From: Eubacteriales bacterium | GTDB lineage: Bacteria > Bacillota > Clostridia > Oscillospirales > CAG-382 | Assembly: GCA_045592105.1 (NCBI GenBank) | Contig: JAZNUB010000045.1 | Location: 260-64,259, forward strand | Length of the DNA stretch: 64,000 bases | Direction: 5' to 3' | Shown here: positions 1 through 64,000 of the stretch, one piece after another | Layout: each line of letters opens with the position of its first letter | Numbering within the stretch: the first letter of the stretch is position 1 | Program-made: the position numbers and the translations under genes | Notes under the pieces: model-generated | The model's input: only the letters and a program-made list of their open reading frames with translations | What the model was told of the DNA's origin: nothing | Database searches by the model: none

Positions 1-31
1 TGTATCAAATCTAATGATTTGATACAGCCCC
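1..31. repeat. Copy (probably cut by the window edge) of a conserved palindromic unit TGTATCAAATC-N4-GATTTGATACAG flanked by CCC
   Basis: The window opens with tgtatcaaatc taat gatttgatacag cccc. The same arms recur at 14986-15021 and 57809-57842. Confidence 0.7.
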
Positions 32-93
32 AAATTTCACTGTTATCTTCGATAACAACTTCACTTTTGCGAAGCAAAAACTTCACTAAAACA

Positions 94-849
94 TTATTTT
101 ATAAGTGCTTCAACGCGCAACGCTCTGCTGTAAACTTCCTTGGGGAATTCTTTATACTTATCGGCAGAGCAGAACACCTCAAACGCAAGCGCAAAGCTTT
201 TGCTTGTTTGGCTGATACGCTCGCCCATATCCTCCCAATCAATGGTACCGTCGAAGGGGAGTAGATGGCTATCCTTTTCGCCCTTGTTGTCGTGCAGATG
301 CACGCACAGCAGGCGGTCTTTGTATTTCTCAAGTATGCCGTAGCCGTTGTCATACAAAAACTCGTGCCCACAGTCAAAGCAGAAAAAAGCGTTTGGTATA
401 TTGGAAAGTGCGTATTCCAAATAGTCCGTGCGCCTTAGGTTTTCAAACGCTATCTTAACGCCGCATTTTTCTGCCTCGTTACAAAGCAGGCGAAACCTTT
501 CAAGCCCCGTGCTGTTATATTCTGGCGGCACGCTTGTGCGCGATAGATGCACAACCATTGTGGGGATGCCTAAAGCCCCTTGCTCGCGGGCGCATTTTAT
601 AAGAAAATCTATCCACTTATCGCCTTTCGCGCTTTTGCCCCACACATCGTTGGTGTAGCAAAAATCGGCATGCACCGCTTCTACGGACAGCCCCGCTTCA
701 AGCGCGGCGTTGTACTGGTCGGCAAGCGGCTCTCTGTTATCGAAGAACCTGAAAAGCTCCGTGCCGTTAAAGCCTGCGTTTTTTATTGCCGCCGCCTTTT
801 CGGAAAGAGATACGCCCTTTGTGTAATTGAAATACATTGATTTTTTCAT
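94..849 (-). CDS. Sugar phosphate isomerase/epimerase (xylose-isomerase-like TIM barrel) family protein
   Basis: The ORF was trimmed to MKKSMYFNY (ATG at 849). Its length and the pattern (GFNGTELF ... HLSR ... FENL ... CFDCGHE ... HLHDN) are typical of the AP-endonuclease-2/TIM-barrel family. Confidence 0.75.
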   Translation of the reverse strand: MKKSMYFNYTKGVSLSEKAAAIKNAGFNGTELFRFFDNREPLADQYNAALEAGLSVEAVHADFCYTNDVWGKSAKGDKWIDFLIKCAREQGALGIPTMVVHLSRTSVPPEYNSTGLERFRLLCNEAEKCGVKIAFENLRRTDYLEYALSNIPNAFFCFDCGHEFLYDNGYGILEKYKDRLLCVHLHDNKGEKDSHLLPFDGTIDWEDMGERISQTSKSFALAFEVFCSADKYKEFPKEVYSRALRVEALIK

Positions 850-917
850 TAGATGTTTTTCCTTTTGAATATTAGCTTTGCCGACACAACGCAAGCTTTA
901 TTGTGCTTTTGCGTTGC

Positions 918-3686
918 TTATTCCTCCACGTCGGCAGAGACTTCCTCGCTTGTTTCGGGCGGGGCTTCCTCGGCGTGGTAATGCTCTATACATATTCTGT
1001 TGCGCGGTCTTCCGCCCACAAGGGTGCCGAAATAATAGGTTTTGTCCTCTTCGGTGTAAAGGTTGGCAAAGAAGGGCTGTGCTTTGCTTTCGGGGAACAC
1101 GTAGCCCTCGGGTATATCCTTGTAGATGCAATCGCCGTCCATTACGAATACAAACGAATCAAAAACTCTTTCGTTATTAAGCCTGAAGGATACGGTTATA
1201 AGATCTTCTTCAGGGCAAGCACAGCCTTCAAAGCAAATAGCTTGCGTTTCTCTGTCGTAAAGCACTTCTATGTGGCAATCGCACTTTTCAATGGGCTGTG
1301 TGCCTGCGGCGAATACGCCTGTCATAACAGCGTTGCCCGTGAAGCTGTTTTTGGCGTTATCGTAGTAGTAAATATCGCGGTAGCAGGCATCGGTTGCAAC
1401 CTTGCCGGAGATAGCACAGTATTTAACCTTTACCATACCCGTAGGGATATCAAACTGCTTTTGATAGCTAACGCCGTCTTCCTCTAAGTTTTCGTATATT
1501 ATCGTAAACACCCTATCCCAAAGGCTTAGCGCGGGGTTGCCTGTAAAGCCGCTTAAGCTCTTATTATTGTCGTAGCCAAACCAAACGCCGCCAACATAGT
1601 TGGGGGTAAAGGCTACGAAATATCTGTCACGGTCGTCGTTTGTGGAACCCGTTTTGCCCGCAACCTCCATTTCAAAGGCTGAATCCAGCGTTACACGAGT
1701 ACCCGTACCGCCTACCTGCGAAACAACGTTCATAAGCATAGAGGTCATAGAGTACGCACTGCTTTCACTTACCGCAACCTTATGCACCTGCTCCTTTTGA
1801 AGCAGTATGCTTTCGCGGCGGTCACGCACCTCGGTATACATTCTGCCCTCGCTGGTTTTGCCGCCGTTTGCTATCATACAGTAGCCTTGCGTCATCTCTC
1901 TAACCGTTACGCCGTGAGTAAAACCACCAAGCGCAAGCGGTGCCAGCGCGATATCGGAATATATCTTGCCGCCTATTTCCTCTCTCCTGATAATGCTTTC
2001 AAAGCCCAAGGTTTCCGTTAGGAAGTTAAAACACTTTTCGGGCGTTAGCTTATCAACAAGGGCAACGGGGATGGTGTTAAGCGATTTTATTACCGCAAAG
2101 TTCGTGTCTATCATCCCGTAATACACGTTAGGCGTGTTGGTGGGCCAATATTCATCGTCGTTTTTAAGCGTGGGCACGTCGTCCACGGCACTGCCTGCCG
2201 TTATAAGCCCTTCCTCGATAGCAAGCGTATACAGCGAAAGCGGCTTGATAGACGAACCGCATTGCCTGCGGCTTTGTGTTGCACGGTTAAAGCCGCGCCC
2301 TTCCTTCTTTTCACCTCTGCCGCCTACTATGCCTAAAATATCGCCTGTTTTTTGGTTCATTATAACCATTGCCGCCTGCGGTATAACGCCCTTGGTGGGG
2401 GCTACGGTTTCCGAACCGAGATACAAATACTCGTTCCCCGATTTTTCAAACACGCTTTCCATCGCATCCTGCACCATCGGGTCCATCGTGGTTATTATCT
2501 GAAGCCCGCCCGAATACAAAAGCCTTGCCGCAGTCATACGGTCGTATCCGTGCTCTTCAATTAAATCGTCTATTACCTCGTCTATAAGAGCGTCCACAAA
2601 ATAGGAGTGTATGGTTTCGCTGTAATCCTCCGCCTCGGCTTCGGTATTAAGCTCCAAATGCCCACGGTAGCAGCTATCAAACTCCTCTTGCGTTATCCTG
2701 CCTTGTTTAAGCATCTCTTCAAGCACAAGGTCGCGCCGTTCCTGATTGTGAAGCGGGTTACGCACGGGGTCATACTTTGTGGGGGATTTGGGTATCGAAG
2801 CAAGCGCGGCACATTCTATAAGCGTTAGATCCTTAAGCTCCTTGCCGAAATACTCCTGCGCGGCGGTTTTAACACCATAGCAGTTTTGCGATAGGAATAT
2901 GGTGTTAAGATACATTTCCAGTATCTCTTCCTTGCTGTACTTCTTCGTTACGTTCAGCGCACGCAGTATCTCCTGCACCTTACGCTGTATCGTAACGTCG
3001 TCCTCTTTAGAAACGTTTTTAATAAGCTGCTGCGTTATAGTAGAGCCGCCCGAACGGTCACCGCTGCCGAAAAAGCCCAAAACTGCGTTGATGGTACGCC
3101 TGTAATCTATACCCGGATGCTCCCAATAACGCTTGTCCTCTATTGCAAGGAACGCGTCTATCAAATCGGCAGGCATCTCCTCGTAGCTTGCCCAAGCGCG
3201 GTTTTCGCTGCCTACAAGACGGTCAAACTCCACTTCCTCGCCGTTATCGTCCACATAGCTTATGGTTGTATAAAGGCTGCTTTCAAATTGCAGGTTGTCA
3301 AGCCCTGTGTAGTTGGGGTCAACGTTGCCCTTGATGTATATTACAAAAGCCACGCAAACCGCCGCAAAGGATATGATACCAACCAAAAACACCGTAAGCA
3401 GTATGTTAATAAGCCACGTTGCAACCTTATAAAGCCCGTACAGCAACACCTGCAAGGGGTAGGCAATGCCCATTTTGGCTATCTTCTTGTGGTTTACCTG
3501 CTTTTTGGCTTTCGGCTTCTTTTCAGGCTCGCCATTTGCCGTTTCTTCCTTCTTTTCTTCTTCGGGCTTAGCGGGCAGGTCAAACTCGGTAGTGCCCTTG
3601 GGGGCAGAAGCTTCGTTTATATCAAACACGTTAGTACCCGTATCGTCCGCCTGCTCGTTTCTTTCAAGCTTTTCGTTCTCGTTCAT
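918..3686 (-). CDS. Class A penicillin-binding protein (bifunctional transglycosylase/transpeptidase, PBP1A-like) with a Cys-rich C-terminal extension
   Basis: 922 aa with a single N-terminal TM helix. GT51 motifs EDKRYWEHPGID and GGSTITQQL are present. Transpeptidase motifs are SSIKP (SxxK), SLN and KTGST. Confidence 0.93.
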   Translation of the reverse strand: MNENEKLERNEQADDTGTNVFDINEASAPKGTTEFDLPAKPEEEKKEETANGEPEKKPKAKKQVNHKKIAKMGIAYPLQVLLYGLYKVATWLINILLTVFLVGIISFAAVCVAFVIYIKGNVDPNYTGLDNLQFESSLYTTISYVDDNGEEVEFDRLVGSENRAWASYEEMPADLIDAFLAIEDKRYWEHPGIDYRRTINAVLGFFGSGDRSGGSTITQQLIKNVSKEDDVTIQRKVQEILRALNVTKKYSKEEILEMYLNTIFLSQNCYGVKTAAQEYFGKELKDLTLIECAALASIPKSPTKYDPVRNPLHNQERRDLVLEEMLKQGRITQEEFDSCYRGHLELNTEAEAEDYSETIHSYFVDALIDEVIDDLIEEHGYDRMTAARLLYSGGLQIITTMDPMVQDAMESVFEKSGNEYLYLGSETVAPTKGVIPQAAMVIMNQKTGDILGIVGGRGEKKEGRGFNRATQSRRQCGSSIKPLSLYTLAIEEGLITAGSAVDDVPTLKNDDEYWPTNTPNVYYGMIDTNFAVIKSLNTIPVALVDKLTPEKCFNFLTETLGFESIIRREEIGGKIYSDIALAPLALGGFTHGVTVREMTQGYCMIANGGKTSEGRMYTEVRDRRESILLQKEQVHKVAVSESSAYSMTSMLMNVVSQVGGTGTRVTLDSAFEMEVAGKTGSTNDDRDRYFVAFTPNYVGGVWFGYDNNKSLSGFTGNPALSLWDRVFTIIYENLEEDGVSYQKQFDIPTGMVKVKYCAISGKVATDACYRDIYYYDNAKNSFTGNAVMTGVFAAGTQPIEKCDCHIEVLYDRETQAICFEGCACPEEDLITVSFRLNNERVFDSFVFVMDGDCIYKDIPEGYVFPESKAQPFFANLYTEEDKTYYFGTLVGGRPRNRICIEHYHAEEAPPETSEEVSADVEE

Positions 3687-3699
3687 TCAAAGCACCTCC

Positions 3700-4368
3700 T
3701 TAGTCCTTTGCATCGCGCAGGATAAGCGCCGTTTCCTTTTTGTGTGCCGCACAGGCTTGCCCGTATATCGTGCCAAACACGATAAGAAGCAGCCCTAAGA
3801 ACACACCGAAAAGGTCTATGCCAAAATCAAATCTTAAATCTCCATCCACAAAGTTCTTTATAAGCGCGTAGTTGAAATAACGCTTAATAAGTAACACCAG
3901 CGGGTTGCCAATCATGATGGAAAGCCCTATATAATTAACGTATGCGGCATTGTCCGCGGAAAGCACTATTCCGTTACCAACATTTTTAAAAAGCTTTCCA
4001 AGGTAGTTGAACACGGGAATGCTTACGGCAAGCCCCGCCATAAGCGTAAAAATGCCCGCGTATACCGCGCCCTTGATGTTGCCTGTATCAACGTCCTCAT
4101 AAGCGCGAAGCACCTCTATACCGTTGCCCAAGCAAACGTCAAATTTCCTAACGCCGTTTTCCGTTACCACCTTCATATACGGTGTAAACAACAGCTCCTC
4201 GGCAGAAACGTTCACAAACACAAGCACTACCGACATAACGCCAAGCAACGCCGTAAGCCCAGCCGCAACGTATGCAAGCAGCTTGAACGCACGCCACAAA
4301 AGCTTGCACACAGGCGTTATCTTTTCGTATCTCGTGTCAATATCACTGCCTTTTTTGATCAATGCCAT
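3700..4368 (-). CDS. Multi-pass membrane protein, possibly DUF2975-like
   Basis: A 222-aa ORF with 4-5 hydrophobic helices, packed tightly between dnaE and the PBP gene. The family call is tentative, from overall architecture only. Confidence 0.55.
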   Translation of the reverse strand: MALIKKGSDIDTRYEKITPVCKLLWRAFKLLAYVAAGLTALLGVMSVVLVFVNVSAEELLFTPYMKVVTENGVRKFDVCLGNGIEVLRAYEDVDTGNIKGAVYAGIFTLMAGLAVSIPVFNYLGKLFKNVGNGIVLSADNAAYVNYIGLSIMIGNPLVLLIKRYFNYALIKNFVDGDLRFDFGIDLFGVFLGLLLIVFGTIYGQACAAHKKETALILRDAKD

Positions 4369-4371
4369 AGC

Positions 4372-7300
4372 TTAAACGCTCCTTTGCTTAAGTGCAACGT
4401 TGCCGTTACCCATAACGTCCTCTATCGCGGAAACAAGCGCGGCTGTGGGGTTTACGGAAACCCCTCTGGGCGATAACAGCTTCTTCGTTTCCTCGTAGTA
4501 TAAGCACACCTTTCCAAAGCCCTCGTGCTTTTGCATTATCTGTAACGCTTTGTTTAGGTGCTTTTCGTTCTCGGCGGTTATTTTTATATACAACGCGGGC
4601 GTTGCCGCGTTGGGTACAACCGCCTTTTCAAGTATTATCTTAAGCTCGTCCTCTGTTTCATCATCGTACGCCTCACGCACGCTAAGGCGCCCCTGTATGC
4701 AAAGCACCGCGCCCTCCGTAAGCAGCTCACCGTATGCACTTAGCTGTTTGGGGAACACAACAAGCTCCGTTTCCCCGATAGTGTCCTCAAGCGTGCAAAA
4801 CGCCATAACGCCGCCGTTCTTCGTGGGCTTTTGCGTTTTATCCCGTATCAATCCCAACAGCGTAAGCATCTGCCCTTCTTTAACGCCGCCCTCGCGGTAT
4901 TTATCGTATATCGCGCCTATATCCAAGCAGTTAAGAGCGCGCGCCGCTTCTGCATATTCGGTTAGCGGATGCCCCGTAAGATACAGCCCTGTAAGCTGTT
5001 TTTCGTCCTCAAGCATCGCACTGCGGCTGTATTCGGGCACCTTAGGATACTCAAGGCTAACGGCACTTTCCTCAACGCCAATGGATTCAAACAGCCCTAT
5101 TTGCCCTGCTGCCGCAGATGCGCGAATTTGATGCAGCTTATCGCCGGACGTGTCCAAAGCCGCAACAAGCACACTGCGCGGCTTGCCAAAGCAATCCATA
5201 GCACCGCTTCTTATAAGAGCTTCCGTCATCCTTGCGCTACCGCCTGAATGGCCGCGTAGCAGATAATCCTCAAAATCCTTGTATTCTCCGCTTGTTTCGC
5301 GCTTGCTTACTATGCGCCTTGCATAGCTTTCACCAACGTTTTTTATAGCCGCAAGCCCAAAGCGTATACCGCCCTCCTCGGTTGTAAAGCCAACACCGCT
5401 TTTGTTTATACTCGGCGACAATATGTCAAAGCCCATACGCTGGCATTCGCCGCGATAAAGGCGCATCTTGGCGTTGTCGCCCATAACGGAATTTAAAAGC
5501 GATGCCATATACTCCTTGGGATAGTGGCATTTAAGATAAGCCGTGCGGTACGCAAGCACCGCGTATGCCGCCGCGTGGCTTTTGTTAAATGCGTAGCTTG
5601 CAAAGCCTGCAATACTGTCAAACAGCGCTTCCGCGCCCTTCTCTGTCATCCCGCGCGCCGCTGCGCCCGCCACAAAGCCTGCACGCTCCTTTTGCATCTC
5701 CTCAGGCTTCTTTTTCGCCATAGCGCGGCGCACAAGGTCCGCCCTGCCGTAGCTGTAGCCCGCAACGCTAACGCAAATACGCATAACCTGCTCCTGATAT
5801 ATCATACAGCCGTAAGTGGAGCGCAGCACGCTTTCAAGCGTTGGCGATAGGTATTTTATCTTAGCCGGATCGCGCCTGTTGGCAAGATAATCGTCTATAA
5901 ACTTTGCAGGTCCCGGACGATAAAGCGATATAGCCGTTGTTATATCGTCCAAGCAGTTGGGGCATAGCCGCGTAAGCAGGTTACGCATCCCCTCGCTTTC
6001 AAGCTGAAACAGCCCGATAGCGTTCCCCTCGCAAAGCATTTTGTAGGTAGCGGCATCGTCAAAGGGAATAGTGTCCTCACTAAACAGCGGCACCTTTTCC
6101 TTAACCGCCTCGCACGCTTTTTCTATAACGGTTAAAAACCTAAGCCCCAAAAAGTCTATCTTCAAAAGCCCCAAAGCGGCAACCGTGTTCATAGGGAACT
6201 GCGTTACCACCGTGCCCGTAGACGTGGAAAGCGGCAAATAATCCGTTAAAGGCTTGTCCGTAACAACAACGCCGCTTGCGTGCTGGCTTGTGTTACGCGG
6301 CCTGCCCTCAAGGGCGCGCGCGTAGTCTATAAGCGTTTTAACTGTACTGTCTATTTTATACCTTTCGGCAAGCTCTTTGCTTTCTTTAAGTGCATCCTCC
6401 ACGCTTATGCCGATAACGCGGGGGATAAGCTTTGCAACCTCGTCCACCTGCGCGTATGGCATACCAAGCACACGCCCAACGTCACGCACGGCTTGTCTGC
6501 ACGCAAGCGTACCAAAGTTTATTATCTGTGCAACGTGGTCTGCACCGTATTTTTGAGATACATATTCTATAACCTCGCCACGGCGTTCATCACAAAAGTC
6601 GATATCAAAATCGGGCATAGAAACGCGCTCCGGATTAAGAAAACGCTCAAAAAGCAGGTCGTTTTTAATCGGGTCAACACCCGTTATGCCTAAAAAGTAC
6701 GCCGCAAGCGAGCTAACGCCGCTACCTCTGCCGGGGCCAACGGGTATTCTTTTGCTTTTTGCAAAATTTACAAAATCCCAAACGATAAGATAATAGTCCA
6801 CAAAGCCCATATTTTCTATTATGGAAAGCTCTGTGCTAAGACGTTCCTTGTATTCTTCCAGCCTGTCCGTTATAATGCCCTTTTTCCGCATCGCGGCAAA
6901 GCCATCCTCGCACAGCTTTTTAAGATACGCCGCCGCGGTATACGGCGCGGGCGTTGCGTATATGGGCAAATGCATCGTGCCAAACTCAAACTCAACGTTG
7001 CATTTGTCCGCTATTATCTGCGTGTTTTCAACAGCCTGCGGCAGGTCGGAAAACAAAGCCTTCATCTGCTGCTCCGTTTTAAGGTAAAACTCCTCCGTGG
7101 AGAAGCCAACGTCGCTATCCGCAACGGTTTTGCCCATCTGTATAAGCATAAGCAGGCGTTGGGTTTGTGCATCCTGTTTCTTGATATAATGCACGTCGTT
7201 TGTGGCAACAAGCGGCACGGAATGCTTCTTTGCCAGCGCAACAAGCGCGCTGTTTACCTTTGCTTGCTCCTCCAGCCCGTGCCTTTGCAGCTCTATATAA

Positions 7301-7803
7301 AAATCCTCGCCAAATATAGCCTTTAGCGCTTTAAGCTCCTTTTCCGCGCCTGCCATATCCTCGGCAAGTATTGCGGAGGGTATAGCACCCGACAAACAGC
7401 CCGAAAGCGCAATAAGCCCCTCGCTGTGTTTTCCAAGCATCTCCATATCCGTGCGCGGCTTCATATAAAAGCCGTTGATAAACGCATCGGAATTAAGCTT
7501 CATCAAATTTTTATAGCCCGTTTCGTTTTTGCACAGCAGAACAAGGTGGTGGTACAAAACCTTGCTGAAGGTTTTGTCCGTACGGCTTTTTGGCGCAACG
7601 TACACCTCACACCCGATAATGGGCTTAACATCTGCTTTCTTGCAGGCACGGTAAAAATCTATAACCCCGTACAGACAGCCGTGGTCCGTAATGGCAACGG
7701 CACTTTGCCCCGCCGCAAGCACTGCCGCAGGAAGGGCTGATATTCTGCATTCGCCATCCAAAAGGCTGTATTCCGTGTGCAGATGCAGGTGGGTGTAAGC
7801 CAT
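4372..7803 (-). CDS. dnaE: DNA polymerase III alpha subunit (DnaE type)
   Basis: 1143 aa. It has an N-terminal PHP motif (HLHLHTEYSLLDG), polymerase core motifs (PDFDIDF, GLLKIDFLGL) and a C-terminal OB-fold region. Confidence 0.96.
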   Translation of the reverse strand: MAYTHLHLHTEYSLLDGECRISALPAAVLAAGQSAVAITDHGCLYGVIDFYRACKKADVKPIIGCEVYVAPKSRTDKTFSKVLYHHLVLLCKNETGYKNLMKLNSDAFINGFYMKPRTDMEMLGKHSEGLIALSGCLSGAIPSAILAEDMAGAEKELKALKAIFGEDFYIELQRHGLEEQAKVNSALVALAKKHSVPLVATNDVHYIKKQDAQTQRLLMLIQMGKTVADSDVGFSTEEFYLKTEQQMKALFSDLPQAVENTQIIADKCNVEFEFGTMHLPIYATPAPYTAAAYLKKLCEDGFAAMRKKGIITDRLEEYKERLSTELSIIENMGFVDYYLIVWDFVNFAKSKRIPVGPGRGSGVSSLAAYFLGITGVDPIKNDLLFERFLNPERVSMPDFDIDFCDERRGEVIEYVSQKYGADHVAQIINFGTLACRQAVRDVGRVLGMPYAQVDEVAKLIPRVIGISVEDALKESKELAERYKIDSTVKTLIDYARALEGRPRNTSQHASGVVVTDKPLTDYLPLSTSTGTVVTQFPMNTVAALGLLKIDFLGLRFLTVIEKACEAVKEKVPLFSEDTIPFDDAATYKMLCEGNAIGLFQLESEGMRNLLTRLCPNCLDDITTAISLYRPGPAKFIDDYLANRRDPAKIKYLSPTLESVLRSTYGCMIYQEQVMRICVSVAGYSYGRADLVRRAMAKKKPEEMQKERAGFVAGAAARGMTEKGAEALFDSIAGFASYAFNKSHAAAYAVLAYRTAYLKCHYPKEYMASLLNSVMGDNAKMRLYRGECQRMGFDILSPSINKSGVGFTTEEGGIRFGLAAIKNVGESYARRIVSKRETSGEYKDFEDYLLRGHSGGSARMTEALIRSGAMDCFGKPRSVLVAALDTSGDKLHQIRASAAAGQIGLFESIGVEESAVSLEYPKVPEYSRSAMLEDEKQLTGLYLTGHPLTEYAEAARALNCLDIGAIYDKYREGGVKEGQMLTLLGLIRDKTQKPTKNGGVMAFCTLEDTIGETELVVFPKQLSAYGELLTEGAVLCIQGRLSVREAYDDETEDELKIILEKAVVPNAATPALYIKITAENEKHLNKALQIMQKHEGFGKVCLYYEETKKLLSPRGVSVNPTAALVSAIEDVMGNGNVALKQRSV

Positions 7804-7818
7804 TGCCTTCTCCTTTCG

Positions 7819-8505
7819 TTAAATACCTTTAGCCAGCTTGTCCGCCTCCTCAGCGATACGCTTAAGCCTGTGGCTAAGCCCCGATTTGCTTATTGGCGGC
7901 GAAAACATCATCCTAAGCTCTCCAAGCGGCATAAACGGGTTTTCTTCTCGTAGCTTTGCGGTTAACACAAGCTCTTCGGGCAGAGTGCTAAGCACGCCGT
8001 GCTTTTTCAAAACGGCTATGGCGCGCATTTGCTCCGCCGCCGCAGTTGCCGCACGGTCTATATTAGCAAGCTCTGCATTAAACTTTCTGTTTTCTTTACT
8101 TCTAACGTTTTTTATAACCTCTGTTTCTAATACCTCAAGCGCAAACTTCACAGCACCTATGTATGTAAGGAAATCGCTTATCAGCGCGCTTACCTTGTAG
8201 TAAAGCCGCACCTTGCCGTTTTGCATAGAGCAAGCGTGGGGAGTAAGCCCCTCCTCGTCAAGTATGGCGGCAACGCGCCCTGCCAAGGCACGCGGCACCT
8301 TCATATCAAGGTGAAAGCCCTTCTCCGGGTCGGTAACCGTGCCACAGCCCACAAATACACCCGCCACGAACGAAGCGCGGCAGGAGGGGCATACCTCCTT
8401 GAATATGGCGCAATCTTTTCCCGCGTTAAACGCCGCCGTACAGCAAGCGCTTCGCTTTATATTGTCAGAACACAAGTATTCTTTTATTTCGGACGAAACG
8501 GACAT
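7819..8505 (-). CDS. whiA: WhiA-like DNA-binding sporulation/cell-division regulator, unusually short (228 aa)
   Basis: The N-terminus (SSEIKEYLC...ACC) and a LAGLIDADG-like segment (FVAGVFVGCGTVTDPEKGFHLDM) match WhiA. So does the C-terminal HTH (ISKSGLSHRLKRIAEEA). About 70-85 residues of the canonical N-terminal domain are absent. Confidence 0.8.
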   Translation of the reverse strand: MSVSSEIKEYLCSDNIKRSACCTAAFNAGKDCAIFKEVCPSCRASFVAGVFVGCGTVTDPEKGFHLDMKVPRALAGRVAAILDEEGLTPHACSMQNGKVRLYYKVSALISDFLTYIGAVKFALEVLETEVIKNVRSKENRKFNAELANIDRAATAAAEQMRAIAVLKKHGVLSTLPEELVLTAKLREENPFMPLGELRMMFSPPISKSGLSHRLKRIAEEADKLAKGI

Positions 8506-9359
8506 CAGTATATCTTAACCTCCGTTTCCAAAAATACACCTGTTTTTTCAAAAACTATTTCCTGCACGCGGCGTATAAGCGCAACCACATCGTCACCGCT
8601 TGCGCCGCCGCGGTTTATAACAAAGCCCGCGTGCTTTTCGGATACCTGCGCTTTACCAACGGAAAAGCCCTTAAGCCCACAGCTTTCTATAAGCGCGCCT
8701 GCAAAATGCCCTACGGGGCGCTTGAAGGTTGAGCCACAGCTTGGATACTCCAGCGGTTGCTTTGCACGCCTTTTTGCCATATTTTCAGCCATCTTGGCAG
8801 TTATCTCCGCCTTATCCCCTGCGGGAAGCACAAACTCCGCGCTAAGTATATACAAATCCTTTTCCATAAAAACGCTCTTGCGGTATGCAAGGCGTGTATC
8901 CTCGGCACTTAAGGTAATCACAGTACCGTCCTTTTGCGCACAGCGCACGGAGTGCAAAACATCCTTTATCTCGCCGCCGTACGCGCCCGCGTTCATATAA
9001 ACGCCGCCGCCAACCGTGCCGGGAATACCGTATGCAAACTCCATCCCCGCCAGCGCGCGCTCTGCCGCGTGCGCCGCCGCGGCAGAAAGGCTAAGCCCTG
9101 CACCGCAGATAAAACCGTTTTCGGTATCGGTAAGCGTATTAAGCCCATCGGTTAGCAACACCGTGCCGTTGTAGCCCGCGGAGGTAAATATAACGTTGCT
9201 ACCGTTGCCAAGCACAGCAAACGGCTCCTCCAGCTTTGTTAGCGCATAGATAAACTCCGCCTCATCAGAGGGGCGACAAACTCTATCAACCGTGCCGCCT
9301 GCTTTCATAGAGGAAAGTGCGGCACCTTCTACGTTATATTCAAAAACAAGCTTTTCCAT
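8505..9359 (-). CDS. murB: UDP-N-acetylenolpyruvoylglucosamine reductase
   Basis: 284 aa with an FAD-binding PCMH-type N-terminus (LGNGSNVIF) and MurB C-terminal motifs (GSTFKRP, GFVIN). Confidence 0.93.
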   Translation of the reverse strand: MEKLVFEYNVEGAALSSMKAGGTVDRVCRPSDEAEFIYALTKLEEPFAVLGNGSNVIFTSAGYNGTVLLTDGLNTLTDTENGFICGAGLSLSAAAAHAAERALAGMEFAYGIPGTVGGGVYMNAGAYGGEIKDVLHSVRCAQKDGTVITLSAEDTRLAYRKSVFMEKDLYILSAEFVLPAGDKAEITAKMAENMAKRRAKQPLEYPSCGSTFKRPVGHFAGALIESCGLKGFSVGKAQVSEKHAGFVINRGGASGDDVVALIRRVQEIVFEKTGVFLETEVKIY

Positions 9360-9426
9360 ATCAAGGCACCGCCTTTTCCGTTAAATAAGCCTTATTTGGC
9401 ATATTAAAAATAAATATACATCATAT

Positions 9427-9455
9427 ATTATACTACCGTATGCCGTTTTTTGCAA
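9427..9455 (-). promoter_or_regulatory. SigA-type promoter upstream of murB
   Basis: The minus strand reads TTGCAA-17 nt-TATAAT, about 70 nt upstream of the murB ATG. Confidence 0.55.
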
Positions 9456-9474
9456 GCTATATTTTCGTTCCCCT

Positions 9475-10611
9475 TTAAACTACTGCACAAATCTCCTCCA
9501 CGGCAGATAAAAGCGCATCACAATCGGCTGTTGTGTTGCTTCTGTTTAAGCTAACACGCACCCCGCCGTAATGCCCGCTTCCCAAAGCGGAATGTGCCAA
9601 CGGCGCGCAATGTAAGCCGCCGCGAACGCAGATACCTCTTTCGGCAAGCAGCTCTGCCACCTTGTCAGACGGAGCAGAACCGATATTAAAAAGCACAACG
9701 GGCATATAGCGGCTGTTGGCCTCCGCACCGTACAAACGCACCCTTTTGTTGGCTTTAAGCCCGCTTATAAGCCTTTGCCGCAGGGCTTCCTCCTGCTTTT
9801 CGCATATTACAAGCTCTTTTACCGCCGCCGTAAGCCCTGCTATCCCCGTTATATTAACCGTGCCGGCTTCAAGCCTTTCGGGAAGCAGGCGCGGCATTGC
9901 CTTTTCTCGGCTTGCAACGCCCGTTCCGCCCTCTATTATGGTTGATAGCTGCAGCCTTCTTTGCGGGTTTACAATAAGCGCGCCCGTTCCCATTGGGCCT
10001 CCAAGCCCTTTATGGCCTGCCACGCATATTATGTCCGCGCCGATATCCTTTATATCTATCGGCATGTGCCCTGCGGTTTGCGCGCAGTCCACAATGGTAT
10101 GCGCCCCGTGGGATGCGGCTATCTCGCAAAGCTGTTTGGCGGGTAGGCAGATTCCGCAAACGTTAGAGGCATGTGTGAACACCGCGGTTTTCGCACCGCA
10201 CGCCATCGCTTTTTCAAACGCCTTCACGGTTTTTTCGTCGCTTTCAAAAGAGGGCGTAAAAAACTCTAATTTTATTTTACCCATCGCCGATAGCGAATAT
10301 AAGGGGCGCAGTACCGCGTTGTGCTCAAGCGTGGAGCATACAACCGTGCTTTTTTCGCGCACAATGCCCTTTATCGCCATATTCAGCGCAAGCGTTGCGC
10401 CTGAACACAGCACCACGTTTTCGGCGTTAGTGCCGAACAGCAAAGCCAACGCCTCCCTACAATCAAAAACGGCTTCGGAAGCGTTCACGGCAAGCGCGTG
10501 CCCACCTCTGCCGCCGTTTCCGCACCCGTAGAACGCCGCCTTCATAGCGGCAAAAACGCCGTCACTTTTCGGGAAAGACGTAGCGGCGTTATCCAGATAT
10601 ACAGTTTCCAT
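9475..10611 (-). CDS. Class V aminotransferase-fold PLP enzyme (cysteine desulfurase / selenocysteine lyase family)
   Basis: 378 aa. The PLP-lysine context is AGHKGLGGP and the candidate catalytic Cys sits in RGGLHCAP. Confidence 0.88.
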   Translation of the reverse strand: METVYLDNAATSFPKSDGVFAAMKAAFYGCGNGGRGGHALAVNASEAVFDCREALALLFGTNAENVVLCSGATLALNMAIKGIVREKSTVVCSTLEHNAVLRPLYSLSAMGKIKLEFFTPSFESDEKTVKAFEKAMACGAKTAVFTHASNVCGICLPAKQLCEIAASHGAHTIVDCAQTAGHMPIDIKDIGADIICVAGHKGLGGPMGTGALIVNPQRRLQLSTIIEGGTGVASREKAMPRLLPERLEAGTVNITGIAGLTAAVKELVICEKQEEALRQRLISGLKANKRVRLYGAEANSRYMPVVLFNIGSAPSDKVAELLAERGICVRGGLHCAPLAHSALGSGHYGGVRVSLNRSNTTADCDALLSAVEEICAVV

Positions 10612-10616
10612 AGATA

Positions 10617-10835
10617 TTAAGGCTCCTTCACCGTGCCCACAATGCTTACACCGTTGCTTTTCAGCAGCTCAACAGCTTCTGCCAGCCTACTGTCGTCGGA
10701 AAGGCGCAAGCCGTAGCCACAGCCTCTTAACGCGGTCACGGCGGCGGAACGGGTTAAGGCGGTGTGGATATACCTTGCCGCCAAAAGTCTTTGCGCCTTA
10801 ATAGCGTAAGTTACAGAAGTGAAAACCAATGTCAT
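10617..10835 (-). CDS. DUF3343-like small protein (putative S/Se carrier-like)
   Basis: 72 aa, placed 5 nt upstream of the desulfurase gene. The sequence pattern (AIKAQRLL ... LRGCGYGL) is like DUF3343 proteins that commonly pair with desulfurases. Confidence 0.65.
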   Translation of the reverse strand: MTLVFTSVTYAIKAQRLLAARYIHTALTRSAAVTALRGCGYGLRLSDDSRLAEAVELLKSNGVSIVGTVKEP

Positions 10836-10895
10836 TTGTCACCCGTCCTTTGCTTTGGGTTGTACCTCTATCAATATATGCATATCTTGTTGCGG

Positions 10896-10924
10896 TTGAC
10901 AACAACGCGGATTTGTGGTAAAAT
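10896..10924 (+). promoter_or_regulatory. SigA-type promoter upstream of mntP
   Basis: TTGACA (10896-10901), a 17-nt spacer, then TAAAAT (10919-10924) with TGG immediately upstream (extended -10). An AGAGGTGG RBS follows, then the TTG start at 10954. Confidence 0.65.
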
Positions 10925-10953
10925 TTTTTTAAATATCAAGAGGTGGTTTAAGT

Positions 10954-11535
10954 TTGAATTTAGGGTTAGTTATAAACAGCTTAGGGCTGGGCGTTAGCCT
11001 TGCTATGGATGCGTTTTCCGTTTCGCTTGCCAACGGGCTTAGCCAGCCGTGTATGAGCAAACGGAAAGAGCTTGGGATAGCAGGGATTTTTGCGTTCTTT
11101 CAGGCGTTGATGCCAATGATAGGCTGGGTGTGCGTTCATACGCTTGTAAGCTATTTTAAGGCGCTGGAAAAATACGTGCCGTGGGTGGCACTTGTTCTTT
11201 TGTTGTTTATCGGCGCAAAAATGGTTTGCGAGGGCGTAAAGGGCGATAACGAAAGCTGTGATTGCAAAAAGCTTGGCTTTGGTGCGCTGTTGGTGCAGGG
11301 TATTGCCACCTCGATAGATGCGCTGTCCGTTGGGTTCACTATTTCCGATTACCGCCTTCTGCAAGCACTCTCCGGCGCCGCAATAATCGGTGCTATAACC
11401 TTTGTTATATGCCTTGGCGGTATAGTAATAGGCAAAAAGGCGGGCACACGCCTTGCGGGCAAGGCAAGCATTTTGGGCGGATTGATACTTATGGTTATCG
11501 GTATAGAAATCTTTGTAAAGGGCGTTTTCTTTTAA
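10954..11535 (+). CDS. mntP: Manganese efflux pump MntP
   Basis: 193 aa with 6 TM helices and the duplicated DAFSVS/DALSVG motifs typical of MntP. It uses a TTG start with a good RBS. Confidence 0.88.
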   Translation: MNLGLVINSLGLGVSLAMDAFSVSLANGLSQPCMSKRKELGIAGIFAFFQALMPMIGWVCVHTLVSYFKALEKYVPWVALVLLLFIGAKMVCEGVKGDNESCDCKKLGFGALLVQGIATSIDALSVGFTISDYRLLQALSGAAIIGAITFVICLGGIVIGKKAGTRLAGKASILGGLILMVIGIEIFVKGVFF

Positions 11536-11554
11536 CGAATAAGCGGAGGTTGTT

Positions 11555-12931
11555 ATGGCGGCGTATTTAGCTATTGATATAGGTGCCTCCTCAGGTAGGC
11601 ACGTGCTTGGCAGTGTTGAAAACGGCAAGCTTTGCCTTAAGGAGATATATCGTTTTGAAAACGGATTTGTAAACGTAAACGGCACGCTTTCTTGGGATAC
11701 GGAAAAGCTGTTTGATTGCGTTTTGCAAGGGCTTGAGGCTTGCAAAGCTGTAGGCGTTATCCCCAAAACCGTGGCGATAGACACGTGGGGCGTGGATTAC
11801 GTTTTGCTGGACGAGGGCGGAAACGAGCTGTTTCCCGCCGTTTCTTATCGTGACGGTGCCGCCGCCGAGGCCGCAAAGCAGATGGAGGGCGTTTTAAGCC
11901 CCGCACGGCTTTATGCGAAAACAGGGATACAAAACCAAAGCTTTAACACGGTTTATCAGCTTTATCGTGACAAGCTGAACGGCAAGCTTTCAAAAGCAAA
12001 GCACTTTTTAATGATGCCCGATTATCTTGCGTACAGGCTAACGGGCAGGATGGCAAACGAATACACAAATGCCACTACCACAAGCCTTGTAAACGCCAAC
12101 GGCAGGGAATGGGATGCGGATATAATCGCCGCTTTAGGTCTGCCCAAGGAGCTGTTTTTGCCGCTTTCAGCCCCCACCAAGGTGCTTGGCGGCTTTAGCG
12201 AGGCTGTTAAGCAACGGCTTGGCTTTGATTGTACCGTGGTGCTGTGCCCCACGCACGATACCGCATCTGCCGTTGCCGCGTGCCCGATAGACGGTGGCGG
12301 GGTATATATATCCTCCGGTACCTGGAGCCTTATCGGTACCGAAAACGCAAGCCCCGTGGTAACGGACAAGGCGCGCACTGCCAACTTCACAAACGAGGGC
12401 GGAATAGAGTACAGATACAGGTTTTTGAAAAACATAATGGGTATGTGGCTTTTCCAAAGCGTGCGAAAAGAGCTGAACAATGCCTTAACCTACGACGAAA
12501 TGATGCACCTTGCAATGCAAAGCGACTTTACGGAAACAACAAACCCCAATTTGCCGCAGTACGTTGCACCGCAGAGCATGATAAGCGAGGTGCGTGCCAG
12601 CCTTGGCAAGCCTGAGCTACCGCTTGGGGACGTGCTTAACTGCCTTTACCATTCGCTTGCGCTGTCCTACAAGCAAGCGATAGAGGAGATGGAGGAGATA
12701 AGCGGCAAGAAGATAGAGTATATATTTATAGTTGGCGGCGGCAGCAAGGATGCGTATCTAAACACGCTTACCGCACGTTACACGGGTAAGCGCGTATACA
12801 CGGGGCTTACGGAAGCTACCGCAACGGGAAATATATTGGCACAGCTTATGGCGGATAAGAAAATAAGCCTTAAAGAGGCAAGGGGAATAGTTTCACACTC
12901 GTTTGAGATAAAGGAGTTTAAGGGGATATGA
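11555..12931 (+). CDS. rhaB: Rhamnulokinase
   Basis: 458 aa of the FGGY kinase family. The N-terminus (LAIDIGASSGRH) and overall similarity fit RhaB, and it is followed by rhaA and rhaD. Confidence 0.92.
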   Translation: MAAYLAIDIGASSGRHVLGSVENGKLCLKEIYRFENGFVNVNGTLSWDTEKLFDCVLQGLEACKAVGVIPKTVAIDTWGVDYVLLDEGGNELFPAVSYRDGAAAEAAKQMEGVLSPARLYAKTGIQNQSFNTVYQLYRDKLNGKLSKAKHFLMMPDYLAYRLTGRMANEYTNATTTSLVNANGREWDADIIAALGLPKELFLPLSAPTKVLGGFSEAVKQRLGFDCTVVLCPTHDTASAVAACPIDGGGVYISSGTWSLIGTENASPVVTDKARTANFTNEGGIEYRYRFLKNIMGMWLFQSVRKELNNALTYDEMMHLAMQSDFTETTNPNLPQYVAPQSMISEVRASLGKPELPLGDVLNCLYHSLALSYKQAIEEMEEISGKKIEYIFIVGGGSKDAYLNTLTARYTGKRVYTGLTEATATGNILAQLMADKKISLKEARGIVSHSFEIKEFKGI

Positions 12932-14163
12932 GCAGATACGATAGCGCAAAAAAGATATACTTAGGCTACGGAGTAGATACGGAAAAGGCACTTGATACGC
13001 TTAAAAACATAACCGTGTCGGTACATTGCTGGCAGGGGGACGACGTTACGGGCTTTGACAGTAGGGAGGCGTTGTCCGGCGGGATACAGGCAACAGGCAA
13101 CTACCCCGGCAAGGCAACCACGCCTGAGGAGCTTATGCAGGATTTTGACAAGGCGCTTTCCCTAATGGCGGGCAAGAAGAAGCTTAATCTGCACGCAAGC
13201 TACGCTATATTTGAAAACGGCGCGGCTGTTGGCAGAGACGCGATAGAGCCGAAGCATTTTGAAAAATGGGTGCAGTACGCGAAGGAGCGCGGCTTGGGGC
13301 TTGATTTTAACCCCACTTTCTTTTCGCACCCGATGGTTAAGGATAACCTAACGCTGTCCTCGCCCGATGAAGAGGTGCGCGCCTACTGGGTGCGCCACGG
13401 TAAAGCGTGTGTGCGTATAGCGCAGTATTTTGCTGAGGAAACGGGCATCCCCTGCGTTATGAATATATGGATACCCGATGGGTATAAGGATATCCCTGCG
13501 GATAGGCTATCTCCGAGAGCACGCTTTAAAAAATCGCTGGACGAGATACTATCGGAGCCTTACGACAAGGAAAAGGTTTATATAACGCTTGAATCCAAGG
13601 TGTTTGGCATAGGGCTTGAAAGCTACACCGTTGGCTCGGCAGAGTTTTGCCTTTCCTATTCCGCCGCAAGGGGCATAACCCCGCTTATGGATAACGGCCA
13701 TTATCACCCCACGGAGATGGTTAGCGACAAGATATCCTCGCTGTTGCTGTTTAACAAGAAGCTTGCTTTGCACGTAACGCGCCCCGTAAGATGGGATAGC
13801 GACCACGTTGTGCTTTTTGATGATGAAACGCGAGAGATAGCAAAAGAGATAGTTGCCGCAAACGCGCTGGAGAATGTGTTTATAGCAACGGATTATTTTG
13901 ATGCCTCCATAAACCGCATTGCCGCTTGGGTAACGGGCGTTAGAAGCGTGCAGAAGGCGCTTTTGTATGCGCTTTTGCTGCCTGAGGAGCTTAAGGATTT
14001 GCAGGCAGAGGGCAACTTAACAAAGCTGCTTGTTATGCAGGAGGAGCTTAAGTGTGCGCCCTTTGGCGATATTTGGGAGGAGTTTTTAAGCCGCGAGGGC
14101 GTAAACAGCAACTACCTTGCTGAGATAGAAAAGTACGAAAAGGAAGTTTTGGTGAACAGATAA
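12928..14163 (+). CDS. rhaA: L-rhamnose isomerase
   Basis: 411 aa with the motif VHCWQGDDVTGF characteristic of RhaA. It overlaps rhaB by 4 nt. Confidence 0.94.
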   Translation: MSRYDSAKKIYLGYGVDTEKALDTLKNITVSVHCWQGDDVTGFDSREALSGGIQATGNYPGKATTPEELMQDFDKALSLMAGKKKLNLHASYAIFENGAAVGRDAIEPKHFEKWVQYAKERGLGLDFNPTFFSHPMVKDNLTLSSPDEEVRAYWVRHGKACVRIAQYFAEETGIPCVMNIWIPDGYKDIPADRLSPRARFKKSLDEILSEPYDKEKVYITLESKVFGIGLESYTVGSAEFCLSYSAARGITPLMDNGHYHPTEMVSDKISSLLLFNKKLALHVTRPVRWDSDHVVLFDDETREIAKEIVAANALENVFIATDYFDASINRIAAWVTGVRSVQKALLYALLLPEELKDLQAEGNLTKLLVMQEELKCAPFGDIWEEFLSREGVNSNYLAEIEKYEKEVLVNR

Positions 14164-14975
14164 TGAAAGATATACTAACAGCCCCATTCGTTAAGGAAAT
14201 GATGAAAACCACCGCAAATATGTACCGCCTGGGTTGGGATGAGCGCAACGGCGGCAATATAAGCTATATGCTTGATACCGAGGAGGTTGCAAAGTATCTT
14301 GACCTTAACAAGGTGCTTCGCACTATCCCCATAGGCTTTAATGCGTTAGAGCTTGCGGGCAGGATTTTTATAGTAACAGGCACGGGCAAGTATTTTAAAA
14401 ACGTGGAGGATGACCCCGAAACCAACCTTGGCATCCTTCGTATAACCGAGGACGGTACCGCGGTAGACCTGCTTTGGGGCTATAAGGACGGCGGCAAGTT
14501 CACCTCCGAGCTACCTGCACATCTTATGAGCCATATCGCGCGCCTAAAGGCAGACGGAGAGAACCGCATAATAATGCATTGCCACCCCACAAACACGCTT
14601 GCTATGACCTATGTGCATCCTCTAAACGAAAAGGATTTTACGCACACGCTTTGGCAGATGTGTACCGAGTGCATCGTTGTATTTCCCGACGGTGTAGGCG
14701 TGCTTCCTTGGATGCTTTGCGGCACTAACGAGATAGGCGAGGCAACGGCAGAGAAGATGAAGCAGTTTAGGCTTGTGGTTTGGGGTATGCACGGCATATA
14801 CGGCGCAGGCAGAAATATGGACGAAACCTTCGGGCTTATAGAAACCGTGGAGAAGGCGGCGCAGGTTTATATGCTTACAGCGCACCTGCCGCGCGTTAAT
14901 ACTATAACGGACAGCCAGCTTGAGGTGCTTGCAAAGCACTTTGGCGTGTCTTACAGAAAAGACTTTTTAGGGTAA
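14163..14975 (+). CDS. rhaD: Rhamnulose-1-phosphate aldolase
   Basis: 270 aa with the motif GWDERNGGNIS as in RhaD (class II aldolase). There is a 1-nt overlap with the rhaA stop. Confidence 0.93.
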   Translation: MKDILTAPFVKEMMKTTANMYRLGWDERNGGNISYMLDTEEVAKYLDLNKVLRTIPIGFNALELAGRIFIVTGTGKYFKNVEDDPETNLGILRITEDGTAVDLLWGYKDGGKFTSELPAHLMSHIARLKADGENRIIMHCHPTNTLAMTYVHPLNEKDFTHTLWQMCTECIVVFPDGVGVLPWMLCGTNEIGEATAEKMKQFRLVVWGMHGIYGAGRNMDETFGLIETVEKAAQVYMLTAHLPRVNTITDSQLEVLAKHFGVSYRKDFLG

Positions 14976-14985
14976 AAAAGAAAAA

Positions 14986-15021
14986 GGGTCTGTATCAAAT
15001 CGTTCGATTTGATACAGACCC
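14986..15021. terminator. Bidirectional hairpin between convergent rhaD and aroF, and a member of the TGTATCAAATC palindromic repeat family
   Basis: gggtctgtatcaaatc gttc gatttgatacagaccc forms a 16-bp perfect stem. An A-run upstream gives CTTTTTCTTTTTT on the minus strand after the aro operon. Confidence 0.8.
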
Positions 15022-15028
15022 TATCTTA

Positions 15029-16060
15029 TTAAAGCATATCCGCAAGCTCAAGCAGCAAGCGTTCCGTTTTCTTCCAGCCTAAGCAGGGGTCGGTTATGGA
15101 TTTACCGTAAACACCCTCGCCTATCTTTTGTGCGCCGTCCTCTATATAGCTTTCTATCATCATACCCTTAACAAGCTTTTTGATATCTGCATTGTAGCGG
15201 CAGTTGTTTATTATTTCCTTGGCTATACGTATCTGCTCAAGAGGCTTTTTGCCGGAGTTTGCGTGGTTACAGTCTATAATAACGCCGGGGTTTTTAAGGT
15301 CGCTCTTTTCTGCGTAAGCACCGCAAAGGAACAAAAGGTCCTCGTAGTGGTAGTTGGGAAGCGATTGACCGTGCTTATTAACGTAGCCGCGAAGGATTGC
15401 GTGCGCGTAGGGGTTGCCTTGGGAGTGCGCCTCCCACCCGCGATAGATAAAGGTGTGCTTATGCTGTGCGGCTGTTATGGAGTTCATCATAACGGAAATA
15501 TCGCCGCTTGTGGGGTTCTTCATACCAACGGGGGTATCAAGCCCGCTTGCGGTAAGGCGGTGCTGTTGGTCCTCCACAGAGCGCGCGCCTATTGCAATGT
15601 AGCCTATCAGGTCGTCAAGATACTTGGTGTTTTCGGGGTACAGCATCTCGTCCGCGCAGGAGAAGCCCGTTTCTTTTATAGCGCGAATGTGCAGCTCGCG
15701 GATGGTTACTATGCCCTTAAACATATCGGGCTTGCCTTCGGGGTTGGGCTGGTGCAGTATGCCCTTGTAGCCGTCGCCCGTTGTACGCGGCTTGTTGGTG
15801 TATATGCGCGGAACGATGTATATTTTATCTATTATCTTTTCCTGCAAAACGCGAAGACGGCTAATATAATCAATAACGCTGTCCTCATTATCCGCAGAGC
15901 AGGGGCCTATTATCATAAGCAGCCTGTCGTCCTTGCCGCTGAGGATGGCTTTAATCTCTCTGTCACGCTTTTGCACTATCTCCGACATCTCGCCCGTAAG
16001 CGGGTACATCTCCTTAACCTCCATCGGAATAGCAAGCTTTCTTTCAAATTGCATGTTCAT
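15029..16060 (-). CDS. aroF: 3-deoxy-7-phosphoheptulonate (DAHP) synthase, class I
   Basis: 343 aa with the IIGPCSADNEDSV motif and length typical of class I-alpha DAHP synthases. Confidence 0.92.
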   Translation of the reverse strand: MNMQFERKLAIPMEVKEMYPLTGEMSEIVQKRDREIKAILSGKDDRLLMIIGPCSADNEDSVIDYISRLRVLQEKIIDKIYIVPRIYTNKPRTTGDGYKGILHQPNPEGKPDMFKGIVTIRELHIRAIKETGFSCADEMLYPENTKYLDDLIGYIAIGARSVEDQQHRLTASGLDTPVGMKNPTSGDISVMMNSITAAQHKHTFIYRGWEAHSQGNPYAHAILRGYVNKHGQSLPNYHYEDLLFLCGAYAEKSDLKNPGVIIDCNHANSGKKPLEQIRIAKEIINNCRYNADIKKLVKGMMIESYIEDGAQKIGEGVYGKSITDPCLGWKKTERLLLELADML

Positions 16061-16084
16061 AATATATACCTTCTTTGTTGTAAA

Positions 16085-16963
16085 TTATTTTTTATCAAAC
16101 CAAGCGCGCCTTTCGGTGGATAGGCGCATTTTTGCCCTCATCCCTTCGGTATCGCCGTTTTCAAGCATACCGCGGAAAGCCGTAAACTCCTCTAAAAAAG
16201 CATCCATCTGCCTAAGAAGCGCTTCCTTGTTCATATTGAACAGCTCGCTCCACATAGCGTCGTTTATCCGTGCGATACGCGTTAGGTCACGGAACGAGTC
16301 ACCCGTGTAGTCCACAAGCCGCTTGTTATCACAGCAGGTCATAAGCGATACCGCAATGCAGTGCGTTAGCTGGGATACAAAGCCTATTATCTCATCGTGC
16401 TCCTCAGGCGTTAGCACGCTTATCCGCGCAAAGCCAAGCATCGCACCCAAGTCCTTGCAAAGCTCAATAGCGCCGTGGGTGTTTTTTGCGGTGGGTACAA
16501 CTATATAGTTTGCACCGTAAAACATAGTTTCCGTGCTGTTTTCAACGCCGTACACCTCGCGTCCTGCCATAGGATGCGCCGCTATAAACTCCGCATCGGG
16601 GCGGAGGATATCCTGCACCTCGTATACAACGCTGCCTTTCACACCTGTAACGTCCGTTATTATAACGCCGCTTTTAAAATGCTGCTGGTTATCCTTTATC
16701 CATTGCACAAACACCTTCGGATACAAGCCGAATATAACAAGGTCTGCCGCGTTTATAAGGCGCGGGTCGGGCGTTATGGAGCCTGCATCTATTATCCCGT
16801 GCTCTATCGCGTAGTTTATGGTTTCCTGTTTGCGGGATATTGCCGTTACCGTAAAGCCCAAGCGTTTAAGAGCCTTCGCATAGCTGCCGCCCATCAAGCC
16901 AAGCCCCACTATAAGCACGCGCATCTTCTTATTAATAAGCATTTTAAAGCCGTTTTCACTCAT
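16085..16963 (-). CDS. tyrA: Prephenate dehydrogenase
   Basis: It has a Rossmann motif (VGLGLMGGS) and an HPMAG motif. The start was trimmed to ATG 16963 (MSENG), which has a GAGGTG RBS 8 nt upstream. Confidence 0.9.
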   Translation of the reverse strand: MSENGFKMLINKKMRVLIVGLGLMGGSYAKALKRLGFTVTAISRKQETINYAIEHGIIDAGSITPDPRLINAADLVIFGLYPKVFVQWIKDNQQHFKSGVIITDVTGVKGSVVYEVQDILRPDAEFIAAHPMAGREVYGVENSTETMFYGANYIVVPTAKNTHGAIELCKDLGAMLGFARISVLTPEEHDEIIGFVSQLTHCIAVSLMTCCDNKRLVDYTGDSFRDLTRIARINDAMWSELFNMNKEALLRQMDAFLEEFTAFRGMLENGDTEGMRAKMRLSTERRAWFDKK

Positions 16964-18158
16964 ATATATCACACCTCACGTTAATTTGCTTAAGCATATC
17001 AAAAAACGAAGGCAGGCTTTTATTAACAGCCTCTATCCCTTCTATCGCGCCGCCAACGGTTGATAGCAGTACGGTCAGCGCCATAACAACGCGGTGGTCG
17101 TTATGCCCGCAAAGCGGCTCCGTAGGCGCACACACTCCGTTTTCAACGGTTATGCGGTTATCCTCCACGGTAACGCGCACACCGCATTTTTCAAGCTCCC
17201 TTGCCATCGCCGCGCCGCGGTCACTTTCCTTTATTTTAAGGCGTGCCGTGCCTGTAAATACACCGCCGTTTTTGCAAGCGGCAAGCGCAAACAGCACGGG
17301 CCCTAAATCGGGGCAATCCGCTATATCAAGCGTTGGCTTGCTTAGCGAAAGCATTGGAAAATACATTTTATAAACCCTGTCACCCTGAAGGCTGTTTCTG
17401 TCAAGCCCGTTTATCGTAACCGCGCCGCCAAGATAGTTGAAGGCGTCAAAAAACGCGGCGTTGGAGTAATCCCCCTCTACCGAAAGCGAACGGCAAATAT
17501 ACTTTTGCCCACCTTTAATATAAAGGCTTCTTTCGTTTTTCCAATAGGCACTTACGCCGAAGCTGTTAAGTGCCGAAAGCGTCATATCAATATATGGCTT
17601 GCTTTCTATTTTGCCCGTTAGGTGTAGCACGCTGTCCCCCTCCGCAAGCGGAAGCGCAAACAACAGCCCGCTTATAAATTGGCTGGATACGTTTGCCGGC
17701 AGGGAATAGGTGCCGCTTTTTATTACGCCCTTAACCTTTAAAACGCCACCCTCAAGGCTGTATTGCAAGCCGTTTTTCTCACACATAGCCTTGTATATAT
17801 CCAAAGGCCGCGCCATAAGACGGCTGCTGCCCGTTAGGGTGCTTTCCGTATCGGAAAGCAGGCATATAGGCACGAAAAACCTAAGCGTACTGCCGCATTC
17901 GTTGCAGTTAAGAGTTTCTTGCGGCTTTATGCTACCGTTGCCGTGTACCGTTACCGTGCCGTTTGAGTATTCGCACTCAACACCAAGCGATTTTAAACAG
18001 CTTATGGTTGCCTTAATGTCCTCCGAGGCTTCAACCCCGCTTATAACGCTAACACCGTTTGCAAGCCCCGCGCAGATAAGTAGCCTGTGCGCCATGCTTT
18101 TGGAGGGCGGTGCTGTTATAACGCCCTTTGCGGCGGATTTGTGTATCAACGCTTTCAT
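16956..18158 (-). CDS. aroA: 3-phosphoshikimate 1-carboxyvinyltransferase (EPSP synthase)
   Basis: 400 aa with PPSKSMAHR and LGCEC-like EPSPS motifs. It shares a TAATG overlap with aroQ. Confidence 0.93.
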   Translation of the reverse strand: MKALIHKSAAKGVITAPPSKSMAHRLLICAGLANGVSVISGVEASEDIKATISCLKSLGVECEYSNGTVTVHGNGSIKPQETLNCNECGSTLRFFVPICLLSDTESTLTGSSRLMARPLDIYKAMCEKNGLQYSLEGGVLKVKGVIKSGTYSLPANVSSQFISGLLFALPLAEGDSVLHLTGKIESKPYIDMTLSALNSFGVSAYWKNERSLYIKGGQKYICRSLSVEGDYSNAAFFDAFNYLGGAVTINGLDRNSLQGDRVYKMYFPMLSLSKPTLDIADCPDLGPVLFALAACKNGGVFTGTARLKIKESDRGAAMARELEKCGVRVTVEDNRITVENGVCAPTEPLCGHNDHRVVMALTVLLSTVGGAIEGIEAVNKSLPSFFDMLKQINVRCDIYE

Positions 18159-18592
18159 TAGCCTTTACCGCCTTCCATAAGAAGGCGCATAGCTTCTGTA
18201 TAGCCGTTTATGCCGTGCCCCGTTATCGTGGCGATGCAAGCAAGCCTTACATAGCTTATCTGCCTAAAGTCCTCACGTTCTTCTACCTTTGATATGTGAA
18301 CCTCAACCGTGGGGATGCCAACCGCCTTTAAAGCATCAAGCAAAGCAATGCTTGTGTGCGTGTACGCACCGGGGTTTATCACTATCCCGTCCACATTACC
18401 GTACGCCTCTTGTATCTTGTCCACAAGCGCGCCCTCGTGGTTGGATTGGTATATCTCTGCCTCTATCCCGTTTTCGCTTGCAAACGCACATATTTTATCG
18501 CATAGCGTTTTGTAGTTTTGGCTTCCGTATACGGCGGGCTCTCTTATCCCCAGCATATTGATGTTTGGCCCGTTTATTACAAGAATCTTCAA
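18158..18592 (-). CDS. aroQ: Type II 3-dehydroquinate dehydratase
   Basis: 144 aa with the motifs LVINGPNINMLG, QSNHEG and INPGAYTHTS. Confidence 0.95.
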   Translation of the reverse strand: MKILVINGPNINMLGIREPAVYGSQNYKTLCDKICAFASENGIEAEIYQSNHEGALVDKIQEAYGNVDGIVINPGAYTHTSIALLDALKAVGIPTVEVHISKVEEREDFRQISYVRLACIATITGHGINGYTEAMRLLMEGGKG

Positions 18593-19824
18593 GAAAAATG
18601 CCTTCTTTCTATATCGTTTGCAACGCTTTGGGCGTTGCCGTTGATTTTTATAACCGTATCTGCGGTAGCTATATAGGTGCCGTACCTTTCGTTATAGCGC
18701 GCCTTTATTGCCTCTGCACTGCTTGCAAGCGGTCTATCGGGTGTGGGAAGCAATTGCTCCAGCGGTCTGTCCAAAAAATAGATGCGCCCGTTTTGCTTTA
18801 AGGCTTCAACGTTTGCGCTTCGCATTGCCGCACCGCCGCCCGTTGCTATTATACAGCCGCTGTTTGCCGATAGCTCTTTTATAACAGCCGTTTCAACGCT
18901 TCTGAAATACTCCTCGCCGTGCTTTGCAAAGATATCGGGTATCTCCATCCCGCATTTTTGCTTTATACCCTCGTCCGTATCGTAAAAGGGGCGGTTAAGC
19001 GTTTTGGCAAGAAGCGCGCCAACCGTGCTTTTTCCGCTTGCGGGCATCCCCGTAAGCACTATGTTTTCCTTTTGCGCTAATAGCGTGCCGTGTATTTTTT
19101 CCGTAAGCGCGCCTTCGTATTCCGTGTTAAAGAACAGCTCCGATGCAAGCACCGCTTGCTTTACAAGCATATACAGCCCGCCCTCTGCTTTGATTTTTAA
19201 GGAAAGCGCTTTGGATATCAGTTTTGTACGAAGCGGGTTGTATACAACGTCCACAACCGCGCTTAAGCCTTTAAATAAGCATAGGTCTATCGGAGTTGCC
19301 TCTATTTGCGGAAACATACCGCAAGGCGTTGTGTTGATGATAACCCCCGCATCGTGGTGGGCTTTAACGGCTTCCTCGTAGCTTAAAGCACCGTCCCTTG
19401 CGCTTCTGCTAACCTTGTATACCTCACAAGCCCCCATTATATTAGCGGCAACAAACGCGGTTTTGCTTGTGCCGCCCGTGCCAAGTATTAAAACCTTTTT
19501 GCCTTTAACGCCGCCAACGCGCTCTATAAGCGACTTTAGCCCCCCTATATCGGTGTTGTAGCCGTACAGCTTGCCGCCACGGTTTACAACCGTGTTTACC
19601 GCGCCTATTTGCGCCGCTTCCTCGCTTATCCAATCCAAATACGGTATAACCGCTTGCTTGTAGGGGATGGTTACGTTTATCCCTTTAAAGCTTTTGCTTT
19701 TCATAAAGGCGTCAAGCTCTGTGCTTGCAAGCTCCTTAAGACAGTAGCCGTATTCGCCAATCATGCCGTGTATCACAGCCGAAAAGCTGTGCGGCAGTTT
19801 CTCGCCTATCAAGCCGTATTCCAT
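18589..19824 (-). CDS. aroE/aroK: Fused shikimate dehydrogenase (N-terminal) and shikimate kinase (C-terminal)
   Basis: 411 aa. AroE motifs are GEKLPHSFS and NVTIPYK. After about residue 255 comes a P-loop kinase module (LTGMPASGKSTVG ... FYDTD). Confidence 0.88.
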   Translation of the reverse strand: MEYGLIGEKLPHSFSAVIHGMIGEYGYCLKELASTELDAFMKSKSFKGINVTIPYKQAVIPYLDWISEEAAQIGAVNTVVNRGGKLYGYNTDIGGLKSLIERVGGVKGKKVLILGTGGTSKTAFVAANIMGACEVYKVSRSARDGALSYEEAVKAHHDAGVIINTTPCGMFPQIEATPIDLCLFKGLSAVVDVVYNPLRTKLISKALSLKIKAEGGLYMLVKQAVLASELFFNTEYEGALTEKIHGTLLAQKENIVLTGMPASGKSTVGALLAKTLNRPFYDTDEGIKQKCGMEIPDIFAKHGEEYFRSVETAVIKELSANSGCIIATGGGAAMRSANVEALKQNGRIYFLDRPLEQLLPTPDRPLASSAEAIKARYNERYGTYIATADTVIKINGNAQSVANDIERRHFS

Positions 19825-19827
19825 AAG

Positions 19828-20919
19828 CTAACTCCTTAAGTAGTCCGTACCGAAACGAAGCGCAAGCATATCGCAAAGTGCTATCGCCACGGCGGCATCC
19901 GCTACCACGCGCGCCCTGTGGATTATGGCGGGGTCGTGCCTGCCGTTTATTTGAAGTAAGGCGTTCTCACCCTTGAGGAAATCCACCGTGTCCTGTTTTT
20001 TGTAGATGGACGGTGTTGGCTTTATCGCACAGCGCACTATAATGGGCATACCGTTGCTTATACCGCCGTTTATACCGCCGTTGTTGTTGGTTTTTGTGCG
20101 TATAATGCCGCCTTCTGTATAGAAGCTGTCATTAGCGCGGCTTCCCTGCATATCGGCTATGCCAAAGCCTGCCCCAAACTCCACACCCTTAACGGCGGGG
20201 ATAGAAAACAGTATATGTGCCAGCGTGCTTTCAAGGCTGTCAAACCACGGCTCGCCAACGCCAGCGGGCAAGCCAAGCACCGCCGTTTCCAATACGCCGC
20301 CAACGCTGTCCCCTTCGCTTGCCGCTTGTACTATCGCGGCCTTCATAAGCTCGCCGCGCTCATCGTTAAGCACGCCAAACTGCTTGTTTTCGAGAGCCTC
20401 TATATCCTTTGCTATATCGTTAAACTCCGCATCGTTTATCTCTGCACAGCGTTTTATATGCGTGCCTATGAATATCCCCTTGCTTTTAAGCGCGCTTTGC
20501 GCTATTGCGCCTGCCGCCACCAACGGCGCAGTAAGCCTACCGCTGAAATGGCCGCCGCCGCGATAATCCTCAAACCCGTGGTACTTGCAAAACGCCGTGT
20601 AGTCCGCGTGGGCGGGGCGCGCAAGCGCGCGTGTTGCGGCGTAATCCTTGCTTTGCGTGTTGGTGTTTGGTATAAGTATGCAAATAGGAGTGCCCGTGGT
20701 GTAGCCGTTAAACACACCGCTGCAAATGGTAAACAGGTCCTCCTCTTTTCTTGCCGTGGATATTTTCCCTATCGCACGGCGAAGCTCCAAGCGGCTTTTT
20801 ATATATTCCTCGTCAACCTTAACGCCGGGCGCCATACCGTCAAGCACGGCTCCTATCTGTGCGCCGTGGCTTTCACCGAAAATGCTTACCGTAACGCTTT
20901 GCCCAAAGGTGTTTTTCAT
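19828..20919 (-). CDS. aroC: Chorismate synthase
   Basis: 363 aa with the motifs FGESHG, RPAHADY and GRHDP. Confidence 0.95.
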   Translation of the reverse strand: MKNTFGQSVTVSIFGESHGAQIGAVLDGMAPGVKVDEEYIKSRLELRRAIGKISTARKEEDLFTICSGVFNGYTTGTPICILIPNTNTQSKDYAATRALARPAHADYTAFCKYHGFEDYRGGGHFSGRLTAPLVAAGAIAQSALKSKGIFIGTHIKRCAEINDAEFNDIAKDIEALENKQFGVLNDERGELMKAAIVQAASEGDSVGGVLETAVLGLPAGVGEPWFDSLESTLAHILFSIPAVKGVEFGAGFGIADMQGSRANDSFYTEGGIIRTKTNNNGGINGGISNGMPIIVRCAIKPTPSIYKKQDTVDFLKGENALLQINGRHDPAIIHRARVVADAAVAIALCDMLALRFGTDYLRS

Positions 20920-21938
20920 ATCCCCAAGCCTCCGTTTAAAAATGCTTTAGCCGTTTGTGTAAGCTCTGCGGCGGATAGCTTTTTAAAGTATCCCTCTCCC
21001 GCTTCGTCCACCATAACCGCTATAACGCCGTTTTCCGCCATCTTTTTGTCGTGCAGCATGGCTTTACAAGCTTCGTCTGCCCCCACGCTTGCCGCAAGCG
21101 GCAGCCCCAGCTTTTTAAGCACAGCCGTTAGGCGCGTGCGGAGTGTGGCAGAGCACATCGGCAGCATCCCCAACGCCACACATTCGCCATGGTACAGGCT
21201 GCCGTTTGCGGCACTCTCTATCCCGTGCCCTATCGTGTGCCCGAAGTTAAGCATACGGCGAAGCCCGCTTTCCTTTTCGTCCTTTTCAACTATCGTTTTC
21301 TTTATGTTAAGACAGCTTATAATTATTTCGTCTATGTTTTTATCTATATCCTCGTTTTCAAACAGCCAAAACAGCTTTTTGTCCGAGGTAAGCGCCATTT
21401 TAACAGCCTCTGCCAGCCCGTTTGCCCATTGGCGGCGGGTCAGGGTAGAAAGCACATCTGGGTCTACCAGAACGCGCTTAGGTTGATAGAACGCGCCTAC
21501 AATGTTCTTTACACCGCCAAAGTTTACGGCGGTTTTGCCACCGATAGAGGAATCTATTTGCGATAGCACCGTGGTGGGTATGTTGTAGAAATCAACACCG
21601 CGCATATAGCTTGCCGCCGCAAAGCCCGCCAAATCGCCAACAACGCCGCCGCCTACCGCAACAACGCAGTCCGCACGCGTAAACCCTTTTTCAAGCATTG
21701 CGGATAAAAGCTTTTCAAAGCCCTTTAGGGATTTGCTTTGCTCGCCCTCGTCTATCGTTACAACGGTAGGCTCCTTGCAAGCGCTTGCCACCGTTTCCGC
21801 ATAGTTTGCGGGCACGCCGCTGTCCGTTATAACAAGCACCCTCCTGTTAAGCTTCAAAAGCTCGCCCGCTTTGCAAAGTGCGCCGCGCTCTACTATTATA
21901 TCATAGCTGTTTTCGCCTAAAGCTACGGGTATTATCAT
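20916..21938 (-). CDS. aroB: 3-dehydroquinate synthase
   Basis: 340 aa with the motifs GGGVVGDLAGFAA and LNFGHTIGH. It overlaps aroC by 4 nt. Confidence 0.94.
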   Translation of the reverse strand: MIIPVALGENSYDIIVERGALCKAGELLKLNRRVLVITDSGVPANYAETVASACKEPTVVTIDEGEQSKSLKGFEKLLSAMLEKGFTRADCVVAVGGGVVGDLAGFAAASYMRGVDFYNIPTTVLSQIDSSIGGKTAVNFGGVKNIVGAFYQPKRVLVDPDVLSTLTRRQWANGLAEAVKMALTSDKKLFWLFENEDIDKNIDEIIISCLNIKKTIVEKDEKESGLRRMLNFGHTIGHGIESAANGSLYHGECVALGMLPMCSATLRTRLTAVLKKLGLPLAASVGADEACKAMLHDKKMAENGVIAVMVDEAGEGYFKKLSAAELTQTAKAFLNGGLGI

Positions 21939-23047
21939 CAGTTGCCGCTTCCTTTCTTAAGGTCTATCTCGGCAGAGTATCTGCCAACCACCTTCAGCTT
22001 ATCGCAATGCTCCTTAAGCTCCGATAGCATCTGCTTGCCCTCGTCAGAGCTTTCGTCCCCCTCTGCTTCAACGTAGAAGTAATATTGCCACGCAGGCTCG
22101 CCCATCGGGCGGCTTCTAAGCGCCTTCATATTGAAGCCGTGCTTACCTATTACGTTGATAGCCTGCGCCAAAGCACCTGCAACGTGGTTTACCGTAAACA
22201 GCAGGAAGAACGTACTGTCCTTACCGTATGCCGCCTTGTTATCCACCCTGGAGAACACTGCAAAGCGCGTTGTATTCTGTGCGCTTGCGTTTATATCGTG
22301 GTCAATAACCGTAAGCCCGTATAACGCCGCCGTTTCCGCGCTTGCTATTGCCGCCGTGTGTATATCCCCGCGCTCGCTAACGTTTTTTGCCGCTATCGCC
22401 GTGTTGGTTGCCTGTATCTGCTCAAAGCCGTGCTCCTTAATATACCGCGCGCATTGGCTTAACGCTTGCGGATGGCTTATAACGCGCTTGATGTCAGATG
22501 CCTTTGCGCCCTCAAGCCCTAAAAGGTTTTGGCTTATTCTAAGGTCGTATACACCGTTTACGTATAAACTGCCGTCAAACATTAAATCGGTAACCTGCCC
22601 AACCTCACCTGCAAAGCTGTTTTCTATCGGAAGCACGGCACAGTCACACTCCCCGTCCACAACGGCGCTGTAAGCACTTTTAAAATCGGGGTACGAAACC
22701 GTTTCACCGTCGGGGAAAATGCGTGAAGCCGCTATGTGTGCAAACGCACCCTCAACGCCGCTGTATGCAACGCGTAATCCATTCATTAAGCGGTGCTGAT
22801 ACTGCTTTGAAAGCTCCATGTTGTACTTTAGAAAGTTGATGTAGTAGGAGCGTATATCCTCGTCCTCAACGTAAGCAGAGTTTCTGGCTATAACCGCCGC
22901 TTCACGCGCTTCGTCAAGGATAGGCAAGCCGCGCTCCGCCTTATACTTAGCAACCTGCTTTACCGCGTTCATACGCTGTGTAAAAAGCACTGCAAGCTCC
23001 TTGTCTATACGGTTTATCTCATCCCTTGCCAACGATAGCTTTTCCAT
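21938..23047 (-). CDS. pheA: Bifunctional chorismate mutase / prephenate dehydratase (P-protein)
   Basis: The start was trimmed to MEKLSLARDEI (ATG 23047, GGAGG RBS). The protein has a CM type 2 N-terminus, a PDT domain (VAYSGVEGAF, TRF motif) and a C-terminal ACT domain. Confidence 0.92.
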   Translation of the reverse strand: MEKLSLARDEINRIDKELAVLFTQRMNAVKQVAKYKAERGLPILDEAREAAVIARNSAYVEDEDIRSYYINFLKYNMELSKQYQHRLMNGLRVAYSGVEGAFAHIAASRIFPDGETVSYPDFKSAYSAVVDGECDCAVLPIENSFAGEVGQVTDLMFDGSLYVNGVYDLRISQNLLGLEGAKASDIKRVISHPQALSQCARYIKEHGFEQIQATNTAIAAKNVSERGDIHTAAIASAETAALYGLTVIDHDINASAQNTTRFAVFSRVDNKAAYGKDSTFFLLFTVNHVAGALAQAINVIGKHGFNMKALRSRPMGEPAWQYYFYVEAEGDESSDEGKQMLSELKEHCDKLKVVGRYSAEIDLKKGSGN

Positions 23048-23062
23048 ACCAACCTCCGAAAC

Positions 23063-23112
23063 AAAATAAAAAAGCCCACAGCCTTTTTGACAACGCCAAA
23101 AAGCGGTGGACC
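23063..23112 (-). terminator. Intrinsic terminator inside the pheA leader (attenuator)
   Basis: The minus strand reads TCCACCGCTTTTTG-GCGTTGT-CAAAAAGGCTGTGGG followed by CTTTTTTATTTT. That gives a stem of about 14 bp with one mismatch and one bulge, ending 15 nt before the pheA RBS. Confidence 0.75.
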
Positions 23113-23137
23113 ATACCTTTAACAAAACCGAACCCGT

Positions 23138-23209
23138 TTAGCGGGCAAGACCTTGTGCGGTGCAATCCATCGCGCATATAAAGTAGTAATAATAAAAGCC
23201 TTTAAACAT
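23138..23209 (-). CDS. Candidate Phe/Tyr-rich leader peptide (23 aa, MFKGFYYYYFICAMDCTAQGLAR)
   Basis: ATG at 23209 is preceded by AGGAAAGGTG 9 nt upstream, and the TAA stop is at 23138-23140. Seven of the first ten codons are Phe or Tyr. The ORF lies between the promoter and the leader terminator. Confidence 0.7.
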   Translation of the reverse strand: MFKGFYYYYFICAMDCTAQGLAR

Positions 23210-23241
23210 TGCACCAAACACCTTTCCTAAAACTTTTCTGT

Positions 23242-23270
23242 ATTTTACACCCATTAATACGCTTTGTCAA
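23242..23270 (-). promoter_or_regulatory. SigA-type promoter of the aromatic operon
   Basis: The minus strand reads TTGACA (23270-23265), a 17-nt spacer, then TAAAAT (23247-23242). Confidence 0.7.
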
Positions 23271-23375
23271 GCCCCTTTTTGCATAAAAACGGAATAATTA
23301 TTATTTTTGCGTTTTTCCACCTTTTGGTATACTCAACAAAAGGTATTAAATTTAGATTAAAATGTTCATTTTCCA

Positions 23376-23404
23376 TTGACACAAAACAAAGCCTGTGATA
23401 TTAT
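23376..23404 (+). promoter_or_regulatory. SigA-type promoter of the cohesin/dockerin gene
   Basis: TTGACA, a 17-nt spacer, then TATTAT with TGA immediately upstream (extended -10). It lies 43 nt before the ATG at 23447, with an RBS GGAATAGGTGG. Confidence 0.65.
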
Positions 23405-23446
23405 TACATATAAGAAGTTTAAGCTTGAAGGAATAGGTGGTTATAT

Positions 23447-24205
23447 ATGAAAAAATACTTGAATAGGCTTTTGGCTGTTATGCTTGTTGCCGTTTTGGTA
23501 TGCGCTTGCATCCCTGCCGTAACGGCTTCCGCGGCAGAGGCGGAGTTTGATGTGGTTGTTACCCCTGATAAAAACAGGGTAACCTATGGCGATACCGTTA
23601 CCTTTACCGTGGCGATTGAAAACATTACTGCTTCGGGCGGTTTGCTTTCGGTGGACGTGCCTTTCCGTTTTGACCCTAACGTGTTTGAGTTCGTTGGCGA
23701 AACAGCGGTTTTCCCCACCGTTTGGCAAAACCCGCAGGATTTTAGCTACAAAACCGATAAGAACGGCCTTTTGTGGCTTAGAGTGTTGGAGGATGGGGAT
23801 GAGTTTTCCTCCACCGCAGGCTGTACCGAAAACAGGGCTATATGCTTTAGCGTTACGCTAAAGGTTAAGGACGGCGCAAAGCTTGCCGGCACTACCGTTA
23901 CCACTAATGGGGACGGGGCTTTTGAAGCGGCTTGCGGCACCTGTGCGGATGGGCAGTGTACCGTTGCGTTGGGCGCAGGTAAAAGCGGCACCGTTACGAT
24001 AGTTGAGTTTATTATGGGTGACGTTAATGGTGACGGCGTGGCTGACAATACCGATGCCGCTGTGATTTTGCGTTATGACGCGGGCGTTATTAACCTTACG
24101 GACGGGCAGCTTAAGGCAGGCGACGTTAACGGTGACGGCGGTGTTGATAATCTTGACGCGGCAAAAATATTGCAGTATGATGCAGGCATTATAGATAGCC
24201 TTTAA
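23447..24205 (+). CDS. Secreted protein with a cohesin-like module and a C-terminal dockerin (two DVNGDG Ca-binding repeats)
   Basis: A signal peptide is present (MKKYLNRLLAVMLVAVLVCACIPAVTASA). A roughly 160-aa beta-sandwich-like region has a cohesin-like pattern (GDTVTFTVAIENITASGGLLSVDVPFRFDPNVFEFVGE). The dockerin reads GDVNGDGVADNTDAAVILRYDAG ... GDVNGDGGVDNLDAAKILQYDAG. Confidence 0.75.
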   Translation: MKKYLNRLLAVMLVAVLVCACIPAVTASAAEAEFDVVVTPDKNRVTYGDTVTFTVAIENITASGGLLSVDVPFRFDPNVFEFVGETAVFPTVWQNPQDFSYKTDKNGLLWLRVLEDGDEFSSTAGCTENRAICFSVTLKVKDGAKLAGTTVTTNGDGAFEAACGTCADGQCTVALGAGKSGTVTIVEFIMGDVNGDGVADNTDAAVILRYDAGVINLTDGQLKAGDVNGDGGVDNLDAAKILQYDAGIIDSL

Positions 24206-24208
24206 ACA
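24026..24208 (+). repeat. Dockerin-coding module, copy A of a near-identical 183-nt direct repeat
   Basis: It aligns with 25693-25875 with 8 mismatches by my eye count, including the stop codon and 3 nt beyond it. Confidence 0.9.
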
Positions 24209-24227
24209 AAATTAAATATAATCTGAG

Positions 24228-24260
24228 ATCGGGCAGCAAAGGCTTGCCCGATTTTTTTAT
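24228..24260 (+). terminator. Intrinsic terminator after the cohesin/dockerin gene
   Basis: atcgggcag caaagg cttgcccgat followed by ttttttt. Confidence 0.85.
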
Positions 24261-24367
24261 TGGGGCGATTTGCCGTTTTGCAAGGCGATTTCAGACATTT
24301 AATTATAGAGAGCAAGAAAAAACTTTGACGGGGAATTGTTAACGTTTTTTAAAAAAATGAAAAAATG

Positions 24368-24396
24368 TTGACTTTTTGGGCAAAAGCTTGTATTAT
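24368..24396 (+). promoter_or_regulatory. SigA-type promoter about 300 nt upstream of the second dockerin gene
   Basis: TTGACT (24368-24373), a 17-nt spacer, then TATTAT (24391-24396). Confidence 0.55.
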
Positions 24397-24666
24397 TATA
24401 GAGTAAAGGAAATAGAAGAACAAGTAAACGCGCTTAGCTCTCTTGCTGCAGTTGAAGAGCTCCTGTGTATGTCTATATGCTTTGACTACCTTACAGGTAA
24501 CTATAACCACGAGTATTGGTCTGTTGAGAACAAATCCGTTGCAAGTATTTCGCTTTCGGGTGGTATTTTAAAGTCATTTTTTCTGAAAATGGAGTCGAAT
24601 ATGAGGTGGTACAAATGGGTATTGTTTTGTATTGTATTTTTTTTGGGGTTGGATTATATAATTTAA
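24376..24666 (+). pseudogene. Doubtful 96-aa ORF, possibly a remnant of a Big_2-like domain gene inside a long 5' leader
   Basis: It has a TTG start inside the promoter spacer and no RBS. It contains WSVENKSVASISLSGG, which resembles WKISDSNVASISLSGG of the downstream gene, followed by a hydrophobic tail. Confidence 0.3.
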
Positions 24667-24690
24667 AAATTTACTTTTAGGAGGAACATC

Positions 24691-25872
24691 GTGATGAGTG
24701 TATTCAGAAAAACCATTGTTTTGCTTCTTTCGCTTGTTTTTATTGCATCAACTTTTTGCATAAGCGGTAATGCGGTAGAGCCAACAGAACCTATTTTTAC
24801 ATACGATAATAGCATTGTAGCAATGGTTACGGTAGATACGGAGAGAAGCTTTGTGCCTGACGACTTTCCTGAAATTGATTGCAACGCGGTATATGTGGTA
24901 AGCAAGCTAAAAACTGACACATGGTACGATTACGAGCTTGTATTAACTCTTGATGGTAATGTGAACAATGCGTTGTCTGCTGTTTGCGCTAATTCTATGG
25001 TTAGTTTAGCAAAACGCAATTCTTATGCGCTTGAAGCTTCTGTTGTTGAGTTAAGCAAGAGTGAACTCGTTTTGCCTATCGGAAAAAGCGCTGAGTTGGA
25101 AATAGCTAAGTTTATTGACGTTGTAGCTCGCAATATTGTTGGCGTTGCGTTTGAAATAGACAGCGAGGTTATTGCTGATGATAGCATACAAAGCGGATGC
25201 TTTGATGACTATGGTATAAAAAACTTTTGGTCTGCCGCTAATTCAAGAATTGATGATAGTTTTGAATGTTTAAAAGACAGCAATAATTCTTTTTCTTGGG
25301 CAGATGAGGGACAAGTTAGCACCAACGGCTTGTATTTTGGTATATTTAATAATGAATTGGGCGACGTGTACAACATCGTTGATGTAATTGAGTGCGTAAA
25401 CAAGCTTGCAAGCTTGAGAGGCATAAACTCTGTGGTGCTTTGCGATGATACATTTCCCAGTGGTAATCCATGGGAGGAAGTATGGAAAATTAGTGACAGT
25501 AATGTTGCCTCAATAAGCCTATCCGGCGGAACATCTGCGGATATAAATCAGGGTATAGCAACCGATATAGGGCAAACCGCAACTGTTACAGGGCTTTCTG
25601 CGGGCAGCACCACCTTAAGCTTTGAAAGAAGCGGTTTTGGCGCTTACGGATGTGCTATTTGTTCAATTATCGTGGTTTCACCTGCCGATGTAAATGGTGA
25701 CGGCGTGGCTGACAATACCGATGCCGCTGTGATTTTGCGTTATGACGCGGGCGCTATCGACCTTACGGACGTGCAGCTTAAGGCAGGCGACGTTAACGGT
25801 GACGGCGAGGTTGATAATCTTGATGCGGCAAAAATATTGCAGTACGATGCAGGCATTATAGATAGCCTTTAA
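24691..25872 (+). CDS. Secreted dockerin-containing protein of unknown function (Big_2-like segment plus C-terminal dockerin)
   Basis: An AGGAGG RBS precedes a GTG/ATG start at 24691/24694, followed by a signal peptide. The body looks AT-rich by eye. The C-terminal dockerin is nearly identical to that of the upstream gene. Confidence 0.8.
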   Translation: MMSVFRKTIVLLLSLVFIASTFCISGNAVEPTEPIFTYDNSIVAMVTVDTERSFVPDDFPEIDCNAVYVVSKLKTDTWYDYELVLTLDGNVNNALSAVCANSMVSLAKRNSYALEASVVELSKSELVLPIGKSAELEIAKFIDVVARNIVGVAFEIDSEVIADDSIQSGCFDDYGIKNFWSAANSRIDDSFECLKDSNNSFSWADEGQVSTNGLYFGIFNNELGDVYNIVDVIECVNKLASLRGINSVVLCDDTFPSGNPWEEVWKISDSNVASISLSGGTSADINQGIATDIGQTATVTGLSAGSTTLSFERSGFGAYGCAICSIIVVSPADVNGDGVADNTDAAVILRYDAGAIDLTDVQLKAGDVNGDGEVDNLDAAKILQYDAGIIDSL

Positions 25873-25875
25873 ACA
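25693..25875 (+). repeat. Dockerin-coding module, copy B of the 183-nt direct repeat
   Basis: See 24026-24208. Confidence 0.9.
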
Positions 25876-25890
25876 CAACAGTGGTTATTA

Positions 25891-25929
25891 AACGCACAAA
25901 GCAAAATCTTTGCTTTGTGCGTTTTTTTC
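25891..25929 (+). terminator. Intrinsic terminator after the second dockerin gene
   Basis: aacgcacaaagcaaa atc tttgctttgtgcgtt forms a 15-bp stem and is followed by a T-run. Confidence 0.88.
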
Positions 25930-25931
25930 TA

Positions 25932-25960
25932 TTGTTTTTTGGGGTGAAAGGTGGTATACT
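25932..25960 (+). promoter_or_regulatory. Candidate extended -10 promoter for the TSCPD-cysE-...-esterase operon
   Basis: TTGTTT, a 17-nt spacer, then TATACT preceded by TGG. It lies 32 nt before the ATG at 25993. Confidence 0.5.
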
Positions 25961-25992
25961 GTACTTGGATTTTTTTATCTGGGGGAAAGTGT

Positions 25993-26256
25993 ATGAGATA
26001 CAGCTATAAAACACGCGGTGTTTGCTCTTCCGAGATATCGTTTGATATGGATGAAAACGGCATCGTTACCAACGTTAGATTTGTTGGCGGCTGCAACGGC
26101 AACCTTAAAGCGATATCAAGCTTGGTAAACGGATGGAATTATAAAGACATTGTTGAGAGAACCAAGGGCAATACTTGCGGCCCGCGTCCTACCTCCTGTG
26201 CGGACCAGTTTGCTTTGGCGCTTCAGGCGGCGGCAGAGAAAGCGGGGCTTTTGTAA
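25993..26256 (+). CDS. TIGR03905-type four-Cys TSCPD-domain small protein
   Basis: 87 aa starting at MRYSYKTRGVCSSEI, with the motifs GVCS, GGCNGN, TCG and SCADQ. The upstream extension in the ORF track lacks an RBS. Confidence 0.8.
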   Translation: MRYSYKTRGVCSSEISFDMDENGIVTNVRFVGGCNGNLKAISSLVNGWNYKDIVERTKGNTCGPRPTSCADQFALALQAAAEKAGLL

Positions 26257-26966
26257 TGACCTTTTCGCTAAGTTTTGATTTCAGCGCACCTGCGTTGGCA
26301 AAAAAATACGCTCAAACGGCTAAACGGCTGTATGCCGATTTTAACGAGTATATGGACAGCGTTAAAAAGCGTGACCCTGCGGCTGTTAGCAACGCGCAGA
26401 TAATGCTTTTGTATTCGGGCGTTCACGCAGTTGCGGCGCATCGTATAGCGCACGCATTATATAACAAGGGCTATGTTTTTGCGGCGCGTGCCGTATCACA
26501 GATAGCAAGGCATTTTACGGGGATAGAGATACACCCTGCCGCAAGAATTGGCAAGTGCCTGTTTATCGACCACGGTATGGGCGTTGTTATAGGTGAAACT
26601 GCCGAGATAGGCAATTACTGCACTATATATCAGGGCGCAACGCTTGGCGGTACGGGGAAGGACACGGGCAAACGCCACCCAACGCTTGGCGATAACGTTA
26701 TGGTTGGTGCGGGTGCCAAGGTGTTAGGCCCCTTCACGGTGGGCAACGGTGCGAAGATAGCCTCCGGTGCGGTGGTGCTTTGCAAGGTGCCCGATGAAAC
26801 AACGGCGGTTGGGATACCAGCAAAGCCTGTTAATAAAAGTAAGGACAGCAGCGGCAATCTTGACCAGATACATATACCCGACCCTGTTAACCAAATGATA
26901 AAAGCGCTTGAGGAGCGCATCTTGGAGCTTGAAAAAGAGATTAATGCCTTAAACGGCAATAAATAA
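26256..26966 (+). CDS. cysE: Serine O-acetyltransferase
   Basis: The start was trimmed to ATG 26256, which overlaps the upstream stop as TAATG. It has an SATase N-terminal region and hexapeptide repeats (DHGMGVVIGETAEIGNYCTIYQGATLGG). Confidence 0.9.
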   Translation: MTFSLSFDFSAPALAKKYAQTAKRLYADFNEYMDSVKKRDPAAVSNAQIMLLYSGVHAVAAHRIAHALYNKGYVFAARAVSQIARHFTGIEIHPAARIGKCLFIDHGMGVVIGETAEIGNYCTIYQGATLGGTGKDTGKRHPTLGDNVMVGAGAKVLGPFTVGNGAKIASGAVVLCKVPDETTAVGIPAKPVNKSKDSSGNLDQIHIPDPVNQMIKALEERILELEKEINALNGNK

Positions 26967-26977
26967 AAGGTGATTAT

Positions 26978-29251
26978 ATGATATTTGATGGCGCAAAATG
27001 GATAAGCAACGGCGTAAGAGAATACGTTGGCACCGTTGAGGGTGTGCGTGCTAACCCCGCACCGTATTTTCGCAAGGATTTTACCGTGGATAAAGGGCTT
27101 GTTAAAGCAACGCTTTACGCAACTGCAAAGGGCGTTTACGAGGCGTATGTGAACGATACCTTCGCGGGGGACGAGCTTTTTACACCCGGCTTTACCAACT
27201 ATAACAAGCTGATACTGTTTCAGGAATATGACGTTACGGAGAAGCTGCACAAGGGCAAAAACACTTTCGGCGCGGTAGTGTCGGAGGGGTGGTATGCAGG
27301 GCACATTGCGTTTCAGAAGCGGCAGTATTTCGGCGCTTGGCCCGTTTGCCTGCTTATGAAGCTTGTGCTTGAATACAAGAACGGCCGCATAGAAGAAATA
27401 GTTACGGACAGCAGCTTTAAAACCACCACGGGCAGAATACTTGCCAGCAGTATACTTGACGGCGAGGTTGTTGATAACCGCCTGCCCGAAAGCTATGAGA
27501 TGTTTTCCTCCGGTATGAACGTGGACGAGTGGGACAATGCCACCGAGGAGGGAAGTGACTTTTCGTTGCTTGCCCCGCAGGAGGAGGAGCCTGTTCGTTT
27601 CTGCCACCGTTTAAAGGGTGTGTGCATCGGGCACGATAGGGGTGATATCTACGATTTCGGTCAGAACGCGGCAGGCGTTTTGTACCTTAACGTTAAGGCT
27701 GATGAGGACACTAAGATTACGCTTCGCCACGCCGAGATGATGGATGGTGACAAGCTTTATACCGCAAACCTGCGCCTTGCAAGGTGTGAGGACGTTTTCT
27801 ATTGCCGCGGCGGCAGGCAGATACTAACGCCCACCTTTACCTTCCACGGCTTCCGCTATGCCGAGGTTATAGTGGAGGGCGGCGATGCAAAGGTTACGGA
27901 TATATTCTTTAACGTTTGTCATAACGACCTTACGCGTACCGGTGAATTTGATTGTTCAAGCGAGCTTATCAATAAAATATATACCAACACGCTATGGAGC
28001 CAGCGCAGTAACTTCCTTTCCGTGCCTACGGATTGCCCGCAAAGGGATGAACGCCTTGGTTGGACGGGGGATGCACAGATATTCTGTGTTAGCGCAATGT
28101 ATAACGCGGATTGCAAGCGTTTCTTGGCGCGCTATCTGCGTGATATAAGGCTTGACCAGCGCGATAACGGTGCAGTAACCGACATAGCGCCCGACCTTTT
28201 GGGGCTTACGGGTGAGGGAACGGCCGCTTGGGGTGATGCGGTTTGCGTTATCCCCTATAACCACTACGTTATGTACGGCGACCTTACCATACTTGAGGAC
28301 AATATAGAGGCTATGAAAAAGTGGGTTGAGTATCTGCGTACCCACAGCACTAATCTTATAAGACCTGCCGAGGGGTACGGAGATTGGCTTTCCGTATACG
28401 AGGAAACGGATAAGAGCGTGCTTGCCACCGCGTATTTTGCATACAGCACCTTGCTAACCGCAAAAAGCCTTGACTATTTGGGTGAGGACAGCGAGTATTA
28501 TTACGAACTGTACGAGCAGGTTAAGCAAGCGTTTAACGCGGAGTTTGTGGACGAACAGGGGATGATAAGAAGCGATACGCAAACCTGCTATCTGCTGGCT
28601 TTAAACTTTGGGCTTTGTGACGATAGGGAAGGCTGCTTTGCACACCTGCTTCGCACGCTTGAAAGGCGCGATAACCACCTTACCACGGGCTTTGTGGGCG
28701 TTAGCCTGCTGTTGCCCACGCTTTGCGAGTTTGGGCGCGAGGATTTGGCGTATGCGCTTATCCTTTCTACTGACTATCCTTCCTGGGGCTTCTCCGTTAA
28801 AAACGGTGCCACCACGATATGGGAGCGTTGGAACAGCTACACGCCCGAAAACGGCTTTGGCGACGTTGGTATGAACTCCTTTAACCACTATTCCTTGGGC
28901 TCCTGCGTACAATGGATGTATTCGTATATGCTTGGTATCAAGCCCGATGAAAGCGCGCCGGGCTTTGAAAAGCTTATAATCAAGCCTGTTACAGACCCCT
29001 TGCATAGGGTAACAAACGCTTGCGGCCACTACGATAGCGAGTGCGGCAGGATAGACGTTGATTGGACGGACGAAAACGGTATAGTAACGCTTAACGTATA
29101 CAAGCCTGCGGATATGAGCGTTAACGTTGATATCAAGGGCGATATCGTTTCCGTTGCGGTAGACGGTGAAGCCGCAACGCTTTCTATGGTAGCGGGTGCA
29201 GAGGAAATAACCATAAAATACAGACCGCAACACGGAGGTATAGAGCTATGA
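26978..29251 (+). CDS. Alpha-L-rhamnosidase (GH78)
   Basis: 757 aa with an N-terminal APYFRKDF motif and the catalytic-domain motif DCPQRDERLGWTGD typical of GH78. Confidence 0.9.
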   Translation: MIFDGAKWISNGVREYVGTVEGVRANPAPYFRKDFTVDKGLVKATLYATAKGVYEAYVNDTFAGDELFTPGFTNYNKLILFQEYDVTEKLHKGKNTFGAVVSEGWYAGHIAFQKRQYFGAWPVCLLMKLVLEYKNGRIEEIVTDSSFKTTTGRILASSILDGEVVDNRLPESYEMFSSGMNVDEWDNATEEGSDFSLLAPQEEEPVRFCHRLKGVCIGHDRGDIYDFGQNAAGVLYLNVKADEDTKITLRHAEMMDGDKLYTANLRLARCEDVFYCRGGRQILTPTFTFHGFRYAEVIVEGGDAKVTDIFFNVCHNDLTRTGEFDCSSELINKIYTNTLWSQRSNFLSVPTDCPQRDERLGWTGDAQIFCVSAMYNADCKRFLARYLRDIRLDQRDNGAVTDIAPDLLGLTGEGTAAWGDAVCVIPYNHYVMYGDLTILEDNIEAMKKWVEYLRTHSTNLIRPAEGYGDWLSVYEETDKSVLATAYFAYSTLLTAKSLDYLGEDSEYYYELYEQVKQAFNAEFVDEQGMIRSDTQTCYLLALNFGLCDDREGCFAHLLRTLERRDNHLTTGFVGVSLLLPTLCEFGREDLAYALILSTDYPSWGFSVKNGATTIWERWNSYTPENGFGDVGMNSFNHYSLGSCVQWMYSYMLGIKPDESAPGFEKLIIKPVTDPLHRVTNACGHYDSECGRIDVDWTDENGIVTLNVYKPADMSVNVDIKGDIVSVAVDGEAATLSMVAGAEEITIKYRPQHGGIEL

Positions 29252-30117
29252 AATATATTGTAATGGATATAGGCGGCACTTTTATAAAGCACGCCGTTAT
29301 GGACGAAAACTATGTGGAAACCGAGGCGGCTGCTTGGCCTACCGAAAAGGACCCCGAAAAGTTTTTGGCACAGCTTGTTGAGGTTATCAAAAGCCACGGA
29401 GAGGGATATGGCGGCGTTGCTATCTCTATGGCGGGCTTTATAAACCCCGTTACAAGCGAGAATACCGATTTCGGCTGTAGCGAGCGTTTTACAAAGTACA
29501 ACCTGCGCCAAAAGCTTAACGAGCTTACGGGGTACCGTATCTCGGTTGAGAACGACAGTAACTGTGCCGCGCTTGCGGAATTAGAGTTTGGCGCGTGCAA
29601 GGGCTGTAAGACCGTTGCTGTTATGACGGTTGGCACAGGCATAGGCGGTGCCGTTATAGTGGATGGCAAGCTTTTCCGCGGTAAAAGCTTTAAGGCGGGT
29701 GAATACGGATTTGCGCTGACGAGCTACACCTTGGAGGACGGTAAGATAGTTCCGCACTACGCAAAGGCAACAAGCGCGCTTGTTCAGCGTTGCTCCGATG
29801 CGCTTGGCAAAACGGTGGACGGTATTTACATATTCGATAATTTGGACAGTAATCCGATAATCAAGGAGATATACACGGCTTGGCTTGCTGATATAGCCGT
29901 TTGCATAGGCAACGTTTGCGTTGCGCTTGACCCCGAAAAGTTTTTGGTAGGCGGTGCGGTAAGCACTCAAAAGCGTTTTATGGATGACCTTAAAGCGGCT
30001 GTATACGGCGGGTTCGACCAGCTTGAGAACTACACGGTTATAGAGCCTTGCTCTATGGGCAACAACGCAGGCAAGGTTGGCGCTTTAAAGATATTTTTTG
30101 ATAATTACGGCAAATAA
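29248..30117 (+). CDS. ROK family sugar kinase (BglK-like beta-glucoside kinase candidate)
   Basis: 289 aa with the motifs DIGGTFIK, ENDSNCAALAE and GTGIGGA. It overlaps the rhamnosidase gene by 4 nt. Confidence 0.85.
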   Translation: MKYIVMDIGGTFIKHAVMDENYVETEAAAWPTEKDPEKFLAQLVEVIKSHGEGYGGVAISMAGFINPVTSENTDFGCSERFTKYNLRQKLNELTGYRISVENDSNCAALAELEFGACKGCKTVAVMTVGTGIGGAVIVDGKLFRGKSFKAGEYGFALTSYTLEDGKIVPHYAKATSALVQRCSDALGKTVDGIYIFDNLDSNPIIKEIYTAWLADIAVCIGNVCVALDPEKFLVGGAVSTQKRFMDDLKAAVYGGFDQLENYTVIEPCSMGNNAGKVGALKIFFDNYGK

Positions 30118-30161
30118 AATAACTGCTTCGCACATAATGCGAACGAAAGGATGGTACATAT

Positions 30162-31517
30162 ATGGGTGTTAAAATAGTAACTATAGGCGGCGGTTCTTCC
30201 TATACTCCTGAGCTTGTGGAGGGCTTTATTAAGCGTTATGACCGTTTGCCTGTGGACGAGCTTTGGCTTGTAGACATTGAGGAGGGCAAGGAAAAGCTGG
30301 ATATCGTTTCCGCGCTTGCACGCAGACAGATAGAGAAGGCAGGGCTTCCCATCAAGCTTTACACCACTCTTGATAGGAGAGAGGCGCTTCCCGGTGCGGA
30401 TTTCGTTACCACGCAGATGCGTGTGGGCTTGCTTGATGCGCGTATTAAGGACGAGCGTATTCCTTTAAGCCACGGCGTTTTAGGGCAGGAAACTAACGGC
30501 GCGGGCGGCTTGTTTAAGGGCTTGCGTACTATCCCCGTGATACTTGACATTTGTAAGGACATAAAAGAGCTTTGCCCCGATGCGTGGCTTATCAACTTTA
30601 CCAACCCCGCCGGTATGGTAACCGAGGCGGTTTATCGTTACGGCGAACACAAGAAGGCAATAGGTCTTTGTAACGTGCCTATCAATATGCACATGAGCAT
30701 AGCTGAGATAGTTGGCAGACCTACCGATGAGGTAGAGGTTCATTTCGGCGGCCTTAACCACATGGTATACGCTACCAAGGTTTTGGTAGACGGTGAGGAC
30801 AAAACTGCAGAGGTGCTTGACAAATGGGGCACTATGAGTATGAACAACATCAAGGGCATAAGCTGGCACAAGGGCTTTGTTGATGCGCTTGGCGTTATCC
30901 CCTGCCCGTATCACCGTTACTTCTTTATGGCTAAGGAATACCTTGAAGAAGCTATCGAAAAGTGGGAGCATAACGGTACCCGTGCAGAAACCGTTAAGCA
31001 GGTTGAAACCGAGCTTTTCGAGATATACAAGAACCCCGAGCTTAACGAAAAGCCGGAGCTGCTTTCCAAGCGTGGCGGCGCGTATTATAGCGACGCGGCT
31101 TGTAACCTTATCTGCTCCATTTACAGCGACAAGGGCGATATTCAGGTTGTAAACACGCTTAACACAGGCAGGGCAATAGAAAACTTTGAAGAGGATGAGG
31201 TTGTAGAGGTAAGCTGCCGCATCACTAAGGACGGCCCCATACCGCTTAAGATAGGCGCGCTTCCCAAGGCAACCAACGGCTTGGCACAGCAGATCAAGTG
31301 CTTTGAGATCGCTTCCGTTGAGGCTGCCGTTAGCGGTGACTACAACAAGGCGCTTCTTGCAATGATGATTAACCCGCTTGTAGCAAGCCAGAAGTACGGC
31401 GTGCCGATTCTTGAGGAGCTGCTTTGGGCGCACCGCAAGTATCTGCCTCAGTTTGAGGGCTGGTTTGCTGAAAAGGAAGCCGAAAAAGCCAACGAGGAGA
31501 ACAAGGCTGATGAGTGA
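30162..31517 (+). CDS. GH4 family 6-phospho-beta-glucosidase (CelF/LicH-like)
   Basis: 451 aa. It has an NAD-binding N-terminus (IVTIGGGSSYTPE) and the motifs GLCNVP and NFTNPAG. Confidence 0.88.
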   Translation: MGVKIVTIGGGSSYTPELVEGFIKRYDRLPVDELWLVDIEEGKEKLDIVSALARRQIEKAGLPIKLYTTLDRREALPGADFVTTQMRVGLLDARIKDERIPLSHGVLGQETNGAGGLFKGLRTIPVILDICKDIKELCPDAWLINFTNPAGMVTEAVYRYGEHKKAIGLCNVPINMHMSIAEIVGRPTDEVEVHFGGLNHMVYATKVLVDGEDKTAEVLDKWGTMSMNNIKGISWHKGFVDALGVIPCPYHRYFFMAKEYLEEAIEKWEHNGTRAETVKQVETELFEIYKNPELNEKPELLSKRGGAYYSDAACNLICSIYSDKGDIQVVNTLNTGRAIENFEEDEVVEVSCRITKDGPIPLKIGALPKATNGLAQQIKCFEIASVEAAVSGDYNKALLAMMINPLVASQKYGVPILEELLWAHRKYLPQFEGWFAEKEAEKANEENKADE

Positions 31518-32757
31518 GATTAGAGATATATCTCTCCACGAAAGCGGAGAGATGAAGATAAACTGGGTTAAAAGCAATATGCCCCTGCTTCGCTCTATTG
31601 AGGCGGAGTTTGAGCGTGACAAGCCCTTTAAAGGGCTGAAGGTTGCGCTTTCCATCCACCTTGAGGCAAAAACCGCGTACCTTTGCCGCGTGCTTGCCGC
31701 AGGCGGTGCAGAGATGTATATTACAGGCAGTAACCCCCTTTCCACGCAGGATGACGTTGCGGCGGCGCTTGTTAAGGGCGGCTTAAACGTGTATGCGTGG
31801 CACGGTGCTACCGAGGAGGAGTATAAGCGCCACATTAGCTATGTTGTAGAGGCAGGCCCCAACATTATTATTGATGACGGTGGGGACCTTGTTAGCCTTA
31901 TACATAACGAATACCCTCAGCTTATCCCCGCAGTTCTTGGCGGCTGTGAGGAAACCACAACGGGCATTATAAGGCTTAAATCTATGGCTAAGGACGGCTC
32001 CTTAAAATTTCCGATGGTGCTTGTAAACAACGCTAACTGCAAGTATTTGTTTGATAACCGCTACGGCACGGGGCAATCCGTGTGGGACGGTATCAACCGC
32101 ACCACCAACCTTATAGTTGCCGGCAAAAACGTTGTTGTTGCGGGCTACGGCTGGTGCGGCAAGGGCGTTGCAAAGCGTGCGGCAGGGCTTGGCGCATCCG
32201 TTATAGTAACTGAGATAGACCCCATAAAGGCGATAGAGGCTGTTATGGATGGCTTTAAGGTTATGAAAATGCGCGATGCCGCAAAGGTAGGCGATTTCTT
32301 CGTTACGGTAACAGGCTGCAGCGGCGTTATAAGCGAGGGCGATTTCCTTAATATGAAGGATGGCGCAATCCTTTGCAACGCAGGCCACTTTAATGTTGAG
32401 GTTGATATGGCAAGGCTTGCGGAAATGGCTGTTTCCGTTAAAGAGTGCCGCAACAACATAAACGGCTACACGCTTGAAAACGGCAACACTCTTAACGTAA
32501 TAGCAGAGGGCAGGCTTGTAAACCTTGCAGCAGGAGATGGGCACCCCGCAGAAATTATGGATATGAGCTTTGCAATACAGGCGCTAAGCGCAAGATATAT
32601 AGCCGAGAATGCAAAGAATTTGCAGGCGGGCACCGTGGACGTACCCGAAGTGATAGACAAGCGCGTTGCGGCTATGAAGCTTACCGCATGGGGCGTTGAA
32701 ATAGATAAGCTAACGCCTGAGCAGGAAAAGTACCTTAGCAGTTGGGATTTGGGCTGA
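31510..32757 (+). CDS. ahcY: Adenosylhomocysteinase
   Basis: The start was trimmed to MSEIRDISL (ATG 31510), which overlaps the GH4 stop region by 8 nt. The NAD motif VAGYGWCGKGVA is present and the overall pattern is SAHH-like. Confidence 0.93.
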   Translation: MSEIRDISLHESGEMKINWVKSNMPLLRSIEAEFERDKPFKGLKVALSIHLEAKTAYLCRVLAAGGAEMYITGSNPLSTQDDVAAALVKGGLNVYAWHGATEEEYKRHISYVVEAGPNIIIDDGGDLVSLIHNEYPQLIPAVLGGCEETTTGIIRLKSMAKDGSLKFPMVLVNNANCKYLFDNRYGTGQSVWDGINRTTNLIVAGKNVVVAGYGWCGKGVAKRAAGLGASVIVTEIDPIKAIEAVMDGFKVMKMRDAAKVGDFFVTVTGCSGVISEGDFLNMKDGAILCNAGHFNVEVDMARLAEMAVSVKECRNNINGYTLENGNTLNVIAEGRLVNLAAGDGHPAEIMDMSFAIQALSARYIAENAKNLQAGTVDVPEVIDKRVAAMKLTAWGVEIDKLTPEQEKYLSSWDLG

Positions 32758-32801
32758 TTTATATTCAAGCAACAAAAAAATAAAAAAACGGAGGGACCAC
32801 A

Positions 32802-34160
32802 ATGAAAAGAACACTTAGTATGCTTCTTGTCGTTGCAATGGTAGTATCGTGTATGGCGTTTTTTGCAACATCGGCTTCTGCAGAAGTTGAAACCTACGAT
32901 ATTGGCGAGCTTACCGTTGTAAAGCTTAACGGGCTTTGGACAGAGCCTTCCACAAATGTGCTTGCCGTTTTCACCCCCGGTAACAACATGAACGGCAAGT
33001 ATTGGACAAAGATTTACGCAAGATACAACTCGGAGCTTGGTTGCTTCGTTGTTGAAGAGAAGATTGGTTGCCACCGCAATTATCCCAAGGTGGTTGAAAG
33101 TGGCTGTATAGGCATTATGCTTAACTACGCACCTCTTACCACCGCAGGCAGCGATATTGCAAAGGCAAACTGGCTTGTTTTCGACCGTATTAAGGTTGGC
33201 GATAGGCTTACCGTTAGCGGCATCAACTTCCTTAAGAAAACTCTTGAGGTTAGCGGCACCTTCGGCCAGCCCGATTTCGTTTCCAACGCTAAAATTAAGG
33301 TTACCGCCGTGCGCGATAAAAACGCGCCCAAAACTCCTTATTCCGACAAAACCATCGTTGCTATGGGTGACAGCGTTACCGTAGGCGGCGGCTGGACCTA
33401 TGACCTTGGCGATGCTATCGGTGCGGATATCATCAACAGCGGCTTCGGCGGCGATACCGCGCACGCATCTCTTTCTGCGCGCTACGATACCTACGTTGCG
33501 GCATACAACCCCGATATCGTTATCGTATCCTTTGGTATAAACGATGCCGCTTCTTCGCTTATCAAAAACGATTTGGCGGCAGGGCTTGCTCAGTACGAAA
33601 AGGCGCTTAGGGATATATATGCAAGGAACACCGCTATCGGTGCGAAAACCGTGTTTATGACGCCCAACAACGTAAACGTTGATTATTTCGATGGCCCTGC
33701 ATACGATGCATACGGCAGCTTCCAGGGCTGGTTGGATGTTTTTCTTGCTAAGATGAAAACCGTTGCAGAGGAATATAACTGCGTGTTTATAGACCTTTAT
33801 TCCGCTTGGAAGGAAGCAGGCTACGGCGCAGGCAAGGTAAACCTTGTTGATAACACCCACCCCACAGAGGTTGGTTACGACCTTAACCTTAGCGTTATGA
33901 TACCCGTATGGCAGTCTAATTACAACAAGCTTTGCGACTATGAAGGCGAATTTGATTTTAACGCAGAGCCCGTTGCGCTTCTTGGTGACGTAAACGGTGA
34001 CGGTGAGGTTGACAATATAGATGCATCCTTGATCCTTAAATATGATGCAGGTATTTTAGATGAAATCTCTAATGCGGACGTAAACGGTGACGGCGAGGTT
34101 GACAATATAGATGCTTCGCTTATCCTAAAATACGATGCAGGTATTCTTGAAGAGTTTTAA
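32802..34160 (+). CDS. Secreted SGNH/GDSL hydrolase (putative carbohydrate esterase) with an unknown N-terminal domain and a C-terminal dockerin
   Basis: A signal peptide is present. SGNH blocks are AMGDSVT, SGFGGDT, GINDA and DNTHPT. The dockerin has two almost identical halves, DVNGDGEVDNIDASLILKYDAGIL. Confidence 0.85.
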   Translation: MKRTLSMLLVVAMVVSCMAFFATSASAEVETYDIGELTVVKLNGLWTEPSTNVLAVFTPGNNMNGKYWTKIYARYNSELGCFVVEEKIGCHRNYPKVVESGCIGIMLNYAPLTTAGSDIAKANWLVFDRIKVGDRLTVSGINFLKKTLEVSGTFGQPDFVSNAKIKVTAVRDKNAPKTPYSDKTIVAMGDSVTVGGGWTYDLGDAIGADIINSGFGGDTAHASLSARYDTYVAAYNPDIVIVSFGINDAASSLIKNDLAAGLAQYEKALRDIYARNTAIGAKTVFMTPNNVNVDYFDGPAYDAYGSFQGWLDVFLAKMKTVAEEYNCVFIDLYSAWKEAGYGAGKVNLVDNTHPTEVGYDLNLSVMIPVWQSNYNKLCDYEGEFDFNAEPVALLGDVNGDGEVDNIDASLILKYDAGILDEISNADVNGDGEVDNIDASLILKYDAGILEEF

Positions 34161-34169
34161 ATAAAATAC

Positions 34170-34201
34170 AAACGGGTCGGCTCAACCAAGCCGACCCGTT
34201 T
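34170..34201. terminator. Bidirectional intrinsic terminator between the convergent esterase and anti-sigma genes
   Basis: aaacgggtcggct caacca agccgacccgttt forms a 13-bp stem with A/T-rich flanks on both sides. Confidence 0.85.
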
Positions 34202-34232
34202 ATATTACAATTCAGCAGAGAACAAATTTTGC

Positions 34233-35009
34233 TTATTTTCCTTGCGCGTCTTTACCGTGTTGCTTATCGTGGCTTTCTTCGTTGCCAAAGCCCTCGTGCC
34301 TGTTTTCGCCCTCAGGCTTGTTTTGACCGTGTTCGCCCTTGCCGTGCCCGATCATATCGTACATCTCGCGCATGGAAAGCTTTGCCGCTTCCTCCTCGGT
34401 AAGACTTACGTTTTCGCTTTTGGCTTTAAGGTAAGCGTTGTATTTGCCGTAAGACATACCGCTTTCGTGGGCGCGCTCAACGTCTTTTCGGTTGCCGCTT
34501 TCAACGTAAATACTGCTTGCTTCTGATTTGTTACAAAGTTTGTCAACCATATTTTTACGTTTAGCTTCGTTTTCATCAATAACGGTTATGCAAACAACCT
34601 GCTCATCCTTAATATGCGCCTCAATGCTTTCGTCGCTTAAAACGCGGTTTACCGCTTCGTTATAGTTTTTAAAACGCACGTTTATGCGTGATAAAAGCTC
34701 TTTACCTTCGTCGTTATAGGCGGAGGTGCCGATAACCGTGTCAAAACGGTTTACGGCAAGCTCTACCGATGAATTAACGTCTATGCTGATTACGGAAACA
34801 GGGGTGAAATACACGGCATAGCCCACAACGCCCAAAATCAAGGCAAGCACGCAGGCAGTGGCGGACACCACCAACCTTCTGTGCAAGGAACGCTTTTTGC
34901 CGCTTACGGCATATTTTTGTGCCATAAAGCGTTTTGTGCTTTCCTTAAGGCTGTCCTCAGCCGTTATAAGCTCAAAGGAATCTTTAATTGTGTTAGGCAA
35001 AGTGCTCAC
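34233..35009 (-). CDS. Putative single-pass anti-sigma factor with an extracytoplasmic domain and a His/Gly/Lys-rich tail
   Basis: 258 aa, overlapping the ECF sigma gene by 17 nt. It has one TM helix (LVVSATACVLALILGVVGYAVYF). The C-terminus reads GHGKGEHGQNKPEGENRHEGFGNEESHDKQHGKDAQGK. Confidence 0.65.
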   Translation of the reverse strand: MSTLPNTIKDSFELITAEDSLKESTKRFMAQKYAVSGKKRSLHRRLVVSATACVLALILGVVGYAVYFTPVSVISIDVNSSVELAVNRFDTVIGTSAYNDEGKELLSRINVRFKNYNEAVNRVLSDESIEAHIKDEQVVCITVIDENEAKRKNMVDKLCNKSEASSIYVESGNRKDVERAHESGMSYGKYNAYLKAKSENVSLTEEEAAKLSMREMYDMIGHGKGEHGQNKPEGENRHEGFGNEESHDKQHGKDAQGK

Positions 35010-35475
35010 CTCGCAATTCCGTTTGCAAAATTTGTTTGGCTCTGTTCAAAAGCGTGTATACGGTGTTTGTGTTCTTGTTTAAAATGCTTCCTATTTCGGG
35101 GGCGGTGTAGCCCTCGTAATAGTGCAGGTAGATGGGCACGCGATACTTCTCCGGCAGGGATAAAACCGCTTCCAAAACCTGCGAGCTGCCTTCGTCCAAG
35201 CATTCATAACGGTTTAAAACCGTTTCTATGGGCACGGTTTTGCTGCGGAAAAAGCTTTTTAGCAAATCCTTGCAGGCGTTCACCGTTACGCGTATTATCC
35301 ACGCTTTTTCGTGCTCTCGGCTTTCAAAGCTTTCTGTGCTTTGCGCGTACTTTAAGAACACCGTTTGGAAAATATCCTCGGTGTCATGATAGTTTTTTAA
35401 ATAAGTCATACAGATGCGATTAACGGTGTTTGCATACCTATCTATCGCAACCTCAACCTCTATCTCGCTTCGCAC
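34993..35475 (-). CDS. ECF-type RNA polymerase sigma-70 family factor
   Basis: 160 aa with a region 2 segment (EDIFQTVFLKY) and a region 4 HTH (APEIGSILNKNTNTVYTLLNRAKQIL). Confidence 0.88.
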   Translation of the reverse strand: MRSEIEVEVAIDRYANTVNRICMTYLKNYHDTEDIFQTVFLKYAQSTESFESREHEKAWIIRVTVNACKDLLKSFFRSKTVPIETVLNRYECLDEGSSQVLEAVLSLPEKYRVPIYLHYYEGYTAPEIGSILNKNTNTVYTLLNRAKQILQTELRGEHFA

Positions 35476-35500
35476 AGTTAAACCTCAACCTTAATCGTTA

Positions 35501-35992
35501 TTAGATAGCATCAACAGATTCCTCGGTATCCACGGAAACCTCGGTGTCTACGGAAACTTCGGTGTCTACGGATTCTTCGGGTGTTACTTCTACTTCTTCA
35601 TCGGGAACAACATCAGCAGCGGGCTTTTTGCCGTGCTTTCTGCCGTGCTGTTTTCTGCCGCCTTCGGGCTTGTTGTCACAAACGCCGTCACCATCTTCGT
35701 CAACGCAGTCTTCCTTGTTGGGCTTTGCGGGCTTTTCGCCTTCAACGCCTTCAGAGCCTTCAACGTCACCGCTGATTTCTGCATCTACAGGTCTTTCACC
35801 TCTGTGGTGCTTGCCGCCTTGGGGCTTGTTGTCACAAACGCCGTCACTGTTTTCGTCAACAAAATCAACGCTTTCAGTGCCGTCAAGCTTTACATGGTTA
35901 TGCTTGCGCATACCGCCCTTTGCCAAAACTGTGATACCGCAAGCGGACAAAACAACCGCCAACGCGATAACTGCCGATAGGATTTTTTTCAT
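35501..35992 (-). CDS. Predicted lipoprotein with two D-x-D/N-x-DGVCDNKP-x-GG modules, His/Arg/Lys-rich spacers and VSVDTE repeats
   Basis: The signal peptide has a lipobox (VVLSAC). The two modules are VDENSDGVCDNKPQGGKHHRG and VDEDGDGVCDNKPEGGRKQHGRKHG. It is the first gene of the sigma/anti-sigma operon, with a 25-nt gap. Confidence 0.75.
   Translation of the reverse strand: MKKILSAVIALAVVLSACGITVLAKGGMRKHNHVKLDGTESVDFVDENSDGVCDNKPQGGKHHRGERPVDAEISGDVEGSEGVEGEKPAKPNKEDCVDEDGDGVCDNKPEGGRKQHGRKHGKKPAADVVPDEEVEVTPEESVDTEVSVDTEVSVDTEESVDAI
35521..35580 (-). repeat. In-frame 18-nt tandem repeat (about 3.3 copies) encoding (E)VSVDT units
   Basis: On the plus strand, cctcggtatccacggaaa / cctcggtgtctacggaaa / cttcggtgtctacggatt. 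Confidence 0.85.
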
Positions 35993-36075
35993 GATAATGT
36001 ACCTCCGTTTTTTATTGTTCTGTTACTAATACGATTGAAAACGGCAAAACCATTCAAAACCCTAAAAAATAAATC

Positions 36076-36114
36076 TAAAAAACTTTCCTCCTGCTTTTTT
36101 TGGCAGGAGGAAAG
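36076..36114 (-). terminator. Intrinsic terminator after leuS
   Basis: ctttcctcctgc ... gcaggaggaaag forms a 12-bp stem. On the minus strand it is followed by a T-run. Confidence 0.85.
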
Positions 36115-36124
36115 CGTTTAAATA

Positions 36125-38524
36125 CTACTTACAAAGTATGTTAAGCATCTTGCCTTTAATGTAGATGCGCTTGAACACTTCTTTACCTGCAACGCGTGCG
36201 GCAACCTTATCAAGCTTCATAGCTTCTGCAAAAACGGTGTCCTCATCCGCATCAACGGGCACGGTAACCGTTGCCTGGAACTTGCCAAGTACGGAAACGG
36301 CAACAGTTATACTGTCATCCTTAATCTTTTCCTCGTCGTACTTAGGCCACGGCGCAAGCGAAGCAAGCCCTTCACCGCCCAGCTCTGCCCAGCACTCCTC
36401 TGCAAGGTGGGGCGCAAACGGACAAAGCAGCAAGGTGAACACCTTAAGCGTTTCCTTATCGGCACCGCCTGCATCGTATATATCGTTAAGAAGCGTCATC
36501 ATCGCGGCTATTGCGGTGTTAAACTTCATAGCCTCTATATCGGAGGTAACCTTCTTTATAGTCTTATGCAGAGCTTTTTCCACCTCAGGCGTGCTTGCGG
36601 GCTTAATCATATCCATAAGAGCCGCAAAACGGTCAAGGAAGCGGCGGCAACCCTTAACGCTGTTGGTAGACCAGGGCGCGCTCTTCTCAAAGTCGCCTAT
36701 AAACATCTCGTAAAGACGCATCGTGTCCGCACCAAACTCATTAACAACGTCATCGGGATTAACAACGTTGCCGCGGGATTTAGACATCTTTTCGCCATCC
36801 TCGCCCAGTATCATACCGTGAGAGGTGCGCTTAAGATAGGGTTCGGGGCAGGAGATAAGCCCAAGGTCATAAAGCACCTTTGCCCAGAAGCGCGAGTAAA
36901 GCAAATGCAAGGTTGCATGCTCCATACCGCCGTTGTACCAGTCAACGGGCATCCAATAATCAAGCGCTTCTCTGGAAGCGAAGGCTTCATCGTTATAGGG
37001 GTCACAGTAGCGCAGGAAGTACCAAGAGGAGCCTGCCCACTGAGGCATAGTATCCGTTTCACGCTTAGCGGGGCCACCGCACTTGGGGCAGGTGGTGTTT
37101 ACCCAATCGGTCATATTGGCAAGCGGAGATTCACCGTTATCGGTAGGCTCATAAGAGTCTACGTCCGGCAGGGTAAGCGGAAGCTGGCTTTCGGGGATGG
37201 GCTGCCATCCGCAGCAATCACACCATACAAGCGGAATAGGCTCGCCCCAGTAACGCTGGCGGGAGAAAACCCAGTCACGCAGCTTGTAGTTTACCTTCTT
37301 TGTGCCGATGCCCTTTTCTTCAAGGTGCTCTATTATCTTAACCTTTGCATCCTTAACCTCAAGGCCGTTAAGTATGCCGCTGTTTACCATAATGCCTGTT
37401 TCAACGTCGGTAAACGCCGCTTCTTCAACGTTGCCGCCTGCAACAACCTCTATGATAGGAAGGTTGAATACCTTAGCAAACTCCCAATCGCGCGTATCGT
37501 GTGCAGGTACAGCCATTATTGCGCCCGTGCCGTAGGTTATAAGCACGTAGTCCGAAACGAAAATGGGTATCTCTTTACCCGTAAGCGGGTTGATGGCGGT
37601 TACACCGTCAAGGCGTACACCGGTTTTATCCTTTGCCATTTCCGTGCGCTCAAAATCGCTTTTCCTTGCGGCAGCTTCACGGTATGCGGCAACGTCGGCA
37701 TAGTTGTTAAGGCTATCCTTCCATTTTTCAACGTACGGATGCTCAGGCGCAATAACCATATAGGTTGCACCGTAAAGCGTGTCCGGACGGGTGGTAAACA
37801 CGGTAAGCTTATCGCCCATGCTTGTTTCAAAATTAACCTCTGCACCGTAGGAACGGCCTATCCAGTTGCGTTCTGCAAGCTTAACGCGCTCGATATAATC
37901 AACGGTTTCAAGGTCATCCACAAGCCTGTCAGCATACTCGGTTATCTTAAGCATCCATTGGCTTTTTGCTTTACGCACAACGTCTGCACCGCAACGCTCG
38001 CACTTGCCGGAAACAACCTCCTCGTTAGCAAGCACAACCTTGCAGGAGGTACACCAGTTCACGTTCATTTCCTTCTTGTATGCCAAGCCCTTTTTGAAAA
38101 GCTGAAGGAATATCCATTGCGTCCATTTATAATACTTTTCGTCCGTTGTGTTGATCTCCCTATCCCAATCGAAGGAAAGACCTAAAGCCTTAAGCTGGCC
38201 CTTAAAGCGCTTAACGTTGTTTTCCGTAACCGTGCGCGGGTGCATTTTGTTCTTTATAGCGTAGTTTTCGGTAGGCAAACCGAACGCATCCCACCCCATG
38301 GGGAAAAGCACGTTCCAGCCCTCCATACGGCGCTTTCTGGAAACGATATCCAGCGCGGTGTAGGGACGGGGATGCCCAACGTGCAAGCCTGCGCCGGAGG
38401 GGTACGGAAACTCTACCAACGCAAAATACTTGGGCTTGCTTTTATCGTTTACAGCGGCAAACGCTTTTTCCGCATCCCAGCGGTCTTGCCACTTTTTTTC
38501 TATTTCCTTATGTGAATACTTCAT
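36125..38524 (-). CDS. leuS: Leucyl-tRNA synthetase
   Basis: 799 aa with the HIGH motif (HVGHP) and the KMSKS motif (KMSKSRGN). Confidence 0.97.
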
Positions 38525-38551
38525 TTGTTTTATCCTTTCGGTCTTTTTATT

Positions 38552-38917
38552 TTAACCAATTTCTTCCTCAGTTAGTGTTTCGGCACCGTCCCATAGCTTT
38601 TCAAGCTTGTAGAACTCTCTTGCCGCCTTGGTGAAAACGTGTACTATCACGGAATGATAATCCAAAAGTATCCAATCACCGTGGCCTTCTATATGTCCGC
38701 ACTCATAGCCTGCTTCCTTTAGCTTGTACTCCGCCTCGTCCGCAAGAGAGCGAACGTGGGTAGAGGAAGTACCCGTTGCTATAACAAAGTAGTCCGCCAG
38801 CACGGTTTGGTTGCCAACGGCAAGCACGCTAACGTCCACGCCCTTTTTGCTGTCCAACGCTTCGGAAGCGATTTTTGCCATTTCGGCTGCAATTGCTTTT
38901 TGTTTGTTCTCTGTCAT
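38552..38917 (-). CDS. rsfS: Ribosome silencing factor RsfS (iojap family)
   Basis: 121 aa with the pattern VLADYFVIATGTSSTHV ... WILLDY typical of RsfS. Confidence 0.92.
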   Translation of the reverse strand: MTENKQKAIAAEMAKIASEALDSKKGVDVSVLAVGNQTVLADYFVIATGTSSTHVRSLADEAEYKLKEAGYECGHIEGHGDWILLDYHSVIVHVFTKAAREFYKLEKLWDGAETLTEEEIG

Positions 38918-38963
38918 TTTTACAATGTCCTTTCTTTAAGAACTTATATATTTTTTATTGTTA

Positions 38964-40070
38964 TCAGTTTGCATATACGGGTATTGCTATCCCGTGCTCC
39001 AGCACAGATGATAGCTTAACCCCTTCCGTATCAGTATACCCGCCGCCAAGGTGGGAAAAATCCTCTGCCCCTATTTCGCTTGCCTTTACAGGCGCAAAGC
39101 CCTTGCTTAGTATAACGGCAAGCTTATCGGTATATGTGCCGTAATAGCTGCCGCTTCCAACGGTTACACCGTCCCCCGGTAGGGTATACATAACAACGCT
39201 TGCTTTTTTTGCAAGGCAAAGCTTTGTTGCAAGCAAGGCTACCGTTTCCGCATCAAGGTCTGTTTTAATATAGGTGGAAAGTGCATCCGTTATACTTACC
39301 GCCGCCGTAGCCGTGGAAAAGCTCATAAGCTTGTCAAGCATAGCCGCGGCGTAAAGCTTTTGCGCGTTTATGCGCCCTATATCCGCTTGCGGATATCCTT
39401 GCCTGTACCTAACAAACTGCGCCGCCTGCGCGCCGTTTAGCCGCTGTACGCCTTCTTTAAGATGTAGGTCAATGCCGCGCTCTATATCCGTATAGTGGAT
39501 GTTGGTGGGTATCTCTATCGTTACTCCGCCAACGGCATTGGTTATAGCCTCTATAGCGGCACTGTCCAGAAAAACGTAGTTGTCAAGCTTAACGCCAAAA
39601 TCAGCCTCTATCTTTTCCATAAGGCGGTGGATGCCTGCTTCAAGCGGGTTCGCGCTTCCTGCGTTAGCCGCAATGGTGCGGTATCTTGGCAACAGCGAAT
39701 TAATGCGCCCCGAATAGTCCCCATCCTTAACGTAGGTATCTCTTGGTATCTGCAAGGTGGAAACGGCACCCGTTTTATAGTTAAAGTACACGCAAATTAT
39801 CGCATCGGTACGGTTACTGTCATAGTCCTTGCCAAGCACAAGCACGCCTTTTCCTGCTTCTGCTTGCGCGTCCTCTGCCGGTGGTGATTCCGTACTGCCC
39901 TCAAAGGCTTGGTATATGTAGTCCTCACCTTTGTTATCCGTTTTTTGCAGGCTTTTTTGGTACGCCGCCGTTCCAAGGCTTAGCACCGATGCCAACAGCG
40001 CAAACACCGTAAGCACCGTTAATATCCGCGTTTTATTGCTTAAGCCCCCCGTTATTATCTTCATCAGCAA
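38964..40070 (-). CDS. LytR-CpsA-Psr (LCP) family cell-wall polymer ligase
   Basis: 368 aa with an N-terminal TM anchor and LCP core motifs (RTDAIICVYF ... LQIPRDTYV). Confidence 0.88.
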   Translation of the reverse strand: MLMKIITGGLSNKTRILTVLTVFALLASVLSLGTAAYQKSLQKTDNKGEDYIYQAFEGSTESPPAEDAQAEAGKGVLVLGKDYDSNRTDAIICVYFNYKTGAVSTLQIPRDTYVKDGDYSGRINSLLPRYRTIAANAGSANPLEAGIHRLMEKIEADFGVKLDNYVFLDSAAIEAITNAVGGVTIEIPTNIHYTDIERGIDLHLKEGVQRLNGAQAAQFVRYRQGYPQADIGRINAQKLYAAAMLDKLMSFSTATAAVSITDALSTYIKTDLDAETVALLATKLCLAKKASVVMYTLPGDGVTVGSGSYYGTYTDKLAVILSKGFAPVKASEIGAEDFSHLGGGYTDTEGVKLSSVLEHGIAIPVYAN

Positions 40071-41262
40071 GACTCTCCTTTATAAAAGTTCTTGCTTCAA
40101 GTGTATGCGGGTGAACTGCTTTACATTCCTCGTTAAGCGCCTTAATGCTTTCGTCCAGCGCGAACAAAAGCGTTTTGTCTATCGCGGTTTCCTTGTTTTC
40201 TGCAAGATTTTTAAAATATTCCTCCCGCACGGAAATACAAAGCTCGTCTTTCCTGCCAAGCTCTATAAAATCGGCAAGATATATTATCTTTGCAAGCGGA
40301 TTCATATCGGGCGCCGCGGTAGTGTGCGTAAGTATAGCCTGTGCCGCTTCGGGTAGACCAAAGCGTTTTTCCGCCACAGCCGCGCCCGTTACCGCGTGCT
40401 GAAGCTTTAGGGTGCTTGCGGTTATCTCGTCAAAGCAAACGCCGTACTCCTCCGCTATCGCCCTATGCCCCTCGGCATCAAGCTCTTTTGTGCAATCGTG
40501 CAGTAAAGCCGCCGCGCTAACAAGGCGCGTATCAAGAGAGGGATAATGGTTTTCTGCAAGAAGTATTGCCGCTTTTTCTACGCCGAACGTGTGAGACAAA
40601 CGCTTGTTAGAGAGCTTTTGTATGTATTGTAATATATCCTCTGTTGGAATATCTACTGCCATATCCTTATACAACCCCTCACTTTTTATATACGCTTCCA
40701 CCCCGTTGGTTACCATATCGCCAAACGGAAGCCCAAGCCGTACAGCACGGCGCACCGCCGTTGACGAAAGAGGGAAGCTATCCATATTTAAAATGCGTAT
40801 ATCGGCACCGTATTTATCGCCCAAGGCTTGTACCATAGGGCTTAACGGCTCACCTCCGCGCACAGCCACCGCTATAACGCAGTTGTCAAGCAGATATCGG
40901 TACTCACGCCATTTTTCTATTATCAAAAGGTTATCCTGCCCCATTACAAGGCATATTTTCGCTTTAGGGTTTTCTGCTTGTAAGTGCTTTACCGTAAGGT
41001 AGGTATAGCTTGTTCCGCCGCTTTTAAGCTCATAGTCCGAAACGTTCACACCCTTAATCGAGCCAAAGCACAGCCTTGTCATATTAAGCCTGTGGTGTTC
41101 GTCGGCACCGCCCGTGTCCCGCATTTTGTGCGGCGGAATAAGGCAGGGCATAACGGTAAGGCTTGCGCCTTCAAAGCCGTTTAAAAAGGCGTTTGCCACC
41201 TCTAAATGTGCCTTGTGCGGTGGGTCAAAGGTGCCACCGTAAAGCCCCAACAGCTTGTCCAT
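40033..41262 (-). CDS. nadD: Fusion of nicotinate-nucleotide adenylyltransferase (NadD) with a YqeK-type HD phosphohydrolase
   Basis: 409 aa. The N-terminus carries GGTFDPPHKAH (the nucleotidyltransferase H/TxGH motif). The C-terminal half carries HD-domain motifs (HTFGV ... LLHDCTKE). Confidence 0.88.
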   Translation of the reverse strand: MDKLLGLYGGTFDPPHKAHLEVANAFLNGFEGASLTVMPCLIPPHKMRDTGGADEHHRLNMTRLCFGSIKGVNVSDYELKSGGTSYTYLTVKHLQAENPKAKICLVMGQDNLLIIEKWREYRYLLDNCVIAVAVRGGEPLSPMVQALGDKYGADIRILNMDSFPLSSTAVRRAVRLGLPFGDMVTNGVEAYIKSEGLYKDMAVDIPTEDILQYIQKLSNKRLSHTFGVEKAAILLAENHYPSLDTRLVSAAALLHDCTKELDAEGHRAIAEEYGVCFDEITASTLKLQHAVTGAAVAEKRFGLPEAAQAILTHTTAAPDMNPLAKIIYLADFIELGRKDELCISVREEYFKNLAENKETAIDKTLLFALDESIKALNEECKAVHPHTLEARTFIKESLADEDNNGGLKQ

Positions 41263-41276
41263 CCTTCACCAACTCC

Positions 41277-41570
41277 TTAACGCGGCAAAACTATCTTTTT
41301 GTTCTCCTTGCTTTCGCGGTATAAAACTATCTTTCTGCCTATAACCTGCACCGCCTCACAGCCAAGCAGGGGAACTATCTCCTGCATACACTCCTTAGGT
41401 GTAAGCGGAGCTGTTTCCAATACCGAAAGCTTCACTATCTCACGCGCCTCAAGCGCATCGCTAACGGTATCAACAAGCGGCTGTGTTATGCCGCCCTTGC
41501 CTATCTGCATTATCGTTTCAGTTGTGTTTGCTATCCCGCGCAGATACGCGCGCTGTTTAGTAGTTATCAT
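41277..41570 (-). CDS. yhbY: YhbY/CRM-domain RNA-binding protein
   Basis: 97 aa with the motifs TKQRAYLRG and IGKGG. Confidence 0.9.
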   Translation of the reverse strand: MITTKQRAYLRGIANTTETIMQIGKGGITQPLVDTVSDALEAREIVKLSVLETAPLTPKECMQEIVPLLGCEAVQVIGRKIVLYRESKENKKIVLPR

Positions 41571-41953
41571 TTCTTGTTAGCACAGCCCGCACAGGTGCCG
41601 AAATACCCGTGCATATCAAGATAAAGCTGCCCGTTCCTTTCTTTAAATCCAAGCTCCTTTGCGGTTTCGGCGTCGTCCTCTTCAAAGAACGCGTCAAACC
41701 CCGCAGTTCTCTCCACAAACTCAAGACAAGCGCGCCCTGCTATAATAAGCGCATCCCTGTCCTCGTTGCGCTTGATGTTGCGTAGCGCTATAATCCTGCC
41801 GCCACCCTTTATAAGCTTAAACAGGCAGATGCCGCACAACACCTCTTCGGCGTATATAAAGTAGCACAGCGCGTTTTCCTCGGCGGTAATGCCGCATTTT
41901 TCGCACAGCGCGTTGATTTTGTTTATATCAAACTCAGGTGAAACCCGTATCAT
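41567..41953 (-). CDS. Hypothetical 128-aa protein (weakly GNAT-like C-terminal half)
   Basis: It overlaps both neighbours by 4 nt, consistent with translational coupling. I recognised no confident family motif. Confidence 0.6.
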   Translation of the reverse strand: MIRVSPEFDINKINALCEKCGITAEENALCYFIYAEEVLCGICLFKLIKGGGRIIALRNIKRNEDRDALIIAGRACLEFVERTAGFDAFFEEDDAETAKELGFKERNGQLYLDMHGYFGTCAGCANKK

Positions 41954-42687
41954 TTTCTACCCTCTCCTTTTTTGTTTACCGCCGCTATAAGCGATTTAAG
42001 CTCCTGCTCGGTTAAACGGCGGCACCCGCCGTTCTCCAGCCCGTTTATGCTTAAAGGCCCTATCGCCACGCGCTTAAGCTGCATTATAGAAAGCCCGCAC
42101 GCCTCACACATACGGCGTATCTGGCGGTTTTTGCCCTCGCTTAGCACAAAGCGCAAAACGCTTGCGTTTTCGTTGCGGCTTATAAGCGTAACCTCCACGG
42201 GCGCAATACGCTCGCCCTCCAAATCACGCATTGCACGCAGCTTGTCAAGCACGCTACCTTCAACGTGCCCGCGCACGTTTACCATATAGGTCTTTTTAAG
42301 GTGGTATGCGGGGTGCATAAGCTTGTTGGCAAGCTCACCATCGTTTGTGCAAATAATAAGCCCCTCGCTGTCCTTATCAAGCCTACCCACGGGATAAATG
42401 CGCTCCCCATCGGGCAATAGCGTGCGTATCGTGGCGCGGCCAAACTCGTCACTCATAGTAGTAACGATGCCCTGCGGCTTGTTTACCAAATAGTAAAGCA
42501 TCCGTTTTTTCAGTATAACGGGCTTGCCCTTGTATTGCACGCGGTCACGGTGGGGGGCAACGCTGTCCCCAACCTTGGCGGTAACGCCGTTTACCGTTAC
42601 AAAGCCCGCAGCTATCTCTTTTTCTGCCGCACGGCGTGACATTAAGCCGCAATCCGCCATATATTTATGCAATCGTACTTTTTCCAT
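41950..42687 (-). CDS. rluB: Pseudouridine synthase, RsuA/RluB family
   Basis: 245 aa with an S4 domain N-terminus (RLHKYMADCGLMSRR) and the catalytic motif GRLDKDSEGL. Confidence 0.9.
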   Translation of the reverse strand: MEKVRLHKYMADCGLMSRRAAEKEIAAGFVTVNGVTAKVGDSVAPHRDRVQYKGKPVILKKRMLYYLVNKPQGIVTTMSDEFGRATIRTLLPDGERIYPVGRLDKDSEGLIICTNDGELANKLMHPAYHLKKTYMVNVRGHVEGSVLDKLRAMRDLEGERIAPVEVTLISRNENASVLRFVLSEGKNRQIRRMCEACGLSIMQLKRVAIGPLSINGLENGGCRRLTEQELKSLIAAVNKKGEGRK

Positions 42688-42708
42688 ATCCTCTGTTACA
42701 GCGCTTTT

Positions 42709-43836
42709 TTATTTTCTTGCAACGTTATGGCAAGCAAAAAGCGGTATTTCCTTTATAAGTGTTCCGTTTTCAAATATTTTTAAAGCGGCAATCGCCTCGC
42801 CCTTTTGTACGGGCGCATTAACCGCATCCGTTACGTACAGCTTGGTTATGGTGCTGTCGGTAGGGGTGCAGATGCGCACGTCATCCTCACAGCACGCCAC
42901 GGTAGAGCCCTTCTTGCCGCCAATTATCGGCACAGCCACAAGCTCTTTAGCTGTGTAAACCGTTTCCATACGAAACGCGCTAAAGCCGTAATCAAGCATC
43001 TCCGTATGGTCGTGCCAATCGTTACGGTCGTTAAGCGTTACGGCAATCAGCGTCATCCCCGCGCGGCGCGCCGCCGTTACCAGGCACCTGCCTGCCGCAA
43101 GCGTGTATCCCGTTTTAACACCGATAAGCCCCTCGTAGCTACGCAAAAGCTTGTTGTGGTTCATCAGATAACGCGGTAAATGCCCATCGCCCTCTATTTT
43201 AGCAGAAACGGTGGAGGCAACTTTTACAAACCCATCAAGCCGCAACGCGTACGCGGTTATAGCCGCAAGCTCTTTGGCGGTGGTGTAATGCCCCTCTGCG
43301 CTCAACCCGTGCGGGTTTGCAAAGCGCGTGCTTGTTAAGCCCAAGGATAAAGCCTTTTCGTTCATAAGCTGTACAAACGCATCGGTACTGCCTGCCACGG
43401 CTATCGCAAGCGCAACAGCCGCATCGTTGCCGGACTCCAAAAGCAAGGCGTAAAGCAGCTCCTCTTGCGTAAAGCGTTCGCCCTCCGAAAGGTAAATGGA
43501 CGAGCCCTCCACGTTAACAGCCTCACGCGTTATAACGGTTTCCGCCTGCATATCCCCATACTCCAAGGCTATAACAGCGGTCATAATCTTGGTGGTGCTT
43601 GCCATCGGAAGCTCGCTGTTGCAGTTGTGCGCGAACAGTACCCTGCCGCTTTCCGCATCGTACAGCACCGCGGAAACCGCCGAGATTTCAACCCCGCCCT
43701 TGCCTGCGTATGTGTATACCGCCACGGTGCTTTTATCTTCGGAAACAACGCGCCCGCCGCCGCAACCTGCAAGCGTAAGCATAGCAAGCAAAAAAGCTAT
43801 CGCAATACACCAAAAAGCCTTGCTTTTATTGTTCAA
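42709..43836 (-). CDS. D-alanyl-D-alanine carboxypeptidase (peptidase S11)
   Basis: A signal/lipoprotein-like N-terminus is followed by the motifs SxxK (ASTTKIMT), SGN (ESGNDAA) and KTG (VKTGYT). Confidence 0.9.
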   Translation of the reverse strand: MNNKSKAFWCIAIAFLLAMLTLAGCGGGRVVSEDKSTVAVYTYAGKGGVEISAVSAVLYDAESGRVLFAHNCNSELPMASTTKIMTAVIALEYGDMQAETVITREAVNVEGSSIYLSEGERFTQEELLYALLLESGNDAAVALAIAVAGSTDAFVQLMNEKALSLGLTSTRFANPHGLSAEGHYTTAKELAAITAYALRLDGFVKVASTVSAKIEGDGHLPRYLMNHNKLLRSYEGLIGVKTGYTLAAGRCLVTAARRAGMTLIAVTLNDRNDWHDHTEMLDYGFSAFRMETVYTAKELVAVPIIGGKKGSTVACCEDDVRICTPTDSTITKLYVTDAVNAPVQKGEAIAALKIFENGTLIKEIPLFACHNVARK

Positions 43837-43877
43837 AACAACTCACCCCGCAATATTTTATTGCGGTAGGCGTGCGT

Positions 43878-44336
43878 TTATTCCGCTGAGGCTTCTTTTT
43901 GCTCTGCCTCTTTATTCTTCTTTCTGTCCTTATATTTAGAAAACAGCTCCGGTATTTTGTCGATTAAAACATTTATGCCCTCAATCGCCTGAGTAACAGG
44001 GTTATCGTCCTGCCCTGCGGGTACGGGATTGTTAAGGTCTACAACCTGCACGTCTGTACCCTTAACGATTATAAAGCCAAGGGGCGTAACGGAAACGCCT
44101 GCGCCGTTGCCGCCAACAAAGTTTTTCTTTTCGGGCGTGGGCACTTTTTTAGAATCATAGTCCGCACCGCCTGCGGCAAAGCCAACGCTTACCTTGGAGT
44201 AGGGAAGCACCACAACCTCATCGTTAAGCCTTATCGGCTCGCCTATAACGGTGTTGGAATCCGCTACGGAGCGAATTTTGCTAAGAGCCGTATCAATGAT
44301 TTGGTTAAGAGAGGATTCGTTCATCTTCTGTATCAC
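43878..44336 (-). CDS. ytfJ: Sporulation protein YtfJ (GerW family)
   Basis: 152 aa with the pattern TVIGEPIRL ... VLPYSKVSVGFAAGG typical of YtfJ/GerW. Confidence 0.85.
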   Translation of the reverse strand: MIQKMNESSLNQIIDTALSKIRSVADSNTVIGEPIRLNDEVVVLPYSKVSVGFAAGGADYDSKKVPTPEKKNFVGGNGAGVSVTPLGFIIVKGTDVQVVDLNNPVPAGQDDNPVTQAIEGINVLIDKIPELFSKYKDRKKNKEAEQKEASAE

Positions 44337-44970
44337 CTTTCAAATTTTTTCTCAGTTCCATCGGCAAGCGTTCGTACTTGCTGTAGTATTTGGAAATTAT
44401 AATCAAGCAGATTATAAATTGCCAGATGCGTAGTGAAAACCCTATTTCCACCGCGATATCAGTTTTATCCGCGTAAAAATCGGGCGTGAACTCGGTATAA
44501 ACACAGTCCGCCTTGCGGGAACGCTTTTTTATAGACTGCGCGAACTCGTGCAAAGAACAAACCACGCCCGAAAGCGAGCCGTAAAGAACGGCTGTTTTTG
44601 CGGGGTCGGTAGTACCCAGATTGATCTTTAGCATATATTTTTCAAGCTTTGCGTATTTTCTAAACCGCTTCCAAAAGCTAATAACCCCATCGCGCAGGAT
44701 AATAAGCGTTTCCTTTAAAATAACGGTTTTACTAACCTTTTTAAGCTTTTTCTTTCGTACCGCGCTTTTAACCTTTTGCTTCTCGGTGAAATCCTCTATA
44801 AGGATATCCGCCTCCTCGGTACCAACAAGATCCTCCTCGAACCTGAAGCCGAGAACGCTGTATTCAAGCTGAAGCACGCTTCCGTAATACAGAAAATAAA
44901 TCTTTATGCGAAGCATAAGGATAATAAGCAAAAGCAAAACAATGCCGCCGATGATATAAAGCGCAATCAT
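44305..44970 (-). CDS. DUF2953 (YtfI-like) membrane protein
   Basis: 221 aa with an N-terminal TM helix, located directly upstream of ytfJ as ytfI is in Bacillus. The family call comes from context and architecture. Confidence 0.65.
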   Translation of the reverse strand: MIALYIIGGIVLLLLIILMLRIKIYFLYYGSVLQLEYSVLGFRFEEDLVGTEEADILIEDFTEKQKVKSAVRKKKLKKVSKTVILKETLIILRDGVISFWKRFRKYAKLEKYMLKINLGTTDPAKTAVLYGSLSGVVCSLHEFAQSIKKRSRKADCVYTEFTPDFYADKTDIAVEIGFSLRIWQFIICLIIISKYYSKYERLPMELRKNLKGDTEDERILS

Positions 44971-45542
44971 TCTTCTGCCACCGCCTGCTCGCTATGCTCT
45001 GCGGCGTTTGCATCCTCAGGCATAGTCATCTGCTCGGGGTTAGGCAGCTCTGTTTCGGGCAGGTCGGAAAGCGAGGCAAGCCCAAAGCAACGCAAAAACG
45101 CATCCGTGGTGCCAAACAGCGTTGGCCTGCCCGGTGCATCAAGCTGGCCGCGCTCGCACACAAGCCCCTTGTCCACAAGCCCTGCAACGATATAAGAGGA
45201 GTCTATCCCCCTAACCTGCTCTATAAAGCTTCTGGTTACGGGCTGGTTATATGCCACTATCGCAAGCACCTCTAAGGTAGCCTTGGATAAGGGTGGCGCT
45301 TTTTTAAGCTCCAACGCTTTTTTAACCAAATCCCCTGCTTCGGGCTTGGTGCAAAGCTGGAACCCATCTTCTATTTGTATAAGCTGTATGCCGCTTTCCT
45401 CTGCGGAAAGCTTTTGCTCCAGCGCTTCGGCGGCGGCGCGTATAGCCTCCTCCGTTTCGCCCGTAAGCTCCTTTATCCTTTCAACCGTCATCGGTGCGCC
45501 AACGGCAAAAAGCATAGCCTCTATTGTTGATTGTAAGGTCAC
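44967..45542 (-). CDS. scpB: Segregation and condensation protein B
   Basis: 191 aa with ScpB winged-helix motifs (IEAMLFA ... LEVLAIVAYNQPVTR ... RPTLFGTT). Confidence 0.93.
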   Translation of the reverse strand: MTLQSTIEAMLFAVGAPMTVERIKELTGETEEAIRAAAEALEQKLSAEESGIQLIQIEDGFQLCTKPEAGDLVKKALELKKAPPLSKATLEVLAIVAYNQPVTRSFIEQVRGIDSSYIVAGLVDKGLVCERGQLDAPGRPTLFGTTDAFLRCFGLASLSDLPETELPNPEQMTMPEDANAAEHSEQAVAEE

Positions 45543-46270
45543 CTTGAACCCCCCGTATGTGTTTTGGAAAGCATAAGGAACAAATCGCCCCCACGCTTCT
45601 TAACGTCTATTCTGCCCGCCTTAACAAGCTCAAGCAGTGCAAGGAAAATAGCAATTATCTCGTTACGGCTGTGGCATTGCTCGAAAAGCTGTGTAAACTC
45701 CGCCTGCTCATCCTCGCGCTCCTTGCGGAACATAAAGCGGATAATAAACACGATTTTTTCGTTCACCGTGTAGTACCGTTCCTTCTCAAGCTTTTCAAAC
45801 AGCTCCACGTTCTCAAGCGGCTTTGCGTTTTTGCGTATGCGTATGCGCTCAAACGCTTCGGTAAGCAGTGCAACCGCGTGCTCACGCGTGTAAACACCGT
45901 CCCCCTCGTCGGGCTGTTTGGTAAAACGGTCGTAATAGGTTTCACTTTGCAGCTTCAAGAAAGCCGCAAGCTCTTTTGCGCGGCGATACTCCAAAAGTGT
46001 ATCCACAAGCTCTTTTCTTGGGTCTTCCTCCTCCGCCTTTACGGGCAGAAGCATTTTGGATTTAATAAGCATAAGCTCCGCCGCCATGCGTATAAAATCG
46101 CTTGTTATCTCCATATTAAGCGCACGCATACCGTCAATATACTCCATATACTGGTCTGCAATCTCGGCTATGGGGATATCAAATATATCAATTTTGTTCT
46201 TCGTTATCAGCGCCAGCAACAGGTCAAGCGGGCCTTCGTAATGCTGTACCTTTAAATTTAAAGCCTCCAT
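45539..46270 (-). CDS. scpA: Segregation and condensation protein A
   Basis: The start was trimmed to MEALNLKVQHYEGPLDLLL (ATG 46270), a typical ScpA N-terminus. It overlaps scpB by 4 nt. Confidence 0.92.
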   Translation of the reverse strand: MEALNLKVQHYEGPLDLLLALITKNKIDIFDIPIAEIADQYMEYIDGMRALNMEITSDFIRMAAELMLIKSKMLLPVKAEEEDPRKELVDTLLEYRRAKELAAFLKLQSETYYDRFTKQPDEGDGVYTREHAVALLTEAFERIRIRKNAKPLENVELFEKLEKERYYTVNEKIVFIIRFMFRKEREDEQAEFTQLFEQCHSRNEIIAIFLALLELVKAGRIDVKKRGGDLFLMLSKTHTGGSR

Positions 46271-46271
46271 A

Positions 46272-46991
46272 TTACAAAGCCCACGAAGCCAAAGCCAACG
46301 ATAGCTTTGCAAGCAAAGCGTATAGCATATCCACGGACCAGTTGATGGGGAAGAACACAAGGCTTGTTAACGAAGGCGCAAACCAAGACGCCGCAACAAC
46401 GCCAAGCATTATATAGCGCGTGTACTGCCCAACCTTTGCGTATTTAGCCGCAAGGTGGTTGGGAAGCAAGCACATTAGTATATTAGCACCGTCAAGCGGG
46501 GGGAGGGGGATAAGGTTAAATATCCCCAAGCCCAGATTTAGCAGGATGCCAAGCTGTATAAGCGTAAATAGAACGTACACCACCGTATCAGCAGAGGAGG
46601 GTACTTCTATAAGGTTTACAACAATGATTATACCTGCATACAGCAGGGCAAACAACACCGCCAACAAAAAGTTGGTAAGCGGCCCTGCAAGCGCAACAAG
46701 CGCCATATCTCTGCGCGGCTTCTTTAGATATCGCATATTAACGGGCACGGGCTTTGCCCAGCCGTAGCCCATAACAAGCATACACAGCGCACCAACAGGG
46801 TCTAAATGCTTTATGGGGTTAAGCGTAAGCCTGCCAAACGCTTTGGCAGTACCGTCCCCACACTTGTAGGCAACGTAGCCGTGTGCAAGCTCGTGCGCGG
46901 ATAGCGATATAAGTATTATCGGTATCTCCAGCAAAATTATCGCAAGCGTGGTGCGAAAATCTCCGTCGGAGGTTAGCAAGGTTCTAAGCAT
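46272..46991 (-). CDS. Site-2 protease family (peptidase M50) membrane metalloprotease
   Basis: 239 aa, multi-pass, with the HELAH zinc motif (HELAHGYVA) and a PLPPLDG motif. Confidence 0.88.
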   Translation of the reverse strand: MLRTLLTSDGDFRTTLAIILLEIPIILISLSAHELAHGYVAYKCGDGTAKAFGRLTLNPIKHLDPVGALCMLVMGYGWAKPVPVNMRYLKKPRRDMALVALAGPLTNFLLAVLFALLYAGIIIVVNLIEVPSSADTVVYVLFTLIQLGILLNLGLGIFNLIPLPPLDGANILMCLLPNHLAAKYAKVGQYTRYIMLGVVAASWFAPSLTSLVFFPINWSVDMLYALLAKLSLALASWAL

Positions 46992-47039
46992 AGTATTAAT
47001 CCTTTCATCGTGGGGAAAGCGAAAAAACTATAAGGGTGC

Positions 47040-48668
47040 TTATTTAACGCGTATCATGCTCTTTTCCCACATAGCGGGAACGTCCTCACCCATCATTGTA
47101 AGCACGGTAGCGGCAACGTTTGCAAGCCCAAATGAGCCTTCAACCGCCTCATAGTTTTCGCCGTAAAAGCTATCGTAAATATAGCAGGGAACGGGGTTAA
47201 GCGTGTGGCTGGTCTTCGCCTTTGCACGGCCGTTTTCGCCAAGCTTTGCTTTGCCCGTTTTCTTGTCTATCTCATACATCTCGTCTGCATTACCGTGGTC
47301 TGCGGTGATAATTGCAACGCCGCCAACCTTGTCAACAGCGGAAAGTATGCGTGCCAAGCAAAGGTCCAGCGCCTCAACGCCTATAACCGTTGCTTCAAAG
47401 TTGCCCGTGTGGCCAACCATATCGCCGTTGGGGAAGTTTACGCGAAGAAAGCTGAAATCCCCATTCTCAAGCTTATCAACAAGTATATCGGTTATCTCCG
47501 CACACTTCATCCACGGGCGCTGTTCAAAGGGAACAACGTCGGAGGGAACCTCTATATATTCCTCAACGCTGCTGTCAAAATATCCGCTTCTGTTACCGTT
47601 CCAGAAATAGGTAACGTGGCCGTATTTCTGCGTTTCGCTAACTGCAAGCTGCTTTATGCCCTTCTTTGCAAGGTATTCGCCCATCGTGTTGCTTATTTCG
47701 GGCGGTGCAACAAGGTAATGAGAGGGTATGTGCTTATCCCCGTCGTATTCAAGCATACCCGCAAAGTAAACGTTGGGTACGCGCTTTCTTGCAAAGGGAA
47801 CGGACTCGTCCTCAAACGCGCGCGATATCTCAATCGCTCTGTCACCGCGGAAGTTGTAGAAAATAACGCTGTCACCATCTTCGATGGTGCCAATGGGCGC
47901 GCCGTTTTCAGCAATAACGAAAGCAGGCAGGTCTTGGTCTATCTTGCCCGTTTCGGCACGGTAGGTTTCAACAGCCTCTCTTGCAGAAGCAAAAGCGCGG
48001 CCCTCGCCAAGCACGTGCGTGTTGTAGCCTGCCTCTACCATAGCCCAGTTAGCCTCATATCTGTCCATAGTGATGGTCATTCTGCCACCGCCGGATGCGA
48101 TGCGTGCATCAAAGCCGCCATCGTTAAGCTCTGCCAAAAAGGCCTCAAACGGGTCTATGTATTCAAGCGCGCTGGTCTCACCAACGTCACGCCCGTCAAG
48201 CAAAACGTGTATTCTAACCTTCTTAACGCCCTCTTCCTTGGCGCGTACTATCATAGCCTGCAAATGGCTTATGTTAGAGTGAACGTTGCCATCGGAAAAC
48301 AAACCTATAAAGTGAAGCACGCCCGCATCCTTAACGCGTGCAACGGCGTTCTTCCAGCTATCGCCCTCAAACATCCTGCCAGTTTCGATAGCCTGCGTAA
48401 CAAGCTTTGCGCCCTGTGCAAATACCTGCCCTGCGCCAAGCGCGTTGTGGCCAACCTCGCTGTTGCCCATATCATCGTCACCGGGAAGGCCAACGGCGGT
48501 GCCGTGCGCCTTTAGTGAAAACTTTTTGCATTTAGCCGCAAGCATATCCAAGGTAGGTGTGCGTGCCGCCGCGATAGCGTTACCCTCAACTCTTTCGGTT
48601 TCACCGATACCGTCCATAACTATTACAAGAACGGGCTTCTTTTCGCCCCCAAAAATACCTTTTTTCAT
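47040..48668 (-). CDS. gpmI: 2,3-bisphosphoglycerate-independent phosphoglycerate mutase
   Basis: 542 aa with the motifs DGIGE, NSEVGH and TADHGNA. Confidence 0.94.
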   Translation of the reverse strand: MKKGIFGGEKKPVLVIVMDGIGETERVEGNAIAAARTPTLDMLAAKCKKFSLKAHGTAVGLPGDDDMGNSEVGHNALGAGQVFAQGAKLVTQAIETGRMFEGDSWKNAVARVKDAGVLHFIGLFSDGNVHSNISHLQAMIVRAKEEGVKKVRIHVLLDGRDVGETSALEYIDPFEAFLAELNDGGFDARIASGGGRMTITMDRYEANWAMVEAGYNTHVLGEGRAFASAREAVETYRAETGKIDQDLPAFVIAENGAPIGTIEDGDSVIFYNFRGDRAIEISRAFEDESVPFARKRVPNVYFAGMLEYDGDKHIPSHYLVAPPEISNTMGEYLAKKGIKQLAVSETQKYGHVTYFWNGNRSGYFDSSVEEYIEVPSDVVPFEQRPWMKCAEITDILVDKLENGDFSFLRVNFPNGDMVGHTGNFEATVIGVEALDLCLARILSAVDKVGGVAIITADHGNADEMYEIDKKTGKAKLGENGRAKAKTSHTLNPVPCYIYDSFYGENYEAVEGSFGLANVAATVLTMMGEDVPAMWEKSMIRVK

Positions 48669-48712
48669 AAGCTCTTTAAAATTACTCCTTTTAAAATCTG
48701 TGTATTCAGCAT

Positions 48713-48741
48713 ATTATACTATATTTTTGTACTATTTGCAA
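48713..48741 (-). promoter_or_regulatory. SigA-type promoter of gpmI
   Basis: The minus strand reads TTGCAA, a 17-nt spacer, then TATAAT. Confidence 0.6.
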
Positions 48742-48774
48742 GGGTTTTAAACACAAACTTTGCCCCTTTTTGCC

Positions 48775-48803
48775 TTGACAATAAAGTGGTTTGCTGTTAT
48801 ACT
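48775..48803 (+). promoter_or_regulatory. SigA-type promoter of the nusB-xseAB-ispA-dxs... operon
   Basis: TTGACA, a 17-nt spacer, then TATACT. A CCGCCGT-AAA-ACGGCGG hairpin lies in the 5' UTR. Confidence 0.65.
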
Positions 48804-48862
48804 TTATTTGGTATATTGTGTAATAGCTATGCCGCCGTAAAACGGCGGAGAATGAGGTATAT

Positions 48863-49264
48863 ATGACGAGAAAAGAAGCAAGGGAAGCGGCGTTTCTACT
48901 GCTGTTTGAGCAGGATTTCGGCGCAAACCCCGCAGATGAAACCATAGCGCTTGCCGCTACTGAAAGGGAGCTTAAAATAAGCGGCTTCGGAAAGGGCTTG
49001 TTTTTTGGCACCTGTGAGCATTTGGAGGAAATAAACGCCAAGCTTGAAACGGCGCTTCACAATTGGAGGAGTGAGCGTGTAAGCAAGGTTGCGCTATCGG
49101 CAATGCGCCTTTGCGTGTACGAGCTTTGCTATACTGATATCGAAAGCGAGATAGCCATAAACGAGGCGTTGGAGCTTATAAAGAAGTTTGATGGGGAGGA
49201 AAGTGCTTCCTTTGCAAACGGCGTTCTCGGCGGCGTTTACAAAGCCGTTAAGGGTGTATCTTAA
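48863..49264 (+). CDS. nusB: Transcription antitermination factor NusB
   Basis: 133 aa with N-terminus TRKEAREAAFLLLFE. Confidence 0.93.
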   Translation: MTRKEAREAAFLLLFEQDFGANPADETIALAATERELKISGFGKGLFFGTCEHLEEINAKLETALHNWRSERVSKVALSAMRLCVYELCYTDIESEIAINEALELIKKFDGEESASFANGVLGGVYKAVKGVS

Positions 49265-50544
49265 TGGAAAGCGTTTATACCGTAACGGAGCTTACGGGCT
49301 TTATTAAAAGCTATATAGAGGCATCTCCGCAGTTAAGGGCGGTTAGCGTTAAGGGCGAGCTTTCGAACGTTTCCGCACCGTCGGGCAAGGGGCATATATT
49401 CTTTACGCTAAAGGACGATGCGGCGGTTCTTCGTGCCGTTATGTTCAAAAGCCGCGCGGAGAAGCTAAGCTTTAAGCCCGAAAACGGTATGAAGGTGCAG
49501 TGCAGCGGGCGCATTTCGGTGTACCCCGCGGGCGGGCAGTATCTTTTGTATGCCGATGCCATCAGCGTGGACGGAGAGGGCAGCCTTTTCGTTGCCTTGG
49601 AGCAGTTAAAGAAAAAGCTGGCGGCAGAGGGGCTTTTTGATACCGCAAGGAAAAAGCACCTGCCCAAGATACCTATGCACGTTGGCGTTATAACAAGCGC
49701 AACGGGCGCGGCTGTGCAGGACATTATTAACGTAGCGGCGCGCCGTTTCCCTGCGGCGGAGATAGTTTTGTACCCATCGCTTGTGCAGGGCGCAGGTGCG
49801 GGTAGCATGCTTGCATCGGGCATCAGATATTTTAACGAAAAGCATCCTGTGGATGTAATTATAATCGGCAGAGGCGGCGGCTCGATAGAGGAGCTGTGGG
49901 AGTTCAACGATGAACAGCTTGTGCGCGCAATAGCCGCGTGCAGGATACCCGTTGTATCAGCCGTTGGGCACGAAACGGATTTTACGCTTTGCGATTTTGC
50001 GGCGGATCTGCGTGCGCCAACGCCATCGGCGGCGGCGGAGATAGTATTCCCCGACGTGGCGGATATACTGCGCCGTTTTGAAAACGCCGCAAACCGTATG
50101 ACGGTGCTGCTTACACAGCGCATAGCGGCAGAACGGCGCGTGCTTGCCGCATTGGCGGCATCACCTGCGCTAAGGTCGCCCACGGCGGGCTTTGACGATA
50201 AGCGTATGCGCCTTGCGGATTTGGAGGCAAGGATGCAAAACGCGGTAGGTGCGCGTGTTAATATAGGCGCGCAGGGGTTAAGCACGCTTGCCACGCGGCT
50301 AAACGGCGCCATCGAAGCAAGGCTGCGTTATACGCGGCTTGGCGTGGAATCGGCAAAGGAAAGGCTGTATCTTTTGGACCCCTTATCCGTGCTTAAGCGT
50401 GGGTATGCGGCTGTGTTTAGCGAGGACGGCGTGCCGATAACGGGTGTAAACGCGCTTGACACCGATAAGCCGTTTACGTTGCGTATGTCTGACGGTACGG
50501 TTAAAGCAAGACCTGAGGAGGTTTTTTATGGAGAAAACGTTTGA
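49264..50544 (+). CDS. xseA: Exodeoxyribonuclease VII large subunit
   Basis: 426 aa with an OB-fold N-terminus (VKGELSN) and the motif IIGRGGGSIEELW. Confidence 0.94.
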   Translation: MESVYTVTELTGFIKSYIEASPQLRAVSVKGELSNVSAPSGKGHIFFTLKDDAAVLRAVMFKSRAEKLSFKPENGMKVQCSGRISVYPAGGQYLLYADAISVDGEGSLFVALEQLKKKLAAEGLFDTARKKHLPKIPMHVGVITSATGAAVQDIINVAARRFPAAEIVLYPSLVQGAGAGSMLASGIRYFNEKHPVDVIIIGRGGGSIEELWEFNDEQLVRAIAACRIPVVSAVGHETDFTLCDFAADLRAPTPSAAAEIVFPDVADILRRFENAANRMTVLLTQRIAAERRVLAALAASPALRSPTAGFDDKRMRLADLEARMQNAVGARVNIGAQGLSTLATRLNGAIEARLRYTRLGVESAKERLYLLDPLSVLKRGYAAVFSEDGVPITGVNALDTDKPFTLRMSDGTVKARPEEVFYGENV

Positions 50545-50719
50545 AAGTGCGCTTGCAAGGCTTGAGGCTGTTGTAAGAGAGATAGAAAGCGGCAAAGCAC
50601 CGCTTGACAAAACGCTTGAGCTGTTTGAGGAAGGGAAGGCGCTTGTGGATTACTGCGAGAAGGCGCTAAGCAATGCAGAGCAAAGGGTTATCAAGGTAAA
50701 CAGCGAACAGCAACAATAA
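50528..50719 (+). CDS. xseB: Exodeoxyribonuclease VII small subunit
   Basis: The start was trimmed to MEKTFESALARLE (ATG 50528), giving 63 aa, typical of XseB. Confidence 0.9.
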   Translation: MEKTFESALARLEAVVREIESGKAPLDKTLELFEEGKALVDYCEKALSNAEQRVIKVNSEQQQ

Positions 50720-50745
50720 TACTTTTTTGAAGGAAGGCGTTTATT

Positions 50746-51663
50746 ATGCCGCAAACGGCAAAGGAACATAACGTTATTATAGAAGAGCTTAACAAGGTTG
50801 CGCTTCTTTTAGAGGAGGAGATGCACCGTATACTTGACAGGCGTGACGTTGACCGTGCGGGCTACGAGAGGCTAAAAGAGGCTATGGAATACTCGGTGTT
50901 TGCAGGCGGCAAACGCGTTCGCCCCTATTTGTGTGTGGAGTTCTGCCGCGCCTTCGGTGGTGACGAAAAGCAGGCGTTGCCCTATGCCGCCGCCGTGGAG
51001 TTTATGCATACGGCTTCTCTTATACACGACGATTTGCCTGCAATGGATAACGACGATTTTAGGCGCGGAAAGCCCTCTAACCACAAGCAGTTTGGTGAGT
51101 ACACCGCAATTCTTGCGGGCGATGCGCTTATTATAGAAAGCTTTTCCGCGATCAGCGGAAACCGCTATTGCACGGCGGCACAAAACGCGCTGGCAACCGC
51201 GGTGCTTGCCGAATGTGCGGGTATGGACGGTATGTGCGGCGGGCAGGAGCTGGATTTGTATTGCGAGGGGCAAACGGTTAGCGTTTGGACTGTGGAGAAA
51301 ACGCATCTTTTAAAGACTGCGGCAATGATGAAGGCATCGGCAAAGCTTGGCTGTATAGCCGCAGGCGCAAGCGAAAGCGAGATAGCGCAAGCGGGCAAGT
51401 TTGCAGAGGAGATAGGGCTTGCCTTTCAGATAATAGACGATATACTTGATGCAACGGGTGAAACGGATGCGCTTGGTAAAACCGTTGGCAAGGATGCGGC
51501 AAGCGGCAAAAATACATACGTAACACGTGCGGGCTTGGATTCTGCGCGGCTTACGGCGGAGGCGCTTACGGGCAGTGCAATAAGCAGGGCAGAGCGCATC
51601 AACAACAAAAGCGGCTATATGCTGTGCCGGCTTTGCAAATATCTGCTTTGCCGCGAGTATTAA
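50746..51663 (+). CDS. ispA: Polyprenyl (farnesyl/geranylgeranyl) diphosphate synthase
   Basis: It carries the first and second Asp-rich motifs, LIHDDLPAMDNDDFRRG and IIDDILD. Confidence 0.92.
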   Translation: MPQTAKEHNVIIEELNKVALLLEEEMHRILDRRDVDRAGYERLKEAMEYSVFAGGKRVRPYLCVEFCRAFGGDEKQALPYAAAVEFMHTASLIHDDLPAMDNDDFRRGKPSNHKQFGEYTAILAGDALIIESFSAISGNRYCTAAQNALATAVLAECAGMDGMCGGQELDLYCEGQTVSVWTVEKTHLLKTAAMMKASAKLGCIAAGASESEIAQAGKFAEEIGLAFQIIDDILDATGETDALGKTVGKDAASGKNTYVTRAGLDSARLTAEALTGSAISRAERINNKSGYMLCRLCKYLLCREY

Positions 51664-51711
51664 AGGAAGTAGAGAAAAGGCCTTTACAGGCTTTGGAAAG
51701 ACGTTTTTATT

Positions 51712-53559
51712 ATGCTTGAAAATATAAAATCACCTGCCGACCTAAAAAGCCTATCGGTAAAGGAATTGAATATTTTATCTGCGGAGATAAGGGAAAAGCT
51801 GTTGGAGGTTGTACCTAAAAACGGCGGGCATCTTGCATCTAATCTCGGCGCGGTGGAGCTAACAGTTGCGCTTCATTCCGTGTTTAATTCCCCTAACGAT
51901 AGGATTATTTGGGACGTGGGGCATCAAGCGTATGTTCACAAGATGCTTACGGGCAGAAACGGCAGGATAGATACCATCCGAACTTACGGCGGTCTTTCGG
52001 GCTTCCCGAAGCGCGAGGAAAGCGAGCATGACAGCTTTGGTGCAGGGCACGCAAGCACCTCTGTGTCTGCGGCGGTGGGGCTTGCCACGGCGGATGCGCT
52101 GGCGGGTAAAACCAATTATACCGTAGCCGTTGCGGGAGACGGAGCCTTTACGGGCGGTATGATATACGAGGCGCTTAACAATATAGCCGAGCAGAAGCTT
52201 AGGCTTATAGTTGTGCTTAACGATAACGATATGGCAATAGACCATAATATCGGCGGTATAAACCGCTATATAAGCCGTTTAAGCACAAGCACGCGCTACC
52301 TTGGCTTAAAGTATCATATAAAAAAGTTTTTTGGGGCAATACCGCTTGTGGGCAGGCCGCTTACGGTTATGTGCCGCGGTATAAAGAACTTTATAAAGCG
52401 TTTGGTATGGCGCGATAATATGTTTGAAAATCTGGGGCTTAACTATTACGGCCCTGTAGACGGTTATAACATAAAAAGGATGCAGGGCGTTTTTAAGGAC
52501 GCAATGCGCGATAAAAAAAGCAGTATAATCCACGTTCGCACGGTAAAGGGCAAGGGCTATACCCCTGCGGAGCAACAGCCCGAAAAGTACCACGGCGTTC
52601 CGAAAGGCGGCGTTTTTAAGGCGGGCGGCGGCTTTTCCGAGGTGTTTGGCAATATAGTAAGCAAGCGCGCGGAGAAGGATGCGCGCCTGTGCGCGGTTAC
52701 TGCTGCAATGTGTGAGGGTACGGGGCTTGGCGGCTTTAAGCAAAGCTTCCCTAACAGGTTTTTTGACGTTGGCATAGCAGAGGAGCACGCGCTAACCTTC
52801 TGCGCGGGGCTTTCTGCTGGTGGTATGCGCCCTGTGTTTGCGGTGTACTCCACCTTTGCACAGCGTTGCTATGACCAGCTTATACACGATGCGGCGCTTC
52901 AAAAGCTTCCGCTTGTTTTGGGGCTGGACCGTGCGGGCATCGTTGGCGAGGATGGGCCTACACATCACGGGCTTTTTGACGTTGGCTTTATGCTTCAGCT
53001 TCCGGGCAGTGCCTTGTACGCGCCTGAAAGCTACGAGGATATGGAAAAAGCCTTTAGCGAGGCGTTTGAATACGATGGCGTGGCGGCTGTGCGCTATCCG
53101 CGCGGGGGCGAGCGTGAGTATGACCGCAGTATATATACCGACCTTGGCGGTATGTCCTATGCGGATTTCGGTAGCGGCAAGGACGTGGCTATAATAACCT
53201 ACGGCGTGCTTGCGTATAATTGTGTAGAAGCGGCAAGGCTGCTTGCAAAACAGGGCTTGGGCGTGCGCGTTATCCGCGTGCTTAAGCTGAAGCCCTTGGA
53301 TAAAACAAAGCTTATTTCGTTAGCGGAAGGCTATAAAACGCTTTATCTTGCAGAGGAGGGCGTTAAAAACGGCGGCTTTGCGGAGCATATTGCCGCGCTT
53401 GCGGCAGAAAGCAACGCCATGCAGGGCGCGCGCGTGGTAATCCGCGCGGTGGACGAGTGCTTTGTTGCACACGGCAATACGGAGCGCCTTTTTGAGGAAT
53501 GTGGATTTACAGCGGCACAAATGGTGGCTGAGATAACGGGTAAAAGCTATGGAGCTTAA
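51712..53559 (+). CDS. dxs: 1-deoxy-D-xylulose-5-phosphate synthase
   Basis: 615 aa with the motif GHASTS and the TPP motif GDGAFTGG...NDN. Confidence 0.96.
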   Translation: MLENIKSPADLKSLSVKELNILSAEIREKLLEVVPKNGGHLASNLGAVELTVALHSVFNSPNDRIIWDVGHQAYVHKMLTGRNGRIDTIRTYGGLSGFPKREESEHDSFGAGHASTSVSAAVGLATADALAGKTNYTVAVAGDGAFTGGMIYEALNNIAEQKLRLIVVLNDNDMAIDHNIGGINRYISRLSTSTRYLGLKYHIKKFFGAIPLVGRPLTVMCRGIKNFIKRLVWRDNMFENLGLNYYGPVDGYNIKRMQGVFKDAMRDKKSSIIHVRTVKGKGYTPAEQQPEKYHGVPKGGVFKAGGGFSEVFGNIVSKRAEKDARLCAVTAAMCEGTGLGGFKQSFPNRFFDVGIAEEHALTFCAGLSAGGMRPVFAVYSTFAQRCYDQLIHDAALQKLPLVLGLDRAGIVGEDGPTHHGLFDVGFMLQLPGSALYAPESYEDMEKAFSEAFEYDGVAAVRYPRGGEREYDRSIYTDLGGMSYADFGSGKDVAIITYGVLAYNCVEAARLLAKQGLGVRVIRVLKLKPLDKTKLISLAEGYKTLYLAEEGVKNGGFAEHIAALAAESNAMQGARVVIRAVDECFVAHGNTERLFEECGFTAAQMVAEITGKSYGA

Positions 53560-54289
53560 AAGGGCAGACGTTGTGCTGTGCACATCGGGCTTGGCTGAAA
53601 GCCGCACAAAGGCGCACGCGCTTATAAAAGAGGGCGTTGCGTTTGCGGACGGTAAGCTTATAGAAAAGCCTTCACAACTAATAGATACAAGCGCAAAGCT
53701 AACGCTTGCTTTGGATACCCCCGTGGACGTATCCCGCGCGGGGCAAAAGCTACGCGCCGCGCTGGAGACGTTTGGCACAGATGTTAGCGGCAAGATTTTT
53801 GCAGATATCGGCGCATCAACGGGCGGCTTTACGCAGTGCCTTTTGGATAACGGCGCTTTGCACGTGTTTGCGATAGACGTTGGGCGCGACCAGCTTCACA
53901 AAAGCCTTAGGGAAGACAGCCGCGTTACCGTAATGGAGGGTGTGAACGCACGCACGCTTACAAGAGAGGCGCTTGGCAAGGATATAGATGGTGCGGTGAT
54001 GGACGTTTCTTTTATATCGCAAACGCTTATATATCCCGCATTGGCGGGGCTTCTTAAAACGGGCGCACCGCTTATAACGCTTGTTAAGCCGCAGTTTGAG
54101 GTTGGGCGTGAAAATATAGGCAAAAACGGCATAGTAAAGGACAAAAAGGGTACCTTGCAACAGCTTGTTATGCTTAAAATACGGCTTGCGGCAGAGGAAA
54201 ACGGCTTTGAGCTTTTAAAAACGATAACCTCACCTATAAAGGGCAGTAAGGGTAATACGGAATATCTGGCGCTTTTAAAAAAGCAGTAA
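53549..54289 (+). CDS. tlyA: TlyA family rRNA 2'-O-methyltransferase
   Basis: An S4-like N-terminus is followed by an FtsJ-type SAM motif (DIGASTGGFTQ). Confidence 0.9.
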   Translation: MELKRADVVLCTSGLAESRTKAHALIKEGVAFADGKLIEKPSQLIDTSAKLTLALDTPVDVSRAGQKLRAALETFGTDVSGKIFADIGASTGGFTQCLLDNGALHVFAIDVGRDQLHKSLREDSRVTVMEGVNARTLTREALGKDIDGAVMDVSFISQTLIYPALAGLLKTGAPLITLVKPQFEVGRENIGKNGIVKDKKGTLQQLVMLKIRLAAEENGFELLKTITSPIKGSKGNTEYLALLKKQ

Positions 54290-54305
54290 ATTAGGGGTTG
54301 ATATA

Positions 54306-55178
54306 TTGAACGTACAAAGGGTAGCTTTAATACCCAACATAACCAAACCCGGTGCGCTACGCTGTGCTATCCGTGCGGCAAGCGTGCTTCGTGAGGTGGG
54401 GATAGAACCGCTGATAGACGAGGGCAAGCAGCCTACCTTTGCCGCATTGGGCGAGAGCATAAGCTGTATGCCGTTGGACGAGCTGTATAAGGTAAGCGAT
54501 ATAGTGATAGTGTTTGGCGGCGACGGCACGGTGCTTGGCGCGGCAAAGAAGGCGGCGGAAACGGGCGTGCCTATCCTTGGCGTAAACTTTGGGCACGTAG
54601 GCTATATTACGGAGCTTGAGGAAAGCGAGGTAGATATGCTTCGCCGTTTAAGCACGGGGGATTATTATATAGACGAGCGTATGATGCTGGACATAAGCGT
54701 TGGTAAAAACGGCAGAAGGCTGTTTTTCGCCCGCGCTTTTAACGAGGCGGCAGTAACGCGCGGCATAGTGTCGCGCCTTGCGGATTTCACCGTTAGCTGT
54801 AACGGCAGCTTGGTAAACCGCTACCGTGCGGATGGGCTTATCGTTGCAACGCCAACAGGCTCCACAGCGTATTCAATGGCGGCGGGCGGCCCTGTAATAG
54901 ACCCATCGCTGGAGGTAATAAGCGTAACGCCGGTATGCTCCCATTCCTTGGATTCTGCGCGCACGCTTGTTTTCGGCCCGCAATCCGTGATAAAAATAAC
55001 CGTTCCCTCCGCTAAATATGCAGAATCAATGGTAACGGTGGACGGCAGAACTTTTTTCAGAATAAACGATGGCGATTTGGCTATAACGCTAACTCGCTCT
55101 GAAAGCAAAATAAAGCTTATAAGGTTTAAAAACAGCTCCTTCGGCAACACTCTTTATCAAAAGTTTGGCACCGGTTGA
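54306..55178 (+). CDS. nadK: NAD kinase
   Basis: 290 aa with the GGDGT motif (VFGGDGTVLG). It uses a TTG start. Confidence 0.92.
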   Translation: MNVQRVALIPNITKPGALRCAIRAASVLREVGIEPLIDEGKQPTFAALGESISCMPLDELYKVSDIVIVFGGDGTVLGAAKKAAETGVPILGVNFGHVGYITELEESEVDMLRRLSTGDYYIDERMMLDISVGKNGRRLFFARAFNEAAVTRGIVSRLADFTVSCNGSLVNRYRADGLIVATPTGSTAYSMAAGGPVIDPSLEVISVTPVCSHSLDSARTLVFGPQSVIKITVPSAKYAESMVTVDGRTFFRINDGDLAITLTRSESKIKLIRFKNSSFGNTLYQKFGTG

Positions 55179-55199
55179 GAGCAAAAAAAGGAGTATAAA

Positions 55200-55655
55200 A
55201 TGAAGAAATCTCAAAGACACGCCGCTATACTTGACCTTATACAAAGGAAAAGCATACGCACGCAGGAAGAGCTTTTGGAGCATCTAAAAAAGATGGGATT
55301 CGATACAACGCAGGCAACCGTTTCCCGCGATATAAGAGATTTAAAGATAGTAAAAGCATCGGACGGTAACGGCGGCTACAAGTATTCCGCGGCACTTTCT
55401 ATGGGGGATGGGGATTTTGCCTCCAAGCTGAAAACCATATTTACAGAGGCGGTTTACAGGGTGGACAGTGCCTGCAATATGGTGGTGCTTAAAACCTATG
55501 CGGGCATGGGTAGCGCGGCAGGTGCGGCTGTGGACTCTATGCAGATGGACGGCGTTGTTGGCACACTTGCTGGGGACGACACTATGTTTATAGTAGCGCG
55601 CTCGGTTGAGGCGGCAACGGAGATAAGCAAGCAGTTATCACAGCTTTTAAAGTAA
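55200..55655 (+). CDS. argR: Arginine repressor
   Basis: 151 aa with a winged-helix N-terminus (QATVSRDIRDL) and a C-terminal oligomerisation domain (GTLAGDDT). Confidence 0.94.
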   Translation: MKKSQRHAAILDLIQRKSIRTQEELLEHLKKMGFDTTQATVSRDIRDLKIVKASDGNGGYKYSAALSMGDGDFASKLKTIFTEAVYRVDSACNMVVLKTYAGMGSAAGAAVDSMQMDGVVGTLAGDDTMFIVARSVEAATEISKQLSQLLK

Positions 55656-55670
55656 GAGAGGGAAAGAAGT

Positions 55671-57347
55671 ATGCTGTCGTCACTACATATAGAAAACGTG
55701 GCGCTGATAAAAGAGAATACCTTGCTGTTTGGCGGCGGATTTACCGTGCTAACGGGTGAAACGGGCGCAGGCAAAAGCATTATATTAGACGCGCTTTCCT
55801 TGCTTTGCGGCGGCAGAAGCGATAAGGAGCTTATCCGCACAGGTGAAAGCTACGCTTTTGTAGAGGGCTGCTTTGACGGGCTGGACGATGAAATTGTGGA
55901 AAAGCTTTCTATGCTTGGCGTTACTCTTGACGAGGACGGCGTGCTGTTTTTAAGCCGCCGTGTATCGGCAGACGGTAGAAGCGTTGCACGCATAGGGGAT
56001 AGGCAGGTTCCGTCCTCACGCCTTCGCGGTGTGGCGGAGCTGCTTTTGAACATCCACGGTCAGCAGGATACGCTGCTGCTGGCAGACAAGGCGCGCCATC
56101 TGCCGCTTATAGACAGCTATGCCAAAACAGAGCAGCTGTTATCGGAATACAGCGGGCATTACGCGCGCTATACCGAGCTTGGAAAAGAGATAGAGGCGCA
56201 AAAGGCAAAGGCAGCGGATAGCGCCTTTCGCAAAGAGATGATAGAGTATAAGCTTCAGTCGCTTAAAAAGGCAAAGCTTCGCCCCGATGAAGAGGAGGAG
56301 CTTTTGCAAAGCAGGAAGCGTTTGCGTGCGGCAGAGCGCATCTGTGCAGGCGCAAGCGGCGCGTACAGCCTGCTTTACGAGGAGGACGGCTCGGCAGGGG
56401 AGCGCGTTTACGATGCAATCTCCGCGCTTTCGCCCCTGAAGGATGCATTGCCCGAAGCGGCACAGCTTTTGGAAAGGCTTGAGAGCATTAAATGTGAGAT
56501 AGACGATATTGCCGATACCTTAAAGGAGTTTGCTCAAACGGATGCAAACACCGCGGCTATAGAGCTTGACGAGGTTGAAACAAGGCTTGAGCTTATAGCG
56601 GAGCTAAAGCGCCGTTTTGCAACGGATTATGCGGGCTTGCTTTCCGCGCGGGACGGTTTGCTTGCGGAGCTTGAGCAGATAGAAGGCAGTACCGAGTATA
56701 TAGAGGAGCTTACGGAGGAAAGAAAGCAGTGCGAGCAGGAGATGCTTGCTGTTGGCAAGCGGCTTTCTGCCCAAAGGCGCAGTGCGGCGTTGGGGCTTGA
56801 GGAAAGAGTTAAGGAGTGCTTGGCACAGCTTGATATGCCCTCGGTAGGCTTTAAGGTTATGTTCACCGCAATACCGCCGCGGGCGGACGGTTGTGACGAG
56901 GCGGAGCTGCTTATTGCACCCAACGCGGGTGAGGAGCCGAAGCCGCTATCAAAAATCGCATCGGGCGGTGAGCTGGCGCGTATTATGTTGGCGTTTAAAA
57001 GCGCGCTGGCGGAAACAGAAAAAACACCTGTTATGGTGTTTGACGAGATAGATACGGGTATATCTGGCAAGACCGCGCAGAAAACGGGGCTTGCGCTTAA
57101 ACGCCTTTCCGCGCGTGAGGGTACGCAGGTGCTTTGCGTAACCCACTCTGCACAGATAGCGGCACTTGCCGATACGCATTTGCTTGTTAGCAAGCGTGAG
57201 GACGCGGGGCGTACAAAAAGCCTTGTGCGCGCGCTTGACAGCGACGGACGTGTTGAGGAGATAGCGCGTATTATAGGCGGCATAAACGTTGGCGAAGCAA
57301 CGCTTAACGCCGCAAGAGAGCTTATTAGTGAGGCGGCTATGCTATGA
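55671..57347 (+). CDS. recN: DNA repair protein RecN
   Basis: 558 aa with a Walker A motif (GETGAGKSI), a long coiled coil and an SMC-type signature (ASGGELAR). Confidence 0.95.
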   Translation: MLSSLHIENVALIKENTLLFGGGFTVLTGETGAGKSIILDALSLLCGGRSDKELIRTGESYAFVEGCFDGLDDEIVEKLSMLGVTLDEDGVLFLSRRVSADGRSVARIGDRQVPSSRLRGVAELLLNIHGQQDTLLLADKARHLPLIDSYAKTEQLLSEYSGHYARYTELGKEIEAQKAKAADSAFRKEMIEYKLQSLKKAKLRPDEEEELLQSRKRLRAAERICAGASGAYSLLYEEDGSAGERVYDAISALSPLKDALPEAAQLLERLESIKCEIDDIADTLKEFAQTDANTAAIELDEVETRLELIAELKRRFATDYAGLLSARDGLLAELEQIEGSTEYIEELTEERKQCEQEMLAVGKRLSAQRRSAALGLEERVKECLAQLDMPSVGFKVMFTAIPPRADGCDEAELLIAPNAGEEPKPLSKIASGGELARIMLAFKSALAETEKTPVMVFDEIDTGISGKTAQKTGLALKRLSAREGTQVLCVTHSAQIAALADTHLLVSKREDAGRTKSLVRALDSDGRVEEIARIIGGINVGEATLNAARELISEAAML

Positions 57348-57802
57348 CGCTACGCAAGAAAAAAACAATAAAGATTTGCCTTGCCGTATTAGGCTTAGCT
57401 GTTTGGTTGCGGTTTATATTTAGAAATTCGCTTAAAAACAGCGTACAGTCTGCCAACCAAAGCGAGGCGGCAGAAGGCTTTTTGCGCCGCATATTAAGCT
57501 CGTTAGGCTTTAGCGGCAACGCGGAGGCAGTTGCAGAAATAGCCGTAAGAAAGGCGGCGCATATATTTGAGTTTTTCGTTTTGTTTTTGCTGTTGGCGGC
57601 GCTTTTTGCCCTGCTTATCAAAAGCATAAACGTAACGGTGATATGCTCTTCGGCTTTGGCGTTCGGTTTCGCTTGCATAGACGAGTGCTTGCAGATTATT
57701 TCGCACCGCGGCGCATCAGTACGGGACGTGCTTATTGATTCGGTAGGTATAGCCATAGGCGCATTGCTTTATGTTTTCGTGCGTAAAAAACGAAATAGAT
57801 AG
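57344..57802 (+). CDS. VanZ family membrane protein
   Basis: 152 aa with 4 TM helices and the motif KAAHIFEFFVL. It overlaps recN by 4 nt. Confidence 0.85.
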   Translation: MTLRKKKTIKICLAVLGLAVWLRFIFRNSLKNSVQSANQSEAAEGFLRRILSSLGFSGNAEAVAEIAVRKAAHIFEFFVLFLLLAALFALLIKSINVTVICSSALAFGFACIDECLQIISHRGASVRDVLIDSVGIAIGALLYVFVRKKRNR

Positions 57803-57808
57803 AATTAT

Positions 57809-57842
57809 GGGCTGTATCAAATCATTCGATTTGATACAGCCC
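57809..57842. repeat. Third copy of the TGTATCAAATC palindromic unit (15-bp stem), placed after vanZ
   Basis: gggctgtatcaaatc attc gatttgatacagccc. There is no adjacent T-run on either strand. Confidence 0.85.
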
Positions 57843-57848
57843 ATTTGC

Positions 57849-58029
57849 TTGGGGATAGGAAAAAATGGTTGGAACGGGCGAACTGAACTGAAGCTGTACC
57901 GATAGTACTGCAAAGTGAAGTTCGTTCGTAGCAAGAAAATATATTATAAAAGGCTAATCGTGGCTTTCGCCACGATTAGCTTCCATTATGTAATATATAT
58001 TTTTCCTTGCGATCCAGCCGGTTTTTACA
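57849..58029. repeat. Left arm (IR-L) of an imperfect inverted repeat bracketing the VTC operon
   Basis: By eye it aligns in three conserved blocks with the reverse complement of 61431-61579. It carries an extra insert of about 33 nt in the loop of the first hairpin. Confidence 0.85.
57946..57980 (-). terminator. Intrinsic terminator of the VTC/DUF4956/beta-helix operon (lies inside IR-L)
   Basis: gctaatcgtggc tttc gccacgattagc forms a 12-bp perfect stem. On the minus strand it is followed by CCTTTTAT. Confidence 0.75.
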
Positions 58030-58041
58030 GCCTCATTTGAT

Positions 58042-59922
58042 TTAATTAGTGCTTCCGCCTTGAAAGATGTTTGCCTTCATAGTAACATTCATAATAAGCT
58101 CGCCGCCTGTGCAGGTGGTGTTTTGTGCAAAACCAAAGCTATCAAGCCCGTTGGCGTTGCCGCCAGCCATAAGCGTGTAGCTACCGCCCTTCTTTATGGA
58201 GGGCGCGGATATTACCGCAGAGGAATACGCCTTATCGGGGCTTATAGCAACTATTGCGTTCCCCTCACTATCGCGGAGCGTAAGCAGGGTGTTTGCTGCT
58301 TGAGTTTTGAACTTGCAAAACGCCGTGCCCTGGCTTGGGGAGTTAGAGAAGCCCTGTGCCATAGGCGCGCTTCCAAGTGCAACAACCACGCCGCCGTTGA
58401 TAACAGAACTGCCTGCACAGTCCAATGAGCTGTCTAAATCAGAGGTGGGGCCGCTTATCACCATAACGCCGCCGCGCACTTGTAGAGTGCCGTTAGAGTC
58501 TATACCGTCACCATCGGCGTCTATGTAAAGCGTACCGCCTGTAAGTGTGAACGCGTTTACCGTCATAATACCATCGTCCGAGGCATTTACGGTAACCGCA
58601 CCGCCGGACATTATCACGCGGGATGCATCCATACCCTCAAAGCTGTTTTCAACTGTTATAGTGCCGCCGCTTACGGCAAGGTCGCTGTTAGCGTGGAAGG
58701 CATCGTTGCCGCTGGATAGCGTTAGCGTGCCGCCCGTTATGCTTATAGTGCCGTTGGAATGTATACAGTCATCTCTGGAGCTTATGTTGTAGCTACCGCC
58801 CGATATAAGGATATCGGATACCGCTTTAAGCCCTTTGTAAGACTCTGCCGTTTCGGTGCCAAGCGCAACGCTTCCGCCACCGCCGCTTTTAACGGTTATG
58901 CTTGCAACGTCGGATTTAAGTACGGTTTCCGCCTGTATACCGTCGTGAACAGCCGTTACGTTGATAGCGCCGCCTTCTATGTAAATGTAGCCCTTGGCGG
59001 CGTTTTCTGTGTTGTCGGAGGTGATACCGTCATCACCGCTGTTGATGGTTATAGCACCGTTTTTGATTTTAACGTAGTCCTTGCCGTTTAGCGCTATGCC
59101 TTTAGAGCTTATGTTAAGCGTACATTCGGAAACAACAACCCTGTCTTTAGAAACAACGCCGTGCTGTTTGTTGCCCTTAACGGTAAGCTTGCCCGTGCCG
59201 TTTATCGTCATATCCGCAAGGCTGAAAATAGCCGCATCCACGTTTGTTGTGCCGCTTGTAAGCGTGTATGAGTTACCGTCGCTTACGTAGTTTTCCGTGC
59301 CGTCGAATGCTGTTATAGTAACCTTGTCAGCCTCTTTAACAACTATAGCGGGGCCGTTTGCGTTGTTTATCACAACGCCCTTTAAAACAAGCTGAACCTT
59401 TTCGGTAGCCGCAACCTCAACAATTATCATGCGGTTTGTAAAAGCACCCTTAAGCTCGTGCGTGCCTGCCGTTGTTATATATATGTCCTCGGCAGGGGCA
59501 GGCGGAACCTCTTCGCTGCTATCCTCTGCCACGGAGCTATCCTCAGGCTCGGAAGGGGTATCTGCCACGGAGCTGTCCTCGGGCTTGGAGGGGATATCTG
59601 CAACGGAGCTGTCTGTATCGGAATAGCTGCTGTCCTCATAGGAAGCATCGCTTTCCTCGCTAATCGCTTCGCTTATATCCTCGCTGCTTTCATCCTCGGA
59701 GGGAAATGCGGAAATAGGGTCCCCCTGTATTACGCTAACCACGTCGCTTTCATCGTAGGAAGCGGCGATATCGCCATCGTCAAACGAAAAGTCCATCCCA
59801 ACGGTAGGCGCGGTGGATACGTCCGTATCAGAAAGCTCGTCTTTAAAGAAGATAAGTATAACGCTAAGAAGTACTGCAACTGCCACAACGCCCGCAATGG
59901 TGATAATTGTGGATTTCCTCAC
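58042..59922 (-). CDS. Membrane-anchored surface protein with an acidic repeat linker and a Cthe_2159-like (PF14262-like) parallel beta-helix carbohydrate/polyanion-binding region
   Basis: 626 aa. The GTG start overlaps the upstream stop (GTGA) and has an AGGAGG RBS. It has an N-terminal TM anchor and SSVAD(I/T)PS(K/E)PED repeats. Periodic segments follow, such as INGTGKLTV, INSGDDGITSD, ITGGTLTLSSGNDAFHA, VSGGTITV and LTGGTLYIDADGDGIDSNG. Confidence 0.75.
   Translation of the reverse strand: MRKSTIITIAGVVAVAVLLSVILIFFKDELSDTDVSTAPTVGMDFSFDDGDIAASYDESDVVSVIQGDPISAFPSEDESSEDISEAISEESDASYEDSSYSDTDSSVADIPSKPEDSSVADTPSEPEDSSVAEDSSEEVPPAPAEDIYITTAGTHELKGAFTNRMIIVEVAATEKVQLVLKGVVINNANGPAIVVKEADKVTITAFDGTENYVSDGNSYTLTSGTTNVDAAIFSLADMTINGTGKLTVKGNKQHGVVSKDRVVVSECTLNISSKGIALNGKDYVKIKNGAITINSGDDGITSDNTENAAKGYIYIEGGAINVTAVHDGIQAETVLKSDVASITVKSGGGGSVALGTETAESYKGLKAVSDILISGGSYNISSRDDCIHSNGTISITGGTLTLSSGNDAFHANSDLAVSGGTITVENSFEGMDASRVIMSGGAVTVNASDDGIMTVNAFTLTGGTLYIDADGDGIDSNGTLQVRGGVMVISGPTSDLDSSLDCAGSSVINGGVVVALGSAPMAQGFSNSPSQGTAFCKFKTQAANTLLTLRDSEGNAIVAISPDKAYSSAVISAPSIKKGGSYTLMAGGNANGLDSFGFAQNTTCTGGELIMNVTMKANIFQGGSTN
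59526..59615 (-). repeat. In-frame 36-nt tandem repeat (about 2.5 copies) in the acidic linker of the beta-helix protein
   Basis: On the plus strand, ctgccacggagctatcctcaggctcggaaggggtat / ctgccacggagctgtcctcgggcttggaggggatat / ctgcaacggagctgtc... Confidence 0.85.
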
Positions 59923-60602
59923 AGCTCGTCTCCTCCTTCAAGTATCTCGGAAATAACTATTTCAAGGTTGCCGTTGCGGCATCTGAGCTCATCAATAAAC
60001 TCCTGCATCTTGCTTTCGTCCTTAAGCTCTATCTTATAAAACAGCTTGTAAAGGCTACCCATATTGGTGGTTTTTGCTTTAACAAGCCAATGCTTTCGCG
60101 TGTATCTTTCAAACAAATCGTCAAACCCGTTTGCAAAACGAAGCGATTCGGGAACGGTTATGTGTAGCTCTACCATAGCTTGATCGCGCATGGGAACAAA
60201 GGTAAGCAAGGTCATAATAGCACCAACCACCAAGGTGAACAGCAACGCCAGCAAGCCGTAGCCCGCGCCGCAAACCAAGCCCGCCGTCATAGCAAGGAAT
60301 ATAGCGGCTATGTCCTTTGCCTTGCCGGGAACGGAACGGAAACGCACAAGCGAAAACGCGCCCGTTATTGCAACGCCAACGCCCACGTTGTCGCTAACCA
60401 TCATAATAACCGTTTGCACTACCATAGGAAGCAGTACAAGCGACATTGCAAAGCTTTTAGAGGTTCTTGAACGTATAGAGGATGCAACCGCCGCAAGGAT
60501 ACCACAGCCAAGCGCAAAAAGCAAACCTATAAAATATACCTTTAATGAAAAGTTGTTAAGCAAATTAGTGCTTTCGATAAATGATTTACTAAGACCTAGC
60601 AT
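59919..60602 (-). CDS. DUF4956-like integral membrane protein (4 TM helices plus a soluble C-terminal domain)
   Basis: 227 aa with a SLVRFRS motif between helices. It overlaps the VTC gene by 14 nt. Confidence 0.75.
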   Translation of the reverse strand: MLGLSKSFIESTNLLNNFSLKVYFIGLLFALGCGILAAVASSIRSRTSKSFAMSLVLLPMVVQTVIMMVSDNVGVGVAITGAFSLVRFRSVPGKAKDIAAIFLAMTAGLVCGAGYGLLALLFTLVVGAIMTLLTFVPMRDQAMVELHITVPESLRFANGFDDLFERYTRKHWLVKAKTTNMGSLYKLFYKIELKDESKMQEFIDELRCRNGNLEIVISEILEGGDEL

Positions 60603-61332
60603 AACTTAGTTCTCCTTTTATATATTGTGTTGGTGTTTTACCCATCAGTATTTGGTACGCCGTGCCGCATTTTGAAAAAGAGGAGGGAAGTATACCGCAT
60701 TCGGTAAGCGCGCTTGACAGCCACAACGGCATTGCCCCATCCGTTTTTATTTCCAAAAGCAGCTCGTTGTCCTTTATTAGCTTTTTGCCGTCATCACCGT
60801 ACTGCAAAAGCAGGTTGTCCCCACGGTATCTAACGTTGCTGTCAAAGGTTATACGCAGGCTTGGTATATCCTCTGCATAGAACGCTTCACGCTCGTAGGC
60901 AATGTATATGGAGGGCGTAGGATGCTCATAAAACTTCATAGAATAGTCTATCTCACGCATTATCTGCGATTCCTCCGGGCGCACCCCGTTTTCCAAATAG
61001 TCCATAGCCTGCTTTAAGGTCATGGCTATACGGCGTTTGTAAACAACGCCCTTGTATTTCTTTTTTAGCTCCAAAAACACCTTTGTGTTTTCCTTGGGAA
61101 CGCCATAGCTTCTAAGGCGTATCTTCTCTTTGTACGATATCGCCTCGATAGAATTGCGTATAAGCCTGTAATTCGGCGTGTCAAGGTAGATACTGCATAT
61201 AGTGCTTTTGCCGTATTCATCAGGCTTAAGGTATTTTCCAACTATCGCAAGAAGTGCTTCTTTCTGCTGTGTTGTTATACGGTATTTCTTTTCTATGCGC
61301 TTAAAAATACAGATATCGCTCAAATAAAGCAC
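60589..61332 (-). CDS. VTC-domain (triphosphate-tunnel, polyphosphate-polymerase-like) protein
   Basis: 247 aa with the motifs RIEKKY, KIRLRSYG, ELKKKYKGVVYKRR, LLEIKTDG and SKCGTAY, as in CYTH/VTC tunnel enzymes. The start is either GTG at 61332 or, more likely given the GGGGGG RBS spacing, TTG at 61323. Confidence 0.78.
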   Translation of the reverse strand: MLYLSDICIFKRIEKKYRITTQQKEALLAIVGKYLKPDEYGKSTICSIYLDTPNYRLIRNSIEAISYKEKIRLRSYGVPKENTKVFLELKKKYKGVVYKRRIAMTLKQAMDYLENGVRPEESQIMREIDYSMKFYEHPTPSIYIAYEREAFYAEDIPSLRITFDSNVRYRGDNLLLQYGDDGKKLIKDNELLLEIKTDGAMPLWLSSALTECGILPSSFSKCGTAYQILMGKTPTQYIKGELSYARS

Positions 61333-61366
61333 CCCCCTATGCCAGTTTTTTTCTTTTAACGGCTAA

Positions 61367-61375
61367 AGTATAACA
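61367..61375 (-). promoter_or_regulatory. Candidate extended -10 promoter element of the VTC operon
   Basis: The minus strand reads TGTTATACT about 35 nt upstream of the start. The -35 is poor (ATGTAC). Confidence 0.35.
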
Positions 61376-61430
61376 GCCAAACATTAATAGTACATAAAGA
61401 AACACAAAAAAAGCGAAAAATTTTTGGGGA

Positions 61431-61579
61431 TGTAAAAAAAGCCCGGACCGCAAGAAAACCAAAAAAACTAATATTGTTGTTAATTGTAGCTAAAGCCATA
61501 ATTAACTCCTTATAATTATATTTTCTTGCTATGAACGAGCTTCAGTTCGTCCATTCCCCCCATTTTTTCCTATCCTCAA
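61431..61579. repeat. Right arm (IR-R) of the inverted repeat bracketing the VTC operon
   Basis: Its reverse complement matches IR-L in three blocks: ttgRggataggaaaaaatgg..cgaactgaa, tcgttcRtagcaagaaaatata(a)ttataa plus a hairpin, and cttgcgRtccRgcc/ggcttttt(tt)aca. Confidence 0.85.
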
Positions 61580-61584
61580 CAAAA

Positions 61585-61617
61585 GTGCTGTAAAAAAACC
61601 GTGTTTTTTTACAGCAC
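61585..61617. terminator. Palindromic terminator after the GT39-like gene
   Basis: gtgctgtaaaaaaa ccgtg tttttttacagcac. On the minus strand it is followed by TTTTG. Confidence 0.8.
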
Positions 61618-61624
61618 CCAAAAA

Positions 61625-63706
61625 TTATGCTATATAGCTAATAGAGTAAAATACAATAGATGAAAAGCTGAACAGCACCGTTGCGGTAACTAAAACCGCT
61701 TTAACGGGCTTAACCCATTTTTGTGTGCCGTTTACCAAAAGCCCCGACCAAACCGCGCCTATAAGCAGCGTTGGTACTATATATCTAAAGTCCATAGTGC
61801 AGGTATGCGGATATTTAAAGCAGAAGGAAACGTAGCTACCAACCAAAAACGCATAGTAAACGACAAGGAAAATGAAGGGTATAATATTTTCCTTGCTTAT
61901 AACGCTGCCCTCGTCGTTCGCCTTTAGGGATGAGCGCACACCCATAAACAAGCCGATAAGGCTTATTGCAATAAGCACCAAGGCGGAGAAAACAAGCACG
62001 TATCCAAAGAAGTTTTGCGTTGTGGAAACGTTTTTTAAGTTAAAGTATTCCCCAAACAAAGAGGTTTTTACAATGTACGGTGCTATGCCGTAATCGTAAA
62101 ACTTTTCCCCTGCAACGGCACCGTTTGCCGCAGTTGCGCCAACGTTGGGGTACATATTAGACAGATGCCACGAGCCAATGCCCGTAAGCCTTTCCAAAAA
62201 CGAGTACTTGCCCAAATACATATCGCTGTTTTGTGAAAGCGAGGGAACGTATCCCAGGGGCATATCGTATTTGATGAAGCAACGGATAGGCCACCAAAGC
62301 CCCAAGGGGAAGCAAATTGCCGCAAACAAAGCGAACTTTTTCCAAAGCGTTTTAAGGTTGTTAATAAAGCCGCCCGTTTTTGTTGTAAACAGCGAGTATA
62401 GGAAAACGTAGCCCGTGCCAAACGCAATCATTGCGCCTGAAAGCTTTGTCATCATCCCAAGCCCTATCGTTAAGGCAAGGATAACTGTGTTTTTAACGCT
62501 ACGCTTTTTGTACCAACGCACCGTGTATAGCACGGAAAGGAACAAAAACAGCGTTGTTAGCGGGTCGTTATTAACGCTGCCCGCGAAGATGTAGAAGCTG
62601 GGGTGGAACGCAAGCACGGCAAACGCCGTATATAGCGCAACGCCTTTAAGCTTAAACTCACAAAACAGCTTGTAGCCAACAGCCATCATAGTTGCGGAGA
62701 ACGCCATTGTAAGATACTGCACGTTTTCATAAGCTTGATAAACGGTTAATCCGCAAGCGGTTTGCGCCCTCATCCACAAAGCCGCCAAAAAGTGATGAAG
62801 CGGGGGGTGGTAGTATTGCGAAAGACCAGCGTTATATACTTTTTCAGTAGGCAACGCCCAGTTGTTGTAGATGTGCATTATATAGGTGTTATGCCTTGGA
62901 TGTTCGCTAAACAGGTTGAAAACGTCGTGCTGGTTTTCGGGCAGGGTGATATCCAAAACGTACAAAAAACGCATAACAAGCCCTAAGCCAAACATCAGCA
63001 TTATAACGGGGGATATAGCCTTCTTCTCCCTCAAGGCGGAAGCAAAGCTAAGCCCAAAGCAAAGAACAAAGCCCGTTACAAGCAGCCTTTCCTTCGGAGC
63101 TTCGATAAGCACAAAACAAAGGTATGCGGCAACGGTGGTAAGCAAAAGCGTGCCTACCGTGCAGGCGGTTTTGATAATGCCGTTTTCGTTTTCGGTGTAT
63201 ATGTGAAGGCAGTACAAAACCAACGCAAAGGTTAACAGCACAACCCCAACGCCAAACACCGCGCAAATACCCAGCGCCGCCGCAAGCGCAAGAATACTTG
63301 CACTTTTATTTTTCTTTATGATAAAAAACGCAAAAAGTGCAAACAACGATAGTGCTATCACCAGCAAAGCTATCCTTTGCGGTGTGCCGCTTAACGCCAT
63401 TATCAGGCGGAAGGCAAGAAACGCCGCACCGCAAGTACCCAATACGTAAACCACGCGTATAACCACGTTGGTTTCTATGGCTTTAATAAACGCGCTTAAA
63501 GCGTACGCCAGCAACGCAAAAAGCACAAACACCGGTATCTGCCATATAAAGCCGTATTCACCGCTTATACCGTCCCTTGCGGAGCGTGCAACCTGATGCA
63601 TTTGTGTAAAAAACAGAGAGAAGGTACACAAAAGCATCGTTGCCACGCAGGGATGCTTTTCTATAAAGCTTTCTAAGCTAAAGCTTTTTACTGCTTTGGT
63701 TATCAT
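61625..63706 (-). CDS. GT-C fold glycosyltransferase (family 39 / ArnT-PMT_2-like), polytopic membrane protein
   Basis: 693 aa with more than 12 hydrophobic helices. It has a YYHPPLHHFL loop motif of the ArnT/PMT_2 type and a long C-terminal membrane region. Confidence 0.75.
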   Translation of the reverse strand: MITKAVKSFSLESFIEKHPCVATMLLCTFSLFFTQMHQVARSARDGISGEYGFIWQIPVFVLFALLAYALSAFIKAIETNVVIRVVYVLGTCGAAFLAFRLIMALSGTPQRIALLVIALSLFALFAFFIIKKNKSASILALAAALGICAVFGVGVVLLTFALVLYCLHIYTENENGIIKTACTVGTLLLTTVAAYLCFVLIEAPKERLLVTGFVLCFGLSFASALREKKAISPVIMLMFGLGLVMRFLYVLDITLPENQHDVFNLFSEHPRHNTYIMHIYNNWALPTEKVYNAGLSQYYHPPLHHFLAALWMRAQTACGLTVYQAYENVQYLTMAFSATMMAVGYKLFCEFKLKGVALYTAFAVLAFHPSFYIFAGSVNNDPLTTLFLFLSVLYTVRWYKKRSVKNTVILALTIGLGMMTKLSGAMIAFGTGYVFLYSLFTTKTGGFINNLKTLWKKFALFAAICFPLGLWWPIRCFIKYDMPLGYVPSLSQNSDMYLGKYSFLERLTGIGSWHLSNMYPNVGATAANGAVAGEKFYDYGIAPYIVKTSLFGEYFNLKNVSTTQNFFGYVLVFSALVLIAISLIGLFMGVRSSLKANDEGSVISKENIIPFIFLVVYYAFLVGSYVSFCFKYPHTCTMDFRYIVPTLLIGAVWSGLLVNGTQKWVKPVKAVLVTATVLFSFSSIVFYSISYIA

Positions 63707-64000
63707 TATTGTTCACCGTTTTTCTTTTCTGCGGTTTCGTGGTATTCCTTTTCGGTGTTTACGTTCCAAACCGCGCTCTTATCAAAGCTGCCTTTAGCAA
63801 TAGCGTCTGCCGCTTCCATAGCCGTTAGCATAGAATGGTCCATATTATTGTATCTGTGCTGGCCGTTTCTGCCTATGCAAAATAGGTTCTCATACCCATC
63901 AAGAAAGCTTTTAACCTCGTTAAAACGGTTGTAAACGCCAAAGTATGCGGGGTACGCCTTCTTAACGCGGATGCGAGTGCTTGCCTTAACGTCTTCCTTC
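63706..64000 (-). CDS. C-terminal part of an NAD(P)/FAD-dependent oxidoreductase (UDP-galactopyranose-mutase/amine-oxidase superfamily); the 5' end lies outside the window
   Basis: I translated this by hand as ...FCIGRNGQHRYNNMDHSMLTAMEAADAIAKGSFDKSAVWNVNTEKEYHETAEKKNGEQ*. The stop overlaps the GT39 start as TAATG. Confidence 0.6.
   Translation of the reverse strand, partial: KEDVKASTRIRVKKAYPAYFGVYNRFNEVKSFLDGYENLFCIGRNGQHRYNNMDHSMLTAMEAADAIAKGSFDKSAVWNVNTEKEYHETAEKKNGEQ

Follow-up and report, generated by a model that had tools for sequence, protein, structure and literature searches.

Amino-acid operons of Firmicutes are mostly under the control of T-boxes or RNA-binding proteins, and aromatic genes of this phylum are usually regulated by the T-box (RF00230). 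Like the leader described here, the T-box occupies the 5' leader of amino-acid operons, acts through a terminator/antiterminator output and reports tRNA charging, whereas it works without translation, through direct binding of uncharged tRNA. The other well-known arrangement is that of E. coli pheL-pheA (Rfam Phe_leader) and the proteobacterial trp, his, leu and thr leaders, in which, likewise, a short ORF carries a run of codons for the product. In the pheL-pheA type, as predicted for the present leader, the RNA forms helices 1:2, 2:3 and 3:4, the terminator lies just before the CM-PDT gene, and ribosome stalling leads to antitermination.

Leader peptides before aromatic genes have also been reported outside the Proteobacteria. 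According to a published summary, aroR, upstream of aroF in Corynebacterium glutamicum, encodes a Phe-Tyr-Phe leader peptide on which ribosome stalling relieves attenuation, with a reported response to Phe and not to Tyr (Neshat et al. 2014, as summarised in PMC11802643). By that description, aroR resembles the present locus in placing a leader peptide before an aromatic biosynthesis operon, and differs from it in belonging to Actinobacteria, in preceding aroF and in having three regulatory codons, whereas five to seven are found here. As well, uORFC-13-1, upstream of Acholeplasma aroF, has been predicted as a uORF that contains Phe codons and lies beside an intrinsic terminator (PMC8632094); compared by description, it similarly stands before a shikimate-pathway gene in a Firmicutes-related lineage. 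However, its U run codes for at least one Phe, no Tyr/Phe alternation was described for it, and both lineage and downstream gene differ; the Rfam search of our leader region returned no match to uORFC-13-1. In the Firmicutes themselves, leader-peptide attenuators have been shown or predicted for ilv-leu of S. aureus (PMC5794164), hisS/hisZ of the B. cereus group (PMC2965389) and his of C. difficile and Erysipelotrichales (PMC9413887). These share mechanism class and phylum with the present leader and coexist with T-boxes, but they sense Leu or Ile, or His, their sequences are unrelated, and none has been described for aromatics or for Oscillospirales. An earlier note on this DNA, which had proposed ribosome-stalling attenuation from the letters alone, regarded such a device as unusual for Firmicutes, which is overstated in view of these examples. 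A literature search with most subscription journals outside its scope found no Tyr/Phe leader described in Clostridia or Oscillospirales.

The locus analyzed here lies on the minus strand of a 64-kb window (the whole stretch of 64,000 nucleotides under study) and is most probably a ribosome-mediated (leader-peptide) transcription attenuator, which by its sequence would sense charged tRNA-Tyr and/or tRNA-Phe and control the pheA-shikimate-tyrA operon. Judged by comparison of related leaders, it is a member of an uncatalogued family, here called class I, across many gut and rumen Clostridia; it is of a known kind with no new mechanism, the attenuation mechanism itself being textbook. The leader RNA contains four segments, which can form three mutually exclusive helices, namely P1 (segments 1:2), the antiterminator AT (2:3) and the terminator T (3:4). 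Compared with the E. coli pheL-pheA type, no sequence or covariance-model similarity is seen; Tyr and Phe codons are mixed, and the codon run falls in the loop that joins segment 1 to segment 2, outside segment 1 itself. Moreover, segment 1 is made up of the SD and AUG of the leader itself, the antiterminator hairpin spans 60-75 nt, the operon adds the whole shikimate pathway and tyrA, and the host is of the Clostridia class.

Coordinates of the leader and of the operon behind it are collected in Table 1. Eight tightly packed genes follow the leader, whose Pfam domains are CM_2+PDT+ACT (pheA), DHQ synthase, chorismate synthase, a shikimate dehydrogenase+kinase fusion, DHQase II, EPSP synthase, prephenate dehydrogenase and DAHP synthase. 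They comprise the Phe branch, the Tyr branch and the common pathway, which agrees with the Phe/Tyr operon read from the sequence before (pheA, the shikimate pathway and tyrA). The promoter with its 17-nt spacer, the leader RBS, the 23-codon ORF and the pheA RBS were likewise found at the minus-strand places given in the earlier note. From the promoter spacing, transcription would start near 23235, and the predicted transcript would have about 26 nt between its 5' end and the 23-codon ORF. The leader peptide has F or Y at seven of its first ten residues. The imperfect terminator stem noticed earlier was borne out as a 17-bp hairpin with one mismatch and one bulge, followed by CTTTTTTATTTT, which ends at 23063; its U6AU4 tract lies 16 nt upstream of the pheA ATG. 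Termination at 23063, translation of the leader ORF and a response to Phe or Tyr are what the sequence predicts.

Table 1. Features of the leader and operon, in window coordinates
Feature	Position	Strand	Remark
-35 hexamer TTGACA	23265..23270	-	Exact TTGACA at the equivalent position in 23/23 related leaders
-10 hexamer TAAAAT	23242..23247	-	17-nt spacer from -35; promoter matches 11/12
SD AGGAAAGGTG of leader ORF	23219..23228	-	Read from sequence
Leader ORF, 23 codons + TAA, product MFKGFYYYYFICAMDCTAQGLAR	23138..23209	-	ATG 23209-23207, TAA 23140-23138
Regulatory codon run TTT TAT TAT TAC TAC TTT (F5-F10), proposed stall site	23180..23197	-	Conserved codon columns
Two spacer codons ATA TGC, from last Phe codon to antiterminator strand	23174..23179	-	Fixed number in relatives
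Segment 1, 5' strand of anti-antiterminator P1 (SD, AUG and flanks; core GGUGCAAU, 23215-23208)	23207..23229	-	
Segment 2 GCGAUGGAUUGCACC; partner is segment 1 (via AUUGCACC, 23166-23159) or segment 3	23159..23173	-	
Central hairpin within antiterminator, with leader stop codon and small hairpin GCCCGCUAAACGGGU (23146-23132)	23122..23156	-	
Segment 3 GGUAUGGUCCACCGC, 3' strand of antiterminator, overlapping base of terminator 5' arm	23103..23117	-	
Intrinsic terminator hairpin (segments 3 and 4)	23073..23112	-	-19.2 kcal/mol
U-tract UUUUUUAUUUU	23063..23073	-	Read from sequence
pheA RBS and start	23045..23057	-	GGAGG 23057-23053, ATG 23047-23045
Operon pheA, aroB, aroC, aroE/aroK fusion, aroQ, aroA, tyrA, DAHP synthase	15029..23047	-	Pfam

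Chance does not explain the leader ORF. Among 629 short ATG ORFs counted over both strands of the 64-kb window, at least six aromatic residues in eight occur only in this ORF and in its in-frame extension (ATG 23254), and a comparably aromatic ORF arose in 36 of 20000 shuffles of the leader. The promoter match is not significant by itself, as two sites were found in the window against 1.7 expected; across relatives, TTGACA and a -10 hexamer stand 16-17 nt apart at an equal relative position in 23/23 leaders (in L062 and L064 the -10 was read by eye as TATCAT). The intergenic gaps of the window, scanned for other short ORFs with single-amino-acid runs, gave nothing convincing, and no second copy of the motif was found in the window or elsewhere in 80 loci.

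The leader precedes pheA at 26 of 80 orthologous pheA loci in Oscillospirales MAGs, with PheA identity of only 58-80%. A gene-blind pattern scan of metagenomes recovered 20 further copies on contigs, and those with downstream sequence all precede aromatic genes: 14 pheA-led operons (including L094, whose pheA match is partial), three with aroB first and one PF04392-type ABC transporter. In 23 non-redundant leaders the ATG, an SD and the promoter are all kept, the SD being of GAAAGG or AGGAG type and lying 8-12 nt upstream of the ATG. The Tyr/Phe run shows five consecutive codon columns in which position 1 is T in at least 21/23 leaders, position 2 is A or T except for one TGT, and position 3 is T or C, so that the stop-creating A or G appears at position 3 in 0/23; its last codon is TTT in 23/23. 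The T-[A/T]-[T/C] pattern of these columns, scored in 23/23 leaders, can specify only Tyr or Phe. Exactly two spacer codons of free sequence follow in every one of the 23 leaders, and then GCGAUGG. The N- and C-termini of the peptide vary in both length and sequence.

This codon pattern bears directly on one alternative, an RNA switch that works without translation (whether riboswitch, T-box-like tRNA sensor or protein-binding leader) and that would use the same terminator and antiterminator while the ORF is incidental. It gains some support from the GCGAUGG/CCACCGC core, whose near-invariance exceeds what pairing alone needs, and from the T-boxes that precede some orthologous operons (L014, L020). 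However, the strict T-[A/T]-[T/C] triplet periodicity follows the reading frame set by a conserved ATG with its conserved SD and contains no stop-creating third base, which selection for Tyr/Phe codons predicts and which would be unexpected in an untranslated AU-rich loop. In addition, sequence and length vary freely between the conserved blocks, unlike a ligand pocket. No Rfam model fits either. At the gathering threshold the whole window yielded no leader family, no riboswitch and no T-box, and a permissive search of 22800-23600 (E up to 10) yielded no T-box (RF00230), riboswitch, Phe leader, leu/phe leader or other known leader; only six sub-threshold chance matches appeared, such as snoZ267, ctRNA_p42d and PyrR (17.8 bits against a cut-off of 54). 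The same search detects T-boxes in L014, L020 and L073, which indicates that the method works on these genomes. We therefore consider an untranslated switch improbable.

The antiterminator is a 71-nt hairpin (23173-23103), which pairs GCG.UGG with CCA.CGC at its base; of the 15 segment 3 positions in the window, 13 pair with segment 2, and an A.C mismatch is conserved family-wide. The GCGAUGG/CCACCGC core pairs in all 22 aligned leaders. Compensation is seen twice independently, once as GCG/CGC to GAG/CUC and once as UGG/CCA to UUG/CAA. Core pairing reaches 87.5%, compared with 30-54% when the partner strand is slid, and 0/500 shuffles reach the observed value; RNAalifold recovers the same helix unaided. 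The AT helix occupies a mean of 72% of the nucleotides in the P1 3' strand and a median of 7 nt of the terminator 5'-arm base.

The same covariation bears on a second alternative, in which a TnaC-type arrest peptide would sense free Tyr or Phe in the ribosome instead of tRNA charging, or the small hydrophobic peptide would itself be functional. At first sight the motif (F/Y)5-x-x-A-M-D looks conserved, but its E-M-D and A-I-D variants coincide with compensatory changes in the distant CCACCGC strand, so the conservation of A-M-D is an RNA constraint and its candidacy as an arrest or functional motif was rejected. Residues outside the run are not conserved, and the ORF may stop right after A-I-D (L062, L064) or extend 15 codons (L012). 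Moreover, a peptide that arrests at high amino-acid levels would switch biosynthetic genes on while their product is plentiful, the opposite of the sign that regulation requires. A peptide-based function is, hence, very unlikely.

P1 pairs the SD, the AUG and the first codons with the sequence right after GCGAUGG; it overlaps AT and would exclude it, with an effect that depends on folding kinetics. The earlier note had described an 8-bp helix enclosing the aromatic run, GGTGCAAT (23215-23208) with ATTGCACC (23166-23159); both strands lie where the note put them, but the role of the helix is corrected to that of a putative anti-antiterminator, which would also sequester the leader start codon. 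The extended P1 duplex of the window amounts to -19.7 kcal/mol, and its complementarity exceeds that of shuffles only slightly (z -1.3); for the family, complementarity exceeds dinucleotide shuffles at a mean z of -3.3. In the 22 leaders fitted for P1 the helix includes the AUG, P1 is absent in L070, and a structure-fitted alignment has 66.7% of P1 positions paired against 59.7% when shuffled. The count comes from structure-anchored extraction and is conservative owing to MAFFT gaps in 4/21 rows. With no ribosome and before segment 4 is made, AT is already part of the minimum-energy fold of 16/23 leaders, and the whole leader is no more stable than shuffles (z -0.27); if P1 serves as a default-off lock, it would do so through the order of folding and not through stability.

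Sequestration of the leader SD and AUG by P1 could also suggest control that is mainly translational, with leader translation or P1 governing mRNA stability or pheA translation instead of termination, and some attenuators of other lineages indeed carry an RBS-sequestering hairpin in place of a terminator (PMC9413887). Against this, all 23 leaders close with a GC-rich hairpin that has at least five U directly behind it, and the pheA RBS lies 6-20 nt past the U-tract, in no conserved helix, which leaves translational control with little probability.

Equilibrium folding with a masked ribosome allowed helices to close around the ribosome, gave mostly the terminator and was judged physically unrealistic; it was replaced by a scheme that folds only the RNA available 3' of the ribosome. 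When segment 1 is masked and segment 4 has not yet been made, the AT hairpin is the minimum-energy fold in 23/23 leaders (-13 to -29 kcal/mol). At equilibrium with segment 1 masked, the terminator beats the antiterminator in 20/23 leaders (-35.8 against -33.9 kcal/mol in the window), so the switch must be kinetic, as in the E. coli trp leader. Finally, the short ORF might have arisen by chance beside a hairpin that switches nothing, be it a leaky terminator acting constitutively or an element of RNA stability. In favour of this, the promoter-like match by itself is at chance level, the leader fold is not unusually stable and the terminator is favoured at equilibrium. The reading is nevertheless scarcely credible, because no unrelated ORF of the window is as aromatic and shuffles rarely produce one, the fixed spacing is conserved in dozens of species before three different aromatic gene sets, and the alternative helices covary.

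Taken as a leader-peptide attenuator, the locus would function as follows. When Tyr or Phe is scarce, the ribosome would stall on the FYYYYF run, which lies in the loop joining segments 1 and 2, and the two invariant spacer codons would put GCGAUGG just beyond its leading edge while P1 is blocked as well. With GCGAUGG free and P1 blocked by the stalled ribosome, segment 2 would pair with segment 3 once the latter is transcribed, the base of the terminator would be consumed, and RNA polymerase would read into pheA. With ample Tyr and Phe, the ribosome would cover segment 2 up to the stop codon inside AT; AT could not form, T would form, and transcription would end near 23063. If no ribosome is loaded, P1 would form first and hide the SD and AUG, with T again favoured. 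The stalling inference of the earlier note is supported by the comparison, and each in silico test that it had proposed as a possible refutation left the inference standing: relatives keep the ORF with its aromatic run and show a signature at the level of codons, a mutually exclusive antiterminator, which the note had not located, exists and covaries, and no T-box or riboswitch model matches.

Bacillota have been classed among the bacteria whose RNA polymerase outruns ribosomes (PMC13323073), and the genes of the window have a sense-strand purine bias of 54.6%, matching this class. If the polymerase does outrun the ribosomes, sensing cannot rely on physical coupling of the E. coli style. It is conceivable, though we regard it as rather doubtful, that the attenuator works without such coupling, with P1 acting as a timer and the core with its A.C mismatch perhaps serving as a pause or factor signal. 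P1 would then sequester the leader SD and AUG about 45-60 nt after their emergence, and only ribosomes loading within that interval would report the charging of tRNA-Tyr/tRNA-Phe, while other transcripts would terminate. The GCGAUGG/CCACCGC core might additionally encode a pause or factor-binding signal that synchronises polymerase and ribosome. The NusG pause motif TTNTTT was considered for such a synchronising role in the T-rich codon run and was not supported, being present in just 13/23 leaders and not in that of the window. Should the timer reading be true, this widespread family would lend itself well to studying how leader-peptide attenuation operates without transcription-translation coupling. 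As well, the unusually rigid spacing between stall site and antiterminator offers a testable system for asking whether kinetic coupling can suffice in place of physical coupling in Firmicutes, where transcription and translation are regarded as uncoupled.

These leaders constitute a new, well-supported family of cis-regulators absent from Rfam 15, which would bear on aromatic synthesis in uncultured gut and rumen Oscillospirales and improves operon annotation and metabolic inference for Oscillospirales MAGs. Within this one order, orthologous aro operons carry at least three interchangeable sensors, namely two unrelated leader-peptide classes and T-boxes, which represents a clear case of regulatory turnover.

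The leader on the minus strand ahead of pheA contains all of the elements listed in the earlier note, each at the place assigned to it, as read directly from the sequence. Strong comparative evidence also favors the ribosome-mediated attenuation proposed there, and, judged from sequence, the leader very probably acts as a ribosome-mediated transcription attenuator sensing Tyr/Phe. Among the 629 short ATG ORFs in the window, at least six of eight aromatic residues are found in the leader ORF and its in-frame upstream extension alone (ATG 23254, overlapping the -10 box), while an ORF of this kind arises in 36 of 20,000 shuffles of the leader; the aromatic leader ORF is no chance product.

Elements of the pheA leader in the window
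Feature	Position	Strand	Basis
-35 hexamer TTGACA	23270-23265	minus	sequence reading
-10 hexamer TAAAAT, 17-nt spacer after -35	23247-23242	minus	sequence reading
SD AGGAAAGGTG of the leader ORF	23228-23219	minus	sequence reading
Leader ORF encoding MFKGFYYYYFICAMDCTAQGLAR	ATG 23209-23207 to TAA 23140-23138	minus	sequence reading
Helix strands GGTGCAAT / ATTGCACC	23215-23208 / 23166-23159	minus	complementarity
Antiterminator hairpin, -27.2 kcal/mol	23173-23103	minus	folding
Central hairpin within the antiterminator, includes leader stop codon	23156-23122	minus	folding
Terminator hairpin, 17 bp, one mismatch, one bulge, -19.2 kcal/mol	23112-23073	minus	folding
CTTTTTTATTTT directly 3' of the terminator hairpin	ends 23063	minus	sequence reading
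pheA GGAGG, then ATG	ATG 23047-23045	minus	sequence reading

The downstream genes, overlapping or almost abutting from 23047 to 15029, carry in order the Pfam domains CM_2, PDT and ACT (pheA), DHQ synthase, chorismate synthase, a shikimate dehydrogenase/kinase fusion, type II dehydroquinase, EPSP synthase, prephenate dehydrogenase and DAHP synthase. The operon thus covers all seven steps of the shikimate pathway together with the branches to Phe and Tyr, in agreement with the earlier description of pheA, a complete shikimate pathway and tyrA. The aroE/aroK fusion joins shikimate dehydrogenase and shikimate kinase in one 411-aa ORF (18589-19824, minus strand).

A PheA protein search over one genome per GTDB species yielded 80 loci (58-80% PheA identity), nearly all from gut or rumen MAGs labelled Clostridia, Oscillospiraceae, Ruminococcaceae or Acutalibacteraceae. 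The aromatic-run ORF is conserved in relatives: 26 of the 80 orthologous loci keep it directly upstream of pheA in the window's architecture, here called class I, with peptides such as MLRSFYYYYFITAMGCTARGLAR, MFKLYAYFYYFMTAMDRCIVPGLAD, MRNNFKSYYYFYFTEAMDCCVVRSLAG and MFFNCYFYYYFISAID. At equivalent positions, all 23 non-redundant leaders have a perfect TTGACA, a -10 hexamer spaced 16-17 nt from it, and an SD of the GAAAGG or AGGAG type. Codon columns were compared after anchoring these leaders on the conserved GCGATGG. Across the five columns preceding the spacer, the first position is T in 23/23 leaders (four columns) or 21/23 (the fifth), the second is A or T except for a single TGT in locus L028, and the third is only T or C; the A or G there that would convert TAY to a stop never occurs. 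The run ends in TTT in every leader and is followed by a spacer of exactly two codons of free sequence and then by GCG-ATG-GAT, always in frame with the conserved ATG, while the N-terminus before the run (4 to 9 codons) and the C-terminus after "AMD" (0 to 15 codons) vary. Such a pattern is as predicted by selection for Tyr/Phe codons and is unlike an untranslated AU-rich loop. As a side observation, loci L036 and L039 have about 245 extra nt between the class I terminator and pheA (a 300-nt tail), compared with 56 nt in L037, whose leader is near-identical; the extra stretch may represent an insertion or a further regulatory element.

Four segments can be distinguished in the leader RNA, pairing as 1:2 (P1, the anti-antiterminator), 2:3 (the antiterminator, AT) and 3:4 (the terminator). 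An antiterminator competing with the terminator 5' arm, which the earlier note had anticipated, was found by folding and covariation: GCG(A)UGG(A) pairs with (U)CCA(C)CGC at the base of that arm. "A-M-D" was accordingly rejected as a conserved peptide motif, being this RNA element. When 22 leaders were aligned with MAFFT, the AT core pairing was present in 22/22 rows, with two independent compensatory changes, GCG/CGC to GAG/CUC in L005 and L025 and UGG/CCA to UUG/CAA in L062 and L064, where the peptide becomes A-I-D. Core cells are paired at 87.5%, against 30-54% with the partner slid, none of 500 shuffles matched the observed pairing or covariation score, and RNAalifold, supplied with no structure, predicted exactly the AT core helix. 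Folding from GCG to the terminator loop, which represents a state in which a ribosome occupies segment 1 and segment 4 is still unmade, gives a single long hairpin closed by the AT core in 23/23 leaders (-13 to -29 kcal/mol); in the window, 13 of 15 positions are paired between GCGAUGGAUUGCACC and GGUAUGGUCCACCGC.

Both AT core strands are conserved far beyond pairing needs in class I leaders. An A.C mismatch in mid-core (GCG-A-UGG with CCA-C-CGC; 23170 and 23106 in the window) is kept in 21/23 leaders and becomes A-U in L005 and L025 only. As well, a simple scan flagged as terminator-like a small hairpin, GCCCGCUAAACGGGU (23146-23132, minus strand), which spans the leader stop codon and precedes UCGGUUUUGU; since it forms the tip of the antiterminator, it may serve as a pause or weak termination point.

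The 8-bp helix of the earlier note is part of the longer pairing P1, in which the SD, AUG and first codons pair with sequence starting 4-10 nt into or after GCGAUGGA. P1 reaches -17 to -28 kcal/mol in 22/23 leaders and is lacking in L070. Against dinucleotide shuffles, its mean z is -3.3 across the family, with a marginal -1.3 for the window. The paired sequences are highly divergent (GGUGCAAUG, CUGUAUAUGG, GUAUAAUG, GUACGAUGC, ACGGUAUCAUG); when strands were swapped between species, each leader's own partner ranked among the best, and the start codon stays inside the fitted helix throughout. A structure-anchored alignment was 66.7% paired, against 59.7% when shuffled and 33-50% when slid. P1 and AT compete for shared nucleotides: on average, 72% of P1 3'-strand bases are paired otherwise in AT. 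At the foot of the terminator 5' arm, AT also occupies a median of 7 bases.

The regulatory codons would fall within the loop that separates segments 1 and 2. With its A site on any of them, a ribosome would reach to about the spacer end and leave GCGAUGG free, its bulk would prevent P1 from closing around it, and emerging segment 3 would form AT at once and pre-empt the terminator. A non-stalling ribosome would cross segment 2 to the stop codon inside AT, blocking AT and allowing termination; in L062 and L064, the stop codon is immediately 3' of segment 2. Were no ribosome present, P1 would be made and foldable before segment 3, favoring termination and also closing the leader SD and AUG. A caveat to the role of P1 is that, with no ribosome and segment 4 unmade, AT is already the minimum-energy fold in 16/23 leaders. 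At equilibrium, the terminator state is favored in 20/23 leaders even with segment 1 masked, so the choice has to be made kinetically, like that of the classical trp leader.

Leader-peptide attenuation is textbook knowledge in Proteobacteria. It has also been reported or predicted for Firmicutes: there is genetic support at S. aureus ilv-leu (PMC5794164), and leaders have been described for hisS/hisZ in the B. cereus group (PMC2965389) and for his genes in C. difficile and relatives and in Erysipelotrichales (PMC9413887). In Acholeplasma, a uORF with Phe codons lies ahead of aroF (PMC8632094), and a mixed Phe-Tyr-Phe leader, aroR, occupies that place in Corynebacterium glutamicum (PMC11802643). 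A literature search covering few subscription journals turned up no account of a Tyr/Phe leader from Clostridia or Oscillospirales, and class I is absent from Rfam 15; it is thus filed as a new family of a known type. Runaway transcription has been assigned to all Bacillota as a class, and purine bias was attributed to Rho avoidance under it (PMC13323073). The sense-strand bias of the window (mean 54.6% over 54 ORFs, equal for genes on either DNA strand) matches that description, which raises the question of how ribosome and polymerase synchronize at the leader. In B. subtilis, NusG-dependent pausing allows the tlrB leader peptide enough time to be translated (PMC12288461); class I leaders show no conservation of the TTNTTT pause motif.

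A T-box or other known element, the alternative named in the earlier note, found no match: neither a permissive cmscan of 22800-23600 nor a gathering-threshold scan of the whole window detected a T-box, riboswitch or curated leader family. The negative result is meaningful because the same covariance search detects T-boxes in three related loci, close to orthologous pheA (L014 530-784, L020 1634-1879 and L073 2672-2874, minus strand). The pheA genes of L014 and L020 lie within longer operons. In L014, an aromatic short ORF of yet another, third type (MGFNRFFYYFYFTCDCPSSVIPG) occurs some 1.2 kb upstream of pheA. The sensor for the same pathway appears to have been swapped among related species. 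A Gut-1 sRNA match (RF01706) marginally over threshold in L019 (6669-6753, minus strand) is unrelated to the leader.

A second aromatic leader-peptide class, unrelated to class I, precedes orthologous pheA in L017, L034, L035, L041, L047, L053, L066 and L075. Its ORFs are longer and lie about 70-200 nt upstream of pheA, whose start is near 3001 in most of the eight. They have in common a motif resembling F-x-F-V/A-R-F/Y-F/Y-A-G-x-Y-F-Y, as in FTFVRFFAGWYFYTQNTKAVRM. Their final codons and stop (e.g. GUCCGAAUG-UAA) pair with the terminator loop and 3' arm (UCGGACAG); species differ in the paired sequences, so the architecture is that of a simpler two-state attenuator.

Moreover, metagenome contigs were scanned with a gene-blind pattern, GCGGTGG-N40-65-TCCATCGC-N6-AAARTA, which returned 38 stretches: 20 are genuine class I leaders, and the others match by chance within coding DNA. 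Downstream genes were tallied for the 18 leaders with usable 3' sequence: full pheA-aro operons follow 13, aroB-aroC-aroE/K directly follow three (L090, L100, L112), a partial pheA-like match (chorismate-mutase region) and then aroB follow one (L094), and an ABC transporter lies about 70-2400 nt downstream of one (L111). The module is therefore tied to aromatic amino-acid supply genes beyond pheA alone. The L111 transporter comprises a PF04392 substrate-binding lipoprotein, a BPD_transp_2 permease and an ATPase; it is a candidate importer of Tyr/Phe that would share this control.

Finally, the divergent neighbor of the leader (23447-24205, plus strand) encodes a 252-aa protein with cohesin and type I dockerin domains, which suggests that the organism has a cellulosome-type system. 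The promoter-like site of this neighbor, TTGACA-17-TATTAT plus a TG extension (23376-23404), is located in the same intergenic region as the leader promoter.

Follow-up and report, generated by a model that had tools for sequence, protein, structure and literature searches.

A probable MITE-like repeat family in the palindromic terminators on both sides of a VTC operon in a Eubacteriales bacterium

The VTC operon and its two arms

The DNA analyzed here is a 64,000-nt window from a Eubacteriales bacterium (GCA_045592105.1 JAZNUB010000045.1:260-64259). It carries an operon of three genes assigned by Pfam, all on the minus strand (58042..61323): VTC (60589-61323), DUF4956 (59919-60602) and Cthe_2159 (58042-59922). 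A GT39 gene on the minus strand stands upstream of VTC, and a convergent vanZ on the plus strand follows Cthe_2159. Between these neighbors and the operon lie two arms, a left element copy at 57848..58039 on the plus strand (192 nt counting its 3' direct repeat) and a right element copy at 61428..61584 on the minus strand (about 157 nt, counted in the same way); the operon is ancestral cargo and lies outside the element.

The initial annotation described inverted repeats around the operon, and these are real: 57844-58035 (plus) was homologous to 61425-61585 (minus) in two blastn segments (E 1e-12 and 1e-8), with 73.6% identity over 125 nt (E 1.6e-12) and 86.4% over 44 nt (E 1e-8). A formal gapped alignment likewise gave similarity beyond chance (64.6% over 246 columns, E 2.5e-18), and in it the homology reached outwards into the flanking palindromes (57795-58035 against 61633-61425). 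The repeat search recovered the arms as inverted pairs I1 and I2, and they were the only copies within the 64 kb. The left copy is ordered as block 1 (GGATAGGAAAAAATGG, exactly two occurrences in the window), hairpin 1, block 2 (TCGTTCRTAGCAAGAAAATATA, two occurrences in the window and none in 100 shuffles), a long hairpin with an inner 12-bp stem, block 3 and a T-run. The right copy has the same block order with a hairpin 1 about 33 nt shorter, and blocks, loop difference and both 12-bp stems were as first described. The two cores were 72.8% identical, with a longest common exact run of 16 nt, whereas a foreign copy (L002, see below) matched the left core at 85.0% and the right core at 82.3%. 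Each arm is thus nearer to the foreign copy than to the other arm, and neither is a copy of the other.

An empty site and the target palindromes

The operon genes were identical in set and order to those of the window in four related contigs (L005, L006, L007 and L010) and in a conspecific one (L029). The order GT39-VTC-DUF4956-Cthe_2159 was kept in relatives whose VTC proteins were 93% (L007), 90% (L005/L006) and 80% (L010) identical; in all of these the right arm was absent and GT39 stood directly upstream of VTC. The convergent vanZ was also present in L005, the only relative contig reaching that far, where both arms were missing and the two intergenic gaps measured 143 and 55 nt, versus 293 and 240 nt in the window. 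In L029, which lacks the left arm, Cthe_2159 still adjoined vanZ. The VTC operon was therefore in place before both insertions.

For the left arm, an exact empty site was found in L029 (98% DNA identity), whose junction reads vanZ-H0-...TACAGCCCATTTG-ATTTAATTAGT-Cthe_2159. Sixteen nucleotides of this contig (positions 4031-4046) aligned to both window flanks of the arm. Relative to it, the window contains an insertion of 191-192 nt with the 13/14-nt direct repeat TACAGCC(T)CATTTG on both sides, that is TACAGCCCATTTG (57835..57847, plus), single in the empty site, and TACAGCCTCATTTG (58026..58039, plus), located by comparison with L029. The empty site identifies this flanking repeat as a target duplication, which corrects the initial annotation, where no target-site duplication had been seen. 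The left copy varies between strains of the species, since one conspecific strain lacks it. Alternatively, L029 could once have been occupied and have lost the copy by exact deletion between its direct repeats; even in that case the outgroups put the insertion inside this lineage.

On either side of the right arm stand TTTTTTTACAGCAC (61598-61585) and TTTTTTTACATCC (61440-61428), a repeat of the form TTTTTTTACA(G/T)C, together with a split palindrome. A 5' extension at the outer foot of the adjoining palindrome H0-right (see below), AATTTTTGGG (61626-61617), is complementary to CCCAAAAATT (61428-61419) past the inner end of the arm, indicating that a longer palindrome was split by insertion. 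No empty site for the right arm was recovered within the species. The 3' end of the right copy stands at the start of the conspecific contigs L008/L009, and Logan contigs of conspecifics break inside the right arm (L008/L009) and inside the H0 palindrome (L028), as is expected at repeats.

Both targets belong to one repeat family of 33-38 nt, here called H0, with three near-identical copies and one variant in the window. H0-left (57807..57844), a perfect 17-bp palindrome (ATGGGCTGTATCAAATC attc GATTTGATACAGCCCAT), forms the terminator after vanZ and was present in conspecific strains without the left arm; H0-right (61585..61617), a perfect 15-bp palindrome (GTGCTGTAAAAAAAC acg GTTTTTTTACAGCAC), forms the terminator after GT39. 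An unoccupied member lies at 14985..15022 (AGGGTCTGTATCAAATC gttc GATTTGATACAGACCCT) and a further one at 1-30. Both element copies sit in the descending (3') half of such a palindromic terminator, ...GCTGTA..AAA..loop..TTT..TACAGC..., one closing vanZ on the plus strand and the other GT39 on the minus strand, and roughly 10-14 nt of the target, starting with TACAG, are repeated on both sides of each insertion.

Fold and further copies of the element

The left arm (57800-58045) was predicted to fold with -105.7 kcal/mol (z -12.1), with a U-run after the closing stem on the plus strand; the right arm gave z -5.3. Inner hairpin 2 lies at 57953..57980 on the left (GCTAATCGTGGC tttc GCCACGATTAGC) and at 61479..61506 on the right (GTTAATTATGGC ttta GCTACAATTAAC). 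Comparison of the two confirmed that two pairs differ by a compensatory switch from C-G to T-A and a third by a G-T wobble, as the initial annotation had reported; it had passed over an A.C mismatch on the right side (GTG to ATG). On the minus strand, the left hairpin with its T-rich tail is predicted to be terminator-like for Cthe_2159.

Two more copies were found at unrelated loci. L002 comes from an unrelated Eubacteriales MAG, with an aldo/keto reductase on one side and a GHL10 gene on the other, and L001 from a sheep-gut Clostridia MAG, where the copy reaches into the 3' end of vanZ in the opposite orientation and a VTC operon is absent. These, together with the polymorphic left arm, bear out the earlier suggestion of two copies of a structured, MITE/REP-like intergenic repeat. 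Known copies amount to 4-5, two in the window, one in each of the two other MAGs and a partial one in conspecific contigs. Scanning GTDB species genomes for exact 19-20-mers yielded two true matches, and a scan of JGI metagenomes gave chance matches only. All four copies end in ...GSC(N)TTTT|TACA(G/T/A)(C)C, and three of the four, a small sample, abut the 3' end of a convergent gene. The L002 copy is followed by TTGAGTTTAATTAGT, almost identical to the window target flank TTTGATTTAATTAGT, and L002 also holds a near-copy of the H0 variant. Judged from these flanks, the match may mean that the target is long and att-like or that the element brought a flank with it, and the boundary between element and target is approximate.

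An outer stem (GCAAGAAAA/UUUUCUUGC) and an inner hairpin of 12-14 bp were common to all four copies (z -4.1 to -8.0). In the conserved fold, 93% of cells paired versus 38-54% in slid controls, and three pairs were changed on both sides in the MAFFT alignment, with more when the 13-bp stem of L001 was aligned by hand. The stems of L001 and L002 differ in sequence yet still pair, which strengthens the earlier view that the hairpin is maintained. However, paired changes could also come from template-switch repair in a DNA palindrome, without selection on an RNA.

No named family with similarity to the element was found in Rfam or in the phage and plasmid collections. In the window, no Rfam 15 family matched at gathering thresholds, the best permissive score being 31.9 bits against a threshold of 114. 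The element has no conserved ORF, and its ORFs differ in length and frame between copies. Pfam was run on 49 of the 57 non-overlapping ORFs with 90 aa or more, all but the eight short ones (spanning 94-63706); eight scanned ORFs had no match. Among those scanned, neither a recombinase, in keeping with the initial annotation, nor a transposase or other autonomous partner for the element was found.

Origin of the arms

We consider it likely that a small, non-coding, strongly hairpin-forming mobile repeat of MITE-like type, mobilized in trans, was acquired here twice and independently, giving the arms of about 192 and 157 nt. On this reading they belong to a new family of MITE-like repeats that targets palindromic terminators, and they do not mark the ends of an operon cassette, whether mobile or invertible. 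The element would enter with fixed polarity relative to the palindrome and its upstream gene, and the copies would come out inverted because the two host terminators point at one another from either side of the VTC operon. A recombinase or transposase encoded elsewhere in the genome would recognize the TACAGC half-palindrome and perhaps also the long hairpin that the element conserves. After insertion, the copies may act as extra bidirectional terminators or insulators and may serve as a structured 3' UTR for Cthe_2159.

The initial annotation had also raised a mobile or formerly mobile cassette. Such a cassette, with the arms as its ends, would be composite-transposon-like or similar to the pdif modules of Acinetobacter plasmids and would have brought the operon to this place. 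The inverted repeats do bracket exactly the promoter, the three genes and the terminator. However, synteny turned up relatives with the same operon and no flanking repeats: it adjoins GT39 in the same orientation where the right arm is missing, it lies between GT39 and vanZ in L005 with neither arm, and the conspecific without the left arm keeps Cthe_2159 beside vanZ. A cargo that stays at its locus without repeats in L005, L007, L010 and (left side) L029 does not support a composite transposon or mobile gene cassette. Both arms, moreover, come with a direct repeat and a split palindrome of their own, and the arms diverge more from each other than from a foreign copy; this reading is largely refuted and we find it very improbable. 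An inversion of the 3.7-kb segment between the arms, as in a phase-variable operon, inverton or shufflon, could draw on their inverted arrangement and on the conserved hairpins as recombinase sites. Yet the promoter would travel along with no obvious switch, and the longest exact identity, 16 nt at 73-86% overall, falls short of what RecA-driven exchange needs. No invertase or integrase was recognized by Pfam in the window ORFs scanned, the operon had one orientation in all seven contigs spanning part of the locus (the window, L005, L006, L007, L008, L010 and L029), and relatives lack the arms, so that an invertible segment, also proposed originally, is hardly credible.

It is improbable, though less so, that the element persists chiefly for its function as an RNA or DNA module (terminator or insulator, 3' UTR stabilizer, small RNA) and was spread by recombination rather than by dedicated transposition. 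This would agree with a hairpin kept through changes on both sides in four copies, with three of four copies abutting a convergent 3' end, with the terminator score of inner hairpin 2 and its T-rich tail on the minus strand and with the plus-strand U-run. Against it, no Rfam family matched even at permissive thresholds, the presence/absence polymorphism flanked by direct repeats and the unrelated contexts of the copies are a signature of insertion and not of vertical conservation, and the closest relatives do well without the element. The module reading is compatible with insertion, and the paired insulator terminators suggested earlier are plausible as a consequence of it but not as an origin. 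We give scarcely any weight to a small hydrophobic peptide (MA[FL]ATIN...), such as a type I toxin with its start codon sequestered in hairpin 2. The right copy does show AAGGAG-N6-ATG and a 47-aa hydrophobic ORF (61356-61499), the GTG/ATG start and synonymous-looking changes fall in the stem, and a common reading frame leads into block 3 in three of four copies. However, the ORFs measure 26, 28, 47 and 158 aa and end at different stops, a frameshift precedes block 3 in the left copy, the frame in which the invariant TTTTTACA is read varies between copies, and no such protein was called among 5.8 billion clusters.

Bacterial MITEs, reviewed by Delihas (2011) and including Correia/NEMIS, RUP and bcr1, are defined by terminal inverted repeats around a core, a flanking target duplication, the lack of a transposase, a size usually under 200-400 bp and a long stem-loop RNA fold (PMC3184786). 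The repeat family described here resembles them in being short (157-192 nt), non-coding and intergenic with no transposase or conserved ORF, in its flanking direct repeat of the target (shown against an empty site for the left copy), in its long stem-loop, in varying between strains and in touching gene 3' ends. It differs in its weak terminal inverted repeats (about 70% over 16-23 A-rich nt): the right-copy termini, TTGAGGATAGGAAAAAATG against the reverse complement of the 3' end TTGGGGAT-GTAAAAAAAG, match at about 16/19 and the left-copy termini at about 12/16, both A-rich with a motif resembling the H0 halves. The duplication of 13-14 nt is longer than in most IS-derived MITEs, where it is typically 2-9 bp; the family targets a specific half-palindrome, is known from very few copies and has no known parent IS. 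Compared with SPRITE-like terminator repeats, the element, of 157-192 nt and three-way structure, inserts into an existing terminator palindrome and is not simply a terminator itself. At 157-192 nt, AT-rich and multi-hairpin, the arms are no REP/BIME (an imperfect palindrome of about 35-40 nt that recurs in high number at the ends of genes); the H0 palindromes (33-38 nt, four in the window) fit the REP description better, being short perfect palindromes repeated at gene ends. Among REP-targeting insertion sequences (IS621/IS1594 of the IS110 family, and IS1397), IS621 inserts at the 3' side of REPs (PMC3184786), as the element does at its palindrome. No DEDD recombinase or RAYT gene is present in the window. 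IS110-type elements leave a core of about 2 bp, unlike the 13-nt repeat seen here. An integron attC site was rejected, with the hairpin base GTTCGTTCRTAGCAAG...CTTGCGRTCCRGCC and no GTTRRRY/RYYYAAC pair on either strand.

The joined ends of the element (..TTTTTACAGCCTC + ATTTGCTTGG..) mimic the empty target (..TACAGCCCATTTGATT..) over about 14 nt or more, as attP resembles attB in att-core integrative elements of the tyrosine-recombinase type, which is evidence for an att-like mechanism; insertion likewise regenerates the interrupted terminator half. The element differs from these in its size of only about 190 nt, its lack of an integrase and the absence of any observed excised circle or attP. 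It is a rather long shot that an undescribed system of site-specific recombination, recognizing the descending arm of TACAGC-type terminator palindromes, has the element as its non-autonomous partner; if true, this would be an integration system aimed at terminator hairpins, with a conserved structured DNA or RNA as cofactor, and not a decayed IS. In the conspecific contigs L024/L025, an unrelated sequence stands at exactly the same junction, and the contigs break 106-136 nt into it; this sequence could be the end of the autonomous element.

A small repeat family in the window and beyond

Comparison of the left arm (about 57844-58035, plus strand) with the right arm (about 61425-61585, minus strand) by blastn gave 73.6% identity over 125 nt (E 1.6e-12) and a second segment of 86.4% over 44 nt (E 1e-8), and the gapped alignment of 57795-58035 with 61633-61425 had an E value of 2.5e-18. 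These values identify the inverted repeats of the initial annotation as real homology. The 22-nt block 2 occurred twice in the window and in none of 100 shuffles, and block 1 was found exactly twice; judged from the sequence, the arm repeats go beyond chance similarity. The blocks, the hairpin 1 longer by about 33 nt in the left copy and both 12-bp stems were as first described, and so were the changes in the right stem, where an A.C mismatch had been missed. No third copy was detected in the 64-kb window by blastn or an nhmmer profile, and a profile of four cores found no further copies in the window and all fetched loci. By Pfam, nadK (54306-55178), argR (55200-55655), recN (55671-57347) and vanZ (57344-57802) lie on the plus strand, and Cthe_2159 (58042-59922), DUF4956 (59919-60602), VTC (60589-61323) and GT39/PMT_2 (61625-63706) on the minus strand.

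One exact-pattern scan of the GTDB species genomes returned two true relatives, L001 (a sheep-rectum Clostridia MAG with a RecN 67% identical to that of the window) and L002 (a Eubacteriales MAG), which bears out the earlier option of a structured intergenic family. In L002 the copy has the start of an aldo/keto reductase gene on one side and the stop of a GHL10 gene on the other. The L001 copy runs opposite to the left arm of the window and overlaps the vanZ 3' end, with block 3 and the hairpin encoding the last ~22 codons of that vanZ. Block 1 is missing from both, which otherwise have block 2, the long hairpin, block 3 and TTTT/TACA (strokes mark junctions). L002 has the appearance of a long form with an internal deletion (TTGTTGA/AGTTCG), and its 5' flank is still similar to that of the right arm. 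Core identities were 72.8% between left and right, 85.0% between left and L002 and 82.3% between right and L002. Each arm is thus nearer to L002 than to the other arm, indicating that the arms were not derived from each other in place; the two copies are of independent origin.

The family is rare in public data. A metagenome scan with GTTCRTAGCAAGAAAATAT gave 13 loci, all of them 19-mers matched by chance, with neither hairpin nor block 3, and blastn with the left arm had no match in phage and plasmid collections. The viral scan gave a single 25-nt match, at 921-946 of L004 (a 278-kb IMG/VR contig; nhmmer E 5e-5), covering block 2 and upstream bases (GAGGTTCGTTCATAGCAAGAAAATA); it is intergenic, in an unrelated context beside other short repeats, with hairpin and block 3 absent, and may be either chance or a fragment. 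An origin from the vanZ 3' end (the L001 tail VKIGRNARK... is encoded by block 3) was rejected because the same nucleotides are found elsewhere in other frames and after unrelated genes. Just upstream of the element in L001 (3235-3300) lies a GC-rich stretch (ggctacacctcatccaccgactccgtcggtcccccttcccctccaggggaaggctt), which may resemble a dispersed repeat often seen in MAGs of gut Clostridia.

Fold and coding capacity

The four cores (window left, window right, L001 and L002) had the same fold, with z from -4.1 to -8.0. Their outer stem, GCAAGAAAA with UUUUCUUGC, is invariant and closes an AT-rich internal region, and the inner hairpin of 12-14 bp differs in sequence among copies with its pairing kept: two positions changed from C-G to T-A, and L001 has two A-T/T-A swaps and one extra G-C pair. 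In the MAFFT alignment of the four cores, 93% of cells pair versus 38-54% in slid controls, and three pairs have changes on both sides, a count equalled in 15 of 500 shuffles. The long hairpin is maintained across copies. The compensatory changes pointed out earlier are joined by the stems of L001 and L002, which differ yet pair; four sequences do not allow a firm claim of covariation, and paired changes of this kind could also result from template-switch repair in a DNA palindrome. In the long form the block 1 end additionally pairs with block 3 and hairpin 1 is present as well, and the proposed folding of both arms gave -105.7 kcal/mol and z -12.1 for the whole left arm and z -5.3 for the right. 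No Rfam family matched at gathering or permissive thresholds.

A small ORF (MA[FL]ATIN...) was 26, 28, 47 and 158 aa long, the left copy was frameshifted, and the invariant TTTTTACA was read in different frames among copies; the ORF is not conserved. A conceptual translation of it, aimed at spurious gene calls over other copies, had no match among 5.8 billion protein clusters (its third alignment row was an artificial stop-codon read-through for probe use only). At 61356-61499 (minus strand), a hydrophobic ORF of 47 aa that has a perfect Shine-Dalgarno (AAGGAG-N6-ATG) starts in the right hairpin 2 and extends into the VTC promoter region; the other copies have no conserved counterpart.

Insertion into palindromic terminators

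Conspecific contigs were found through a RecN search. In one of them, L029 (DNA identity 98.3% and 97.3%), the vanZ stop is followed by a palindromic terminator of the H0 family and then by ...GATCTGATACAGCCCATTTGATTTAATTAGTGCTTCC..., which leads directly into the Cthe_2159 end. L029 1-4046 matches window 53803-57850 and L029 4031-5578 matches window 58026-59574; the segments overlap at 4031-4046, so 16 nt of L029 match both window flanks. The window junctions read ...TACAGCCCATTTG/CTTGGGGATAGG......GCCGGTTTT TACAGCCTCATTTG/ATTTAATTAGT, and the alignment thus makes the left arm a 191-192-nt insertion with a flanking 13/14-nt direct repeat, lying within the perfect palindrome H0-left (57807-57844), in its 3' half and foot. 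With L029 as the empty site, the initial annotation was wrong in seeing no target-site duplication, and the element shows presence/absence polymorphism with a flanking direct repeat. In principle, L029 might have lost the arm by a precise deletion between direct repeats instead of being an unoccupied site; even so, the outgroup relatives place the gain of the left arm within this lineage.

The 15 nt after the element are nearly equal in L002 (6786-6799) and the window (58036-58050), TTGAGTTTAATTAGT versus TTTGATTTAATTAGT, the former including the stop of the unrelated GHL10 gene (...TTN*) and the latter the Cthe_2159 end (...STN*); TTTAATTAGT, at the putative 3' boundary of the element, is shared by the two. 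The shared flank may reflect a preference for a long target, or the element may have brought it along; the window flank TTTGATTTAATTAGT is already present in L029. The interim idea that the element supplied the ...STN* stop was weakened, as the empty-site strain has the same ending. In two other conspecific contigs, L024 (10241-10376) and L025 (9993-10098), a different sequence stands just after H0-left (...CCCATTTGATTGG/TGCC..., TGCCTTTTAAGGCGTGGAAATACCCCCCCAGTTCAACTGGGGG...), and the contigs end 106-136 nt past that junction. The site is therefore an insertion hotspot, and this insert may represent the end of a second mobile element, perhaps an autonomous one, that uses it. Sample ERR15157073 contains both the right-arm 3' end (conspecific contig L008) and the alternative left junction (L025), so the left and right sites vary independently.

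Near-identical H0 palindromes, GGGnCTGTATCAAATC-N4-GATTTGATACAGnCCC, lie at 1-30, 14985-15022 and 57807-57844, and the variant GCTGTAAAAAAAC-N3-GTTTTTTTACAGC at 61585-61617 (H0-right) has a near-copy after an unrelated gene in L002 (4936-4973). They sit at gene ends and look like REP-type terminator palindromes; two of the four in the window are occupied by the element, which is inserted within them. The exact form TGTATCAAATC-N4-GATTTGATACA was absent from the first 23 loci and occurs in the later conspecific contigs, with one mismatch in some. Immediately outside H0-right, AATTTTTGGG (61626-61617) is complementary to CCCAAAAATT (61428-61419) just past the arm's inner end; most simply, the right arm split a longer palindrome, AATTTTTGGGTGCTGTAAAAAAAC-acg-GTTTTTTTACAGCACCCAAAAATT, after TACAGCAC. 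This insertion is about 157 nt long with flanks TTTTTTTACAGCAC and TTTTTTTACATCC, and its site before insertion is predicted to read AATTTTTGGGTGCTGTAAAAAAACacgGTTTTTTTACAGCACCCAAAAATT. Block 1 starts 8-9 nt after the palindrome foot in both arms, and the polarity of the element relative to the upstream gene is the same in both; we infer a fixed insertion polarity. Because vanZ (plus) and GT39 (minus) both face the operon, copies of the same polarity are inverted, and the bracketing of the operon is explained without a cassette.

The initial annotation had also considered the operon as a mobile or formerly mobile cassette, or an invertible segment, delimited by the repeats. Relatives were reached via homologue searches, and their VTC homologues, 93% (L007), 90% (L005/L006) and 80% (L010) identical, are each directly downstream of GT39. 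In L005, the contig extending that far, the operon is followed by convergent vanZ-recN-argR-nadK, and the synteny comparison proposed earlier thus finds it between GT39 and vanZ with no arm in either spacer. The GT39-VTC spacer of the relatives holds just an ordinary terminator and a conserved promoter region (GTTAATGTTT...TGnTATAMT), and the L005 Cthe_2159-vanZ spacer is one 55-nt hairpin; the window spacers are 293 nt and 240 nt. The motif GTTAATGTTT-N5-6-TGnTATAMT upstream of VTC in all relatives (window 61367-61400, minus strand; L005 9940-9975; L007 9920-9950; L010 1140-1175) probably marks an extended -10 promoter preceded by an operator-like box. The conserved extended -10 of the operon (TGTTATACT, 61375-61367) is not part of the arm, and relatives that have no arm share it; no σ70-type promoter was found within the conserved blocks by scan or by eye. 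Gene order and spacers indicate that the VTC operon was in place before the arms inserted. A mobile cassette or inversion is not supported: relatives keep the GT39-VTC order without the right arm, and the element behaves neither as an inverton nor as a composite transposon or cassette. This removes the tempting misreading of the VTC/DUF4956/Cthe_2159 operon here as a mobile or phase-variable cassette. The conspecific contigs L008 and L009 (VTC 98%) start within right-arm block 3, as is typical where a repeat interrupts assembly; the Logan contigs show that short-read assemblies break at such elements.

Classification and possible mobilisation

By the definition of Delihas (2011; PMC3184786) the element is MITE-like in being small and non-coding, with a target duplication and a stem-loop fold, and its terminal inverted repeats are weak. 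Functionally closest is the SPRITE, a terminator-like repeat near convergent 3' ends, and the targeting resembles that of IS elements that seek out REPs, such as IS621 with its insertion at their 3' side (PMC3184786). Tests for an inverton, composite transposon/cassette, attC site, REP proper and Rfam family were all negative, and the sequence does not fit attC, IS200/IS605 (TTAC target) or group II intron ends. The element adds a new, low-copy member to the small structured mobile repeats, a broad class. A small repeat family, unnamed until now, of uncultured Clostridia from gut or rumen is thereby documented with an exact empty site; it inserts into palindromic terminators and varies between strains.

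The earlier remark that no recombinase gene was present holds for the 49 window ORFs scanned with Pfam (8 of the 49 had no Pfam match, and 8 short ORFs lay outside the scan), a region of largely housekeeping genes. Mobilisation may occur in trans by an enzyme recognising the TACAGC half-palindrome. The joined element ends (..TACAGCCTC+ATTTGCTTGG..) resemble the empty target (..TACAGCCCATTTGATT..), and an att-type circle junction would read ..TTTTTACAGCCTC/ATTTGCTTGG... This likeness is equally compatible with att-type site-specific recombination and with a transposase making a long staggered cut. The apparent half-palindrome specificity is a modest lead to a hairpin-targeting recombinase.

The arms may add termination or insulation. 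On the minus strand, the left copy sets hairpin 2 and a T-rich tail, flagged by the terminator scan, right after the Cthe_2159 stop; on the plus strand, each arm ends in its closing stem and then a U-run. Such elements can add terminators or insulators around operons and rewrite gene 3' ends, as in the L001 vanZ.

Within Cthe_2159, tandem 36-nt repeats (59525-59615), 86% identical, encode an acidic Ser/Pro-rich linker (..DSSVADIPSKPEDSSVADTPSEPEDSSVAEDSSEE..) following the N-terminal membrane anchor. Cohesin and dockerin domain proteins are encoded at 23447-25872 and a sporulation gene (ytfJ-like) lies at 43878-44336; the host probably belongs to the Clostridia that form spores and bear cellulosomes.

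Follow-up and report, generated by a model that had tools for sequence, protein, structure and literature searches.

The three minus-strand genes at positions 58042 to 61332 of the window, the 64,000-nucleotide stretch of DNA that was analysed, can best be explained, albeit tentatively, as a split bacterial polyphosphate (polyP) machine of the Vtc4 type at the cytoplasmic membrane. Gene 1 (60589-61332, 247 aa as the listed ORF) belongs to the VTC family, gene 2 (59919-60602, 227 aa) to DUF4956 and gene 3 (58042-59922, 626 aa) to the Cthe_2159 family, and the overlaps of 14 nt between genes 1 and 2 (60589-60602) and of 4 nt (GTGA, 59919-59922) between genes 2 and 3, both kept as start/stop overlaps in close relatives, fall exactly where an earlier note on this DNA had placed them. 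The family assignments of that note hold as well, each Pfam profile scoring above its gathering threshold: VTC (PF09359) with 139.2 bits (cut-off 23; 2e-40), DUF4956 (PF16316) with 42.4 bits (cut-off 30.6; 7.8e-11, aa 43-134) and Cthe_2159 (PF14262) with 284 bits (1.1e-84).

Gene 1 is strongly predicted, by profile and model comparison, to be a Vtc4-type polyP polymerase, and its actual activity is probably polyP polymerisation. The VTC match extends over the whole domain, covering profile positions 1-234 of 235, and the motifs previously picked out (RIEKKY, RLRSYG, KKKYKG..YKRR, EIKTDG and SKCG) are indeed present and correspond to invariant positions of the family. Alignment with fungal Vtc4 by hhalign (96.7% probability, E 4.6e-10) equates K16, R72, R74 and K90 of gene 1 with K200, R264, R266 and K281 of Vtc4, and Y146, R148, E194, S220 and K221 with Y359, R361, E426, S457 and K458, so that all nine of the tunnel residues found by mutagenesis to be required for polyP synthesis (bioRxiv 10.1101/2023.01.27.525886) are retained; eight of them are invariant in 32 homologues and Y146 is at least 90% conserved. 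The position of K458, occupied by K221 in gene 1, is I or L in the inactive Vtc2/3. The protein furthermore consists of one soluble domain and lacks any hydrophobic segment, and when its AF2 model (pLDDT 88.6) is compared with the PDB by Foldseek, ranks 1-13 are taken by Vtc4, Vtc3 and Vtc2 (best E 6.9e-15, TMq 0.68-0.69), the non-VTC tunnel enzymes following at E values of about 1e-8 to 3e-8 or worse. Next come ygiF, a triphosphatase of E. coli, and class IV adenylate cyclases, and these, together with the fact that the triphosphate-binding residues are common to the tunnel superfamily, would fit a gene 1 that is no polymerase at all but a triphosphatase, a nucleotide cyclase or an enzyme of phosphotransfer to a non-phosphate acceptor, in an operon that modifies or signals to the envelope without polyP. 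The literature is compatible with this too, since no published polyP-synthesis assay of any bacterial VTC-domain protein was found there, in line with the earlier remark that bacterial members are uncharacterised. Such an activity is nevertheless quite unlikely, since the match spans the VTC model from one end to the other, since the E-values of Vtc4, Vtc3 and Vtc2 are better by six orders of magnitude or more than those of all other tunnel enzymes, and since the lysine and the serine specific to Vtc4 (K458 and S457) are both invariant.

Gene 2 would appear, from its sequence and model, to be a distantly MgtC-like protein with five transmembrane helices and an ACT-like domain. AlphaFold (pLDDT 90.1, pTM 0.80) places five helices at aa 20-135 (nt 60198-60545), where four had been counted before, and recovers the soluble C-terminal domain, at aa 143-219 (nt 59946-60176), as an ACT/ferredoxin-like fold of β-α-β-β-α-β topology. 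The SLVRFRS motif is likewise present; its RFRS part (aa 87-90, nt 60333-60344) is conserved and lies at the cytoplasmic face, R89 being invariant and R87, F88 and S90 at least 90% conserved in 113 diverse homologues. The near-invariant basic residues are R87 and R89 at this face, none being found within the predicted helices, and loops 1 and 3 carry positive charges. Gene 2 misses the Pfam MgtC cut-off (PF02308 and PF21770; 7.6 bits against 31.4), the MgtC profile gives weak matches in four of seven homologues (best family member 20.5 bits), and hhalign with a single MgtC sequence, whose identity Pfam confirmed, gives 76.5% probability and E 2.2e-5 over 131 co-linear columns. Foldseek matches to the model span the C-terminal domain only (ACT, PII, S6 and the MgtC C-domain 2lqj, the latter with TMt 0.59 but E 0.05), and CDD likewise assigns the S. 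intermedius DUF4956 homologue to MgtC (bioRxiv 10.1101/2024.04.20.589940). The notion that DUF4956 is a Vtc-like channel finds no footing here, since gene 2 resembles the channel helices of Vtc1/Vtc4 neither in sequence nor in fold: a DUF202/Vtc1 profile does not match it at E up to 10, and a fold search with its model matched no VTC chain. What is known of MgtC-like proteins is that they regulate or bind other membrane proteins, MgtC acting on F-ATPase and PhoR, and not that they form channels. A translocation of polyP through gene 2 is purely an inference.

The pairing of VTC with DUF4956 is nearly obligate. Searching from VTC, DUF4956 lies directly downstream in 76 of 77 species-representative genomes, and searching from DUF4956, VTC lies directly upstream in 62 of 63 metagenome contigs; the pair is also found in Paenibacillus, in Acetoanaerobium, on an E. 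faecalis plasmid and on an unverified phage contig, and two-component systems flank some of the pairs. Among the matches listed, bacterial VTC-domain proteins with an intact set of catalytic residues number more than 7,600, and the DUF4956 homologues amount to 3,269 cluster representatives at E ≤0.001. The pair has been noticed before: it is described among the accessory CotH/VTC-like/DUF4956 (/DUF4832) genes in the pel operons of Gram-positive bacteria (Whitfield et al., bioRxiv 10.1101/768473), in S. intermedius SIR_1592-1594, where a secreted CotH-like kinase is its partner (bioRxiv 10.1101/2024.04.20.589940), and in C. perfringens NELoc-2 (PMC2879425). Common to the pel accessory cluster and the present operon are the adjacent pair and a co-encoded extracytoplasmic protein; here, however, that protein is a Cthe_2159 β-helix and not a CotH kinase, and the operon stands by itself amid housekeeping genes, with no CotH, pel or other exopolysaccharide genes found in the flanks of the operon and its syntenic relative. 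CotH was likewise absent from the 48 upstream and 16 downstream neighbours inspected in related loci.

Synteny of all three families recurs in many genomes, as the earlier note had anticipated, but Cthe_2159 is no obligate part of it. It is the third gene in about three quarters of the pairs in this clade of Clostridia and in one Paenibacillus, where the protein bears a lipoprotein-like signal; it is missing from 16 of the 71 pairs seen in genomes and from 10 of the 52 seen in metagenomes, and between closely related, identically flanked loci its presence is the only difference. Related pairs adjoin secreted CotH kinases or have no third gene, gene 3 being an exchangeable accessory. The protein has the build formerly ascribed to it, with an N-terminal hydrophobic anchor (aa 5-26, nt 59845-59910; found in 50 of 52 orthologues), an acidic Ser/Asp/Glu/Pro linker of 113 aa (aa 31-143, nt 59494-59832) and a β-helix (aa 144-626, nt 58045-59493), of which aa 144-349 are matched by PDB 4peu (E 2.5e-23). 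A 36-nt tandem repeat in the linker region (59525-59613; 2.5 copies with 88% match by Tandem Repeats Finder) encodes 12-aa repeats of the form SSVAD(I/T)PS(K/E)PED. The net charge is -33 for the linker and -17 for the β-helix (pI 4.66), the β-helices of the orthologues have a median net charge of -31, the orthologues have a median pI of 4.25, 51 of 52 being strongly acidic, and the stand-alone members of the family that also occur are acidic as well. Such conserved acidity makes the module ill-suited to trapping a polyanion directly, and nothing in it looks adapted to binding one, contrary to the proposed polyanion capture at the surface. It was this capture, with DUF4956 as counterpart of the VTC channel, that made up the model of the earlier note, which shares the context evidence of the explanation preferred here and can point to the polygalacturonate, an acidic polymer, that is bound besides cellulose by the founding Cthe_2159 protein according to a summary of that work (bioRxiv 10.1101/401869). 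In its literal form it is nonetheless highly improbable, given the charges of β-helix and linker, the want of channel homology in gene 2, the many pairs that lack Cthe_2159 and the same-flank loci that vary in this gene alone. Binding of polyP through bridging cations is plausible as the sole binding mode left, and surface capture by gene 3 is but weakly indicated.

In the split machine that we favour, gene 1 has a basic β-barrel tunnel in which it would bind Mn2+ and a nucleoside triphosphate, and it would, rather likely, transfer the γ-phosphate onto a growing polyP chain as Vtc4 does. It very probably acts in complex with gene 2, as judged solely from synteny, that is from the pairing in both searches, its wide occurrence and the conserved start/stop overlaps, and the RFRS basic cluster and ACT-like domain of gene 2, facing the cytoplasm, may dock or regulate the polymerase. 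Provided that the polymerase step takes place, the chance may be somewhat short of even that the polyP chain or its phosphoryl groups pass outward via a gene 2 oligomer. Outside, the β-helix might perhaps meet the product via Ca2+ or Mg2+ bridges, and not by simple charge attraction, or act on it. Export of polyP is plausible from genomic context alone, the outward direction being suggested by the facts that the recurrent third partners are extracytoplasmic (the Cthe_2159 anchor, the lipoprotein-like signal, the secreted CotH-like kinase), that loci for the secreted polysaccharide Pel contain the pair, and that the eukaryotic VTC precedent couples polyP synthesis to membrane transit. Against the split machine speak the missing channel similarity of gene 2, the regulatory nature of its MgtC relatives and the ligand sensing typical of ACT domains, the location of R87 and R89 outside the helices, the acidity of gene 3 and its orthologues, and the S. 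intermedius deletion mutants of the homologues, which have no Pel or aggregation defect and whose authors suggest that polyP may stay in the cytoplasm (bioRxiv 10.1101/2024.04.20.589940).

Several of these points would suit an operon in which the polyP made by gene 1 indeed stays cytoplasmic, gene 2 merely tethering the enzyme and controlling it allosterically via the ACT-like domain, and gene 3 binding an external ligand, for instance a plant polysaccharide, and either signalling to gene 2 by way of its one transmembrane helix or just being co-regulated. Bacterial polyP is normally cytoplasmic, and the MgtC-like architecture with its distant profile match, the action of MgtC on F-ATPase and PhoR, the sensing role of ACT domains, the two-component systems beside some pairs, the suggestion of the S. 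intermedius authors, and the cellulose and polygalacturonate binding of the founding Cthe_2159 protein in combination with the dockerin protein and rhamnosidase cluster of the host genome all agree with such an arrangement. We nevertheless consider it rather unlikely, since it leaves unexplained the extracellular location of the protein to which the cytoplasmic enzyme is translationally coupled in about 75% of the clade, as well as the secreted kinase partners elsewhere, a secreted CotH kinase being odd as a sensor, and since only some four residues of gene 3 reach into the cytoplasm for signalling.

The favoured split machine shares with the yeast VTC complex (Vtc4 with Vtc1/Vtc2/Vtc3; PDB 3G3Q, 7YTJ, 8I6V) the tunnel fold, the nine catalytic residues, among them the lysine specific to the polymerase, and the association of a catalytic part with a membrane component. 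Gene 1 is however a separate protein of probably 244 aa without an SPX domain and unfused to transmembrane helices, the place of a pentamer of three-helix DUF202 domains is taken by an unrelated five-helix, MgtC-like membrane partner with an ACT-like domain, and the proposed destination is the cell exterior and not the vacuole. With MgtC/SapB (Salmonella MgtC; the M. tuberculosis MgtC C-domain, 2LQJ) gene 2 would seem to have in common the five helices and ACT-like domain, the co-linear distant profile match and a link to phosphate and ATP physiology, but it has a motif of its own, GAFSLVRFRS, stays below the Pfam MgtC threshold and belongs to a family near-obligately paired with a VTC gene, as MgtC is not. 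Gene 3 and Cthe_2159 of Clostridium thermocellum (PDB 4PEU) are both acidic, extracellular β-helix proteins of one Pfam family, gene 3 differing in its membrane anchoring by N-terminal helix and acidic repeat linker, in being about twice as long and in sharing an operon with the VTC pair. PPK1/PPK2 yield the product predicted for gene 1, polyP from nucleoside triphosphate, but their folds and mechanisms are unrelated and they have no dedicated integral-membrane or surface partner.

A bolder reading, which we hold to be doubtful, is that VTC-DUF4956 is a widespread polyP synthase-exporter, a third polyP route beside PPK1/PPK2 that presents polyP on the outward side of the membrane to dedicated extracytoplasmic partners. 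If so, the acidic Cthe_2159 β-helices of gut Clostridia would use outer polyP via bridging cations, secreted CotH kinases may use it as phosphoryl or energy donor where ATP is absent, and beside Pel loci it could be a counter-ion for Pel, which is positively charged. We know of no bacterial polyP exporter, and export of polymer by the pair would offer a molecular approach to the way in which bacteria bring polyP to the cell exterior, and would provide functions for DUF4956 and for one branch of the MgtC superfamily. Reviews on polyP hold VTC-type synthesis to be restricted to eukaryotes and bacterial synthesis to PPK1/PPK2, and an active gene 1 would mean an unrecognised polyP source in gut Firmicutes. 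The system comprises just two or three small genes and is therefore directly testable by heterologous expression.

The operon appears to be a separate transcription unit, since a terminator hairpin of the upstream PMT_2 gene, read from the sequence, lies between the latter and gene 1 (61585-61617, minus strand like all features given here; GTGCTGTAAAAAAAC / GTTTTTTTACAGCAC, then TTTTGTT). Its own candidate terminator, as previously proposed, is seen in a terminator-like hairpin with a 12-bp stem and seven G-C pairs (57953-57980) about 60 nt past the gene 3 stop. The promoter proposed along with it was not called by a generic sigma-70 consensus scan of the gene 1 leader, but a candidate is present in a conserved leader block (61367-61398) as an extended -10, TGtTATACT (61367-61375, with TG at 61374-61375 and TATACT at 61367-61372), the block being kept in the leader of a relative with 89% identity (L001); comparison of the gene 1 leader with Rfam gave no family match. 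The true start of gene 1 is probably TTG 61323 (61321-61323), giving 244 aa, since a Shine-Dalgarno sequence GGGGGG (61332-61337) lies 8 nt upstream and homologues begin with MSDICIF. The operon is flanked on one side by PMT_2, amino oxidase and GtrA genes and on the other by VanZ, RecN, ArgR and NAD kinase genes, the same as in the syntenic relative.

Gene 1 of the operon (60589-61332, minus strand, an ORF of 247 aa) matches Pfam VTC over its full length (2e-40). Sequence searches of the PDB, both single-sequence and profile-based, matched Vtc3 and Vtc4 weakly and in part, covering no more than the middle of Vtc4, and a PDB search with the C-terminal 62 aa gave only noise. Fungal Vtc4 fragments were furthermore fetched and compared with the gene 1 family by profile-to-profile hhalign, which aligned the two over 217 columns (96.7% probability, E 4.6e-10); in one fungal fragment used to check the numbering, Y359, R361, E426, S457 and K458 stand at exactly the published positions. 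Nine Vtc4 residues lower yeast polyphosphate (polyP) when mutated (bioRxiv 10.1101/2023.01.27.525886), and by hhalign all nine have equivalents in gene 1, namely K16 (Vtc4 K200), R72 (R264), R74 (R266), K90 (K281), Y146 (Y359), R148 (R361), E194 (E426), S220 (S457) and K221 (K458). Eight of these are invariant among 32 bacterial homologues and Y146 is at least 90% conserved, which agrees with the motif series of triphosphate-tunnel enzymes that the earlier note saw in gene 1. Since the inactive Vtc2 and Vtc3 subunits have I or L at the position of K458, the presence of its equivalent in gene 1 points, as far as the sequence goes, to a protein of the catalytic type. The fold is likewise Vtc4-like, for the AlphaFold model (pLDDT 88.6) finds Vtc4, Vtc3 and Vtc2 at ranks 1-13 (best E 6.9e-15, TM ~0.69), followed by the E. 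coli triphosphatase ygiF and class IV adenylate cyclases at 3e-8 or worse. A non-polymerase activity of gene 1, such as these next matches might bring to mind, seems improbable beside the closer Vtc4 likeness and the intact catalytic residues, and the protein probably polymerises phosphate. Neither an SPX domain nor a hydrophobic segment is present in gene 1.

The membrane partner is of a different kind. Gene 2 (59919-60602, minus strand, an ORF of 227 aa) matches Pfam DUF4956 at residues 43-134 (7.8e-11), a family for which a full HMMER scan gave 3,269 cluster representatives. Its AlphaFold model, built with 113 diverse sequences, is confident (pLDDT 90.1, pTM 0.80) and retains the soluble C-terminal domain described earlier, a beta-alpha-beta-beta-alpha-beta fold at residues 143-219, but shows five helices (20-42, 49-68, 72-87, 95-112 and 116-135) rather than the four transmembrane helices first proposed. 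Basic residues are concentrated in loops 1 and 3 and in the stretch that follows helix 5, as expected if the N-terminus lies outside and the C-terminus inside the cell, which would put the conserved RFRS motif and the C-terminal domain on the cytoplasmic side. Foldseek returned no match to the whole protein and no VTC chain, its matches being confined to the C-terminal domain (ACT, PII, ribosomal S6, CutA and the MgtC C-domain 2lqj). Pfam MgtC matches weakly in four of seven gene 2 homologues, with one family member reaching 20.5 bits, and hhalign of the gene 2 family against a Salmonella MgtC sequence, which itself matches Pfam MgtC at 1.4e-40, gave 131 co-linear columns (76.5% probability, E 2.2e-5). 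The DUF4956 homologue of Streptococcus intermedius is likewise assigned to the MgtC family by CDD (bioRxiv 10.1101/2024.04.20.589940). Taken together, the Pfam, hhalign and CDD data point to distant kinship with MgtC, so that gene 2 is probably an MgtC-like membrane protein that ends in an ACT-like domain. It has no homology to the VTC channel, and DUF4956 is unlikely to be the counterpart of that channel.

That the two genes belong together is evident from their neighbourhoods, which were counted by HMM searches of all stop-to-stop frames, greedy longest-ORF calling having been dropped because antisense ORFs displace real genes. The 80 related species-representative genome loci are all from Clostridia, mostly of ruminant and other animal guts, and comprise 77 VTC genes with enough flanking sequence for judgement and 71 judgeable pairs of adjacent VTC and DUF4956 genes. 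DUF4956 lies directly downstream of VTC in 76 of the 77. A metagenome scan, seeded from a 20-sequence DUF4956 alignment since the 113-sequence alignment held no sufficiently conserved stretch, found VTC directly upstream of DUF4956 on 62 of 63 contigs with upstream room. The synteny that the earlier note proposed to check is near-obligate for the pair, and the gene 1 and gene 2 proteins probably act together in a complex. Four apparent VTC-DUF4956 fusion proteins (P0389, P0471, P0442 and P0379) were discarded as Rosetta-stone evidence, both domain halves being truncated, and are probably deletions or misassemblies across adjacent genes.

The third gene is less constant. Cthe_2159 accompanies most pairs, directly downstream in 52 of the 71, directly upstream in two and adjacent on the opposite strand in one, but is absent from 16; on the 52 metagenome contigs judgeable downstream it follows directly in 36, lies elsewhere in the locus in six and is absent from ten. 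Two related loci, L005 and L007, share their flanks (Peptidase_M32 on one side, adh_short/epimerase/Fe-ADH on the other) and differ solely in the presence of Cthe_2159, which indicates that the third gene was gained or lost recently. A conserved fourth gene was considered and rejected, as the flanks vary and the commonest upstream neighbours are HisKA (5/48) and WYL (3/48). CotH, a linkage named for checking by the earlier note, was found among none of the 48 upstream and 16 downstream neighbours in the related Clostridia loci. In a few loci a WYL/WCX-domain regulator stands directly upstream of the trio, Pfam-confirmed in L003 and L004 and in three members of the upstream set including L009, and from ORF size (~323-328 aa) we infer the same for the upstream genes of L014, L021 and L025.

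Beyond these loci, the full trio is found in Paenibacillus. In matches from the plasmid and phage collection, which are unannotated and whose ORFs were classified here, the pair occurs on the E. faecalis plasmid LR962858.1 (L091, 6980-10642), followed by a two-component system, and at L092 5188-6616 on MT835527.1, a 53-kb contig from human faeces deposited as UNVERIFIED Bacteriophage sp., with 44% identity to gene 1. That the pair is carried on a plasmid suggests that it is mobile. In Acetoanaerobium noterae (L089, 4735-10048) the pair comes after a two-component system and is followed by a cardiolipin-synthase-like PLD gene. An OmpR-type response regulator and a histidine kinase adjoin the pair in both L091 and L089, a histidine kinase is also the commonest upstream neighbour in Clostridia (5/48), and the pair may accordingly be regulated by an envelope or phosphate signal.

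Gene 3 (58042-59922, minus strand, an ORF of 626 aa) matches Pfam Cthe_2159 (1.1e-84) and the Cthe_2159 crystal structure 4peu (2.5e-23). A single hydrophobic helix at the N-terminus, with R and K before it, places the remainder outside the cell, and this outer part is strongly acidic, with a net charge of -33 in the linker, whose 12-aa repeat is encoded by 2.5 copies of a 36-nt tandem repeat, and of -17 in the β-helix (pI 4.66). Among 52 operon-linked orthologues the anchor is found in 50 and a pI below 6 in 51, the β-helix medians being a net charge of -31 and a pI of 4.25. Family members without the VTC pair exist in Chondrinema and Acetoanaerobium, so the family does not serve the VTC operon alone, and since the Chondrinema protein is just as acidic, acidity is a trait of the whole family. 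Direct capture of a polyanion by gene 3 is in poor agreement with this acidity, and the literal model of the earlier note, in which polyP leaves through a DUF4956 channel and is held by the β-helix, is very improbable, even though its three-gene observation stands and its Vtc4-type reading of gene 1 is retained.

The VTC-DUF4956 pairing is already annotated and mentioned in passing in the literature. The accessory genes noted in Gram-positive pel operons include CotH, a "polyphosphate polymerase", DUF4956 and DUF4832 (Whitfield et al., bioRxiv 10.1101/768473), and NELoc-2 of Clostridium perfringens has CotH and two VTC genes, each followed by a membrane protein of 222-226 aa (PMC2879425) that we take to be DUF4956. 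The S. intermedius homologues are described as a cytoplasmic VTC-like polymerase, an MgtC-family transmembrane and ACT protein and a secreted CotH-like kinase, and their deletion left Pel production and aggregation unchanged, polyP not being measured (bioRxiv 10.1101/2024.04.20.589940). The third partner in these systems is thus a secreted CotH, whereas in the present operon it is an anchored Cthe_2159 β-helix. Reviews treat VTC as eukaryotic, and our literature search, in keeping with the earlier note's view of the trio as uncharacterised, found neither a biochemical study of a bacterial VTC-domain protein nor any description of the Cthe_2159 variant. The system may be regarded, on comparative grounds, as a split bacterial arrangement of the Vtc4-type catalytic domain, in which the membrane partner is a different one and the surface partner can be exchanged.

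In such an arrangement gene 1 would polymerise phosphate in complex with gene 2 and its product would cross the membrane. Export can be put forward only tentatively: it is favoured by the nearly constant membrane partner, the extracytoplasmic third partners and the embedding of the pair in secreted-Pel loci, but the known role of MgtC-like proteins is regulation, a pore is not evident and gene 3 is acidic. Retention of polyP in the cytoplasm, with gene 2 as a regulator, is a somewhat unlikely alternative to export; the S. intermedius authors suggested that polyP may stay in the cytoplasm (bioRxiv 10.1101/2024.04.20.589940).

The three genes overlap by 14 nt (gene 1/gene 2) and 4 nt (gene 2/gene 3) by their ORF coordinates, and an NCBIfam search gave a model for none of them. 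On sequence context, the true start of gene 1 is most likely the TTG at 61323, since it lies 8 nt after GGGGGG and agrees with the MSDICIF start of homologues. A strong terminator hairpin with a T-tract (61585-61617, minus) 3' of the PMT_2-type gene and a 12-bp hairpin (57953-57980, minus) 3' of gene 3 set the operon apart as its own transcription unit. A generic sigma-70 consensus scan of the 290-nt leader found no promoter, site counts not exceeding those of shuffles; a candidate extended -10, TGtTATACT (61367-61375, minus), lies in a block kept in the leader of the 89%-identity relative. An Rfam scan for a riboswitch or leader RNA gave no credible match, the sole match being the terminator hairpin (31.9 bits, where the gathering score is 114). 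The multi-pass PMT_2 (GT39/ArnT-like) glycosyltransferase directly upstream (61625-63706, minus, 693 aa) was rejected as an operon member, being separated by the terminator and kept in the closest relative only. In that relative (L001, 3733-7858) the PMT_2 gene comes after GtrA-like and amino-oxidase genes, a set that looks like a surface-glycosylation module. A 17-bp perfect hairpin (57807-57844) between the VanZ gene (plus strand, ending at 57802) and the gene 3 terminator likely serves to terminate VanZ, which gives each convergent gene a hairpin of its own.

The window is an ordinary stretch of chromosome from an uncultured, fibre-degrading Clostridium and encodes PBP1, DnaE, LeuRS, DXS and RecN along with a rhamnosidase cluster and a dockerin protein. 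The last, of 393 aa with a C-terminal type I dockerin (24691-25872, plus), is encoded where the GC content of the window is lowest (40.5% versus ~50%), which suggests that the host bears cellulosomes and that the DNA was possibly acquired. An FGGY sugar kinase (11555-12931, plus) and a family-78 alpha-L-rhamnosidase (26978-29251, plus) are also present, and the host probably degrades pectic rhamnogalacturonan, a trait that bears on the operon because Cthe_2159 proteins, to judge from the founding member, bind pectic polymers.
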